A DNA stretch of 64,000 nt, taken from the NCBI RefSeq assembly GCF_006345805.1, contig NC_043006.1, forward strand, positions 91,822,001-91,886,000, written 5' to 3'. Shown in pieces: positions 1 to 64,000 of the stretch (the stretch's first letter is position 1; the number at the start of each line of letters is the position of its first letter). Both the position numbers and the translations under genes were made by a program. Below the pieces are notes generated by a model. The model was not told the origin of the DNA, searched no databases, and saw only the letters and a program-made list of their open reading frames with translations. This DNA is from Octopus sinensis (Eukaryota).

Positions 1-857
1 CTGTGTGTAATCTTCCATCCAAATCTAATGACTACGAGCTACTTGTGATATTCAGGCATCGATCAGTTGTTGACTTAAATTAAATTCGAAATGCACCCCG
101 CCACCGTTGCCTGTCTGTTATTTCTGATGTTTCTTTGAATTCGAAGAAATTTATGATAACTTCTTCAATGCTATCACTTAAGACAAATCAAGGAAATTAT
201 TGAGCCATTTAACATTTGCATCTTTACAACGGAAAAGGTTATGGATCATTCCAGTTCTTAGAGCTACAGCTTTCTCATTTCCCTGTGAGGACAAATTGTT
301 GATTTATCAGGTGACACAAATTTTAATTAAAATGAATTTAAATATTTTATAATGTTTGCATAATTTTGTTACTGCAATTTTCAGCAGTAATTTTCGTGCT
401 CAAAATATTTTAAATACTTTTCAAAGACCTTATGACTTTCGGCAAAACACCCAAGTCAGGGAAATAATTTACTCCTATTTTGCGAGATGTTTTAAATTAA
501 ACGATCATTAAAAGTTGCTTGTATTGATGTTTTTATACAAAGAAATGAATTACATTTTGAAATTTAAATACATATTTGTTTCATTGTTGATAAGATTTAG
601 GGAACGGTGTGTTATTTTCTTAAATAAATGAACGGACATTTCACTTTCTGCGCTGCTATTACTGTAAGCACTTAAATATGGATGTCACATTATCTTCAAC
701 CAAACTGATCACTTTGAAGTAAGGGATTTCCTTACCTCCTCTTCTTGGCAAAGGCTATAATTGTTTGGCCCTAAGGCCTTCTATTTTAGGTGGGCTTGCT
801 ATTAAAGGCGTTCAAGCTGTGATCATTCTATCTTTAGATAATCTTTATCGATCTATT

Positions 858-1080
858 TAACTTAGTGGATAGAGTAATACAATCACGATCGCAAGATCGG
901 GTTTTCTATTCTCGTTCCGGTCGAGCTGTTGTGTTCTTGAGCAAATCACTTCATTGCTCCAGTTCGCTTAGCTCTAAATGAATAACCCTGAGAAGAAGGA
1001 ATGGAGTCCCATATGTTGCTATGTCAGTTATTTCAGTCATGGAAACCGGACAACCTTCTTACTGTAATTTGGCAGACGGA
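858..1080 (+). mobile_element. Degenerate tRNA-headed SINE (body D)
   Basis: Decayed A/B boxes, then TGTTGTGTTCTTGAGCAAATCACTTCATTGCTCCAGTTC, matching minus-strand copies at 40830, 51300 and 56402. Confidence 0.5.
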
Positions 1081-1086
1081 AATCTG

Positions 1087-1087
1087 C

Positions 1088-1140
<53 letters not shown>
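1087..1140. repeat. (TA)n microsatellite, one of dozens in the window
   Basis: Direct; explains the IYIY ORFs. Confidence 0.95.
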
Positions 1141-1142
<2 letters not shown>

Positions 1143-1285
1143 CACACATATATATCCGAGATTTATTTCAACGAAGCGTTTTGAAATCCGCGATAAACCT
1201 GTGCCTTCGAAAGGAGTCTCTTAATATATGCTCCCCTTCTGTATTTCAGAAACAAGCGGACAAAAGGCTTGTTTGCAATTCTTTC

Positions 1286-1385
1286 AGCTCTTTAGATCCT
1301 GAGTTGACACTCCTCTTAGGTCAACATTGCCTTCCGTCCTTGCAGGGTCGATAACATAAGTACCAGTTGCCAAAATTTGAAACCA
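1286..1385 (+). mobile_element. Degenerate SINE family A fragment
   Basis: GGTCAACATTGCCTTCCGTCCTTGCAGGGTCGATAACATAAGTACCAGT resembles the core of the 6826-7178 copy. Confidence 0.55.
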
Positions 1386-1580
1386 TTCTTCTTCTTCTTC
1401 TTCTTCTTCTTCTTCTTCTTCTTCTTCTTCTTCTTCTTCTTCTTCTCCTCCTCCTCCTCCTCCCTCCTCTTCTTCTCCTCCTCCCCACCCCTCCTCCTCC
1501 TTCTCTTCTTCTTTTTCTTCTTCTTCTTTTTCTTCTTCTTCTTCTCTTCTTCTTCTTCTTCTTCTTCTCCTTCTTCTTTC
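1386..1580. repeat. (CTT)n/(CCT)n trinucleotide tract
   Basis: Direct; explains the poly-L/F/K/E ORFs. Confidence 0.95.
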
Positions 1581-1583
1581 ATT

Positions 1584-1826
1584 GCCTTTGCACAGCTTCT
1601 AACACTGGAGATATACTACGGTGTCAGCTGTTCGCTACTAGTGATGAACGAAACACCCATATTTCCAGGTGTGAATAAAGCAAGCCTGGAAGAATTCCCC
1701 TCAACGCATGGTTATGATGTCCCCCCCACTACTTCTGCTTCTGGTCAGAGATGCACATATCGTCAGCCACTAAGGAACATTCTCAAGCAACTGAGAAGCA
1801 AATCTGTGGTATTGAGCAGAATATTA
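1584..1826 (-). mobile_element. Short non-coding derivative of an R4/Dong-type LINE (3' end fused to a second repeat segment)
   Basis: 1584-1655 matches the LINE 3' ends at 31667 and 32351; 1745-1826 matches 31433-31526. Confidence 0.55.
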
Positions 1827-2142
1827 CTCACGATCCTTAAACCACAGACCTGTTTGTGGTGCTGTGGAAAAAGAGGCAACAAAATTGAATATGAGATATA
1901 TCCATTCCGTCCCCCTAACCCCACAGAAGATCTCTCGGATGCAAGTTTATTCGGAAAATGTTTGCTTGGGTCAGGGGTTTGTATTCGTGTTAAACGTGAG
2001 GGATTTTTATGTAGGATGGCGGTACTGGTTGAATTTCATCCCCTAGTGGTGGGCACATCTGTCTATGTGTGTCTTTTGCAGCGTGGTATTTAGGAACCTG
2101 AAAAATGCAAGTAGCAGAGGGATATCCAGACTATCTGCAAGA

Positions 2143-2330
2143 TGCAGGAGGAAAGAGTGGGAGAAAGTTGTGGCGAAAGAGTCAGAAGATGTTCGCCATT
2201 AACTTCTGCCGGAGCCGCGTGGAGCTTAGGTATTTCGCTCATAAACACACACATCGCCCGGTCTGAGATTCGAACCCGCGATCCCTCGACCGCGAGTCCG
2301 CTGCTCTAACCACTAGGCCATGTGCCTCCA
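2143..2330 (-). mobile_element. tRNA-derived SINE family C, 3'-truncated
   Basis: Minus strand TGGAGGCACATGGCCTAGTGGTTAGAGCAGCGGACTCGCGG...GGTTCGAATCTC (A and B boxes); homologous to 45561 and 54664. Confidence 0.85.
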
Positions 2331-3578
2331 CGTTTAAAAGGATAGGATTAATTAGACGCCAGTCCGTAACTCCGCCGAGAGAAAACGCCACCAAAAACTG
2401 TCGTGGTTCAGACACCCGGTTCCTTGAAAACTTGTGTGGTTAAGATTTTTTTATCCTAGTGGATAAACAATTTTCTCTTCATGAAATTATTGGTCAGTTA
2501 AAATTTTTAAGAGGCATTTCTTAAGAGTTTTCTTTATATGTGCTCTTCTGTAAAAGAATGATATCAAGAGGTAGGCTCATGCCTTTGTCAGGATGCTCAT
2601 GTTGAGATGACACAACGTCTCCTTATAATCGAAATAGAAACGCAGAGACACTTTAACTTGAATACTGTTACTCATGTCTTTAGATACAAGACCAGCAATC
2701 GTGAAAGCAAAGGTGTTAGTCGACACGACCGACCCCAATATTTGATTTTTACTCTATTTTATCGTACTTGAAGGAAATTTGAACTAAGATTGCAGAATGC
2801 TCGGACAGATGCTACAAAACAGTTTGAACAACGCTGTAACGATTTTGCCACCACGCAACCCTATTGTGTAGCTATATAATTTTATTACATCTAGATTTAA
2901 AATATTTAAAAATAAATGAGTTAAAATAAACTAAAAATTACAATTTTTTAATTACGTTTTGGATTGAAAACATTTACATGCATTTATAGCTTCGATATGA
3001 AAACGCTTTTATTCTTACTTATGAAACTCAAGTTTTTTCCTCGTTCAAATAAATTCTGGAATTACACATTCCGGAATGAAATACGTGATAACAATAACAT
3101 CTATTGAAACGCAGTGTAAATGGAAATGTTGAAAAAATAAATTTAATTTCTAAATACGAGGTTAATATTCTGAAAAATTATTATTTGAGAAACGGAGATG
3201 TAATTTAGGAAGATCAACAGGTGATAAAATTCATGAATATATAACACTTTATCGACCAATTTCATCAAAATCATTAAGAATGGAACGCACAATGTATATA
3301 TTGTGGCAGCAAAATAAAAGTAGATAATCGAAAGCTAACACTTTTCAAAGAGTCGGTTAATGACGAAAAAAAAATCATATCAAATAAACGGGCGTTGGTA
3401 GTGTTTTGACGGTAAGAAACGTTGCTTTGCCATCACGTCGTTTAGGGTTCTAGCACACAGTGCATCATTATCATCATCATCATCATCATCAAGAGCCCCC
3501 TACTGTAGACTCATAGCCTCACTCGAGTTGACCATTGGCATGTGCAGAAAAATATTCATGTGTGTATATAAATATATA

Positions 3579-3614
<36 letters not shown>

Positions 3615-3632
3615 TGTATGTATCCACCCACA

Positions 3633-3706
<74 letters not shown>

Positions 3707-3708
<2 letters not shown>

Positions 3709-3990
3709 GCGCAGGTGCGGCCATGTGGTATGAAGCTTGCTTTCCAATCACATGGTTCCGGGTTCAGTCCCACTGTGTGGCAACTTGGGAAAGTGTCTTC
3801 TACTATAGCTTCGGGCCGACCAATGCCATGTGAATGAAGCCCGTTGCATATATATATGTATGTATGTATTTGTGTGTCTGTGTTTCCCCCTCCACCATCG
3901 CTTGACAACGGATGTTGGTGTGCTTACATCTCTGTAAAGTACTAGGCTTACATAGAATAAGTCCTGGGGTTGTTTTGTTCGACTAAATGA
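3707..3990 (+). mobile_element. tRNA-derived SINE family B with CORE-like domain
   Basis: GGTTCCGGGTTCAGTCCCACTGTGTGGCAACTTGGGAAAGTGTCTTCTACTATAGC; homologous to 33861, 36966 and 58352. Confidence 0.8.
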
Positions 3991-4023
<33 letters not shown>

Positions 4024-4179
4024 TGTTTGTATGTATGTATGTATTTATTTATCTATCTATCTATCTATCTATCAATAAATATTTATAGTTATGTATATAT
4101 ATATATATATATATACATATATATATTATATATATGCGCGTGTATTTATATGCACGTATATGTGTGAATGTGCAGAAAT

Positions 4180-4217
<38 letters not shown>

Positions 4218-5339
4218 ATACGCACACGCACACGGAAGGTTGCCTGTGTATCTGTTCTAGTTACGTTTACCAGAATAATCTTTGTGTTTGCGATTCGATA
4301 AAAAGATATCAATGAAATATTTTCCCGACCGTAAGAAATACAGCGATCGATATCAATAAACGAAAACTTTGATAAGTAGTGTTCCAGCATGGCCATGATA
4401 CAATGATTAAATGTGTAGGAGTTACTCAAGGAGAACTACGAATTACATGAAAAGGAATAGTCAATTCCGGATTCCGTGTTTATGGGAGAATATTTTGCAA
4501 AAATATTTCTTCCCATTCAGTTTTGTCGGCAACAAACATTCTAACGCAGCCGCTCCCACGTATTGCTGCCAAGTGGGATAATTACCTTAATTAATATATA
4601 TGATTATGTAAAAATGAACCTGTGTGGAAATCTTGCCTGGAGAAGTGTATAACATTCTAACACCATTCTCTAATTCCTACATTTGTGAGATGTACGAAAG
4701 AAAAGTAAACAATAGACACGTTTTCCTCGTTTGATTTGTAAAAGTGTCATATCTTAGATAAAGGTGATAAAGTTGAAGGAAGAAATATATTTCTCTTTCT
4801 TTTAGAGATATCAGGAGTGGCAAACGTTTTTCGAATATGTTTTGTTCATCTTAATTATAACGATCCGATTAGCAATGGTATTTATTCAGAAGCACGCAAT
4901 TCGTCACATTAGCTAATTTGTTTATCACCATGATATGTTTTAACAAATGTTATTATCGCAAATTCATATTACTAATTAATTACTGCCATTCTTTAATTTA
5001 ATTAATTTATGATTCAATTTCTAGCTGGGGAATATTTACTTTTGATAGTTTCATGTAAATCATTTTTTTTAAAGAGGTGTTTAGCTGTTTTACTACTGTT
5101 TACAATGATTGATACATCATGCCACTTCCGCTTCGAAAATAACAGCTAATCTTCCTATCATTACAGCTGTAACAACATGAAAATGTTTATCCAAGTATAC
5201 GGACGCAATCAATTTATCGACTGCCCCTCCTTGTCTCTCAAATCTCTCCACACAAGTACAAACATATACTCAAACACACACACAAACACAAACATACTCA
5301 TATAAATTCATCATATACTTATGTATATGTCGATACACT

Positions 5340-5584
5340 ACATTATATTATGTATATACATACATAAATAAATATATATATACTTACAAATATATATATA
5401 CACACATATATATATATATATGCATATATATATATATGTATATATATGTGTACTTATATAAATGTCGATACACTACATTATATTATATATATATACATAC
5501 ATAAATATATACATATGTATATACATACATATATATATATATATATGCAGTTATGTATGTATATAATGTATGTATATATATATA

Positions 5585-5627
<43 letters not shown>

Positions 5628-5718
5628 GTATATATATAAGCATATATATATATATGTATATATATGTATATATATTTGTAGATATATATAATATATATAT
5701 AATATATATATATATTTG

Positions 5719-5763
<45 letters not shown>

Positions 5764-5765
5764 TT

Positions 5766-5806
<41 letters not shown>

Positions 5807-5818
5807 CAAATATATATG

Positions 5819-5874
<56 letters not shown>

Positions 5875-5925
5875 TATATATATATACATATATACATATA
5901 TATGTATATATGGATATGTATATTT
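5340..5925. repeat. Long interrupted (TA)n/(TACA)n tract
   Basis: Direct. Confidence 0.9.
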
Positions 5926-6825
5926 ATGCATGTATCTGGCTGTCTACGTTTCTGTTTTTGTTTCCTTTTCGTTCCTGTCTCATCTTTTTTTCTTTTTGCG
6001 CCATCTTGTTTTTATTCCTCTCAATATTTTGAACATTGCAAGGATTTTTATTGCCTTCTTATCAAAACATAATTCTCGTCGTATAAGTATCCAGATGTAA
6101 TGAATTCAAAACACATCATGCATACAGTTATACTGTTATTAGGTAGCAGTTTCACATTATACATGTATGAGCACGCGCTCACTCACACACACTCACACAC
6201 ACGCACATTTATATATAAGAAATTTCACACCACATACGCTCACACACACATACACTTATATATATATATATATAGTGTGTGTGTATGTGCATAAGTATAT
6301 ATTAAATCATGCATGTATATAAATATACAATTCTAGCATTTTTTAAAATCAAATTTGGCAGTGCTTTTTTATTCGAGTCATGTCAGCGTTTGGGGCCATG
6401 TATTATCTAAAGATCACTGATTGCTTGGCGTCTGCATGCGTCAACAAGTTCGTGATCTTTCAGTAAAGGTGAGCTTCGGTCCACTGGTCAACTATATAAA
6501 AGTCCCTTTGTGGTTTGCCGTTCATAGAACTTTAAAACCGTCACTTGCAAGTTGCAAACTAATATGGATTGGTAGTATGTACATGCCTTCATTAATTGGT
6601 TTACGGGTCCAGTATAATAGTGAACAGGTAAAGATAACTTCTCGGTCCCTTTACCCTTGAGCCAGCGGAGCATCCAAGATATGAGAGCAAAAGAGGGAAA
6701 TGGTTGTTTAGTACTCAGTTGGTACTCATTACAGCTGAGTAGACTAACGGTAAGGTGAATTCAAGTGCCCAAGACACATCGCCCAACAATTACACCTACA
6801 CCGTTTTGATTGTGAGCCGAAAGGT

Positions 6826-7178
6826 GGAGAGCTGTCAGAAACGTTAGCACGCCGGGCGAAATGCGTAGCCGTATTTCGTCTGCCGTTACGTTCTGAGTTC
6901 AAATTCTGCCGAGGTCGACTTTACCTTTCATCCTTTCCGGGTCGATAAATTAAGTACCAGTTAAGCACTGGGGTTTGTCCTCTCTGTGTTTAGCCCCTTG
7001 TGGGTAGTAAAGAAATGGGTATTTCATCTGTCATTACGTTCTGAGTTCGAATTCCGCCGAGGTCGACTTTGCTTTTAATCCTTTCGGGGTCGATAAATTA
7101 AGTGCCAGTTGCGTACTGGGGCCGATCTAACGAACTGCCCCTCCCCCAAAATTTCAAGCCTTGTGCCTAGAGGAGAAA
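6826..7178 (+). mobile_element. SINE family A with internal duplication of its central domain
   Basis: TTACGTTCTGAGTTC(A/G)AATTC(T/C)GCCGAGGTCGACTTT...GGTCGATAAATTAAGT occurs near 6886 and again near 7034. Confidence 0.85.
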
Positions 7179-7915
7179 ATGGTCGCGAACGGAATAATCT
7201 TGACGCTATTTTCATACTTCTGTGTATGGCAAACGTTTCATCTGACAATATATTTCTTTCATTTTAAACCCTCTCACCATTAAAGTAATCACAACTGGAA
7301 CTTTTTTCTAAGTCTTTACATATTTATGAATTTAACAAAATAACGGCAGATCTGAGGTGTAGCTCAAGGCAATTGTGCATTCTCGACTCGAGATGTGCAC
7401 TAATCTCTTTCAATCCAAACAAAGGAAGAAGAAACGTTGACATTCGTTGTTTTCCCAAGACTGTCACCAATATTAATGGAGTGGAACAACTACAATAGAA
7501 AAACAGAACATCAGTTAAAGAACAGATTACCGAGTGCGTTACTATATAATTTCGTCGGAGTAAATAACTTGCAACTCTATACATCTCTAGTTAGAATCTG
7601 ACGATAGTGGATTCAGTACAAAGACAGTATTAATCTAAAGAGTGTATAGAAGTGCTGAATAAATAGCAATTTATATGTTATTCCGTGTACTGGGCGGTGT
7701 TTAATCCTCCAACACAATTCTCAACGGCTTCTCAGCCTAACAAATATGTAGCAGACAGCGAGCCGGTTCACGGCTGATTTCATCCAATGACCATTACTGC
7801 TGTTTTGATCTTTCAAGTTTGTAATTATCATCTCACATTCGGAAATATATTATTCTCCCCCTTCTGAGGATGGTTGATACCTTTTTCATAACTCTATATC
7901 TTCAAATAATAATAG

Positions 7916-7946
<31 letters not shown>

Positions 7947-8341
7947 AATAAACTAGATTGTTTATTACAATAAACGCACTTTACAATTAAGTTGTAACCC
8001 AGTGATGTCTCTGAAAGTCATAGGAGAACTGTTAAATTTTGTATTGAAGGTAATTTTAAGTTCAGATACTCTGCAAATAAATACTAAATGCTTTCATTAT
8101 ACGACATCGTTCATTTGTTAAAACTACATATGAGAGGTAACTGAATACGTTTAATTAGACAGAAACGAAGGAAAAGATTGTAATGTATGTGAGGCATAGA
8201 GAACAGCGAAATCTCCTCTCAACACGTTTTGGTAGACTCAGGCCTGAAAGCCTTATCGATGTTGTTTTTTCTCCTCCGTGAGCAAAATCCCTTTTGGCGA
8301 TGTGTGTTTTGTAGCACAACAGATTCACCGTTGTAAGGGAA

Positions 8342-8390
8342 TTCGAGACACCGTAGGGTTCTGACTGCATTCTATGTCTCCTCAGCCGAA
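8342..8390 (-). ncRNA. Possible degenerate type I hammerhead ribozyme
   Basis: Minus: TTCGG CTGAGGA GAC..GTC AGAA CCCTACGG TG TCTCGAA; GAAA and the cleavage triplet are corrupted. Confidence 0.3.
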
Positions 8391-8498
8391 GTTACCCCAA
8401 CCGTCTTCATATATTCTTAATTCCACCGAAGAATATGATGCAAGATAAGAAACGTCAGCTTGGATTTAAGTGTATGTGTATGTATGCATATATACATA

Positions 8499-8556
<58 letters not shown>

Positions 8557-8641
8557 ATATACATATCTATATACGATTGATATGTGTGTATATATGTATG
8601 TATGTATGTATGTAGTATGTATGTATGTATGTATGTATGTT

Positions 8642-8704
<63 letters not shown>

Positions 8705-8744
8705 CATATATGTGTATCTACCTATCTATCAATCGACATATATA

Positions 8745-9003
8745 TGACCCTCCGCAAAATCCTAAATTTTATTTAATTTGCTTTGAGGGAACAACTGTTT
8801 TATTGAAAGCGTATCTTGTTATTAAATGCTCGAAATACGAGATTAGAAAAACAGCCAACGACTGATGATGGGTCGTTCTTTGTGTTGTTTGTCTTATTTT
8901 CCGATTGTGTCTTATGTTGTTCGAAAAATACTTCATATTCCATGTACTCGTTCTTCGTATCTTTTGTTGTACACTTTTCGTGACGTCCTGTGCCCACATA
9001 TGC
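8745..9003 (+). mobile_element. Non-coding dispersed repeat in microsatellite context (Penelope-like terminal segment)
   Basis: Colinear with the reverse complement of 38675-38940: GACCCTCC...ACTGATGA(T/A)GGGTCGTTCTTT...GTGAC(G/A)TCCTGT(G/A)CCCA. Confidence 0.6.
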
Positions 9004-9119
9004 ACGTATATATACGTATAGATGTAAGTATGTACATATACGTATGTATATATGCATAAATGTATATATATTATTTATATTATTATATGATTGAACGCCA
9101 CGCATCCTCTTCGAAGTAA

Positions 9120-9162
<43 letters not shown>

Positions 9163-9166
<4 letters not shown>

Positions 9167-9662
9167 CCCCTCAACATGATTTCGAATAAAAGCATTTTCC
9201 TATGATAGTTCTATGCCTAAAACAGGTTTCAAGGCTTTCTTGCCAAGAACCATCAGACGATTAACCTGGGCTCATTTCGATTAGAATTTCCTTTTCGGGG
9301 AAAAATTTAGACCAGTGTTTAGTCCCAAATCCCACCAATAATGGGGCTCTTAAGCCGGTAACGGATGAATACATTCTGAACATATGAAACAATAGTTCGC
9401 CATTGGATGGGTCAGAAGTGCTTGAACTTAAACATCCCATCTACGTCTCGTCGTATCTACCTTTCTTCCGTGCTAAGATTGCATATCTAATGTGTAATGC
9501 ATGCAAAGACAGTGCAAGTAAGATGACCTCTGCAGCTCCTACCATATTGACACACAAAACAATGCACTTTGGGGCATTACTTTCATTAAATAATGGAAAA
9601 TTCCATTTGCTTTTTCTGAAACAGTTGGCTGCTTTTCTTTGTTTAAGATCACCATTTTTCTC

Positions 9663-9666
<4 letters not shown>
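9163..9666 (+). mobile_element. ~500 bp insert between two (TA)n tracts with a decayed hammerhead-like motif
   Basis: (TA)n on both sides; CGGATGA ATA..TAT GAAA CAATAG TT at 9362-9397. Confidence 0.35.
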
Positions 9667-9719
<53 letters not shown>

Positions 9720-9752
9720 AATCATATATATATATAATATATATATATATGT

Positions 9753-10016
9753 ATAATTATTAAACATGACGTCAAACATTAAGGCAAGCAAACATCTCGA
9801 GTCATATACAAAATTATTATAGGAAGAAATTCAAATCTCATTTTCATCCTATGTTTGCCTTGCCTTAATGTTTGACGTCCTGTTTAACAATTATAGGTCC
9901 TTTGCATCGGAAACGTGCAATGGCTCCGCCTTGGAGCCCCACTAATCAGTTACAACACTTACCTAGCGTGCGTGCTAAATAGTTTAGATCACCTGTGAAC
10001 TAAATCCCCATATTTT
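9753..10016 (+). mobile_element. Foldback insert in (TA)n
   Basis: Inverted repeat 9753-9794 / 9851-9893; ends CCCCATATTTTG then (TA)n. Confidence 0.6.
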
Positions 10017-10266
10017 GTATATATATATATATATTATATATATATATAATATATATATATTCCGAGTGTTTAAAATTCAAAATGTTTTTCAGTTCTCCCT
10101 GCCCTTAGAATTATTTTACATAATTTTAAAAAAAAATTAATTCGTTTTCGGGAATGAAAATGTATGTGTAATATATATATATATATATACATATATATAT
10201 ACATATTATATATATACATAAATATATATACCTATATATATATACACACATACATATATATACCTC

Positions 10267-10341
<75 letters not shown>

Positions 10342-10424
10342 TACCTACCTATATATATATATATATACATATATATTTCTGCATATATATATATATATAT
10401 ATATATCTATGTATCGAATTGAAT

Positions 10425-12060
10425 TGAACCGGTTTCATCTAATGACCAGTGGCCATGCTGGGGCACCGCCATTTGGTGGTGCTACATAACTTTTACTTCA
10501 CTGATTCAATTTGGAACTTGACATGTGATGCATAAGGGAGTTGGACGCCGCTTCCCTCATTTGCACTTCTTGATGTGGCGTTGGTTCATCTAAGAATCTT
10601 GACAGTAAGAGATCTAGTTTCGTTTTGAAGACACCTACATCCACCCCATACAGATCTCTCAGGTCTTTCGGAAGGATATTGAAGAGCAGTGGGTCTAAAA
10701 AAAACCTAAGCTGTAGCAATATCTTGTCCTATACTTTGATGACAAAACTGGAATCTTTGGCATTATGTAGTGGCGCCATGTTCTAGCGTTAGTGTAACTC
10801 TCAGTCACAAAGTTTGAGACGTGTCCCTTCAGGATCTTCCAAATTATATTACGGCAAACTTTTCCCGCCTATGTTCCAGGGAACAGAGTCTCAATCTCTT
10901 GACTCTTTCCCAGTAGCTTATATGTTGCATAGACGCTATCTTCGTGTAGTTTCGTTGGATTGCTTCAAGTTCTGCAATTAATTTTACACTGCTTAGGACA
11001 AATGTCCTCGAGAAGACCATCATGGTTACCTAATTTCTCGATTTAAAAATTCTGAAAATCCATCCTGTCAGCTGTGTACTTTTCATTGCCAACTTAGCAA
11101 CATGTACGTGGCTAAGTTATAAATGCCCAAGTCTCGCACTGACTGCGTCTCTGTGATTGCAATCCCTCCAGGTCTAGTGTATCTTATTGCTATTGCAGTT
11201 AGTTTTGCATGCTGATAGCACAGGGTTTGAACCATTAAACTGCATCTTATTCTTCTTCGCTCACCTGTTTGTTTCATCTAATTCACGTTGCAGGTGCATA
11301 ACGAGTTCTGTATCACCTGTGGGACTTTTGCATCATCTGCACTTGTGATCGTGGCTCTCTTTGTGACTGAGGGTATATCTAAGAGGGCCATTATAAATTG
11401 TAGTGGTCCCAAAAGAGCGCCTTGCGTGTCATTGGCGGTGAACCCATGAATACTATTGCTTGACTTCTATCTTTGAGAAAGGCATGCAGCCATTTTCACA
11501 ATTTCTCGACTACGCCGAGATCACGCATTTTGTGACATAGCATTCCATGGTCGACTTTATCGAAGGCCTTTGCAAAATCGAGATATATCACATTCAGATT
11601 TGAGGGGTAGTGGAGTTGTTTCAACACCCAGTCATAATGTTGTAAGAGTCGGAAACCATGTTGGGTGATTAGTTTCCTTCTAACTATTCGTTCCATGATT
11701 TGCTGATGAGCGAGCTCTGAGAGAGAGGTTTGTAACTTTTGGCCTCTACTCTGCTGCCTCCTTTATGAATGGGGCATATTTTACCTTCCTTCAGCTTGCT
11801 TGGAAGTTTGCCAGTTGTGAGGAAGCTGTGGAAGAGAGACTGTAGTGGTCTTGCTAAGACTCGCTGAAATGATTTTAGAAAGATTGCTGAGAATCCACAA
11901 GGGCCAGTAGCTGAGTGCGGGTTCATCTCATCTATAGCCCTTATTACATCATCTTTTATATTGATGTACTCAATCATCACTGCCTCTGTTTTTGTATCTG
12001 CAGTGGCGAAGAAGGCAGCTGGCTTGCTGACTTGCAAGTGTCCATTATAGTGCTTAACTG
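10425..12060 (-). mobile_element. 5'-truncated, decayed CR1/L2-group LINE (RT region)
   Basis: ICPIHKGGSR..SYKPLS, IYLDFAKAFDKVDHGML, QGALLGPL, ADDAK, LFNILPKDLRD in broken frames; 3' end GGCGGTGCCCCAGCATGGCCAC followed by (AATTC)n. Confidence 0.9.
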
Positions 12061-12175
12061 AAACAGCTGTAAGGGACTATGTTTGAGTTTTGCTGATAAT
12101 AAATCTTTATCAAAAGCTATATCTCCATTTTCTTAGTTTTTATTTTATACATAATACATACATACATACATACAT

Positions 12176-12705
12176 TGTTATGGCTGCCCCCTCGTTATCG
12201 AGTATGGCCATTGCACGAAGCTTAACTATTATTGTTGCGGTAATCGAATGTGACTTTTTAGCCCAGCTAAAGATCTACAATGTCTTGTACAGAATTGGCA
12301 ACTAAAACCTTTACCGGTAATAGCCGGCTGTAGTTGTAACTGGGCTTCATGTACCTTTGCATGTCGTTTAAGTCCTCCTGCCGAATTACACTCTCTTCCA
12401 CATGCCCGACATATATGATTAGTATGGTGTGTTACACCACCACCACTGGCCAGGTTGTCACTCATCTGTCTCGCTTAATGACTACGAAGATGACTCTTGA
12501 ATCCAGCTTTACTGAGGCAGGGTCTTGCATGTTAGCATCATAGGAAGACCCTTCCCATCTGGAAGTGTAACAGCGATGCCCTTTCTAACATCCCTCCTTA
12601 CTTTCTCATGTGCAACTCGAGATTTCTCAAAAGTGGGTCCCCTCGTGCACAATTCTTCTCCACCTGCTACGATCAATAGCTATGCCTTCCCATGCCTTCC
12701 CATAA
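12176..12705 (-). mobile_element. RTE-clade LINE 3' fragment with two C2H2-type zinc fingers
   Basis: WEGIAIDRSRWRRIVHEG; CRACGRECNSAGGLKRHAKVH and CQFCTRHCRSLAGLKSHIR; (ATGT)n tail. Confidence 0.75.
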
Positions 12706-12779
12706 TGATAATAATTACATACATACGTAAATACATACATACATGCATACATACATGCATACATACATACATACATACA

Positions 12780-12815
<36 letters not shown>

Positions 12816-12819
12816 TATA

Positions 12820-13290
12820 ATTGCAGCGTGGAAGGTGTTTATAAGCCATTTAAGAAACACACAAAACCGTTAGATTCACTTCAACATTTAAATTTTATTT
12901 GTCAAAATATTTTCGGCGCTTTGAGACCGTGACTTGTTCACTGACAAAGCTTTGTTCTGCATCTGAGAAAGTAACAGTTACTTTCTCAGATTCATGATAT
13001 ATATGTACGTATGTATGTGTGTGTATGTATGTATGTATGTATGTATGTATGTATGTATGTATGTGTGTATGTATTTATGTATGTATGTATTTATGTATGC
13101 ACGTATGTGCGTATGTATGTATGTGTGCGCATGCCTATACGTATGTATGTGAGTATTTAGGAGAGTGTGTAGACGTGTCTGTGTGTTTTTACATGTGTAT
13201 GTATATGTGAACGTATGTTTATGTAATGATATGTGTCAGTTCAAGTTGTATACATGACTGTTACCTTATTGAAGGTTGTATATATACACA
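12820..13290 (-). repeat. Left arm of a ~470 bp inverted repeat (partner 17370-17830)
   Basis: Near-exact reverse complement of 17370-17830, including the microsatellite-rich segment. Confidence 0.9.
12898..12948 (-). ncRNA. Type I hammerhead-like ribozyme, G3-C8 core variant
   Basis: Minus: TTTGTCA GTGAACA A GTCAC GGTCTCAAA GCGCC GAAA ATAT TT TGACAAA. Confidence 0.6.
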
Positions 13291-13533
13291 CATACACATT
13301 TATATAGACACACACACATATATATGCGTATGTGTGTGCTTTTGCCTCTCTCACCACCATTTAACGGTGAATGGATATAACGTCTTAGATACATATATGC
13401 ACATATAACCTTATACATTTATGTAAGTACACACACTCATATAGACACTCATATATACGCTCATCCATCTCTACATACATTCATACATATACACACACAT
13501 ACATACAAATAAATATACATATATATATATATT

Positions 13534-13605
<72 letters not shown>

Positions 13606-13609
<4 letters not shown>

Positions 13610-14298
13610 CAAAATAAGAAAATGGAGAAATACATCAAAATCAATTATCAACTACCAGATAATACCCAATCACATAATTTATTAAACCACTACATATGAA
13701 CATTAAGGTCAAACATAATAATATAGAACAAAACAGTGTACATGAAGGAGTAATATGATACAATAAGTACAGTATGCATAAGTGAATATAAATAAATATA
13801 AATATAAATATAGACTACATCTTACAGCTGTTTCGGCCATGCAGATATGGGTGTCTCATTTTGCTCGGCTAATATGAGCAAAATGAGACACCCATATCTG
13901 CATGGCCGAAACAGCTGTAAGATGTAGTCTATATTTATATTTATTTATATTCACTTATGCATACTGTGCTTATTGTATCATATTACTCCTTCATGTACAC
14001 TGTTTTGTTCTATATTATTATGTTGACCTTAATGTTCATATGTAGTGGTTTAATAAATTATGTGATTGGGTATTATCTGGTAGCTGATAATTGATTTAGA
14101 TGTATTTTTCCATTTTCTTATCTTGTATTAGTAATTTGTGGTAAATCATTTTACCTTTGCCCATATAATACAGTAAATGAATTATTGCATCGCAATTTTT
14201 AGCATTTATGTATTAACTTTGTTGGGTACTTCACTAGCAGTATATTGGATATGTGTTATCCCATGGAGGGTTGCATTTACAACCCCTATCTCAATTTG
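13606..14298 (+). mobile_element. Foldback Penelope-like insert in (TA)n with the 3' half of a hammerhead
   Basis: ~260 bp arms 13606-13867 / 13878-14130; GGCC GAAA CAGCTG TA AGATG near 13904-13924; unique tail ending CCCCTATCTCAATTTG. Confidence 0.75.
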
Positions 14299-14737
14299 TA
14301 TATATATATATATATATAGCAATTAAGGACAACTACTTAATAAGGAAAACTTAACAAGAAATTGTCAGGTAGATAGCGTGAAAACCTCATAGAGAAAAAA
14401 TTTCGAAAATAATTATTTCTTATTGAACATATTAATTTATATATAGAGGGCATTATACATACATGCCAGATGGCATTATACATACATGCCACACGCTAAG
14501 AGGGACAATTAGTCATTTCTACCAAAAATATTACTAATCCCACCGAATGCAATTTTTCAAAGTAAGACATTTAAAAAATATAGACCTGTATCACAGTGAT
14601 TTCATACTTACGTATTCATAAAAAGTCTGACATTTACAGGATGTAATATATGTAAACTCACCCATGTGCTTCGTTGATGTTGATAAGTTAGCTGATCGGC
14701 TTAAGCGAGGCAGGGTCGTTTATGTATGATACATCCA

Positions 14738-14783
14738 GGCCTGCTGATGAATACGTAAGTATGAAATCACTGTGATACAGGTC
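14738..14783 (+). ncRNA. Minimal type I hammerhead ribozyme, intact
   Basis: GGCCTG CTGATGA ATAC GTAA GTAT GAAA TCACTGTGA TA CAGGTC; predicted cut after A14777. Confidence 0.9.
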
Positions 14784-15215
14784 TATATTTTTTAAATGTC
14801 TTACTTTGAAAAATTGCATTCGGTGGGATTAGTAATATTTTTGGTAGAAATGACTAATTGTCCCTCTTAGCGTGTGGCATGTATGTATAATGCCATCTGG
14901 CATGTATGTATAATGCCCTCTATATATAAATTAATATGTTCAATAAGAAATAATTATTTTCGAAATTTTTTCTCTTATGAGGTTTTCACGCTATCTACCT
15001 GACAATTTCTTGTTAAGTTTTCCTTATTAAGTAGTTGTCCTTAATTGCTAAATTTTTATTCCGAAAAAACTTTTCCTTTCCCGAAATGCAATTCGTAAAA
15101 AGTCTGACATTTACAGGATGTAATATATGTAAACTCACCCATGTGCTTCGTTGATGTTGATCAGTTAGCTGATCGGCTTAAGCGAGGCAGGGTCGTTTAT
15201 GTATTGATACATCCA

Positions 15216-15261
15216 GGCCTGCTGATGAATACGTAAGTATGAAATCACTGTGATACAGGTC
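15216..15261 (+). ncRNA. Minimal type I hammerhead ribozyme, intact
   Basis: Identical to 14738-14783, 478 nt downstream. Confidence 0.9.
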
Positions 15262-16571
15262 TATATTTTTTAAATGTCTTACTTTGAAAAATTGCATTCG
15301 GTGGGATTAGTAATATTTTTGGTAGAAATGACTAATTGTCCCTCTTAGCGTGTGGCATGTATGTATAATGCCATCTGGCATGTATGTATAATGCCCTCTA
15401 TATATATATATATATATATAATATATAATATATATATATATAATACAAAATAAGAAAATGGAGAAATACATCAAAATCAATTATCAACTACCAGATAATA
15501 CCCAATCACATAATTTATTAAACCACTACATATGAACATTAAGGTCAACATAATAATATAGAACAAAACAGTGTACATGAAGGAGTAATATGATACAATA
15601 AGTACAGTATGCATAAGTGAATATAAATAAATATAAATATAAATATAGACTACATCTTACAGCTGTTTCGGCCATGCAGATATGGGTGTCTCATTTTGCT
15701 CGGCTAATATGAGCAAAATGAGACACCCATATCTGCATGGCCGAAACAGCTGTAAGATGTAGTCTATATTTATATTTATTTATATTCACTTATGCATACT
15801 GTGCTTATTGTATCATATTACTCCTTCATGTACACTGTTTTGTTCTATATTATTATGTTTGACCTTAATGTTCATATGTAGTGGTTTAATAAATTATGTG
15901 ATTGGGTATTATCTGGTAGCTGATAATTGATTTAGATGTATTTTTCCATTTTCTTATCTTGTATTAGTAATTTGTGGTAAATCATTTTACCTTTGCCCAT
16001 ATAATACAGTAAATGAATTAATTGCATCGCAATTTTTAGCATTTATGTATTAACTTTGTTGGGTACTTCACTAGCAGTATATTGGATATGTGTTATCCCA
16101 TGGAGGGTTGCATTTACAACCCCTATCTCAATTTGTATATATATATATATATATAGCAATTAAGGACAACTACTTAATAAGGAAAACTTAACAAGAAATT
16201 GTCAGGTAGATAGCGTGAAAACCTCATAAGAGAAAAAATTTCGAAAATAATTATTTCTTATTGAACATATTAATTTATATATAGAGGGCATTATACATAC
16301 AGCCAGATGGCATTATACATACATGCCACACGCTAAGAGGGACAATTAGTCATTTCTACCAAAATATTACTAATCCCACCGAATGCAATTTTTCAAAGTA
16401 AGACATTTAAAAATATAGACCTGTATCACAGTGATTTCATACTTACGTATTCATAAAAAGTCTGACATTTACAGGATGTAATATATGTAAACTCACCCAT
16501 GTGCTTCGTTGATGTTGATAAGTTAGCTGATCGGCTTAAGCGAGGCAGGTCGTTTATGTATGATACATCCA

Positions 16572-16616
16572 GGCCTGCTGATGAATACGTAAGTATGAAA
16601 TCACTGTGATACAGTC
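16572..16616 (+). ncRNA. Hammerhead copy, one G missing in stem I 3' strand
   Basis: Same core; ends TA CAGTC. Confidence 0.75.
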
Positions 16617-17046
16617 TATATTTTTTAAATGTCTTACTTTGAAAAATTGCATTCGGTGGGATTAGTAATATTTTTGGTAGAAATGACTAATTGTCCCTCT
16701 TAGCGTGTGGCATGTATGTATAATGCCATCTGGCATGTATGTATAATGCCCTCTATATATAAATTAATATGTTCAATAAGAAATAATTATTTTCGAAATT
16801 TTTTCTCTTATGAGTTTTCACGCTATCTACCTGACAATTTCTTGTTAATTTTCCTTATTAAGTAGTTGTCCTTAATTGCTAAATTTTTATTCCGAAAAAA
16901 CTTTTCCTTTCCCGAAATGCAATTCGTAAAAAGTCTGACATTTACAGGATGTAATATATGTAAACTCACCCATGTGCTTCGTTGATGTTGATCAGTTAGC
17001 TGATCGGCTTAAGCGAGGCAGGGTCGTTTATGTATTGATACATCCA

Positions 17047-17091
17047 GGCCTGCTGATGAATACGTAAGTATGAAATCACTGTGATACAGTC
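17047..17091 (+). ncRNA. Hammerhead copy, one G missing in stem I 3' strand
   Basis: Same core; ends TA CAGTC. Confidence 0.75.
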
Positions 17092-17229
17092 TATATTTTT
17101 TAAATGTCTTACTTTGAAAAATTGCATTCGGTGGGATTAGTAATATTTTTGGTAGAAATGACTAATTGTCCCTCTTAGCGTGTGGCATGTATGTATAATG
17201 CCATCTGGCATGTATGTATAATGCCCTCT

Positions 17230-17272
<43 letters not shown>

Positions 17273-17369
17273 TATATATATATTTATACATACACAAACG
17301 CGCGCACACACACAACACACACATATATATATATGTGTGTGTGTGTCTATATAAATGTGCATGTGTGCA

Positions 17370-17890
17370 TATATACAACTTTCAAAAGGTAACAGTCATG
17401 TATACAACTTGAACTGACACATATCATTACATAAACATACGTTCACATATACATACACATGTACAAACACACAGACACGTCTACACACTCTCCTAAATAC
17501 TCACATACATACGTATAGGCATGCACACATACATACATACGCACATACGTGCATACATAAATACATACATACATAAATACATACACACATACATACATAC
17601 ATACATACATACATACATACATACATACATACACACACATACATACGTACATATATATCATGAATCTGAGAAAGTAACTGTTACTTTCTCAGATGCAGAA
17701 CAAAGCTTTGTCAGTGAACAAGTCACGGTCTCAAAGCGACGAAAATATCTTGACAAATTAAATGTTGAAGTGAATCTAACGGTTTTGTGTGTTTCTTAAA
17801 TGGCTTATAAACACCTTCCACGCTGCAATTGTTTTCGTTCCAGCACATGATCTTAGATCAAGTCACTCGCTATGCAAGTACATCTCCATA
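17370..17890 (+). mobile_element. Sense arm of Penelope-like element (partner of 12820-13290) with unique 3' tail
   Basis: Hairpin ATCTGAGAAAGTAAC-T-GTTACTTTCTCAGAT, hammerhead-like motif, tail 17831-17890, then (TA)n. Confidence 0.75.
17707..17757 (+). ncRNA. Type I hammerhead-like ribozyme, G3-C8 core variant
   Basis: TTTGTCA GTGAACA A GTCAC GGTCTCAAA GCGAC GAAA ATAT CT TGACAAA (U16.1 replaced by C in this copy). Confidence 0.55.
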
Positions 17891-17905
17891 ATATATATAT
17901 ATATG

Positions 17906-18637
17906 AAGGCAATTATGCGGATAAACAAATTGGATTTATTGAATATACCATTTTGTATATGAAATGCAAAACATGTATATTTACATACATGCAATACGAG
18001 AGAAAGCAAATGATGGAGACTTTCCGACGATGAATATTTAAATATACATTTACAGATACTTATATGAATAGATTCAACTTACACAGAGTACAAGCGACAG
18101 AAAATAGCTGAACCTCTCCTCATTCTGACCTGAAGTGCATGATCTTCTCTACCCCGAAGAGAGGGGATCGATTTATCCAATGTTGATTGCTCCAATTATG
18201 CTGCATATTGAGATGAACTACATCTGCCAATATTATGATGGATCTGTAAACCCCCAGAAACAGCTGTTGAACTTATAGCATCTTACGTCCTTCCCATTAA
18301 TTGTCTCAGTCGCTCCTCCTCTGTGTGAGTTTGATCTGTTAATATAAATATGTATATATTATACTTAGACATTCGTCGTCTCCACATTTTGCATTCGCTC
18401 GTTTTGAATGTATGCATATATACATATTTTGCATTTCATGGCGAAACTGTTATATTTAATATTTCTGATTTGTTTATTCACAAAATTGCCTCTATATCTG
18501 CTCAACTTCATCCGTCTCACAGCCAGTCTTCACCCCTTGGAATTGATCCCCTGTAAACACACCGGTGTTTAAGTTTGAACCATTTGGGCACTGCTAACTG
18601 TCTTTTGTACTGAGACTTTCTAGATCTCATCAGTTCA

Positions 18638-18640
<3 letters not shown>
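17906..18640 (+). mobile_element. Old diverged foldback insert in (TA)n with hammerhead remnant
   Basis: Imperfect arms ~17906-18100 / ~18305-18490; CCGAAGA GAGGGG...CCCC CA GAAA CAGCTG TT at 18154-18268. Confidence 0.6.
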
Positions 18641-18709
<69 letters not shown>

Positions 18710-20202
18710 ACCATATGCCTGTATGTATATACGTACGTATATATATATATGTGTATATATATATGTGTGTGCATACATACATTGTATATATGCGTATATG
18801 ATTAGGTTTACAATATATATATGCAATACAGATATACTATAAATATACATATACTTACAATATATTAACAATATTAACAATATACTATATACATTTACGT
18901 ACACATGTTTATAATCTATATATATATATATGCATATATAGTTATACTCATATACATACACATACACGCACATACACCCAATTCCACTCACCATCTCTCT
19001 CACACACACATACAACGTATGCACGCAGTGATACAAAGCTGTATCACAAAGCGAGAGATATTGATAAAACTTTTCTCGTTATTTTCACATCCTTTTCACT
19101 CGCCATTGTGAAAGCTGCTGCTTTAGAGAACGCTACGCATTCAATGGAAGATAAAGGTTAATTTAGACGAATCATATTTGGACATGGCTACGAGATAATT
19201 AGATTAATAACAAAGAAAAAGAAAAACTAAACGAATTTTGATCAGCAGAAATAAAATAAATCAATTAAAAAAGTTTGAAATGTCAATTTAAACTTGGTGT
19301 TGTCGTTCTATACACACGAACTGTCTTAAAATTGCCTACACAAATACTTAATGTAGCACGTAGATCTATGATATAACGTTCTCAGTGACAACACTGCGTG
19401 CAAAAGTTTAGAAAAAAAAGTAGGCAAAACAAATAAGAGGACCAAGGAAATTTATTGCGAAGACAATCTTCGAGTTCTTACGTGAGGAATTTAAGAAAGA
19501 TTTTGTACTTGCTAGAATAGGTGGTGCCTTTAAGGCGCTATACTATCTTAGGATCTCAATTGTGCTTTATCTTATTTTCTGCTACTATGAGCATACGCGG
19601 TGAGATTGTTTTTAAAAATAAAAATCGGCGTACACATGGTTATGTTGTTAAAACGCTCGCTCCATGAGCACGTTGCTTCGGTTTCGGTCTCAGCTGTCTT
19701 TTACTGTGGCCTTCAATATCTCCTGAATGAGATGTGCTACATGGTAATTCTGCTTTCTGTACATGTATTTGTAAGCATTTATCTTTGTATTTGCTTTGAT
19801 ACAGTTTGAAAACCAATGGTATTCTGTGTATGCCCCGTCCTTAGTGGCTCGACAGAAGAAGGTATAAAGGAAATGTACATGACTTAGAAAACGACGAGGC
19901 TGCACTAATACGATGAATCAGTTGAGTAAAATAATTAAAAAAAACAATAAAAACAATAGAAATATTGAAGTAGCCATTAGGCAAAATATGATTCGTGATC
20001 CGTCAATCGATTTATGGAAATAATTCCAGTCTCAGAGATTCAGCGTGTCTAGCATGTGTTTTGTGTTCGGCATTTTATCTCTCTACAAAATATGTCTAAC
20101 AATGAAATGTAAGCAGCCTCGCTGTCAAATGTTACTTGTTATATCCAAACAGCCATGCACTATTATTATTATTAAAATTATTAAAATTATTATTATTATT
20201 AT

Positions 20203-20318
20203 TGAGTGAGAGAGCAGTTCATGCCATCAAAGTGACACTGGGGTAAAATATACGAAGCCCAATATACCCATCATGACTACCCGTCTGATAAAGGTACACC
20301 AGGCACATGCATCACAAC

Positions 20319-20320
<2 letters not shown>
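20203..20320 (-). mobile_element. Short insert between (TAA)n tracts, probable LINE 3' stub
   Basis: Unique 118 bp bounded by (TTA)n on both sides, the same context as the neighbouring LINE ends. Confidence 0.45.
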
Positions 20321-20357
<37 letters not shown>

Positions 20358-20367
20358 AATTATTAAA

Positions 20368-20398
<31 letters not shown>

Positions 20399-20479
20399 TA
20401 TTATTATTATTATATTATTATTATTATATTATTATTATTATTATTATTATCATCATCATCATCATCATCATCATCAGCA

Positions 20480-20509
<30 letters not shown>

Positions 20510-20513
<4 letters not shown>

Positions 20514-21452
20514 TTTTTTCTTCTTCTTTCAAATTTGCTTCCATTTCTTGCCGAGTGTCTTCCCGACTCCTAGGGCAAAGAAACTCATAGTATACATTGG
20601 TAGGCCATTAACCAAACTCAGTAGTTCGTTCATTTTTTTTTTTAAGTTAAATTAAAATACATGAGCAGCAGCAACAGTTCTCACATCGACAATGCTCTTC
20701 TCAATACGTGTGATGTACCAGTTAAGACAATCTTTTGCACTTCTTGCAGGGATGGTAAGCCAGGGATCATTCTCATATAATTTTCGGTTCCTTCTTGATC
20801 ATTCCTAGTGCTCCTACGATCACTGGTATTGTAACCGCCTTGAGATGCCCACATTTCTCAATTTCAATTAGGTCTTTATTATTATTATTATTATCATTAT
20901 TATTATTATTATACTATTATTATTACTATTATTATTATTATTATTGTTATTATTATTATTATTATTATTATATTATTATTATATTATTATTATTATTATC
21001 ATTATTATTATTATTATTATTATCATTATTTATATTATTATTATTATATTATTATTATATTATTATTATAATATTTTTACTTTTTTTTTCTTCTTTCAAA
21101 TTTTCTTCCATTTCTTGCCGAGTGTCTTCCCGACTCCTAGGGCAAAGAAACTCATAGTGTATTGGTAGGCCATTAAACCAAACTCAGTAGTTCGTTCATT
21201 TAAAAAAAATTTTTTTCTTAAAGTTAAATTAAAATACATGAGCAGCAACAGTTCTCACATCGACAATGCTCTTCTCAATACGTGTGATGTACCAGTTAAG
21301 ACAATCTTTTGCACTTCTTGCAGGGATGGTAAGCCAGGGATCATTCTCATATAATTTTCGGTTCCCTTCTTGATCATTCCTAGTGCTCCTACGATCACTG
21401 GTATTGTAACCGCCTTGAGATGCCACATTTTCTCAATTTCAATTAGGTCTTA

Positions 21453-21500
<48 letters not shown>

Positions 21501-21509
21501 TATTATTAC

Positions 21510-21581
<72 letters not shown>

Positions 21582-21601
21582 CATTATTATTATTATTATT
21601 A

Positions 21602-21658
<57 letters not shown>

Positions 21659-22032
21659 TTTTACTTTTTTTTTTCTTCTTTCAAATTTTCTTCCATTTCT
21701 TGCCGAGTGTCTTCCCGACTCCTAGGGCAAAGAAACTCATAGTGTATATTGGTAGGCCATTAAACCAAACTCAGTAGTTCGTTCATTTAAAAAAAATTTT
21801 TTTCTTAAAGTTAAATAAAATACATGAGCAGCAACAGTTCTCACATCGACAATGCTCTTCTCAATACGTGTGATGTACCAGTTAAGACAATCTTTTGCAC
21901 TTCTTGCAGGATGGTAAGCCAGGGATCATTCTCATATAATTTTCGGTTCCCTTCTTGATCATTCCTAGTGCTCCTACGATCACTGGTATGTAACCGCCTG
22001 AGATGCCACATTTTTCAATTTCAATTAGGTCT
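20510..22032 (-). repeat. Three tandem ~370 bp copies of the R4/Dong LINE 3' end separated by (TAA)n
   Basis: 20510-20876, 21075-21450 and 21658-22032 all match 22240-22615 and stop at the same TTTCAATTAGGTCT junction. Confidence 0.9.
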
Positions 22033-22037
22033 ATTTA

Positions 22038-22070
<33 letters not shown>

Positions 22071-22239
22071 TAATTATTATTACTATTATTATTATTATTA
22101 TGTTATTATTATTATTATTATTACATTATTATATATATTATTATTATTATTATTATTATCTTTAGTATTATATTATTATCATTATTATTATTATTATATT
22201 ATTATTATTATATTATTATTATTATTATTATTATTATAT

Positions 22240-25200
22240 TTTTACTTTTTTTTTCTTCTTTCAAATTTTCTTCCATTTCTTGCCGAGTGTCTTCCGACTC
22301 CTAGGGCAAAGAACTCATAGGTATATTGGTAGGCCATTAAACCAACTCAGTAGTTCGTTCATTTAAAAAATTTTTTTCTTAAAGTTAAATTAAAATACAT
22401 GAGCAGCAACAGTTCTCACATCGACAATGCTCTTCTCAATACGTGTGATTGTACCAGTTAAGACAATCTTTTGCACTTCTTGCAGGGATGGTAAGCCAGG
22501 GATCATTCTCATATAATTTTCGGTTCCCTTCTGATCATTCCTAGTGCTCCTACGATCACTGGTATTGTAACCGCCTTGAGATGCCACATTTTCTCAATTT
22601 CAATGAGTAGGTCTTTATATTTTCTGAGCTTGTCAAACTCTTTCGCTGAGATATTATGATCACAGGGGATGCTCATGTCGACCAATAAGCAAACTTTATT
22701 GTTTTGGTCTTTCACAACAATATCTGGTTTATTGGCCTTGATGTTTCGGTCTGTATGTACTGGAAAGTCCCACAGAATGGTTACATTTTCTCCTTCAGTT
22801 ACAGCCTCAGGGTGGTGATTATACCACTGTCGGCAGTTTGAGTTTTGATATTGTAATGCCGACTTATTAGCCTGTGGATATATTGGCCAACTCTGTCATG
22901 TCTTAATTTATACTCCACTGGTGCTAAGACTTTACATCCAGAGATTAGGTGGTCCACTGTTTCAATCATGTCGTTGCAAAATCGGCATTTTGGTCTGCTC
23001 CATTTTTCATCACATTGGCTGGTAGTTCGGGTTGATAGGCTTTGGTCTTGAGCAGCAGGATGAAACCTTCGCTCTCTGCTTTTAGCCTGAGCTCCGCAGC
23101 AACTGATGGGTTTGCTTCTGGTCAACATCAGCTTGTTTGCTGGGGTCACATATTTGCCGTGCAGGAGGTTTCTCCTCCCACCTATCAGCCAATTGCTCGT
23201 GCGCTTTTTTCATTGCCATCATTTTCACCTTCTTTGCACCAATAGTTTGCCGTACTTCCCTCGGGTTGTTCAGTTTGGGTATCCTGCACGAGATCAATAG
23301 CAAATTTTTGCTTTCCTTGATGATAGAATGAAGCTTCTTTCGTCTCTCGTGATTTTCCACGAGCTTTAGCATCCAGTCATTCGATATTTCGAGATTTTGG
23401 CCAGTCCAATTGTGGTTTGTTTGTAAGCTAGTTCAAATTGGATCAGGCCTCGACCTCCTTGGGCTCTGGGAAGGTAAAGGCGATCTACGTCTGCCTTTGG
23501 GTGGTGCATCTATTACAACTCAGCAGCTTGCGTATTTTTCTATCTATATTCTTTACTTCACTATATTCCAGTTCAACACATGTAGCTATAAGTAACAATG
23601 GAACTGCTAGGGAATTTATAGCTAACACCTTGTTACGTGCATTTAGTTCAGATTTCAGGACTGCACGAACTCTCCTATAACATTCCTTCCTGATTTTCTC
23701 TTTCATGCTTGCATGCTGAATACCAGAGCCTTCATTTATCCCTAAATATTTGTATGTTTGTTCTTGCTCAAGCTCTCTTATGATGTGTCAACATCTAACA
23801 CGACTGAATTTGTGGTCTTCACTTTCCCTTTCTGGAAAGTGGCCTTGGCACCTCTCAAGTCCAAACTCCATCCCGATGTCATCGCTGAATGATTTCACGG
23901 TGCGCAATAGGCCTTCAAGTTCATTATTGTCTTTACCATAAAGTTTAAGTCATCCATATAAAATAGATGGCTTATTTTTTTATTGGCAATTTTATACCCA
24001 TACCCTGTTCTGTTTAATTCACTTGTAAGGGGTATTAGGGCTATGCAGAATATTAAAGGTGAAAGTGAGTCACCTTGAAAAATTCCACAGTTGATGTTTA
24101 TATTTTCTGAGGCAAGTACTCCATTAGAGTGGTTATAATTGGAGATTCGTATTCCACAACGACATATTGTGCTTCAGGAAGTTTGAAATCACAGGGGAAA
24201 TTTTGAAGATGTCCAGCGATCTCAAGATCCATGGATGCGGTTATACTGTCGAAGGCCTTTTTATAGTCAATCCATGCGGTGCTGAGATTTCTGCGCTTGT
24301 TGTGACAGTTTCTCAAGGATCATACGATTGATTAGCAGTTGATCTTTGCATCCGTAAGAGCCTCGGCGGCACCCTTTTTGTTCAATGGGGAAAATATCGT
24401 TCTTCTCCATGAATGCATATGTTTTTCTCCGCCAGGATAGATGTTAGGATTTTATACGTGGTGGATAGACAGGTATAGGCGATCCGATAGTTTTTTGGAA
24501 GGTTGGTTTCGTTATTCTTTGGGAGTAGGTAAGTAAATTGTTAAGTAACCATTTCATTCAGTGTTTTCTTTGGGTCTCTCGTAATTCCATTGAGCAGCTG
24601 CTGAACTAGCTTTACCGTGTGCGCACGATGCGAGCGTGCGAGCCAGAAATTCGGCACCCTATCATTACCGGGGGATTTCCAATTATGGGCCTTCGTGAGT
24701 GCCTTTCTTAGGTCTGCTATTGTGATGTCTTCCCATGCTTGTTGTGTAAATTTTGTAGGATCCTTCAGTTTGTATAATCCAGTCTGCATTTATGTTGTAC
24801 GTCTTCTTGTCACTCCAAATCCTTTTCCAAAAGTTTTGAACTTCTTCCATGGGAGGGGGGTCTTTAACGGTTACTTTCTCCTTCCCTATTTCTCTGTAGA
24901 ATTTTTGGCATTGGATGTGAACAGTTATTTTGCTTGTAAAACGTGTTTCTCTTCTCAATCTTCGTATTCTTTGGGCTTTGCTTGGACTTTTGTTTCAGTT
25001 CAGCGTTCTTTTATTGATATCAGTTCTTCTCTTGGTGAGGATCCAAATTTTCTCTTCATCTTTCTTCCTGTTCTGGATCTTACATCATTCCACATATTAG
25101 TTCATTAATATTGATATTTCCCCTCTCATAAATTCAATCTCTTTTTCAATTTTACTTCTCCAGGTTTGATTTCTTCCCAGGTTTTGTTTTCTTTGTTTTT

Positions 25201-26085
25201 TCGGGGGCATACAGCTGGTTTCAATTGCCCTAGCAGAAGCGTAAATAATTTCATTTAACTCAGTAAAATCAGGTTTAATTCTCGTATTATTTCATTTGTT
25301 ACATAGTTGCCAATTTGGATTTGTTTTTTTATTTTGGTTTGTATTTGAGAGTTTATGAAGCGGTTCTCTATCATTCATACTTGTATGTCTTACAACTTCA
25401 AGCGTATTCAGGATTTTCTGCCTCATTTCTGCTATAGACTCTCTGTGTTCTTCAGCAAATGCGAGATCTTCAGTTACTGTTGTTTTTTCGTTTTCCTGGC
25501 TATCTTTAACAGGTACAATAGAATTTCTTGTATCTTCAGGCCTTTGCGTACTTTGGTCAGATGGCAGTATTTCAATTAAGCCTCGTGGCGGGCTATACTG
25601 TTCATCTGATTCTTCATTTCCTTTGTGTCTTATATTTATGCCATTTTCCGTTGCGTGCTTGATCGCGCTTATTTCACTGTCTGTGAGTCTGTTATTTCTA
25701 AAGATATCCCTCCTCACATTGCTAATTTGTTCTCGTCAAAATAGGGCCTACTGTCTTGATTCCGTGGTCTCCATATACTGTAAGAGTTTGCGGTGTGTCT
25801 CTCTTGAGATGGCCTACCTAATGCATAGTAATAAGCGTATATTACTTTTTATACTCTCTCGGGTCCATTTGTTCCGCTTACATTTTTCTTTCTGTGGTGG
25901 TTGTGGTGGTGAACTTGGAGGGCTCGAGTTGGGGGTTTCCCGTTCAAGTGACCATCCATGTCCGTATTCGGAGAAGAGTTTGTGCCAGTTGATGACTTTT
26001 CGATCCCAGGCTGGCTCTTCCCTGGGGGACGCGCTTCCAGATTAACCATAGGACAAGCGATTTGGTATACTGATTTAGTTTTCCT
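22240..26085 (-). mobile_element. Near full-length R4/Dong-clade non-LTR retrotransposon, frameshifted
   Basis: In order: KWTRE-type N-terminal motif, WKSPGND, AWIDYKKAFDSI, GIFQGDSLSPLIF, YMDDLKLY, CRFCNDMIETVDHLISGC..RHD, KPDIVVKD..VDMSIP..K..KY restriction-like endonuclease; (TAA)n on both flanks. Confidence 0.92.
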
Positions 26086-26181
26086 TTATTATTATATTAT
26101 TTTATTATTATTATTATTATTTTTTATTATTATTATTATTATTATTCTATTATTATTATTACTATTATTATTATTATTATT

Positions 26182-26860
26182 CAGTAGTATAATTTTTAAG
26201 CGTGCTGTCACTTCTACTTCACTACCACTCGACGCAGCTCTGTGTGCCTCGGGTATGTGCTGTGTTTTGTTGTGATGCTCTGATGGTTACTGTATGGAAA
26301 GTGTTCTGCGTAGGATGTGTGCAGTGCCTAGTAGTGCAATTTCTGTATGTTATATGTGTTTGTAAGTCCTGGTGTTTTGTTATGTATTTGTCTGAATATT
26401 TTTATCATACCTAGCGCGCCTACTGTGATAGGAATTGTTTCTGTTTTTAGATTCCACATTCTGGTTACCTCTATTTCCAGGTCTTTGTATTTTGAAACTT
26501 TCTCTATTTCTTTTAGAGAAACGTTGTCATTTGCTGGTATTGATACATCAATTAGAAAACATTTTTTTTCTTCAAGATCTCTGACAACTTTATCTGGTCT
26601 GTTGGCCTTAATTTCTCTATCTGTGTGTATCGGCATATCCCAGAGTATGGTTGCTTTCTCGTTTTCTGTGACCTTTTCTGGTGTGTGCCTATACCATCAT
26701 TTTTCTGTTGTTATTCCATAATGTTGGCATAGCTTCCAGTGTATGTAGGTCCCAACTCTGTCGTGTCTGTGAATATATTCCTTCTTAGCCAGGACTGGGC
26801 AGCCAGAGATAATATGATTTATTGTTTCTTGTCCATCTCCACATATTCTGGATTTCTCTG
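26182..26860 (-). mobile_element. Second R4/Dong family, 3' fragment (endonuclease domain)
   Basis: IHTDREIKANRPD..CFLIDVSIP..KEIEKVSKYKDLEIEVTRMWNLK..VGALG; (TAA)n on both flanks. Confidence 0.9.
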
Positions 26861-26896
26861 TATTATTATTATTATTATTATATTTTATTATTATTA

Positions 26897-26934
<38 letters not shown>

Positions 26935-26961
26935 TATTATTATTATTATTATTATCATTCC

Positions 26962-27027
<66 letters not shown>

Positions 27028-27138
27028 AGACAGTTTGCTTCAAATAAATACGAATTGAAACTTCGCTGGCCTTTTTACAGAAACCTGGCTCCTTCAGGCT
27101 TAGTTAACCAAATGAAGGAAACAGAAATTCCATGAAGG

Positions 27139-27270
27139 CTTCTGCAAACTGATTGCTACTGGTGAAGTGGGTCACATGGTGTTGTTAGAAGTGAGTTCGC
27201 TGAAACACCGAATTCACTTCTAAGAACATCATGCGACCCGCCTTAACTAATAGCAGCCCAGCTTCCTGTA
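27139..27270. repeat. Imperfect ~130 bp palindrome (MITE/foldback relic)
   Basis: GGGTCACATGGTGTTGTTAGAAGTGAGTTCG / CGAATTCACTTCTAAGAACATCATGCGACCC. Confidence 0.65.
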
Positions 27271-27519
27271 GTTAGGACTCTATTCGGTTAATTAAGCCGG
27301 AGCGAGCAAGGTTTCTGTAAAGGCGCCGGCGGACAGTCGTGTGCAGCCGAAGCAAACCTTTTCATATAATAATATGTAACCCCTACTAAATGTGTTGAGT
27401 GCCTTTTTCTTTGTTCTTCTTCCACTTGGCTGTGTAAAAGGTTTGCTTTCCTATCACATAGTTGTAGGTCTTTGCTGCTTTGTGCCGCATTTACACGAGT
27501 CTCTTCTGTAACACCGGCC

Positions 27520-27680
27520 AAAGCATAGCGAGTACACTTGGTAGATTGAAATGAAAGAAGTACGTGACATTTACCTAACCTATCTGTCTGTCTGTCTCTC
27601 TGTCTATCTAGCTAGCTAGCTAGCTACCTACCTACCTACCTACCTACCTACCTACCTACCTACCTACCTACCTACCTATC

Positions 27681-27749
<69 letters not shown>

Positions 27750-27890
27750 CATACATGCATAAATGCATATGTATATGTCTTTGAGTCTGATACCCAGCAT
27801 CACAACCTGACAACCAGTATTGGTTCGTTTACCTCCTAGAAAACTTAAAACGGCAAAGAAAAATGATAGAATAAGTACCAGACATGAAAG
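27520..27890 (+). mobile_element. Degenerate SINE family B with expanded internal (CTAC)n/(CTAT)n
   Basis: CAAAGC..GAGT..TTGGTAGA..GAAATGAAAGAAG, then GACAACC..GATAGAATAAGTACCAG. Confidence 0.5.
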
Positions 27891-27945
27891 GTGCTAAAAT
27901 TTTAAAAACTATTCTCAGTAATATATATATATATATATATATATA

Positions 27946-27980
<35 letters not shown>

Positions 27981-27984
<4 letters not shown>

Positions 27985-28308
27985 TAACAGAATGAGATAA
28001 AATTCCATGGCTGTGAAAGATTTCAGAAGATTTATAAAGAGGAGGTCTTACAGCTGATTCCAGGATATTTTATATATCCCGGAAATAGCTGTAAGACCGT
28101 CTCTTTATAAATGTTCTGAAATCTTTCACAGCCATGGAATTTTATCTCATTCTGTTAATTTTTTTATATATGCATGTTAATTTATGACCTACATTGGACT
28201 CCTCATTCGCATAATCACCGAACCTGGAGCTTAACTATAGTCTGTCCATAGCGCTTATTCAGAATTACCTGACACCTTTGGGTCTCCTTGACACCATTAC
28301 CTCTCATA

Positions 28309-28313
<5 letters not shown>
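27981..28313 (+). mobile_element. Foldback Penelope-like insert with the 3' half of a hammerhead
   Basis: Arms 27981-28068 / 28073-28160; apex about 12 nt before GAAA TAGCTG TA AGAC; (TA)n on the left, (CA)n/(TA)n on the right. Confidence 0.7.
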
Positions 28314-28392
<79 letters not shown>

Positions 28393-28393
<1 letters not shown>

Positions 28394-28552
28394 CACAGAA
28401 TCTGTTATTCAGAGTTTCACTCTTCCGTTCATGGGACAAGTGCGATCATACTTGTATGACCACATCTATCCGACAAACGGAACCGTGAAACTCTGAGTAG
28501 TAGCTTGTCAAGATTTTTTGGGCTTTAATAAAAATACACACACGTGCTCACG

Positions 28553-28596
<44 letters not shown>

Positions 28597-28762
28597 ATCT
28601 GTTATTCAGAGTTTCACTCTTCCGTTCATGGGACAAGTGCGATCATACTTGTATGACCACATCTATCCGACAAACGGAACCGTGAAACTCTGAGTAGTAG
28701 CTTGTCAAGATTTTTTGGGCTTTAATAAAAATACACACACGTGCTCACGCACACACACACAT
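28393..28762 (+). repeat. Two tandem 197 bp units, each a small foldback with a hammerhead-like motif
   Basis: CTAT CCGACAA ACGG AA CCGT GAAA CTCTGAG TA GTAG at 28466-28503 and 28663-28700. Confidence 0.7.
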
Positions 28763-28809
28763 ATGCCTGCGCGCACAGACACACACGCATACACTCACAT
28801 ACATGCAGG

Positions 28810-29000
28810 TGTGTGTGTGTATTTGCGTCTGTGTTTGTTGCCTTACACTGCTTGACTACCGCTGCTTTTGCCTTAACAACCTCGTAACTTAACGGTTCGG
28901 CAAAAGGGAAGCGTCAGATGCGTTCGACTACAATTCTTTTAGACGGTATCCCAGCATGGCCGAAGACAAATACATGAAAGAGGGAAAGGATACAGAGGTA
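28810..29000 (+). mobile_element. SINE family B 3' half
   Basis: GCTTGAC..CCG..CGTAACTTAACGGTTCGGCAAAAG..CCCAGCATGGCCG. Confidence 0.6.
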
Positions 29001-29197
29001 TAAAAATATTCCACATATTTCTGTTTACTATACATGGTGGTTTTTGAACTCGAAGCTATGTTTATTAGTAGAAGCCCCCATCCTTAGAGTACTGTAAAGT
29101 GGTGCCGAACGCATATCCTGCGGGTTCCGATGCAAAACTGTTTATCGTATTGTCAAGTCTGCTCTAGTATTTAACGGCGTATTTCACAACGGTTATA

Positions 29198-29431
29198 TGT
29201 TTCTTTATTACCCACAAGGGGCTAAACATAGAGGGGACAAACAAGGACAGACAAAGGGATTAAGTCGATTACATCGACCCCAGTGCGTAAGTGGTACTTA
29301 ATTTATCGACCCTGAAAGGCTGAAAGGCAAAGTCGACCTCGGCGGAATTTGAACTCAGAACGTAGCGGCAGACGAAATACAGCTACGAATTTCGCCCGGC
29401 GAGCTAACGATTCTGCCAGCTCGCCGCCTTT
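29198..29431 (-). mobile_element. Young SINE family A with perfect 19 bp target-site duplication
   Basis: GTATTTCACAACGGTTATA at 29179-29197 and 29432-29450. Confidence 0.92.
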
Positions 29432-31432
29432 GTATTTCACAACGGTTATAGTTTGAATTTGCCAACGCCAGTAGCTGAGAATAAAGAAATACAAACAACA
29501 GCACGTCAACACTGACAAGATTTGAACCCAGATCCATTAAAAGTCGAACGGAAGACGATGTAGTACATCTTTTACGTGGGTTTTTCTAATCTCTACGCCA
29601 ACGCAATTGAATATAAATAAGTATTCACGATGATAAGTGCTTGCAATCTTGCGCTTTTTTTCTTTTTTCTTTTTTGTCTTATTTTGTCTTATTCACATTG
29701 TTTACAGGGAAAACGCGACCTGAAATGTGACATTGAGAAGATAACATTGATTATAGTCTAGGAAGAGATTATTAATGCACACGAAGTTAAATATATATAT
29801 CATCCACAGAAATGTATGTTATTAACCAATATATCTTTGTGCATTTCTATATAGATCTCAGAATCGATAAACTAGCGATATTAGGCTTTTATATCCAGTA
29901 AGAAGTTATCTATGTATTCTCAATTTTTGGTCTACATGACAAATATAACCACCATACACTCGCATCTATATACCAAGCACACATACATATGTGTTTGTGT
30001 GTGTATGCTTGTATATATGTATGTAAATGTATAGGCTTTTCTATAGATAAATGTATAGTCATATATGTGTAGTGCAGTAATTGGTTCTTTAACTATTACC
30101 ACTATGTTTTTGACAATTATAAGAATTTTAATGAAACAACGATTCAATGAAACGTCTAGGAAATAATTCTTTACGCTTTTTTTTCCTTAATTCAACTTAT
30201 TTACAAAGGAATTCAATAGATTTCATGTATAAATGTTTCATTCTTATTGGTTAGGGAAATAAGTGTGAAACTTAGAAAGGCTTCTTCCTGGAATATTCTT
30301 GTTTCATGTGAAATCATGAGATGACAAAGAGCTGTTTGATAATAGCTATGAATACGTGAGAAATGGGATTTATCAGCGTGACAAACGTTGAGTAATATGA
30401 TTTTAAAAAACATTTTCAATTAAGAGAAGGATGCCTGATAAACAATTTAAGAATGTATGTAGTTATCTAATGAAGAAAAGTAAAATGGACAAAATATGAA
30501 GCCAATTAAACATAAAGATTATAGGCAATAGAAAGCAGAAGGAAATTCGTTAATTATATGTTATTCAATCAACGCATATGTTAGGGAACTGAATATTCAA
30601 CGATAATTAATCTGAGTAAATTTGTGAAGTAATGGACTAGTTTTTTATTCAGAAGGTTGCATTCATTTCTTGTGATATAATCAACACAGAAAGGTTGGGC
30701 AGAATTTAGGTTCCTGAGATTCCTTTGAAGTTAATTAGAACCTTGTAGGATCGAAATTAAAATTATTTGAGCAGCACAAATACATCACCATATATGTAGT
30801 ATTGATTTGAACCTAATTTGAGCTCTTTTCACCCTACGTACCTATAAATGTCATTTCTCTCTCTGATGCCTTAGGCCTTGTAATCAGATTGATATGAGCT
30901 TCTGCCACATTTAACTGTGCTAAGTAAATTATTAAGAGTAAGCGATCGTCAGTTTTAATCAAGGGAGGCGTTGGCCGCTGCTTGGAAAGCATCGTTAATT
31001 GTAGTTCCAGATGCATCATAGTTATCATATTAAGTCATTTTGTGACACCAATTCTTTACACTGGAATGGTTTGAGTTATTTGAGTTTGACGTGTGGACGA
31101 GGACCATGTAATGGATGAAAGAAAATAATTGTTGTGATTTAACTCATAGAAACAGCACACGGGACCGTTAACGACGGAATTGAATCAAATTTCCTTTAAT
31201 CTAGTTTATTCTAAGTCAAGAGCATATATAGCTGCTTGATTAGGATCTCTATATCTGGTTAGAATCTCCTATATCATTTATATACATATAGAAACCTGGA
31301 ACCGTTTCTCTCAGTTAATGCGAAATTAAAATTATGGCAAGTCCTTAGTGCATACATACATACATACATACATACATACATACATGTGTGTGTGCGTATA
31401 CATATTGTTTAATGTACACATTATCAACGATT

Positions 31433-31640
31433 TCAGAGATTCACATATCGTCAGCTACTAAGAGACATGCTCAACTGGTTAAGGTAAAAAAACTGACAAG
31501 CAAATCTGTGGTATTGAGCAGAATATTTGCTGTAGCCATCTTTTTACACCAAGACAAAACAATATACATGATAACACTTCCAATCAGTTAAGATCAGAAG
31601 TTTTGAGAGGCAGTGCCTGGTACTACATCATGGCAATTTA
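31433..31640 (-). mobile_element. Repeat segment shared with 1745-1826, abutting (TAA)n
   Basis: CAGAGAT(G/T)CACATATCGTCAGC...AAGCAAATCTGTGGTATTGAGCAGAATATT at both loci. Confidence 0.6.
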
Positions 31641-31666
31641 TTATCATTAATATTATTATTATTATT

Positions 31667-32281
31667 GTCTTTGCACAGATTGTAACGCTGGAGATGTACT
31701 ACGGTGTCAGCTGTTCACTACTAGTGAACTAAGGTAACACCTCTTATTTTTCGAGCACCTTTCTGAGTACTCGAGCGGTTCCAAGCAGTTCCTATGGAAT
31801 TGTCTATGCATTTCATCAACTTATCCATCTCCCAAATCCCTAAGTACTTATAGCCCGTCTTTTCTATCTGCTTTATAACCTCTCCCGACGGTATCGCTAG
31901 CCCGTCCATACATTTGATTTTGCCTCTCTTCAAGACTAACACAGCACACTTTTTCAGTCCGAACTCTATTCTGATATCAGCACTGAAGGTATACACTGTA
32001 TCAACGAGGGAACTGACTTGGGCTTCATTTTTACCATAAAGTTTGAGATCATCCATGAATAACAAGTGGCTGACTTTTTGTTGGCAGCTCTTGAATACAT
32101 ACCCAGCCTATGCTTTCCTCAGAACCAGTGTTAGTGGTATCACGCACAGTACAAAGATCAGTGGGGACAGGCAGTCTCCTTGGAAGATGCCTCTCCTGAT
32201 TTCTATCGTTCCTAAACTTCTTCAGTATGCTGTCCGTTCCGTCCTCCACCTCGCCATGCTTTTTCCAAGCAATCGCTCAAC
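31667..32281 (-). mobile_element. Third R4/Dong family, internally deleted copy (RT fragment joined to 3' end)
   Basis: GIFQGDCLSPLIF, HLLFMDDLKLYGK, IEFGLKKCAVL, YKYLGI, then a jump to the terminal ~120 nt; (TAA)n flanks. Confidence 0.88.
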
Positions 32282-32291
32282 ATTATTATTA

Positions 32292-32350
<59 letters not shown>

Positions 32351-32351
<1 letters not shown>

Positions 32352-32570
32352 GACCTTTGCACAGCTTCTAACTCTGAAGATGTACTACGGTGTCAGCTGT
32401 TCACTACCAGTGAACTAAGGTAACACCTCTTATTTTTCGAGCACCTTCCAGAGTACTCGAGCGGTTCCAAGCAGTGCTATTTTCTGCAAGTACTCCACCT
32501 TTATTGCAGCCCCTATTTGTTCCATGTACTTCTCATAATTTTTACTCATTGTTCCCAGGGCTCCGACAAT
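32351..32570 (-). mobile_element. Same R4/Dong family, 220 bp 3' stub
   Basis: First ~120 nt match 31667-31790; (TAA)n on both flanks. Confidence 0.85.
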
Positions 32571-32572
32571 TA

Positions 32573-32658
<86 letters not shown>

Positions 32659-33149
32659 TAATCGCCAGATAAAATATGTCACATTATCTCTTTCAGCTCA
32701 TTGCGTTCCGTTTTCAAATTGTATCAAAATTAACTTCGTCTTCTATGCTTTTGGTTTCGATAAAATATAACACGTGTCAAATACTTGCGAAGACAGATTT
32801 CCAGGAAACCGTCCCCTAAATTTTGGGTTTTGTCTTTATGCAAGAAATAATAATTACTCATGATCGCATCTTCATTAAAGAAGATATTTACTGTTTTTTC
32901 AGAAAGAATCTGAAAACCAGCTAAAGACATTGAAACCTGACTCACAACTCTATGCAGCCTTCGCCAGACACTATGTCACGTGTTTGCAAATGTTATGTAC
33001 ATCAAAAGGAAATCATTAAAAATTCTTATTTTTGTAAGAATTTCATCTAACCCTTTTCAAAACCATTTGTCACCAAATCTCACGGTTTATTAAGAGAAAG
33101 ATTAAACGGTTTCTTGGTGGTAGAATTATTAAGCTATTAATCTCTTCCT

Positions 33150-33780
33150 GACGAGCACAATTTTCAGCAGTAAGAAACAGCCGTAAAGACGCATTGTTTC
33201 CGTCCACACAGAAACTATGCATCGATTCCGCTTTCTAGATGTCCACTTACTGCCTAATATTTTAAATCTCATCCGTTCTATTTCCTGCAATAACTTCTAT
33301 AGTAAATTGGATTTGAAAGTAGCATATTATCCAGTCCCACATCTTACTGACGATAATCGCTTCTTCCAGTGTATAATGTTAACCTTTTGTGAGACTAATG
33401 ACTAAAGTACTTTTCAAAAAGTGATTGATAGTCTCATTACTGGTAGTGCTACTAAAGAAATTCACCACGTCTATTTCAATAATATTGTTGCTAGGGTACA
33501 AACTGATTCAATTTATTTCAGTTATTAAGAAACTTCAACATTACATTGCACAATGACAGTTGTTTTCTCCGTCAGACCTCCATTTGCTGTTTGGGATACA
33601 AAAAAGTATCTGATTTAACAAACGGAGACGAAGGATTCTAACTCCTCATCCAACACCTGCAGCCTCATAGTTTTAAACATCATCAACAATTTCAAGGCTA
33701 ATTTAATGGCTACTCTCTTGCAAACGAGCTTTCCTCTCAGACCTAATTCTCTCCAAGATGAAGTTTATTTCGCCATTGTA
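33150..33780 (+). pseudogene. Highly decayed Ty3/Gypsy reverse transcriptase fragment
   Basis: RFRFLDVHLLPNI..FYSKLDLKVAYYPVP..STFQKVID resembles D.YPLP / FSKLDLKSAYHQ / FQR motifs. Confidence 0.65.
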
Positions 33781-33860
33781 AATAAAGATAACTTCCCTCT
33801 TTCTTACCTCTCTGACCTTCTCTCTCCCTCTTTCAGACCCTCTGTCTATCTGTCTGTCTG

Positions 33861-34168
33861 TAAGTTACAGGGACATAAACTCACCGGCATCGGTTGTCAA
33901 GCGATGGCGAGGTGGGTGGACAAACATAGACCTACACATAAACACACACACACGCACACACACATACACACATACACACATACGCACACACACATGTATA
34001 CAACGGGTTTTTTTCAGTTTCCGTCTACTAAATCCACTCACAAGGCTGTGGTCGGCTATAGCAGAAGCTATAGCAGAAGAGACTTGCCCAAGGTGCCACG
34101 CAGTAGAACTGAACCAGGAACTATATGGTTGGGAAGCAAGCTTCTTATCACACAGCCACACCTGCGCC
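33861..34168 (-). mobile_element. SINE family B
   Basis: Reverse complement of the 58352-type sequence (GTGGCACCTTGGGCAAGT...GTAGACGGAAACTGAAA). Confidence 0.85.
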
Positions 34169-34625
34169 AATACATATAACATACATAGCATATATATAAA
34201 TGTGTATACACACACACAGGCACACAGACGCACACAAACACACATACACACATGCGGTTTCCACAAAACCTCCCAAAACTAGAAATTACTAATTATTATC
34301 CTACTGTAATGAGATACATGGAATCGATGATTATCTATATATAATTAACATAAAATATGAAAGCATAAAAATGGTCAAACTTCCAAAAATGAAGAACAAC
34401 CCACAATAACGAGACTCGAGATGTAAGAGATCATATCAAACATACATGCCCATCATCAGCTACCTAACATATATCACTGTAGTTTCGACACACCTGGGTA
34501 GTACCATTCAATCCTGTAGTGCCACAGCATTAAAAAACATAAACGTTGTCGGAAATAATAAACAAACAGCATGAACGAAATATATGCATGAATGTGCCAA
34601 TTAAACTTGAATCAACAACAAAGAA

Positions 34626-34681
<56 letters not shown>

Positions 34682-34686
34682 ACAAT

Positions 34687-34717
<31 letters not shown>

Positions 34718-34774
34718 CATATATATATAATATACATACATATAATATATATATATATTATATATGTATATATG

Positions 34775-34807
<33 letters not shown>

Positions 34808-35584
34808 TATAATATATTATATATAATATATATATATGTATATATACATAAGGAATGGAAAATGGAATAGATAAGGATTCGAAACAATCGTGAGGTAAAA
34901 TGTCTTGTAATAGAATAAAAGGATAGTGGAATATTAATGGAATGAAGTGAGGAGGGTAGGAAACGATAAAGAATGAAAATGAAAGGCGGATTGAGTATTT
35001 CAGTTGTGAAATGCTTGAACGAAAGTAAGACTTCGGCAAAAGAATTAAAGGAAATGTTCTTATTAGAAGAAAAAGAAATTCTAAATCATGGTGTAATTTC
35101 AAGATTGAAATAATTGCTTCCTGGAATTACTCTCCGTCTCTCCTTTCTTTCCCTCGCAGTCTCAGTCTTTTCTTCATAGAAATGCGTTTACATTCTTCAA
35201 TCTCTAAAATTCCTGCTGCCTCATATTGCTTTCTCTGCCTTCAAACATCTAAACCCGTCTTGTTTTTACCTTCGTTTTCATACTTCTGGTAAAATATACT
35301 TTATTTCAATTAATCTAAAAAATAATCGAGAATTTATAAATTTAAATTTGTCTGTATTAATACGGGAAAATTTGATGGAAGAATATAATTTAGAACGCTT
35401 TAAAACAGGAAGTTTGTATCATAAAACAAAGAACGATCACAAGTGGATTAGACATTCTATCAACCGTTTCTCATTTGGAATACTCTTATTTTCCCTTCTA
35501 TTTTTTATATTTGCACTGTATTTCCTCATCATACTCCTAATTTAATTTAATCTTCTCTTTTTACTCCTTTATTAGCTTTTCTAC

Positions 35585-35810
35585 GCCGACGAGCTGGCAG
35601 ACACGTTAGCACGTATTTCTTCCGGTTCATTACGTTCTGAGTTCGAATTCCGTTCAAATTGATTTTGCCTTTCCTCTTTCCTTTCCTCTTTGCCTTCCTC
35701 TTTATTTTATCGACCCTCTTGGGGTCGATAAAATAAAGTATCAGTTAAGGACTGGACCCACTGTAATCGACGAATCAACTTAAAGTTGCTGGCCTTACGT
35801 CAAAATTGGG
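35585..35810 (+). mobile_element. SINE family A, degenerate
   Basis: GAGCTGGCAGACACGTTAGCACG..TTACGTTCTGAGTTCGAATTCCG..GGGGTCGATAAAATAAAGTA. Confidence 0.7.
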
Positions 35811-36752
35811 AGCTAGTTCTTAACTTTCCTGCTTCTCTACTTTGGTTCGTGTTTTGTCTCTGATTCAACTTTCCTCTCCGAGTTCTACTGCCAGAGATCA
35901 GCAAAAGCTTCAATTCGGAATGGTGATTGAGAGAAGACATCAGCTTCCAATAAACGAGTATAAATGCAATTTGCATTGTGCACTTTTTGTTCGTTTCTAT
36001 GCTAAAAACGTAATCGGTATGATATATGGAGGTCGTTAATTTTATTCTTACATGGAGAAATTAGATGAGAAAATTTAGGTTTCGTAGATGTGTCAATATT
36101 TATGTTATACGAGGAACGGCAGTGTATTCTATAGAAAATAAAATTTATCTGTGATCGATATTAATTCCCACTTGTAGTTGCTTGCCATACAAGTCTATAG
36201 AAAGCATAAAGATGAACAACATAACTCAGACCCCATTTTGCAAAAAAGGATATTCCTGGACAGAAATAGTAAAATAATTGACATTATTTATTTTATAAGT
36301 GTGTTCGATAAATAACTATTTACCTTTATTCTTCGGCCAAGTCACATATGTAATCGACATAATGTGATAAATGTTATGCTACTGACGAACGTGAACCGTC
36401 TGTTATATGGATAAATTATTGTTCTCTATAATGATTATTACTGGTATTGTTATCTTGAAAATGTGCTATGAAAGCCAACTGACATCTGCTTGTGTAGCTG
36501 GGATCATAATATTATACGTAAGTGTATTTATGTATATATATGCATGAGCGTGTGTGTATGTATGCGTGCGCATATGTGTACGTGTGTATCTATATGAATA
36601 AAAACAGATATACATATTTCAATAGATTCATATACATTTATATAAATAATCCATATATCTATAAATCTGTGTTTGTATGTATATATATATATGTGTGCAT
36701 ATATATACATATATATATACATATATACATATATACATATATATATATATAC

Positions 36753-36802
<50 letters not shown>

Positions 36803-36808
36803 CAGACA

Positions 36809-36852
<44 letters not shown>

Positions 36853-36965
36853 GCAGATAAATGAGATATCATATCAGAATAACAAAAGAATAAGAACTCA
36901 TGTGATGACTTTCATTAGCTTGCAGTTGCTTATGTATATATAATATATATAATAATGGTTTTATA

Positions 36966-37124
36966 GGCGCAGGCGCAGATGTGTGGTAAGAAGCTTGCTT
37001 ACCAACTACATGGGTCTGGATTCATATCCAATGCAGGACACCTTGAGAAAGTGTTTTCTATCGCCTCGAGTTGACCAAAGCCTTGTCAGTGGAATTGCTC
37101 GACGGAAACTAAAAGTAGCCGTCG

Positions 37125-37155
<31 letters not shown>

Positions 37156-37232
37156 TATATATATATAATATATATAATATATATATATATATATATTATA
37201 TATAATATATATATATATATATAATATATATA

Positions 37233-37263
<31 letters not shown>

Positions 37264-37406
37264 ATTATATATATATATATACATATATACATATATATAA
37301 TATATATATAATATATATATTATATATATATATTTGTGTGTGTGCGTGTTTGTGTGTCTCTGTTTGTCCCCCCAGCATGGCCGCAGTCAACTGACTGAAG
37401 CAAGTA
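36966..37406 (+). mobile_element. SINE family B with expanded internal (TA)n
   Basis: Head GTGTGGTAAGAAGCTTGCTT; tail CCCAGCATGGCCGCAGTCAACTGACTGAA. Confidence 0.75.
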
Positions 37407-37414
37407 TATATATA

Positions 37415-37443
<29 letters not shown>

Positions 37444-37445
<2 letters not shown>

Positions 37446-38233
37446 TCAATATAAGGGTAGCAAAAAATTTAATAGAAATTTTTTTCGCCACCAGCGGTCT
37501 AGTGAGAAAGAAAAAATAGTCAAAAGACTATATAATATACATTCAACAATAATATTAAGGAATGGCCTTAATAGGCCATTCAACTCACTAAAACGAGCAG
37601 CCATACTCAAACCGCTAAATAGTAGTAATTCAGAAATCAAAGGAAAATTAAAAACACTTACCCTAATCATCTTTGGACTATGCATTGTTTCGACGTACTT
37701 TTTGATAAACCAGCCTAATTAAATTAAATTAAATTTAATCAAGTCAATTTACCACTGGTCCGTCTCATCGGCAAAGAAGCCAGGAGGAATAAATATTCCA
37801 CGAGGCAACAGCATCGATGCCTTGGGAATATATACTCTAAATTTTCAAAATCTACCGTCATCGCGCCAACTTATCAGCAGCAAATATAAACTGCTGATTT
37901 AATTTCAGAATTAGCCAAAAAATCATTAATTAATCAATATAAGGGTAGCAAAAAATTCAATAGAAATTTTTTTTTCGCCACCAGCGGTCAAGTGAGAAAG
38001 GAAAAATAGTCAAAAGACTATATAATATACTTTCAACAATAATATTAAGGAATGGCCTTAATAGGCCATTCAACTCACTAAAACGAGCAGCTAGACTCAA
38101 ACCGCTAAATTGTAGTAATTCAGAAATCAAAGGAAAATTAAAAACATTTCTGAATTACTACTATTTAGCGGTTTGAGTTTAGCTGCTCGTTTTACTGAGT
38201 TGAATGGCCTATTAAGGTCATTCCTTAATATTA
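37444..38233 (-). mobile_element. Retrozyme-like element: inverted arm plus ~1.4 tandem 488 bp monomers
   Basis: Direct repeat period 488 (AAGGGTAGC at 37453 and 37941); 38148-38233 is inverted; (TA)n on both flanks. Confidence 0.82.
37670..37777 (-). ncRNA. Type I hammerhead with U4C core and long stem II insertion
   Basis: Minus: TCTTTG CCGATGA GACG..~65 nt..CGTC GAAA CAATGCATAG TC CAAAGA. Confidence 0.7.
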
Positions 38234-38280
38234 TATATATAATATAATATAGATACATGCACACACACAAAAATAAAAAA

Positions 38281-38435
<155 letters not shown>

Positions 38436-38436
38436 A

Positions 38437-38470
<34 letters not shown>

Positions 38471-38495
38471 CACACATACGTATATTTATATATAT

Positions 38496-38545
<50 letters not shown>

Positions 38546-38674
38546 AGTATTTACATATATCTATATACACAGCTATTTATATATGTATACAATACAAATA
38601 ACATATATATATATATATATACTATGCATATATATGTATATATAGATGTATATATGTATATATATATATATATA

Positions 38675-38975
38675 TGCATATATGGGTACAGGATGTCACC
38701 AACAGTAAGCAACATGAAATACAAAAACAAATGATTTGAATATGCAAACAACGAGAGAAACAAATAGGAAACAGGACAAGTAACATAAAGAACGACCCTT
38801 CATCAGTTGTCAGCTGCCTATCTACTCCTCATTTTGAGTATTGAATGACAATGTGAGTCTTCAAAGATAACTGCTGCCGTAAGTACCAAAATAAAATTTG
38901 GGATTTATGGAGGGTCAAAGTTGGGAACAAAAACAGGACAGTGAAGATATACAAGGAAACCGAACGAAAACAAAC
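38675..38975 (-). mobile_element. Diverged homologue of the 8745-9003 repeat
   Basis: See 8745; minus 3' end CCTGTACCCATATATGC then (TA)n. Confidence 0.6.
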
Positions 38976-39364
38976 ATATATATAAAGAGAGAGAGATAGA
39001 GAGAGTGAGAGAGAGAGAGGAATGGATAGATAGATAATAGTTAGATAGACAGACAGAGAGATATACGGTTGCATGTATGTATGCATGTTTTGTACCATAG
39101 ATTATAGCAAAGGCAGTTGTCTGTTGGATTGCCATTAATCAATACTTTAGTTTTTGTAAATTTAAAGTGATTGACAGCCGGCGTTCGTACTTGAAGATAG
39201 AGAAACTCTCACTGAGCTTTTATTCACATTTCCAAGTTCCTCGTTTTTCCAGTTGTCGGCTTTGCTTGCAAACCTCTTTCACCTCTATATTCAAAGAGAC
39301 ATCTTAGTAGATAACTAATTACTTTTGACCGCCAGATTTGCCAGACCTCCCTCGTATCACAACA

Positions 39365-39690
39365 TACAGGGTTGGCCAACAGTCACTCGACAGTAAATCA
39401 ACCTTTCATAAATACTTAATATGCAAATTTATTTATTCATTCCAATTATAAATGTTTAATAATTGAATGATGTGAGTTAAAAATCATCGTTCTGTTTTCA
39501 AGAACGATGATTCTTAACTCACATCATTCAATTATTAAACGTTTATAATTGGAATGAATAAATACATTTGCATATTAAGTATTTATGAAAGGTTTATTAG
39601 CGAAGTCTCATTCAGTTGTTAAACATAAATAAATCTTTGACTTAAACGGTTTTGATTGACTATCAGGTGACTTTTATCCTATCCCCTATA
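39365..39690. mobile_element. Tc1/mariner-type MITE with internal ~95 bp-arm palindrome
   Basis: TA CAGGGTTGGCCAACAGTCAC...GTGACTTTTATCCTATCCCCTA TA diverged TIRs; inner arms 39401-39494 / 39501-39594. Confidence 0.6.
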
Positions 39691-40829
39691 GTCTTTAAAA
39701 CCGAAAGACGTATCTGCATTGGGTTTGCCTAAGCTAAGGTAAATGGGGAAACTCTGGATGCGTGTTATCATAATTCTGCTCCCTCAATCTGGTTTGACAT
39801 GAAAATATACACAACGACAATGACGAGATTGTTAGCATTCAAATCAAGATTCAGAAAGAAAGAACTAATGAAGACATCCTGTTAGTTCTAGTCCTAATTC
39901 TGTAGACATCCAAGTTCCTGGTGAAATACTATATCGAGCAAAAGAATAGATTTTATACAGATCACGCGCATACATGGTCATAGACTACCCCATAACTTTA
40001 GATCACTGCCTGGGCCGTGGAAGACGCCTGTATTACAAGTGATTCGGATATTTTCAAGACGAGAAGTATTCTGTAGGATAGATTGCATATCCTATAATCA
40101 GTTAAAAGGAAGGCTCAGGACTCAGGAATAGCAGCAAAGCTCGCACCTTCTAACCATGTAGTATACCCGATGTTCATATAAGAACGTGGAGTAAATATAA
40201 ATGTTTTTATGCTATTTTATTTGTTTTACATCGCAAACGGTGAACAGAAGCAACGTTGGTTTAAGGTTTTTAAAATGAAAAATCATTAGTTGAAGGCATT
40301 TCCAATATTGAAATTTATTACAGCTTGTGGGACGAGGTATAAAGAAGCAGTGAGATTCGGTTTTTCGATGTTATTTCTGATGTACACAACATGAATAGCA
40401 TCCGTAAAAGTAAAGCAAATTCTGGCTTCATAGAACAAGGTTTTATCTACATTAACTGAACGGGCTTAGATTAATTATCCAAGCTCATGAGATGACAACA
40501 TACGAGAGTTATGTTTCGAATCGAGGATATTTCGTACGTCAGTTTGATATTTAAGAAGCAGAAGAACGGAAGTTGTGTTCACAGGTCAATGCAAATATGT
40601 GCATAAACACACACAACACTAACAAATATGCATCTGCGGAAGCAAGTACAAAGTACGCATACGTAAACATACACACACGCCACACATATATAGGCGCACA
40701 CACACACTTACGCACACAGATAATGTATATGTTATGTATCATTACATCACTATTTCAACTAGACTATCGGATGTTGTTATACATCGCTAATGACAATACA
40801 CTTCCTCATATGATCGAGGCTTTCGAATG

Positions 40830-41012
40830 ATGCTAACCCACTGGGTGGGCGGACAGGCCAACGTTCCCCTTGAACAGAATGCTAGGGGTGCCGATTGGAT
40901 TGACAACAAATGAAGTGATTTGCTCAAGAACACAACACACAGCCAGTCTGGAAATCGAAACCACTATCTCGCGATCGTGAATGCAATACTCTAACCATAA
41001 GCTACGAGCCTT
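40830..41012 (-). mobile_element. SINE body D, degenerate
   Basis: Minus: GTAGCTTATGGTTAGAGT..GGTTTCGATTTCC..GTGTTGTGTTCTTGAGCAAATCACTTCATTT. Confidence 0.65.
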
Positions 41013-41662
41013 TTACTTAATGTACGTATTTATGTATGTGCGTGTATATCGTGTGTTTAGGTACTTACATATATACATACATGCATATATATATTTATAT
41101 ACATATACACATATACGTATATATATATATGTATATGTAATTGATAACCACGAAGAAAGTGGATATTCTAAGTGTGTATATATATACATAAACACACACA
41201 ACTAGTGATGTGTTTTTAAATAACAAATATACAATAATAGTACACACAAAGTAACAGGAAAATAGGAAACAGTGGTGCAGTAGTGTACACACATACACAC
41301 ACATACACACACGCGCGACCCTCTCTCTCATTCACACACGCACACGCGAACATGCACACCCAGATACACGCACCCTACCCTCTCGCATATATAATATATA
41401 TATCATATATCAAATTGCCGGTAAAATTTAATCCGTAGGAAATGTAAAAGCATGTTTTTCTTTCGAAACCTAATACTGACATCGATGTGTTATCTATACA
41501 GGACTCGATGCTTCTTGCTACCTATTCTCACACTGAATGTCGGCTCCGTTTTTGCCATTGTTGCATTAATTTCTGGTGAGAAGGATCGCATTATTGTCAT
41601 TAACGTCGTAGGAGCTTCCGGTTTACTATGATGAGCGGTGATTATATATATTTCTCATCTGC

Positions 41663-41745
<83 letters not shown>

Positions 41746-42884
41746 ATATATGTATCCTCTTGGGGGCACAACGGGAATAGGTTTCCGCTTCACCAGAGTA
41801 GGAATAACTCAGAAAGGAAATAAGTGGCAAACACATGCATACACACACCACCACACACATACATACAAAAATACATACATACATACATACATATATATGT
41901 ATAACTATGCACATATATATATATATCATTAGTACATACGTATGTATAGGCGTAGGTATGTAAATATGACACGTGAATCTATACAGGACTCGACGCATGT
42001 ATTCGTGTATATATATATAATATATATTATATATAATATATATATATACATACATATACATATGTATATGCACATGTTTGTATGCATGTATGTATGTATT
42101 TATGTATCTGTGCGTATATATGTGTATGTATGGGGAGAGAGAGAAAAAGAAGAAAAAGAGGAAGTGATGGAGGAATTTCAGGGAAAATTTTAATGAAGGA
42201 AGTTGTGTGTTAAAAATTTCGAGTGCCAGATGGGAAATAATTTCCAAGAAAACTAACTGGAAAGAGGTAGAGGAGAGTGGGAGAGGAGAAACAAAATGGC
42301 AAACACTTGTATGAGAGAAAGAAACACTGTGAAAAGAAAGGAGGAAGGAGGGGGTTTAGGGAGAGAGTAATGATGTGATGGTGAGCAGGAGGGGGAAAGG
42401 ATTGAAATTAACGAAGAAAAAAAAAGAGTAGCAAATAATTAGGAGAGGAAGAGGAGAAAGACAGAGAGAGAGAGAGAGAGAGAAAAGGAGAGAGAAAGAG
42501 GAAGAGAATGAGGTAGAGAGAAGTTAAAGGAAAGGGAAACTAGATGGAGTAAGATATGCAAAACTAAAGGAAAAGCTGATTCGAAAAGAGATGGGTGAAA
42601 GGATGAAGTTGGAAATGAGAGGAAGGAGAGTATGCGACAGAATGTCACACACACACACACACACACATACACACACACAAACGCATACATGTATACATGC
42701 ATCTTTGTACATGTATATACATATAATTTATATGTATATGCATATCTATATATTCATATTCATACACATACGTAAATTGAGAGTAGGATTCAGTTTTACG
42801 ACCGTACGAATAACTCAGATATATATATATATATACACACACCCAATGTGATATTATTTATATTCTATATATATATATATATTA

Positions 42885-42924
<40 letters not shown>

Positions 42925-43132
42925 TATTATATATATAGTATATATACATATATATATACACATATATACATCTATATATATGTGTATATTATATGTATAT
43001 ATATATATATACACATATATGTATATATATCTGTGTATATATATATGTATACAATATATATATATATATACACATATATTATATGTATATAGTATATATA
43101 CATATATTTGTATATATATATGTTTGTATATA

Positions 43133-43163
<31 letters not shown>

Positions 43164-43675
43164 GTATCTATGTATATATGTATATATGTAATATATAATA
43201 TATATATGTATATATTTGTATATGTATACGTACATAAATATATGTATATATACATACATATATATATATTATATATATATATGTGTGTGTGTGTATGTGT
43301 GTATGTTTATGTATGCATGTATGTATGTATATACACAGAGAGTGAGAGAGGGGGAAATAAAATAGTGTGGAAAATGAAGGAGGAAAGCGAAAGTGATAGT
43401 AAATTGCAATAAAAGAATTAACTAGAACGGGAAAGGCTACGAATTAGTTTGGGACTCCCTTCTCCACCGCACAACACACACACACACACACACACACATA
43501 CACAACACACACACACGGGCAAACACATAAACATATATATATGTACGCGGATGGGGGAGAAGGTGTGACGGAGAAACATAGATGTAGAAAAACTGAAATG
43601 ATTTGCATAGTGAGAGTGATGGAGAAGGAAATAAAGGGAAAGGGAGAGAGAGAGTGTGGGAGAGAAGGTGACAGG

Positions 43676-43721
<46 letters not shown>

Positions 43722-43984
43722 TGGGTGTGAGAAGAGGAGGAATCCGAAATGACAAAGAAGGCGAGAAATTTGTGCAGAGGAAAACTTTGGAATAATTACA
43801 TTGTTATATCGATCAGTACGCAACATAATATCCACATAGAAACATTTGGAGTATGAGGCCTTTCACAACACACACACACTCTCACATACGCACACACATA
43901 CACACACATACACGCACACGCACACGCACATATGCACATACGCGTGCATAATATATGTAATAAATATATATATATATATACATA

Positions 43985-44037
<53 letters not shown>

Positions 44038-44038
44038 G

Positions 44039-44069
<31 letters not shown>

Positions 44070-44631
44070 TATATGTGTGTATATATATGCGTATGTGTGT
44101 TTGTGTATACATAGTGTTTACAGGCGCGTTCACATTTCCACAGATTCAACAGAAATTACGACAGCCTGAGCAAACGAGAACAGCGCCATCAACAAAAACA
44201 ACGTCGACGCGTTAAAACCACTTGTAACAACCGCTCCACCACCACTACCACCACCACCATCATCGCTAACAACAACAACAACATCACGAACAATAGTGTA
44301 AACAAGCTGAACGAATAGGAGGGACAGTAAAACTTATAGAAACGACAAGGCTCCTTTCTTTGAGAATGCGTATTCTTTCTTCGTCACCTCGAAGACAATA
44401 CTCTATACATTTAGGTGTATTGGAATTGCAATTCCCAAAGGCTGTTGTTTCAAATGGAGATGTGTAATTAGTTGTTCCAGCAAGAAGATTTGCTCAACCT
44501 ATCACTATGTCCTTCTCGCCGTTATTTGTCGTTTCTATTTTTACTGTAATGTCACTCGCTCAAATACCAACAACTTATAATTCCTTTCTGTTTGTCTTCA
44601 TATATCTACCGTTAGTTAAAATGTCTCTCTG

Positions 44632-44705
<74 letters not shown>

Positions 44706-45364
44706 GATCTATGTATGTATGTATGTATGTATGTATGTATCTATCTTTCGATCTATGTATGTATGTATGTATGTATGTATCTATCTATTTATCTTTCTAC
44801 CTCTATCTAACTACCTATCTAACTATCTCTATCCAGCCATCCATCCATCCTTCTTTCTGCATATATTCTTCGTCTATTTGTGTCTGTCGAAGTCAGTATT
44901 TACTTTTGTGTCGGCAAGAGGACACCAGTGATATTAGCTTCTAATGAAAGCGTGTATTTGTTCTAAACACACATTGTTGTATACCCAATGGAATTATCCT
45001 TATTTATAATTGTATACAATTATATAACGAGTTCCGTGTAGAGGTGAAGAGTTGGCAACTTGCCTCTGTGACTGATGTTTTGTTTTACGACACTAGATTT
45101 TCCTTTCATTTCCATCTTTATCGTCCTTAAGGGGGAGGCACAAATGTTGCGTAATATAATTTATTCTCCACATAAATCTGAGTTACGTAAAACTAAATAC
45201 GAGAGTCCTAAAGTTATATCATTCGTGTAAAAAATGGTGTTACACTGTTTAGAAGCTTCTTATGAGAATATCTGGTGGTTTCACCGACAGTAATACCACT
45301 TTCTACGAACAAAATAGGATTGAAGGCGCACAAAGGGCACTCGAACTATAATAAGATATACATT

Positions 45365-45541
45365 ATTGGTTTCAAATTTTGGCACAAAGCCAGCAATTTC
45401 AGGAGGGAAGGGCAAGCCTATTACATCGACCCCCAGTCTTCAACTCGTAGTTATTTTGCCCACTTCGAAGAATAAATAGCAGAGTCGACCTCGGTCGAAT
45501 TTGAACTCAGAATGTAAAGACAGACGAAATGCCGCTAAGCT
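45365..45541 (-). mobile_element. SINE family A
   Basis: AGTCGACCTCGGTCGAATTTGAACTCAGAATGTAAAGACAGACGAAAT. Confidence 0.75.
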
Positions 45542-45560
45542 CACCTTATATATATATACA

Positions 45561-45940
45561 TGGAGGCACAATGGCCCAGTGGTTAGGGCAGCGGACTCGC
45601 GGTCGTAGGATCGCTGTTTCGATTCCCAAACCGGGCGTTGTGAGTGTTTATTGAACGAAAACACCTAAAGCTCCACAAGGCTCCGACAAGGCGGGTGGCG
45701 AACCTTGCTGCACTTTTTCACCATGACTTTCTTTCACTCTCTCTTCCTGTTTCTGTTGTACCTGTATTTCAAAGGACCAGCCTTGTCATACTCTGTGTGA
45801 CGCTGAATCTCCCCAAGAACTACGTTAAGGGTACACGTGTCTGTGATGTGTTTAGCCACTTGCACGTAAATTTCACAAGCAGGCTGTTCCGTTGATCAGA
45901 TCAACTGGAACCGTCGTCGTCGTAACCGACGGAGTGCCAC
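45561..45940 (+). mobile_element. Full-length SINE, head/body C with tail type 1
   Basis: TGGCCCAGTGG A box and GTTTCGATTCC B box; tail GTACCTGTATTTCAAAGG...GTAACCGACGGAGTGCC. Confidence 0.88.
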
Positions 45941-45959
45941 GATATATGTATATATATAT

Positions 45960-46090
45960 ATTGAGATCTGGGGACTGTGGTGGCCAGATAAGATGTTAAA
46001 TTTCACTTGAGTGTTCCTCGTTCCATTCAGTAACAACTATGGCTGTGTGAAATGGTGCATTATCATCCTGAAAGATTGCGTTTCCATCAC
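45960..46090 (-). pseudogene. Tc1-family transposase catalytic-region fragment
   Basis: Manual translation: DGNAIFQDDNAPFHTAIVVTEWNEEHSSEI*HLIWPPQSPDLN. Confidence 0.85.
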
Positions 46091-46572
46091 TGGAATTGTA
46101 AAAATTCCAGAAGTTTATCATTTAAATATATATGAGCATGTCAAGATATGCAACTATATGCATGAGAATACATATATAAAATAGAGCATACAAATCTGCA
46201 CATATACATACATACATATATACAAAAATACCCTGTGGTTGATTTTGAAATTCCAATGAAGGAGCCTTGGATCTAGGTTAGAAACCGGCTCTTTCTCTAT
46301 TAGCAAGAAATCTTAAAATAAAACTGAATAATGACATACAGACACACATACATACATATATACATACATAGATGCATGCATGCATACATACATAGACATA
46401 CATACATATATAATACACGCATAAGTCATAATTATATACAGAATTTTAATAACATAAACCAGAGATGCACGGCTAGTACGCGAGTGGGTCTTATACAATC
46501 ACCCACATTGTATCCATTTTTCCCACATACATCTATATGTATGCATATATATGCATACACATACACGCACAC

Positions 46573-46649
<77 letters not shown>

Positions 46650-48802
46650 CCTATCTTTCTATCTATCTATTTATATATATATATATAAGGTATATAGGAG
46701 GTAGATAGATAAATACATGCATATATACATATATATGTCTATCAGTTAGCACGAATGAGATCATTCCATCGTTCAGAGTAGACTGATGTACATTTTAACC
46801 ACAGCACGAAGACATGTTGACAAACAGTGCCTAAAAATGCTTTCTCTCCACGTATAAAAAAAAGTGTATTGTGCAAGATTAATCAGAAATTCACACACCG
46901 AGCTCAACAAATCAATGTATATCTGGCCTAGATAGAGACACATGAACAACCAACGATCACAAACGCGCAAACAAACATGTCTTGGTTAATACAAATAGAA
47001 ACGGAACAATTATACAACGTTACATACACTGGAAGCAACAGAAACACACAAAGATTCGTATGAACTTTTATTCTTCCATGCAATTATTGTCACATCGCTT
47101 AACCCTCGTCTGATTTTGTCTCCAGGGAAATGCAAATGGTTAGTAAACATATAAAATGATAGATTGAGGCAGACACTTTTTTCTTCTATTTAGCCAACGA
47201 GATTAAATATATGTTAAAAACACATTCACATCCTCAGGTGTGTGACCAGAATTATGTATATGTGTCGTGTGCTCGTGTATGTGTGTATGTGTTTTAGAGA
47301 GAGAGGAAGAGATAAAGAGAAAGTGAGATAGGAAGAGATAAAGAGAGGAAGAGCGAGAAAGAGAGAGAGAGAGTGAGGATGAGTGATATTACAAATGTCA
47401 TTTATTCTCTCGTGTAATAGATGCGAAAGACGAAGCTTTAACCAAATGGATTATCAATAAATATGATAAGAAAGAAAGAGTAAAAACTGAAAAAAGCATC
47501 AAAGCGTTTCCAGTCGGCCTGTTAATCAAGGGGATTGCGATTAGAAAATCGATGTTTCAGTTTTTTTTGGTATGGAATGCTATTTATTTGATAACAAATT
47601 ATATGCACATAGGATATGAGTTGTAAAATGTGACTATCGTATCGTTCACCTCCATGACAGTGGTTATATATATATATGTTCCTGTGGGCACACACAAACA
47701 TACACTTCACACACAAAAGAATGTATACATCGATATGTAAGTATGTATGTAGGTATGCATGCATGTATGTATGTATGTATGCATGCATATATATATGTAC
47801 ATGCAAATACATACACATATACACATACGCATACACACATATATATATATATATGTGTATATATATATATCCTGAATTGTAGATACTCTTAGCTCTTAGA
47901 ATCATACGGCAAGCACTTTCTAAAATAATACGTTTTGCAGGAAATATTGTCCCAAGAGAACCGTATAGAAGGTACAACCGAGCCAGCATATACATACACA
48001 CACACATATACATACATACATACATACATACATAAATACGCACGTGCATATATATATATATATAAATATATTTAAATATAAAAGTATATCCCTGATGACA
48101 ATATCTACTTCATTACTATTAATATTTACGTTAGAACATTCATCCAAGCAAATCTATCAGTCAGGCCATATTTGATTTTCTGTGACAAGAAGCCAACAAA
48201 ACATAACGATATTCACTTGTAGAATCCATTATCCAACTCTCGCTGTGAATGTGATACGTGTTAGAAAAACCGTCAACTCTATGTTCTCAATTAATGCAGA
48301 TTTTGCAGCTGTTGTGCACTACCTGTGATATGTGTTACAATTATTGTTGTTGTTTCCCCGTTGAGAAGGTAGGATACTGAAAGATAAAAACATTAAAAAC
48401 TAGAATGTGAATTTTTCAACATGTTACGAGTGTTCTTTAAGTCTGCGTTTGGCAACTAAAGAACAGAATCGTAAAAGAATTTTAGAAAATGCATGGCTGT
48501 ATGTATTCCGCCTTATACTGTTTTGAGGTTCAATTTCTGCCAAAGTCATACTTTACTTTCTCTCTTTCTGGAGTTGATAAATAAATTACCAATATACGGT
48601 GCTGGACTGGCGGAACTTATTAGAATATGAAGCGAGACGCCTTGCAGTATTTGTTCCTGTATTATGCTCCAAACCTTATACACCAACTCTTTTTTCCATC
48701 TTATACTGAGCGTCATTGTGTACGTCTTTTTGACTCTTGTTATTTTTAATTTTCGATTTGCCTACAAATATATAAATATAACTAAATAAATAAATAAATA
48801 AA

Positions 48803-48863
<61 letters not shown>

Positions 48864-48989
48864 TATATTAAGGGCTAAAGAGGGTTATTCTAAAGCCAAA
48901 TACACGTTTTATCCACTTATAATCCGCTTGCTACAGAAATTGAAACTGAAAACGGGCAACTAACCTTTAGAAAATTTAAATTTCGTTAT

Positions 48990-49053
48990 CTCTATATTGA
49001 ATCAATTTCGGACTTAATCTTATAAAAAAAGATATATTCCTTCTTCAGTAGAA
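48990..49053 (-). ncRNA. Type I hammerhead ribozyme
   Basis: Minus: TTCTA CTGAAGA A GGA..TCC GAAA TTGATTCAA TA TAGAG. Confidence 0.8.
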
Positions 49054-50466
49054 CTTTCGATGGGATAATAAAATACTCAATGATATCAAGGAAAAAGATG
49101 GAAAAAAGCAAAAGCAGCTAAAAACAAATACACTTGAGTACATCACTTATATCTAAAAATAAAAATTCTTTGGTCAGCCTCAGAAAACAACGTCCAGACC
49201 TTTCGCCGCTACAAATTGTAATGGTTACCATCCTCCTGTAGCAAGCATCGAGTTACTACTAAGCAATATAGGATGAAGTCCCTTACTCTACAGCAAAGGA
49301 ATTCATCAGGAAGCGTGGGCAGTATATTTAAAAAAACCGTTACGTTGCAATATACATCATATAATTAAGGGCTAAAGAGGGTTATTCTAAAGCCAAATAC
49401 ACTGTTTTATCCACTTATAATCCGCTTGCTACAGGAAAATTGAAACTGAAAACGGGCAACAACCTTTAGAAAATTTAAATTTCTTTATCTCATATTGAAT
49501 CAATTTCGACTTAATCTTATAAAAAAGATATTTCCTTCTTCATTAGAACTTTCGATGGGATATATAAATAAAATACTCACGTATGATCATGGAAAAAGCA
49601 CAAGCTAAAAACATAACTACACTTGAGTACATCACTTATTCTAAAATAAAAATTCTTTGGTCAGCCTCAGAAAACAACGTCCAGACCTTTCGCCGCTACA
49701 AATTGTAATGGTTACCATCCTCCTGTAGCAAGCATCGAGTTTACTACTAAGCAATATAGGATGAAGTCCCTTACTCTACAGCAAAGGAATTCATCAGGAG
49801 CGTGGGCAGTATATTTAAAAAAACCGTTACGGTTGCAATATACATCATATAATTAAGGGCTAAAGAGGGTTATTCTAAGCCAAATACACTGTTTTATCCA
49901 CTTATAATCCGCTTGCTACAGGAAAATTGAAACTGAAAACGGGCAACTAACCTTAGAAAATTTAAATTTCGTTATCTCTCTATTGAATCAATTTCGGACT
50001 TAATCTTATAAAAAAAATATATTCCTTCTTCAGTAGAACTTTCGATGGGATATAAATAAAATACTCACGTATGATCATGGAAAAAGCACAAGCTAAAAAC
50101 ATAACTACACTTGAGTACATCACTTATATCTAAAAATAAAAATTCTTTGGTCAGCCTCAGAAAACAACGTCCAGACCTTTCGCCGCTACAAATTGTAATG
50201 GTTACCAGTCCTCCTGTAGCAAGCATCGAGTTACTACTAAGCAATATAGGATGAAGTCCCTTACTCTACAGCAAGGAATTCATCAGAAGCGTGGGCAGTA
50301 TATTTAAAAAAACCGTTACGGTTGCAATATACATCATATAATTAAGGGCTAAAGAGGGTTATTCTAAAGCCAAATACACTGTTTTATCCACTTATAATCC
50401 GCTTGCTACAGGAAAATTGAAACTGAAAACGGGCAACTAACCTTTAGAAAATTTAAATTTCGTTAT

Positions 50467-50529
50467 CTCTATATTGAATCAATTTCGGACTTAATCTTTA
50501 AAAAAAGATATATTCCTTCTTCAGTAGAA
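50467..50529 (-). ncRNA. Type I hammerhead ribozyme
   Basis: Minus: TTCTA CTGAAGA A GGAATATATCTTT..AAAGATTAAGTCC GAAA TTGATTCAA TA TAGAG. Confidence 0.8.
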
Positions 50530-50961
50530 CTTTCGATGGGATATAAATAAAATACTCACGTATGATCATGGAAAAAGCACAAGCTAAAAACATAACTACA
50601 CTTGAGTACATCACTTATATCTAAAAATAAAAATTCTTTGGTCAGCCTCAGAAAACAACGTCCAGACCTTTCGCGCGCTACAATTGTAATGGTTACCAGT
50701 CCTCCTGTAGCAAGCATCGAGTTACTACTAAGCAATATAGGATGAAGTCCCTTACTCTACAGCAAAGGAATTCATCAGGAAGCGTGGGCAGTAGTATATT
50801 TAAAAAAACCGTTACGGTTGCAATATACATCATATAATTAAGGGCTAAAGAGGGTTATTCTAAAGCCAAATACACTGTTTTATCCACTTATAATCCGCTT
50901 GCTACAGGAAAATTGAAACTGAAAACGGGCAACTAACCTTAGAAAATTTAAATTTCGTTAT

Positions 50962-51024
50962 CTCTATATTGAATCAATTTCGGACTTAATCTTATAAAAA
51001 AGATATATTCCTTCTTCAGTAGAA
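50962..51024 (-). ncRNA. Type I hammerhead ribozyme
   Basis: Same motif; the copies near 49487 and 49975 carry disrupting variants. Confidence 0.8.
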
Positions 51025-51228
51025 CTTTCGATGGGATGTAAATAAAATACTCACGTATGATCATGGAAAAAGCACAAGCTAAAAACATAACTACACTTGA
51101 GTACATCACTTATATCTAAAAATAAAAATTCTTTGGTCAGCCTCAGAAAACAACGTCCAGACCTTTCGCCGCTACAAATTGTAATGGTTACCAGTCCTCC
51201 TGTAGCAAGCATCGAGTTTACTACTAAG

Positions 51229-51271
<43 letters not shown>

Positions 51272-51299
51272 TAAGCATACATATATACATACATATATA

Positions 51300-51610
51300 T
51301 AGGCCTGGCTTAGCCTCGGTTACAATGACGTGTTCCAGTTAATCCGATCAACGGGACGGTCGAAAATTCCGCAAAGAAGGACCCGCGTACCCTGAACGTA
51401 GATCTCAATGAGATTCAGCATGACACACTGAATGTAACAAGGCCGGTCCTGTTGAATTACAGGTACAACTCATTCTTGCCAGCTGAGTGCACTGGAAGAA
51501 CATCAAACAAAATGTTTTGCTCCAGAACATAACGCGCCGTTGGGAATGGAACACACAACTTTACCACTGCTAGCCGAATACCCCTAGCCGATACTCATCG
51601 CGCCTTCACG
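51300..51610 (-). mobile_element. Degenerate SINE, body D with tail type 1
   Basis: Minus: CCAGTGCACTCAGCTGGCAAGAATGAGTTGTACCTGTAATTCAACAGGACCGGCCTTGT...CCGTTGATCGGATTAACTGGAAC. Confidence 0.7.
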
Positions 51611-51651
51611 ATGAGTATATGTGAGTGTATAAACTCACTCACTCACTCACA

Positions 51652-51682
<31 letters not shown>

Positions 51683-51744
51683 CACACCACACACATATAT
51701 ATATATATATTATATATATATATATATATATAATATATATATAT

Positions 51745-52198
51745 GTCACAATGAGGACATAAGGATATTTTTATCCAAAATACGCTGGTTTAATATGTAT
51801 TTTGGAGAGATAATTTTTCGTCCATGCATATATTATATGAAATATCATAAAATACCAAGTATTATTATTATTTAGTTTGAAAACGGAAAGATCTAGTGGA
51901 TAGAAATTAATTTATTAGTTAATTAACATATTAACCTACAATTGTATCATTTCATAACCAAAATTAAAACTCCAAAACATAAATAAATATATAATCTTTC
52001 ATTCTGGAATACCTTCAATGGAAAATTATTCTGAGGATTTTCCATCCAAGGTATTGCAGAATGCAAGATTATATATTTATTTATGCTTTGGAGTTTTAAT
52101 TTTGGTTATGAAATGAAACAATTGTAGGTTAATATGTTAATTAACTAATGAATTAATTTCTATCCACTAGATCTCTCCGTTTTCAAACTTAATAATTA
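51745..52198 (-). mobile_element. Foldback Penelope-like insert in (TA)n
   Basis: ~155 bp arms 51872-52025 / 52037-52197 containing GAAA CAATTG TA GGTT; unique tail 51745-51870. Confidence 0.7.
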
Positions 52199-52579
52199 TA
52201 TATATATATACATACATGCACACACACCTCCCCACAGCGCACACCAAGTCGCCACATATATATATATATATTCGTGCATATGTTTGTGTGCGTGTGTTTG
52301 TGTCTATGTTTATGTCAGCGTGTATGTACGTTTCATAAATATGTGTGTAGGTGCGCATTTAGAAATAGGACATGATTTATTATCCAGACTCTCGCACAAG
52401 TGAAACTCTTAGTTGCGACAGAGTACACCAGCAGCATTTAAAAAAAAATTCAAACTGTGCTACGTACATTTTTTTCTGTTTGGAATTCAAACCCTTAACT
52501 CTCCGTTTCATTTCCTCTCCTTTTTCTTGATGCATACCTACATATATACGCATATCTCTATGTATGTGAATGTATATAT

Positions 52580-52613
<34 letters not shown>

Positions 52614-52656
52614 ATATATATATATATATAAATACATACTTTATATACACACACAA

Positions 52657-52701
<45 letters not shown>

Positions 52702-53789
52702 CGTACTACATATATACAAACACATATATATCATATATATTTGTATATATATGTATATGTGTATGCATGCATGTATATATGTATATATGCATATGTGTAT
52801 GTATATGCAACATACATTCCTGGATGCTCGCGGAAATAATGGCAATGAAATACCAGAACACAAATGACAACAACATTTCTCAGATCCTTTGAACATGTTA
52901 CATGGTTTATTTTATTCAGCTCAGCAGAATAATTTGTTTTGATCTTTTGGTGTCAATTGGTAGAGAAAGCGGAGGAATTCTGCTAGATTTGTGCCGATCA
53001 GTATTTATAATGTAGTTTCGATTCTCAAATGACATGCTCTGATGTTATTTATGTCAGTTACACTCTTAGAAAAAGCATTCCTATCACACCAAACAATGCA
53101 CGTTCTTCTGAAGTCTATTGAACTAATTCCGCGTAGATTTATTAAAAGTGTGGCGGATAAGGCGAATGGTTCTCTCAGTTTACTGCACTGCAATCGGCAA
53201 AAAATATAAATATGTGAGACATAAAATGAATGTAGAATCACAAAAATATGTTTATCTCACATTATAACCTGAAACTGCACTTAGGAATTTAACTGAGAAA
53301 TTGAGACTGTTAAGTTTAGGCAAACAATCCTATAAACTATTACTAAATGTGATAAAATGATGTATTCGACTTTCTATTGAAACGCAGGCGCCATTTTATG
53401 TCATGTTTTCGAATATAAAATCAAAACAGCGTCAAAAGTCGGGTAGCACTCATAACATTTATAAAGCAACCTTACCAAAATTCTTTGTAGAAATCTGTTT
53501 TACTTTTTTTTACTGATTCCAGTCAATGGATTGCTGTTATGTGCAGGCTCGGTGGGTTTTACCAGAGTATACAATCCCTACAAAATACTAAACGCAGACT
53601 GGGGAATGCTTTAAAGGATGGGGGACTAAATGGGAAATTGGTAAAGAAGTATATTTCTGTTTGAATATAAATGTCTTTCCCCCTACGTTAACATAATCAA
53701 ACACACAAGAGCTTCGTCTGCAGTGCTGATATATATACGGATTATACATTTTTTTATTCATTTACAAGATTCAGTCATATATATATATA

Positions 53790-54034
53790 TACACTTACAT
53801 ATACGTCACTAAGGGGAACAAGTGCACTAATCAGCATCAGTATTGCTAGAAATAAGAGTCAAAGCACCTCAAAAGCCACAAAAGTATTATCTTAATGAGC
53901 AGTTGTGGCTATTGAGTTGTTTCGGCTCTTATTTCTAGCAATACTTCTGCTGATTAGTGCACTTGTTCCCTTTAGTGACGTATATTTTTCTGTCTTTAGG
54001 TTGTAAAATTACAAATTAGCCACCCATATTATTT
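53790..54034 (+). mobile_element. Foldback insert in microsatellite context
   Basis: Arms 53791-53880 / 53903-53983; tail ends CCACCCATATTATTT. Confidence 0.65.
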
Positions 54035-54056
54035 ACACAAACACACACACACACAC

Positions 54057-54091
<35 letters not shown>

Positions 54092-54419
54092 TATATACAC
54101 ATAAACACACATACTCATATATACATGCATATATGTATTCATACATATCTTTATTTCTAGCATTTCCGGTGAGTGACCCCATAAATCTGTAAATGAATTT
54201 GTACGTTATAGTTGAAATAGTCTCAGTAAGGGATTCCTTTAGTTTCAAAACCCATATTTGAAGCCTCAGAAAGTCATTAAATAATGCCTTAGAAAGACAT
54301 CACTAAATGTCTTTCTAAGGAACCTTTCATTACCACATGTGTACATGAATGCATGCATGCTTGCATATATTATTATATTACAGACACATGTATCAAAACA
54401 GGAGATTAAAAGAAGCAGT

Positions 54420-54635
54420 TTTGGTATTGTTCCTTCATCATTACACATGTTTCACCTGCTAATGAGAATTACAAAATTGTACATGTAGGAGAAACATGTA
54501 AGACAACTCCTATGAGAAATTCTGTCTCTCAAGAATTACTAACAAGAATTGTCTTACATGTTTTTCCTACATGTAGAATTTTGCGATTCCTCGTGGCAAA
54601 TGTGACGTGTTATAGTGAACAAATAATACCATTTT
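54420..54635. repeat. Diverged ~215 bp palindrome (MITE/foldback relic)
   Basis: CAAAATTGTACATGTAGGAGAAACATGTAAGACAA / TTGTCTTACATGTTTTTCCTACATGTAGAATTTTG. Confidence 0.65.
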
Positions 54636-54663
54636 TTTCAGTCTCTTGTTATGATATGCAATT

Positions 54664-54973
54664 CTTTTTCGCCCTTTTCAAGCCTAGCCAGGCTCATGGG
54701 CCCGGTTTCCCGGTTTCTGTGGCATATGTGTTCACCCCAGCTGGACGGGACGCCAGTCCATTGTAGCGTTACTCAAGAAACAGGGAAAAAAAGAGTGAAA
54801 GAAAGTTGGGGAGAAAGAGTACAACAGGGGTCGCCACCACCCTCTGCCAGGGACTCGTGGAGCTTTAGGTGTTTTCGCTCAATAAACATGCTCACCGCCC
54901 GGTCTGGAAATCGAAACTGCGATCCTCCAACCGCGAGTCCGCTGCCTTAACCACTGGGCCATTGCGCCTCCAC
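54664..54973 (-). mobile_element. Full-length SINE, head/body C with tail type 2, 13 bp TSD
   Basis: ATGATATG(C/T)AATT at 54651-54663 and 54974-54986; tail ATGGACTGGCGTCCCGTCCAG...GAAACCGGGAAACCGGGCCC. Confidence 0.9.
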
Positions 54974-55139
54974 ATGATATGTAATTACTCTGCAAAGAAT
55001 ATTTTCCAAAATTTTTACCTCCGATGCATATTTCACGCAAATATACCACCTACATCCGCCTTTGGATTACTGGAATAAACAGATGTACTTAAAGAGGACA
55101 GCCTGGATTATAATGCCATCGGCATAATACGCACATATG

Positions 55140-55355
55140 TGTACGTCTGTACTTGAATTAGTTCCCAACACACGCCTCTTGACAACCAGCGTCGGTTTCT
55201 AGCAGCGCTTTGGTAAAAGAGACTAAAATAACAAGCACCAGATTTTGAAAGAAATAATTACTGGGGTTGGTTTGTTTGACTAAAACCTCCTCGGCAGTGC
55301 TCCAGCATGGCTGTAGTCCAATGACTGAAACAAGTAAAAGATGAAAGATAAAAGA
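55140..55355 (+). mobile_element. SINE family B 3' half
   Basis: CTTGACAACC...GTGCTCCAGCATGGCTGTAGTCCAATGACTGAAACAAGTAAAAG. Confidence 0.65.
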
Positions 55356-55384
55356 TTTCCTTTTCTCTCAATAAAAAAAGGGTT

Positions 55385-55450
55385 TTGATTGATTGATTGA
55401 TTGATTCCAGTTTCAGCTCATGAGCTGTGGCCATGCTGGGGCACCGCCAT
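55385..55450 (-). mobile_element. ~45 bp LINE 3' stub with (AATC)n tail
   Basis: Minus ATGGCGGTGCCCCAGCATGGCCAC is identical to the 3' end of the 10425 LINE. Confidence 0.7.
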
Positions 55451-56401
55451 AATTTTCCTCAATAAATTCTTTCAGTAAGACAGGTTGATCATGGTTGGAG
55501 CGCCATCCATTATAGATCTGCTTATACAGTAACGATTTGGTGCTAAACACAATACCTGTAAGACCTTTTAAATATAATATATTTACTGATACGCCATGGA
55601 AATGTTTGATTTATCGAAATCACCATTGGAATTGACAGCTTTTCTCAGTTTCGAAGGTGACAAGACTAAAATGACCAAAGTCACAATGATAGAGGAGGTT
55701 CTACATCCTCAGCGTGTGAATGTGTGTGTAAGTGTGTGTCTTTTTCTATGTACATTTGTGTGTGTGTGTGTGTATCATGTGTACTTCTTTAATGACCCAG
55801 ACCCTAATGGTGACAAGCATAGCTTAGAGACAACTTTAATAAGATATTTCCAGCTTCATATATTAAAGCAAGAGATAGTTGTATGCATTGGTTCTATGCA
55901 CAGCAGAACGATCCAGACACGACATAAACAATTGAAGACTTGATTGTTAAGTCAAAATTTCATCTGGCATTCTCTGGTTCGAATTTCTCTTGTTCGAATT
56001 TCAGACTTTCGTAATAATCAGTTAAAAGCAAAAAGCAAATAAAAATATAACAAAATAAAAAAAGATAATTTTGAAGATAAACCCACGTATTTTAGTAACA
56101 GTTATCCTATAATGGTTTTTGATTTAGACTCAAGGACGGAAATTTCGATGGGAGGGCACATGTGGACACCATCCAGCACAGTGTCAAGAATTGAATCTGA
56201 AACCATGTGGCTGGTAAGCAAGCTTGTCAACCGTTCCCAGTAATTTATGAAAAAGATAAAGCTGACCTTAGCAGAAATCGAACTCAGAATATATTGTAAA
56301 TTGCTCGGAGACAACGTTTGAAAGATTATTTAGATAATTTTATTCAAGTTTTGTCAAATATAAGGTTTGACTTACTTTCCACCTATATATATATATATAA
56401 A

Positions 56402-56682
56402 AGGGTAAAGACCCCCTTCGGTCATGAATGACCATGGGATTGCACCTAGAAAGTTACCCTCCTAGACACAAGTCCAGGCAAGGTTGTTTTATGGAAGACC
56501 AGCAGTCACCCATGCATACCAGCCTCCCCCTCCACGCCACCAGTGTTATCCAAGGGAAATACAAAGGTCGATACAGCTTGGCACCTGTGACGTCGCAACT
56601 CATTTCTACAGCTGAGAACTGGAGCAACGTGAAATGAAGTGCCTTGCTCAAGAACACAACACGCAGCCCGGTCCGGGATTCG
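56402..56682 (-). mobile_element. SINE body D with tail type 3, 5'-truncated at the B box
   Basis: Minus: TCGAATCCCGGACCGGGCTGCGTGTTGTGTTCTTGAGCAAGGCACTTCATTTCACGTTGCTCCAGTTCTCAGCTGTAGAAATGAGTTGCGACGTCAC. Confidence 0.8.
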
Positions 56683-56770
<88 letters not shown>

Positions 56771-56959
56771 CGTTGTGTGTGTGTGCGTGTTTTCCTCTGA
56801 GTTTTATTTAAATTCTTAAGAGCGTTCAAGTTGGTCGCTGCTAACAGAACGACAAGGCTTTTTGAGTTAAGAGAGTTGCCTGTGTTTGTAAGTATGTGGC
56901 TTAGCTGCTGTGTTAGTTGAGCTGTTGATGCACACACTCAAATCTGTCCATCTATTCGT

Positions 56960-58323
56960 TTGAAAGAATCTTAAATGGAATGTCTTACAAAACTTCACTG
57001 TGCTACTAAAAGATTGGATTTGGGGAATCTGCGCCAGTTTGTTTCACTCTTTCTTCAAAAACCTGGTGTTTCTATGCTTTAGTGAACATTTATTGGTACA
57101 TAACCTAATGTACCAATGCCAGTTGGTACAAATGGAAATTCATGGTTATCGGGGAAGAGCTGTAAGTTTCGCGTTACTTCACTAGCACTATTTTCTTTTC
57201 GCTGAACTTTTGATTGCACATCCGCTGGGCAGCTGGTCTCTGCAACAGTGCATTACTTTGAAGACGAAACCAGTGAGGAATGGCAAATAGCTACAAAAAG
57301 AAGGAAAATAAAGAGCAGAAACACAACCAAACCAAATGCAAACACAAACAAAGCAGGGGGAAATACATCTCCCGAAGACATTTCAAAACCCAACACAAAC
57401 AACAGCCACACCAACACCACAAAAATATATACAGCAAACATGCTCACAGCTATAGACACCAAAAACACAAATTTGATGGAATACATCCAATCAAAAACAA
57501 ACATAACAGAAGATGACATAAAAACAAACAATCACCCATACACAACACCACCAGACCACATCAAAATATCACACATCTCCAAAAGTCTGCACCACACACT
57601 CAAAGGCATTTTCCCCAGTGCGGTTGGTATATGCCAAAAATATCTCACAAAGAAACTGTACTGGGATCTCCTCGAGGACAAACCAAAGGAGGAGAAAGCA
57701 AAAAGTCAAGTTTGTACCGAACTGCTGCTTTCCTTGTTTCATCAGTATTCTTTGTTTTTAAAGATGGGAATGCATACTGGTCCCGACAAATTTTTGATGT
57801 ATACGACAATCCTGCGGATTTCATTGTAAATAGTCTTTGCAACTATATGATGCCTAGGGGACAGATAACAACTCGGAGATATTTTGGGGCAGCTTCTCAT
57901 GGTGTGGTCGATATCTTGCGCACTAGTTGTAGCAGAGTCGAATTATTTTTATTACAACATAGAAGCTTTGGTGATATCTTTGTCACTCATGTTTATCAGG
58001 TATTTAGTAGCTATCACCTGTCCCTGGATAGCGAAGGTCCAGAGAGAAGCAACTCATGCTGTTGCTTTCCTCTAGCTTACAGGATATGTATCCATGTATT
58101 GCATTTTGCTGGAATGATGTCTGCTTCTCCTCCAGGCTTTTGTTTAGGTAGGCCAGTCCAGCCTTCTTTAGGTCGCACGAGACAGTTGTATTCTGAGAGT
58201 ACCTGAAAATGCTGTTGCTTCCACTTTTGAGTACGCATGAAATGTACTCACTTCTTTCTTTACTGTTCAGCAGGTGTTGTCTGAGTGATATACTGCAACA
58301 TTCAAAGGCTTTTTGGACTCACC
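56960..58323 (-). mobile_element. Old R4-like LINE 3' region split by an insertion
   Basis: 57700-58323: FAIQGQVIATKYL..DIDHTMRSC..PRHHIVAK; 56960-57262: CTVAETSCPAD..FVPTGIGTLGYVP..TVKFCKTF. Confidence 0.7.
57265..57700 (+). mobile_element. Internal ORF1 C-terminal fragment of the Tx1/L1-like family
   Basis: EWQIAT..MLTAIDTKNTNLMEYI..DDIKTNNHP.TTPP.HIKI matches 63195-63560. Confidence 0.8.
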
Positions 58324-58351
58324 TTATGTATGTATGTATGTATGTATGTAT

Positions 58352-58766
58352 GCAGGAGTGGCTGTGTAGCTTGCTTACCAACCACTTGGTTCCGGGTTCA
58401 GTCCCACTGCGTGGCACCTTGGGCAAGTGTCTTCTACTATAGCCCCGGACCGACCAAAGCATTGTGAGTGGATTTGGTAGACGGAAAATTAAAGAAGCCC
58501 GTCGTATATATGTATATGTATATATATATGTGTTTGTGTGTGTTTGTGTGTCTGTGTTTATCCCCCCCCCCGAACATCGCTTGACAACCGATGTTGGTGT
58601 GTTTACGACCTCGTAACTTAGCGGTTCGGCAAAAGAGACAAAAGTTCGGCAAAAGTACTAGGCTTAGAAAGAATAACTCCTGGTACCGATTTCCACGACT
58701 AAAGGCGATGCTCCAGCATGGCCGCAGTCAAATGACTGAAACCAGTAAAAGAGTAAAGAGAGAGAG
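58352..58766 (+). mobile_element. Near full-length SINE family B
   Basis: GGTTCAGTCCC B box, GTGGCACCTTGGGCAAGTGTCTT core, tail GGCGATGCTCCAGCATGGCCGCAGTCAAATGACTGAAAC. Confidence 0.9.
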
Positions 58767-58769
58767 TAT

Positions 58770-59764
58770 GTTAGTTAGTTAGTTAGTTAATTTGGCTCAA
58801 AAGCAAATAGCAAGGCCATGTAGGGGGACATGGAGTTAAGTACAGGGTGGTGTTCATGTAAAGAGTTCAGGCCACTTGAGGTCCAGGGAGGCTTTGAACA
58901 AAGCGGTCGTCGGCATCTTCACCATCTCGTCTGGCAGCTTGTTCCACGGATCCGCAACCCGGACGGAGAAAGCTCCTCTCCTTCGATTGAGATGAAATCG
59001 TCGCAGGTAGAGCTTTTCGGAATGACCCCGCAGCCGACGCTCTGGAGCAGGAGTGAAGAACAGCTCTTTCGAGAGGTTACACTTTCCGCTTATAATGTTG
59101 TGGGCGAGAATGAGATCACCACGGCGGCGGCGTTTTTCAAGAGAATAAAGGTCGAGCGTCCTCAGCCTTTCTTCGTAGGACAAATTTTTGAGACCATGAA
59201 CCATGCGGGTAGCCAGCTTCTGGACTCTTTCGAGATGCTGTATGTCTTTGAGGAGATAAGGAGAAGAGGCTTGAATCCCATACTCCAATATGGGTCTCAC
59301 CAGCGTGACATAGAGTGGTAGGAATATGGCTGCTGTGAGCATTCCGAATGACCGTCGAATCAAGAACAGAATTCCGCGTGCTTTGTTGGCAGCATGGACG
59401 CACTGGGCCGAAGGCGAAAAGGAGGAATCCACCAAGATACCTAGGTCCTTTACCTGATCGGTCCTCTCCAGCAGCAGACGACCCGGCTCGAAATCAAGTT
59501 GAGTTGCAGGAGTAGAGTCGACAGGCAGATGACAGAACTTTGACACGTTCAGACAGAGGTCCCAATCGTTAGACCACTTCCAAATTTGGTGGAGGCATCG
59601 ACGAAGATCCTCTATATTACCGCGAGGAGCGACCAGTTTGATATCGTCGGCAAATAGAAGGGTATGTTGCGTGAGGTCGTCGGGCAAGTCATTTATGAAG
59701 ACTAAGAACAACAAGGGCCCAAGCACTGAACCTTGAGGCACGCCACTGCTCGCACTGGAGACGT
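58770..59764 (-). mobile_element. Young 5'-truncated CR1-clade LINE with (TAAC)n tail
   Basis: Uninterrupted 295 aa ORF at 58854-59741: PQGSVLGPLLFLVFINDLP, LFADDIKL, LERVQK..LSYEERL..SLEKRRRRGDLI, FSVRV..WNKLP. Confidence 0.93.
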
Positions 59765-60667
59765 TTGTATGTATGTATGTATGTATTTATGTATGTATGT
59801 ATGTGCGTGTGTGTGTGTGTGCGTGCGTGTGTGTTTGTGTGTACAGTGTAGGTTGTTTGGCGTTGGCACTAGGTTGTCTGAACCCCGGTTCTTTTGTCCT
59901 TTGGAGTCGAAAAAAATACCAGTTGTAACCAATATAACTGACTAATTCTTCTGCTCAAATTTGAAGAATTACTTCTATGTTAGAAGAAAAAATGTAAGAA
60001 ATATAGTAAGAACGAAGGAACAATATTCCTTACTATTACAAGACATTATAACTATCTCAGCTACATCGATTGAAATTTCGTTTTATATTTACTGAAAAGT
60101 ACGGGGTCTTTGAGAATGTGGGTGCTGTAGTTTAACTTCCACTTGAGCTTTAGCTGTAGTTTAAGCATATAAAGTAAATGCAGGACAGTGAAAGGTGTCA
60201 TCCTGCTGAACCCTTAACAAAAGCAGATGGAATGTCTCGTTTTTTCTTTGTTGTTGTTGTTGTAAAGACTCCTTGGCTGTAATTGTGAATGGTAGGCACA
60301 CAATTGCTTTTATAACTTTCTTCACTACACTTCTTTCGTAAAAAAAAAGGAAAAAGTATTTATGAGAAACGTGACGTGAATCCTGGTCGTTAAGCAGACT
60401 TAGAAATTTCGTTCGGCTTTTTGTGATAACTTAGAAGTAGATCAATAACTCTGATAAAGAATCTCGTATAAAATGAGAGAGAGAGGTGGGGAGAGAAAAA
60501 AAAACAAAACAAAAAGACAGTGAATCAAATATGGTGGAGAGAAAAGTAACTTCTGAACAATAAAACAACGTTAAAACTTCTAACTTGACACAACATTAAA
60601 TGCGGAAAAAGAGAAAGAAAGAAAAAAAAAACAACTGAATGTTTCTCAAAATGACGCTGTTAATATT

Positions 60668-61077
60668 GCTTTCAAATTTTGGCTCATGGCCAGCAATTTT
60701 GGGGTAAGATGTAAGATATTTATATCGATCCCCAGTTCTTAACTGCTACTTATTTTATCGACCCTGAAAAAGACGAGAGTCAAAGTTGACCGCGACAAAA
60801 TTTGAACTCAGAACGTAAAGACGGACGAAATGCTGCTCAGCATGTTTTCCGGAGTGCTAAGTCTTCGGCAAGCTGGCAAAATCGTTAGCACGCCGGAAAA
60901 TATGTTTATTGATATTTCGTCCGTTTTACTTTGTGAGTTCAAACTCTATCGCCGTTAAATGTACTTTCCCTCCATTCGAGGGTCGATAAAATAAGTACCA
61001 CTCGAGCACTGGTGTCGAGGTTATCGACTTAGCCCATTACACGAAATTGATGGCTTTGTGCCAAAGTTTGAAATCAG
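60668..61077. mobile_element. Two family A SINEs abutting head-to-head (60668-60873 minus; 60872-61077 plus)
   Basis: TTTCAAATTTTGGC...TTATTTTATCGACCC...TTTGAACTCAGAACGTAAA mirrored by TTTTACTTTGTGAGTTCAAA...GGGTCGATAAAATAAG...GCCAAAGTTTGAAA. Confidence 0.75.
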
Positions 61078-61493
61078 TATTAACCATGTTTTCCACTCGA
61101 TACCAATTGTTTAAGCTATTGTTGTTTTCTTGTGTGTTGAACGTGTTTGACAGTTGGTCAGATGAGCATTATAGTCCCAGGAAGTTTGTTGAAGGCAGTT
61201 GTCCAGCTCTTCATTATATTCGTTCAGTTGGAAAATTGCTGTTTGAAATTCTGTTTACGCCACTGGTTTGTAAACACGACTATATCCAAATCATCTGTCT
61301 AAGCAAATGTGTTTATAAAGTGTCGGACTCGACAAAAACGTAATAATTCATAGGAAATACATAGATATACACTAGAACCTCGGTTTTCGAACAACTCTGA
61401 TAAGTCATGCTTTATCTCCTGTCTTTCTCATATTCATTTAATACAGTAGTACTTCAGTGTACGAACGCCTCTGATCACGAATAAATCGTGCAT

Positions 61494-61578
<85 letters not shown>
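61494..61578. repeat. (CTAT)n microsatellite
   Basis: Direct; similar tracts at 27680, 38281, 44632 and 46573. Confidence 0.95.
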
Positions 61579-61579
<1 letters not shown>

Positions 61580-64000
61580 GGACACACGCAAGTCAAATGG
61601 TGTACAACAACACCCAACACATACTTCCATTAACATCCACACAAAGTTTCGCCCTTTGTGGGCAAAATTTAAAAAAATTCTCAAAGGCTTCGTGGTTTTA
61701 TTTTAGCCATTTTTATTTTCAAAACTGGCTACTAGTCACCACGAGGCCAAAGCGCAAGTCAAGCGTGACGGCCAAACAAAACAGCAAGAACATGAGAATT
61801 CGAACGCCGCTAACACCACCACCACCATCAGCATCAACAACAGCAACAACTACAAAGCCAGGCCATCCACCGTCACCGCCACCAATGATTCCACTATCAA
61901 CACCGACACCACCCACCATAACAGCTTCTTCTACTACAACTGCTCCCTCTGCTAACGATACCACTACCAACAACAACAAAACCAAGGTCGCAAGGCCAAT
62001 CCCCGTCACCGCAACCAATGATTCCACCATCAACACCGACGCGTTGATTTCCCCATACTGCTTTCACCACAATTTCATAAAGGAGGGGAAATGGGGGGAA
62101 AAACACAAGTGCAAATGCAAACATGAACGCTAACATCGCGACCTCCACTCAAAAACTGGTAAACAACCCGACTTCACAGTTATCTACTACTACTACGAAC
62201 GTCTCTGCCACAAACATCACCACGACCACCTCCACAAAAAACAATTTCGCGAAGCCATACGACCGAAAAGAAGAATCCTAAAATTTACTCACCAACAAAT
62301 AAAATACAAGACACAAAGTCCTTGCTCACCAAAGAAGGCGACACAATGCATTTAAATATTCCACGGAACATCATAGAAAAAACACAAAAGAAGACCTTCA
62401 TTTACAGAATACTCAACACTAAAACAAAAAGACCAGAAAGCCCACCTACAGAAAAAATTGAAAAGTGCCTCTCTTCCGTGTGAAAATTCCGAAATGATGT
62501 GAATTGGGGAAGTAAATTTGCTACCGTGCAAGTTCGCTTCCATACGGAAGAACTAGAAAAAAGTTTTCAACGCTTACTCTGCTCACAGACCAGGTAACAA
62601 TGGTACCTACCTTGGGCGCAGAGTAACATTGGTACCTAGCTACAATGTGCCTCCAGTAGTGGATACCCAGTGGCTGGTATCGGCCATCTGCTTCGATATA
62701 GAAGAAGCAGATATTTTAGATCAAAAATTGTATGTAGTGGTGGAGGGCAGGAGGCCAAGGTGCTATTTGTGCAACAGTGAGGCACACTTTAGATATGAGT
62801 GCCCAACTGCTGTCAGAAATAGGTAACAGCAAAAGCAACCACTCCCAAAACCTGGAAGAAAACCCCTGCTACCCACACCACCTTCACCCCAAAAGACAGG
62901 GAAAACAGCAGACGATACAAAAACTGTTTCCCCCTCATCAACCACATCACCAAGAAGAGAATTACCTTCGACATCGCAACCAACAAGAGAAACAACATCA
63001 CCACCAACATCAAGCACAGACCAACACCAACACCAGCACCAAAAACAACAGCCAAGAAAACAAATAACAATGACGAAAAGACAAATTCTGCCCCTAATAC
63101 CCCAACAACACAAACACCACACAAAACAATAACACCTTCTACAAACACACATATAGATCCAAACGCTTTGCCTTTACCCCCTTCCGATTCGACAGAGTGG
63201 CAAATAGCTACCGGGGGTAAAAGAAAAAGATTAAAAAAAAACAAACAAGAAAATTCAACCAAAGCAGAGAGATATCTGAACCCTGAAAGCTCGTCACACA
63301 ACCAAACCAGCACCAACACCACAAAAACACACACAATGCTATCAGCGATAGACACCAAAGACTCAAAACTAATGGAGTACATCACAGCCTACACAAACAT
63401 CTGTGAAGATGACTTAAAAACTAACAACCATCCACGCACTACACCACCCAAACACATCAAAATACTCCACATCACACAGACACAACACCACACACTCAAA
63501 GCCCTCTTTCCAAATGCGTTTGGGGGCTTTCAAAAGTATCTTTCAAAAGAAACTCTATAAAAACCTCCTCCCAGACACATCAAAGGACGAGGAAGCCAAA
63601 TCATTCGACACAGGTAAGTAACTCTCTGTACCTTCCTTTTTGTGTTTTAAAGCACACACCTCTATAGGATCATGGTCAAGATTGGTTGTGTGAATGCACG
63701 TGGCTTGGGGTCTGCTTGGAAACAAGGGTACCTCCTAAATGACATCAAGTCACACGATTTGGGAATCATAGCCATAAGTGAGATCAGACTCCACGAGCCA
63801 TGGGCCCTAAAGTCCATGTTTGGCGGACAGTTTAACATTTATTTTTCTCCCAGTCTGCCGAGGATGGGCGGTAGTGGCACCGCGGTACTTTTTCACAAGA
63901 CCCTGGATCTCGAAGTCAAGACGATATTCGTAGACCCGGAGGGTAGACTGGTCGACGGCAGCAATGAGTGCGCTTTTCGACTCGTATCAGTCTACGCACC
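61579..64000 (+). mobile_element. Tx1/L1-like LINE 5' half (disrupted ORF1 and start of ORF2), continues past the window
   Basis: A/C-rich strand; zinc knuckle VEGRRPRCYLCNSEAHFRYEC near 62740-62800; APE endonuclease downstream. Confidence 0.8.
63672..64000 (+). CDS. ORF2 N-terminus, apurinic/apyrimidinic-like endonuclease (open at window edge)
   Basis: MVKIGCVNARGL...IIAISEIR...GSGTAVLF...DPEGRLV...FRLVSVYA. Confidence 0.85.
   Translation, partial: MVKIGCVNARGLGSAWKQGYLLNDIKSHDLGIIAISEIRLHEPWALKSMFGGQFNIYFSPSLPRMGGSGTAVLFHKTLDLEVKTIFVDPEGRLVDGSNECAFRLVSVYA

Follow-up and report, generated by a model that had tools for sequence, protein, structure and literature searches.

Is a hammerhead motif in which the pair between core positions 3 and 8 is swapped from C3-G8 to G3-C8 a natural compensatory variant, or the remains of a ribozyme which has drifted? 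The question is raised by two inverted motif copies in the window, a stretch of 64,000 nucleotides of Octopus sinensis DNA, for which a first-pass annotation had proposed compensation. The features of the window needed to answer it are listed below.

12819 to 13385, minus strand: inverted partner terminal repeat (pLTR), ending at the proximal 3' end and without a tail, so that the tail is one-sided
12898 to 12948, minus strand: inverted second motif copy, with G3 at 12941 and C8 at 12936
13561 to 17280, no strand given: 1.84-kb tandem duplication of other repeats (13561-15445 against 15399-17280, 99%)
17306 to 17892, plus strand: 5'-truncated Penelope-like pLTR, from blastn to the near-full-length copy L106 (76-81%) and from the 3'-end clusters
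17691 to 17699, plus strand: putative internal transcription start (AGATG), ~60 nt before the cut site, which also resembles a 3' splice site
17707 to 17757, plus strand: minimal type I hammerhead motif, damaged, with G3 at 17714 and C8 at 17719

Both copies carry the motif with G3 and C8 on their respective strands, where the annotation had placed them. In the plus-strand copy the 7-bp stem I (17707-17713 paired with 17751-17757) and the core GTGAACA (17714-17720) were located as it had described, helix II is formed by 17722-17726 with 17736-17740, and GAAA occupies 17741-17744. Both copies have an extra nucleotide between A9 and G10.1 (17721 in the plus copy), which had been overlooked. In an intact form of this copy the cut is predicted after 17750; as it stands, it is damaged by U16.1 to C and by one helix II mismatch. 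In the minus-strand copy G12 lies at 12914, helix I ends at 12898 and three of the five helix II pairs are left, while the AATATT palindrome around loop III, reported for this copy, is intact. Private mutations had been noted for each copy, and each has one (in the plus copy C replaces U16.1, in the minus copy it replaces A11.2), but two other departures from the family form, G to A at the extra base and G to A at 10.4, are common to both.

Inverted arms (12819-13338 and 17316-17830, ~520 bp, 95.6% complementary) enclose both motifs. The predicted minimum-energy fold of two intact family copies is the hammerhead (z -3.07 and -2.23), with helices I and II around the core and G10.1-C11.1. The two window copies do not show this arrangement, their predicted minimum-energy fold being no hammerhead (z -0.95 and -1.41), and both are probably inert. 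A scan of the window with Rfam gave no hammerhead among the best 150 of 227 matches, most of these 150 being miRNA-like and lying on simple repeats and palindromes. An alternative register, in which helix I is extended by a G-U pair and the core reads UGAACAA, was rejected, as the core consensus, which is in register in the sister families, would then be lost.

Other repeats in the window also hold hammerhead-like motifs. The 1.84-kb duplication is nested between the two arms and is not part of the G3-C8 element. Between the arms another repeat also holds four plus-strand type I hammerheads with the canonical C3-G8 pair (14737-14784, 15215-15262, and from 16571 and 17046); they have a CUGAUGA core, a 4-bp helix II and a closed helix III, with a one-base deletion in helix I of those at 16571 and 17046. 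A 526-bp near-perfect palindrome occurs twice (13605-14130 and 15441-15966). In its arms just the 3' half of a hammerhead-like motif is present; the palindrome is probably a pair of inverted pLTRs from a third family, with their junction within the motif. At 48900-51200 on the minus strand, a tandem repeat of ~495 bp has a CUGAAGA hammerhead-like motif with a long loop II and a palindromic helix III; each unit holds a second, CUGAUGA core, and the repeat is retrozyme-like.

Both window motifs lie in worn pLTR copies of a Penelope-like retroelement, a host which the annotation had not named. The plus-strand pLTR consists of a (TACA)n-rich upstream part, the hammerhead motif and an ORF start codon at 17800, and it ends at the distal 3' end, with the tail. 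The 3' ends of sampled family copies form two clusters ~60 nt apart (41/99 and 54/99), with one window arm ending at each. An inverted partner and a one-sided tail are the usual Penelope-like pattern (excerpts of PMC8557442 and PMC11167929), and the window arms show both, the inverted partner being 5'-truncated. Elsewhere in the genome, L106 is near full-length, with a pLTR, an ORF with one frameshift and a second pLTR, the G3-C8 motif being in both pLTRs; L105 has an open frame of 1042 codons and a G3-C8 motif downstream, and in L013 the motif follows one ORF and precedes the next.

Motifs for reverse transcriptase (RT) and GIY-YIG are present in the ORF of L105 and L106, which gives a single frame, RT followed by GIY-YIG, with direct pLTR flanks. 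Because searches of Pfam, NCBIfam and PDB sequences with the ORF gave nothing significant and no direct match, the domains were assigned through these motifs and annotated relatives. A homolog search returned 106 relatives, the best (58%) being named at source as an RT-domain protein of Octopus vulgaris, and distant relatives bear PF00078 and PF01541. A CX3CxxC linker precedes the endonuclease; in excerpts of PMC8557442 such a linker is described for Neptune and Nematis but not for Poseidon, the likeness to those clades being one of the linker only.

Several copies depart from this layout. Directly ahead of the putative start, a short hairpin duplication (window 17666-17694) stands in place of a branch-point-like CTAAC in the two window copies and in a few more. 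At L066, L074 and G000:C30:13622459-13625524 the G3-C8 pLTR is repeated in tandem arrays whose unit is ~170 bp; the array at C30:13.62 Mb carries A3-C8. Such arrays would place many hammerheads in one transcript.

The claim that G3-C8 is natural, family-wide and missed by a CUGANGA descriptor held up. A family 25-mer with G3-C8 has 2838 exact matches in the genome, versus 0 for the reversed control, so the motif is not due to chance. With another base at position 3 there were 118 matches; among the first 100 of these listed, no C3-G8 revertant within the family was found, and one tandem array supplies 18 of the 100. The G3-G8 25-mer has 118 copies, clustered on C20 and C30, and a small G3-G8 sub-lineage seems to have multiplied without the 3-8 pair. 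A DNA search of the octopus's own genome gave 2907 candidates, of which 40 were scored, and the aligned copies share the motif. An unbiased sample was drawn with a 25-mer anchor ~50 nt downstream (4525 matches, the first 100 listed yielding 99 distinct sequences, including a few near-duplicates). In the 78 copies that cover the core, G3 was present in 77, C8 in 69 and the G3-C8 pair in 69; U4, G5, A6, A9, G12, A13, A14, A15.1-U16.1 and H17 were each found in 71 to 77, and the positions of the AATATT palindrome of helix III in 75 to 78. The literal C3 and G8 of the hammerhead consensus are what the family lacks, as its variant feature. Among the rows listed for contigs of four runs labelled as four organisms, no change at position 3 or 8 was seen, and the loose-end consensuses of three of those runs have G3-C8.

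The annotation had put forward the fixation of G3 and C8 as a check. They are fixed, yet this does not discriminate, as the free position 7 is equally fixed (57 matches with a base other than A, versus 2838). Fixation therefore shows descent rather than selection, and was ruled out as proof of the latter.

What supports the compensatory reading instead is that sister families carry C3-G8 or U3-A8 at the homologous site. Families 30 to 38% identical were found by searching with the first 200 residues of the protein, and 20 loci were fetched from them. A strict hammerhead descriptor had no match in these 20 loci; by reading, motifs were found at the homologous place in the DNA before the ORF starts. 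The C3-G8 family (L126, ~2700 copies) showed its pair in 97 of the first 100 listed of 2682 matches. In most of its copies the conserved A9 is replaced by C, so this genome tolerates changes in the core. The U3-A8 family (L112 and L097, ~1700 copies) has 1687 matches, and 91 of the first 100 listed show its pair; it lacks loop III, and its helix I is very short. A looser pattern gave 1813 matches versus 332 for the control, and fully canonical CUGANGA forms made up 53 of the first 100 listed (hand count). They include a CUGAAGA core, the exact double revertant of GUGAACA, in which the TGTCA helix I arm and the GTC/GAC helix II base are unchanged. No A3-U8 family appeared among the first 100 listed of these 1813 matches, all to one narrow pattern.

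Of 24 loci given, 23 N-terminal protein pieces are in a tree with three supported clades, 34 to 43% identical, which match the three 3-8 pairs. The pair labels were assigned by family, and L013, which itself carries G3-G8, belongs to the G3-C8 clade. Among 16 hand-chosen rows the 3-8 pair was CG in eight, GC in six and UA in two, with none unpaired; in helix II, two pairs have changed in both partners. The covariation amounts to only two independent switches of the pair, and both would be complementary by chance in ~1 in 10 to 1 in 16 cases (rough estimate). Two G3-C8 subfamilies (a young one of 31 copies and an older one of 27) differ in 0/41 hammerhead-constrained columns; other non-coding columns differ in 13/79, or in 10/~75 after dropping three flank-noise columns. 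The comparison of 0/41 with 10/~75 gives p 0.01, or 0.07 if the clustered changes are counted as six events. On this comparative evidence G3-C8 is probably compensatory.

The 5' ends of inserted copies bear on whether the RNA is cut before insertion. Starts fell 52 to 64 nt upstream of the cut site, at AGATG, in 53/99 sampled copies; 14/99 extend further upstream, and 0/99 start within 3 nt of the predicted cut. A control family with the canonical C3-G8 pair, imperfect as a control since most of its copies carry A9C, has no clear peak at the cut either: 4/98 starts lie within 2 nt of it, where ~2 are expected (36 truncations over ~100 positions). Of 18 copies that begin at AGATG beside foreign flank, 13 have an extra G directly ahead of it, at a place which is C or T in the element (P = 7e-7, for a G share of 18%). 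Read as reverse transcription of a cap, it suggests that inserted copies derive from uncut, capped RNA. The motif lies 15 to 65 nt after the putative start, before the ORF.

Minimal type I hammerheads (min-HHRs) in metazoan Penelope-like pLTRs were described by Cervera and de la Pena in 2014 (PMC4209133, in excerpt). As in those, the motif here lies in a pLTR, has an extra base between 9 and 10.1, G10.1-C11.1, a palindromic 15.2-16.2 with loop III and a longer helix II, and its copies are mostly solitary or inverted. Unlike those, pair 3-8 is G-C, helix I is a perfect 7 bp and position 17 is U. The same paper gives a natural U3-A8 variant in Schistosoma mansoni. Natural 3-8 covariation was reported by Perreault et al. 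in 2011 (PMC3088659), section 8 of which reports only U3-A8; the octopus families resemble these variants in covarying naturally at 3-8 and have G3-C8 besides. In the Penelope hammerhead PAc, of Poseidon, a C3G/G8C double mutant partly restored cleavage (excerpt of PMC11167929), and engineered G3-C8 cores are partly active (excerpts of PMC8495972 and PMC3884650). Like PAc, the octopus element has its 3' ends in two clusters, which give a tail, and it apparently inserts from RNA that is uncut. It differs from the PAc mutant in that G3-C8 is natural and family-wide and that the motif lies wholly before the ORF instead of overlapping its start (PMC11167929). In the literature searched, G3-C8 was found only as the engineered mutant, though a natural case may already be in print; no natural G3-C8 occurs in the excerpted text of review PMC6765202 and of two supplement files of PMC4209133.

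We favour, with a probability of about 0.6, the reading that the family carries a minimal type I hammerhead in its pLTR, in which G3-C8 likely keeps the tertiary 3-8 pair and would allow slow self-cleavage, probably aided by dimer formation or by a protein. In hammerhead catalysis the 2'-OH at position 8 takes part and G12 is the base. The pLTR would start a capped transcript ~60 nt before the cut site, and helices I (7 bp) and II (5 bp) would form. The 2-bp palindromic helix III would form only with a partner copy on a tandem transcript or with the aid of the protein which the element encodes; the need for a partner copy is noted for such palindromes in an excerpt of PMC4209133. G3-C8 would position the 2'-OH at position 8 as C3-G8 does, with G12 acting as base, and the RNA would be cut after U17. 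Cutting would trim or separate transcripts and would not be needed for insertion, because inserted copies appear to derive from uncut RNA.

Position 17 is U in the G3-C8 family and mostly C in the canonical sister families. Folding predicts a G3-U17 wobble extending helix I, which could be a trap of an inactive state. An inhibitory C3-G17 pair is discussed in an excerpt of PMC3884650, where a G3-C8 variant with C17 is described as less active than with G17 (data not shown there). By analogy, U17 may be an adjustment which avoids a G3-C17 Watson-Crick pair. The fuller proposal, of an active natural G3-C8 hammerhead with three-way covariation with the sister C3-G8 and U3-A8 families and a U17 avoiding that trap, is to our mind only slightly better than an even bet.

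The family may instead descend from a canonical hammerhead which drifted at positions 3 and 8, its complementarity being luck or a fossil of selection, and the element having multiplied without cleavage. This would be in keeping with the anole element, which inserts from unprocessed RNA and whose hammerhead mutants left insertion in vitro unaffected (excerpt of PMC11167929), with the uncut state of inserted copies, with the G3-G8 sub-lineage and the A9C sister family, and with a position 7 as fixed as positions 3 and 8. However, in both subfamilies the whole rest of the core, G10.1-C11.1, A15.1-U16.1 and the two helices have stayed intact while five columns of loop II have changed, and three families have three different Watson-Crick pairs; we consider an inert relic possible but rather doubtful. 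It is rather improbable that the fold is conserved with negligible cutting, as a protein-binding site, a structured leader or a promoter-proximal element. The place of the motif just past the putative start and ahead of the ORF would suit such a role, the anole hammerhead was protein-assisted and needed the element's protein (PMC11167929, in excerpt), and Cervera and de la Pena leave roles other than cleavage open (PMC4209133, in excerpt). Yet conservation falls on the bases of the catalytic core, and a DNA promoter element would leave unexplained why both partners change in helix II pairs and in the 3-8 pair.

The G3-C8 family is neither a new fold nor a new mechanism. Natural U3-A8 has already been published (PMC3088659 and PMC4209133, in excerpt), and natural G3-C8 may be new. 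If the motif cuts, it would be a natural counterpart of the classic rescue mutant, and the evidence from nature for the 3-8 contact would then comprise a third Watson-Crick pair. The family widens the descriptor for hammerhead searches; as present descriptors would miss such families, some elements called hammerhead-less may not be so, if this reading is true. Together, C3-G8, U3-A8, G3-C8 and the mismatched G3-G8 form a matched set with which the need of Penelope elements for a ribozyme can be tested.

Follow-up and report, generated by a model that had tools for sequence, protein, structure and literature searches.

The region that we analyzed, referred to here as the window, is a 64,000-nt stretch of the Octopus sinensis genome (contig NC_043006.1, positions 91,822,001 to 91,886,000 of the forward strand) that is AT-rich and contains many microsatellites. 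A 790-nt element (37445..38234) is inserted there inside a (TA)n tract, with TA-rich microsatellite adjoining both of its outer ends. Its parts are given below, with unit positions numbered from +1, the first base past the predicted cut site of a hammerhead ribozyme.

37405..37444, no strand: (TA)n microsatellite bordering the 3' end of the element, the probable insertion target
37445..37456, minus strand: 3' terminus of the element; CCTTA begins 12 nt before the end
37445..38149, minus strand: sense copy spanning 1.44 units of the repeat (488-490 nt), with its 5' end at +17 to +20 and its 3' end at +231 from the predicted cut
38146..38149, no strand: head-to-head junction with the 4-nt microhomology ATTT, complementary to 38124-38127
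38146..38234, plus strand: inverted 5' arm of 89 nt, unit +39 to +127; CCTTA begins 12 nt before its outer end
38235..38250, no strand: AT-rich, microsatellite-like sequence bordering the arm on its outer side

Within the sense copy, 37933-38149 repeats 37445-37659 with a 95% match (8 mismatches and one indel over 217 nt), and the unit period is 488 at the left side and 490 at the right, owing to a 2-nt indel. The first-pass annotation had described a tandem family with a 488-nt period and a sense copy that starts about 19 nt downstream of the cut and then folds back over 86 bp. The period stands at 488-490 nt, and the locus is no array, since it holds 1.44 units and one complete ribozyme motif. 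The start does lie near the cut, at a point that can be placed no closer than +17 to +20 because ATTT fits both sides of the junction. The fold-back is likewise present, as an arm of 89 rather than 86 positions that mirrors 38039-38127 across an 18-nt spacer. No target-site duplication was discernible at the (TA)n flanks.

The arm differs from each direct copy at 4 of 89 positions, and this divergence, together with that between the two copies, indicates that either the insertion is old or the assembly is noisy. At 37602, the arm carries a minority family allele that is shared with the adjacent copy and absent from the distal one; this single site hints that the adjacent unit may have given rise to the arm, and that different template units may underlie the two units. 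The longest ATG-started frame in the unit encodes 79 aa, and the unit of about 490 nt is apparently non-coding. Its predicted fold has a z score of -6.3. Comparison with the other tandem and palindromic elements of the window revealed nothing beyond short AT-rich matches. Rfam microRNA-model matches at 38101-38172 were set aside, because they coincide with the fold-back hairpin and score far under the gathering threshold.

The hammerhead is predicted on the minus strand of the sense copy, with the following layout.

37670..37777, minus strand: predicted type I hammerhead with a GUC cut site at 37676/37675 (descriptor scan and fold)
37777-37772 / 37675-37670, minus strand: stem I, 6 bp, extendable beyond one mismatch
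37771-37765, minus strand: core CCGATGA, with C at core position 4 (37770)
37764-37692, minus strand: stem II, 73 nt, consisting of 4 closing pairs and a 65-nt predicted hairpin extension
37691-37688, minus strand: GAAA
37677..37688, minus strand: stem III and loop, 2 bp, a near-palindrome (10/12)

Every position of the core boxes is as expected except for the U4C change, and helix I is open. A relaxed descriptor scan returned three matches in the window (this motif and two in another family) against one across 20 shuffled windows, and a tighter descriptor requiring a 6-bp stem I and a 4-bp stem II matched in 1 of 2000 dinucleotide shuffles of the element. The motif is thus beyond chance, and the U4C hammerhead with a long stem II that had been called from the sequence was confirmed on the minus strand by its layout, the scans and the shuffles. 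Rfam gave no hammerhead family match at this motif, either at the gathering score or at E values up to 10; this test is insensitive, because canonical-sized motifs at 14744 and 15222 also fall under the gathering score. In the predicted fold of this copy, pair probabilities are 0.97-0.99 for the closing pairs of stem II, about 0.55 for stem I and 0.02-0.03 for stem III, and the three-helix ribozyme fold is feasible with an energy 2.5 kcal/mol higher than the minimum. For the loop III palindrome, a self-duplex of -6.7 kcal/mol is predicted, an arrangement of a type known for dimeric animal hammerheads (PMC4209133, in part), and the stem III palindrome is predicted to permit a dimeric ribozyme. 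The likely role of the ribozyme would be to process tandem transcripts into monomers or circles, probably weakly or as a dimer, cleavage itself being a prediction.

A second hammerhead family is present on the plus strand of the window, at 14319-15398 and 16145-17244. Its 478-nt unit carries a type I motif of canonical size, with cores at 14744 and 15222, and the family has a long inverted 5' arm with a 127-nt spacer. The 16145-17244 block is a 99% local duplicate of 14319-15398, and its motifs are short of one stem I base.

Part of the unit at 37445..38149 was found in 20 of 24 listed sequencing runs (10 studies, four organism labels), none of which is recorded as RNA. Run X10 may be RNA, and it was given no weight as a sign of expression. 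Contigs from four runs were aligned to 37500-37990, contig depth not being taken as copy number; 1060, 856, 487 and 144 contigs per run matched the unit, which therefore belongs to a large family with many related copies. Head-to-tail joins of 37989 to 37501 appeared in two of the four runs (X1 and X3), and no contig covers the whole unit. Pattern scans for further flanked copies yielded a single chance match of 26 nt in metagenome contigs, none in genome contigs, and zero and one match in viral contigs, the one lacking ribozyme helices or visible homology.

Among the best 40 of 97 variant rows, there was no change in the core boxes and none at 37770. Near-100% differences between the family and the window copy occur, among the variants listed, at 37657, 37705 and 37759; at 37657, the family reads T and the window copy carries a private base. 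Since near-fixed differences appear at these positions and none at 37770, C4 is likely the majority state of the family. None of the joints listed removes the stem II extension, and C4 with a long stem II appears, from these alignments, to be the family norm. Between 37657 and 37775, 15 variants were listed, of which 4 are unpaired, 6 preserve a pair and 5 disrupt one as single changes. No two-sided compensatory change was seen among them, and the split of the pair-affecting variants (6/11 kept, 5/11 broken) is unphased. The variant at 37679, which accounts for 72, 35, 73 and 63% of depth in the four runs, makes loop III a perfect palindrome.

These data bear on a reading in which the ribozyme is decayed or inactive, residing in a pLTR fragment or satellite, and in which the tandem and the fold-back arose by DNA-level duplication or repair, or by assembly. 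The U4C change is reported to lower activity considerably in vitro (PMC3088659, in part), the long arm would displace the usual loop 2, and 8 of 9 Xenopus retrozyme dimers were uncleaved in vitro (10.64898/2026.07.22.740005). Homopolymer indels between the window copies suggest a noisy assembly, and the junction of the window copy is absent among the joints listed in the four runs; the missing joint carries no weight, however, as contigs show presence and not absence. Against decay, the four common variants at paired positions of the stem II extension all preserve pairing. The listed variants also miss every core position, a weak point and no sign of selection, because only about one would be expected there. 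Against an artifact, the differences between the arm and both direct copies are unlike a read chimera, and CCTTA is equidistant from the two outer ends, each of which adjoins (TA)n. On balance, we regard decay combined with a DNA-level or assembly origin as highly improbable.

The first-pass annotation had further proposed that the template RNA's 5' end was made by ribozyme cleavage. In favor of this, no more than 20 nt separate the end from the cut, which has a probability of 4-5% under uniform ends; the corresponding chance of an end within 25 nt is about 5% for one end, 10% for two ends and 23% for the five examined. The same insertion, however, was copied continuously across the cut site at 37675, indicating that the template was longer than a cleaved monomer, or was a circle. 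One of the five family junctions listed fell within 40 nt of the cut, and it was the locus itself; the other four candidates (three joints and one long-flank contig, among those listed) gave none, a sample too small to count as a refutation. The three other opposite-strand joints listed, for one of which direction is given, lie at +58/+208, +468/+325 and +298/+194. That at +468/+325, recorded in X3, is head-to-head like the studied junction and also crosses the cut site. The long-flank contig, of 556 nt from X1, departs from the unit at about +334 (by hand conversion) and represents either a junction or a diverged relative. The neighboring hammerhead family (14319-17244) begins at +315 to +321 of 478, so that its single junction is not near the cut; it was counted once, its two copies being local duplicates at 99%.

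In each of the four runs, summed contig depth drops 1.9- to 2.9-fold from 37636-37652 to 37670-37686 (+39 to +1), and loose ends within the unit are most numerous at 37654 (+22; 10, 9, 6 and 4 contigs, among the ends listed). Three of the four loose-end consensus lines at 37654 run, by eye, into the stem III motif (GACA, ACAATGC or GACAA), and two of these three are in register after one extra A and share a common new stem I segment; the X3 consensus stops short of the motif. Entry into the stem III motif points to sister variants with a different stem I, a reading that does not account for the X3 line. For this reason, and because the private base at 37657 clips alignments, 37654 was not counted as a breakpoint hotspot. 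In contigs of X1 and X10, the loose-end consensus at the equivalent of 37655-37675 hints at a sister subfamily in which the 3' strand of stem I is different and the spacing is the same.

A cleavage-defined end would require a multimeric template that the hammerhead had cut at the 5' end but not at the following site; reverse transcription would have run to +1, followed by internal 4-nt pairing and trimming of 16-19 nt. The end at +17 to +20, and the depth fall and pile of loose ends near +22 in the four runs, fit this scheme; should the arm be a second cDNA, the ends of both cDNAs (+17 to +20 and +39 to +42) would be no more than 45 nt from the cut. R2 (PMC3774820, in part) and Perere-3 (PMC8501958, in part) provide precedents. 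The scheme nevertheless demands one cut site next to an uncut one, as well as trimming, and it has to face the 0/4 and 0/1 counts at the other junctions, the consensus lines that reach stem III in three of four runs, and another depth step at 37873/37874, far from the cut, which equals or exceeds the fall near the cut in three of the four runs (4.0- to 4.4-fold in those three, 2.4-fold in the fourth). Moreover, in the anole Penelope-like element (PLE), no RNA-seq reads start at the cut site, according to the portions of PMC11167929 available, and the literature searched contained no precedent for ribozyme-set 5' ends in PLEs. A 4-nt partner within 60 nt is available for 159 of 622 stop positions; the microhomology thus permits the junction without selecting the spot. 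We therefore consider it unlikely that hammerhead cleavage made the template's 5' end, and the start near the predicted cut site is likely a coincidence.

The reading that we favor, and hold to be probable, is that the locus is a 790-nt copy of an apparently non-coding unit with a predicted hammerhead, inserted into (TA)n by PLE machinery with ordinary 5' truncation. PLE insertions are described, in parts of PMC8557442, as partial tandems with an adjacent inverted, 5'-truncated copy and a bias toward microsatellites, and this hallmark, a partial tandem with an adjacent inverted 5' piece in a microsatellite target, is present at the locus. In the anole PLE, the protein cleaves AT-rich DNA, extends both target strands and uses two internal start sites, and in vitro it supports insertion without hammerhead cleavage, mainly from unprocessed RNA (PMC11167929, in part). 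In the mechanism that we propose, the reverse transcriptase and endonuclease of a PLE would insert into the (TA)n tract a template RNA that is multimeric or circular and has an intact cut site. Reverse transcription would start at +231, pass the cut site, continue for about 470 nt and halt at +17 to +20 as an incidental 5' truncation. The cDNA end would then join the 89-nt inverted piece at the microhomology, this piece being either a snap-back of the cDNA or another cDNA, for which the opposite target strand served as primer at +127. The first-pass view of the locus as a retro-insertion is supported.

Of the 8 outer ends of TA-flanked elements in the window, 6 are preceded by a CTTA that begins 10-14 nt away, compared with about 8% of body positions; this motif was chosen after the ends had been seen. 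The ends that bear it are 37445, 38234, 48859, 14318, 52200 and 13607. At the studied element, CCTTA stands at exactly 12 nt from both ends. CTTA is possibly a common start signal for reverse transcription, or an endonuclease or resolution signal. The presence of CCTTA at both ends keeps alive the two-primer origin of the arm. In an extended form of it, both nicked target strands would prime reverse transcription at CCTTA sites on RNA whose end a slow U4C, long-armed hammerhead had cut; both cDNAs would run to that end, anneal at the microhomology and be trimmed. We judge this extended form improbable; were it true, the inverted 5' arms of Penelope insertions would record in the genome where ribozymes had cleaved in vivo, and the 65-nt arm of stem II would act as a brake or as a handle for protein binding, through which some sites could escape cutting and be copied across.

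Head-to-head junctions with short spacers are likewise present at three further elements of the window, none of which gave a hammerhead in the scan. Palindromic insertions with a short spacer and TA-rich flank lie at 13607-14130, 27982-28160 and 51863-52200, and older ones at 17907-18491 and 54391-54656; the palindromic insertions of the window are likely head-to-head, PLE-type fragments. The segment 48854-51235 lies in (TA)n and repeats a 491-nt unit in 4.8 copies, and its end resembles the 3' end of the 37445..38234 element. Its minus strand carries CTGATGA and a GAAA-GGTC segment, for which hammerhead stems I and II could not be constructed; Rfam gave no ribozyme match on 49600-50300. At 20513-22614, four units of about 360 nt, in which no hammerhead core was found, lie between long (TTA)n tracts and may be the repeated 3' ends of a LINE. 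An autonomous PLE was not found among the 10 of 20 long window frames that were scanned, where the sole reverse transcriptase was an RVT_1 match (E 2.6e-12) in a 310-aa open frame on the minus strand (58854-59786), 5'-truncated in a (CATA)n tract. We take this frame to be LINE-like.

The role of the hammerhead in PLEs is described as unclear in portions of PMC8557442, and in the sole in vitro PLE system ribozyme cleavage is dispensable (PMC11167929, in part). A many-copy family with a marked cut site permits a direct genomic count of 5' ends. That Rfam missed the variant studied here suggests that length-limited searches undercount animal hammerheads. Taken alone, the locus is unremarkable, an old insertion of an element whose kind is known, and its odd feature is the ribozyme variant; the hammerhead motif is a real feature of the locus, and a template 5' end set by its cleavage is doubtful.

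Non-LTR retrozymes are defined by type I hammerheads in tandem low-GC repeats (PMC7229834) and have been linked to the pLTRs of PLEs (10.64898/2026.07.22.740005). The sequence has a short, low-GC, apparently non-coding unit with one type I hammerhead and no LTR, and by these features the element is a non-LTR retrozyme with Penelope-like insertion anatomy. It resembles the metazoan members in its unit of a few hundred nucleotides with one hammerhead each, as well as in its head-to-tail joins, stable predicted fold and short palindromic stem III. The unit of 490 nt slightly exceeds the 150-450 bp given for retrozymes (PMC7229834) and lies inside the 51-972 bp range of the later preprint (10.64898/2026.07.22.740005). 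With its one ribozyme, the locus falls outside the working definition of "active" in that preprint, which calls for two complete motifs. Unlike the metazoan retrozymes, it combines C4 with a 65-nt stem II extension, apparently family-wide.

Endonuclease-bearing PLEs (Penelope/Poseidon and Neptune) share with the element the partial tandem and adjacent inverted, 5'-truncated piece, the AT-rich microsatellite target without a visible target-site duplication, and more than one 3' start site (PMC8557442 and PMC11167929, both in part), in addition to a hammerhead with a palindromic helix III (PMC4209133, in part). The element differs from them in lacking a reverse transcriptase or GIY-YIG frame, and its ends lie 104 nt apart within the unit, compared with a tail of 30-40 bp. 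Ribozyme-set 5' ends, the model adopted in the first-pass annotation, are established for R2 with HDV-like ribozymes and proposed for Perere-3 with twister variants. In the parts of those two reports cited here (PMC3774820 and PMC8501958), the cut coincides with the 5' junction, is upstream of it or is beside the target-site duplication, whereas here the junction is 17-20 nt downstream of the cut and another site was read through.

The literature searched held no account of this family or of a comparable stem II in an animal retrozyme; supplements or repeat libraries may list the family. For viral type I hammerheads, a "long" helix II means 6-8 bp in the portions of PMC13725137 cited here, and stem II of the octopus motif is much longer. 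A natural U4C hammerhead is known from a viroid, where it is slower in vitro and sufficient in vivo (PMC3088659, in part); here, that core change occurs together with a long stem II, within a genomic repeat of an animal.
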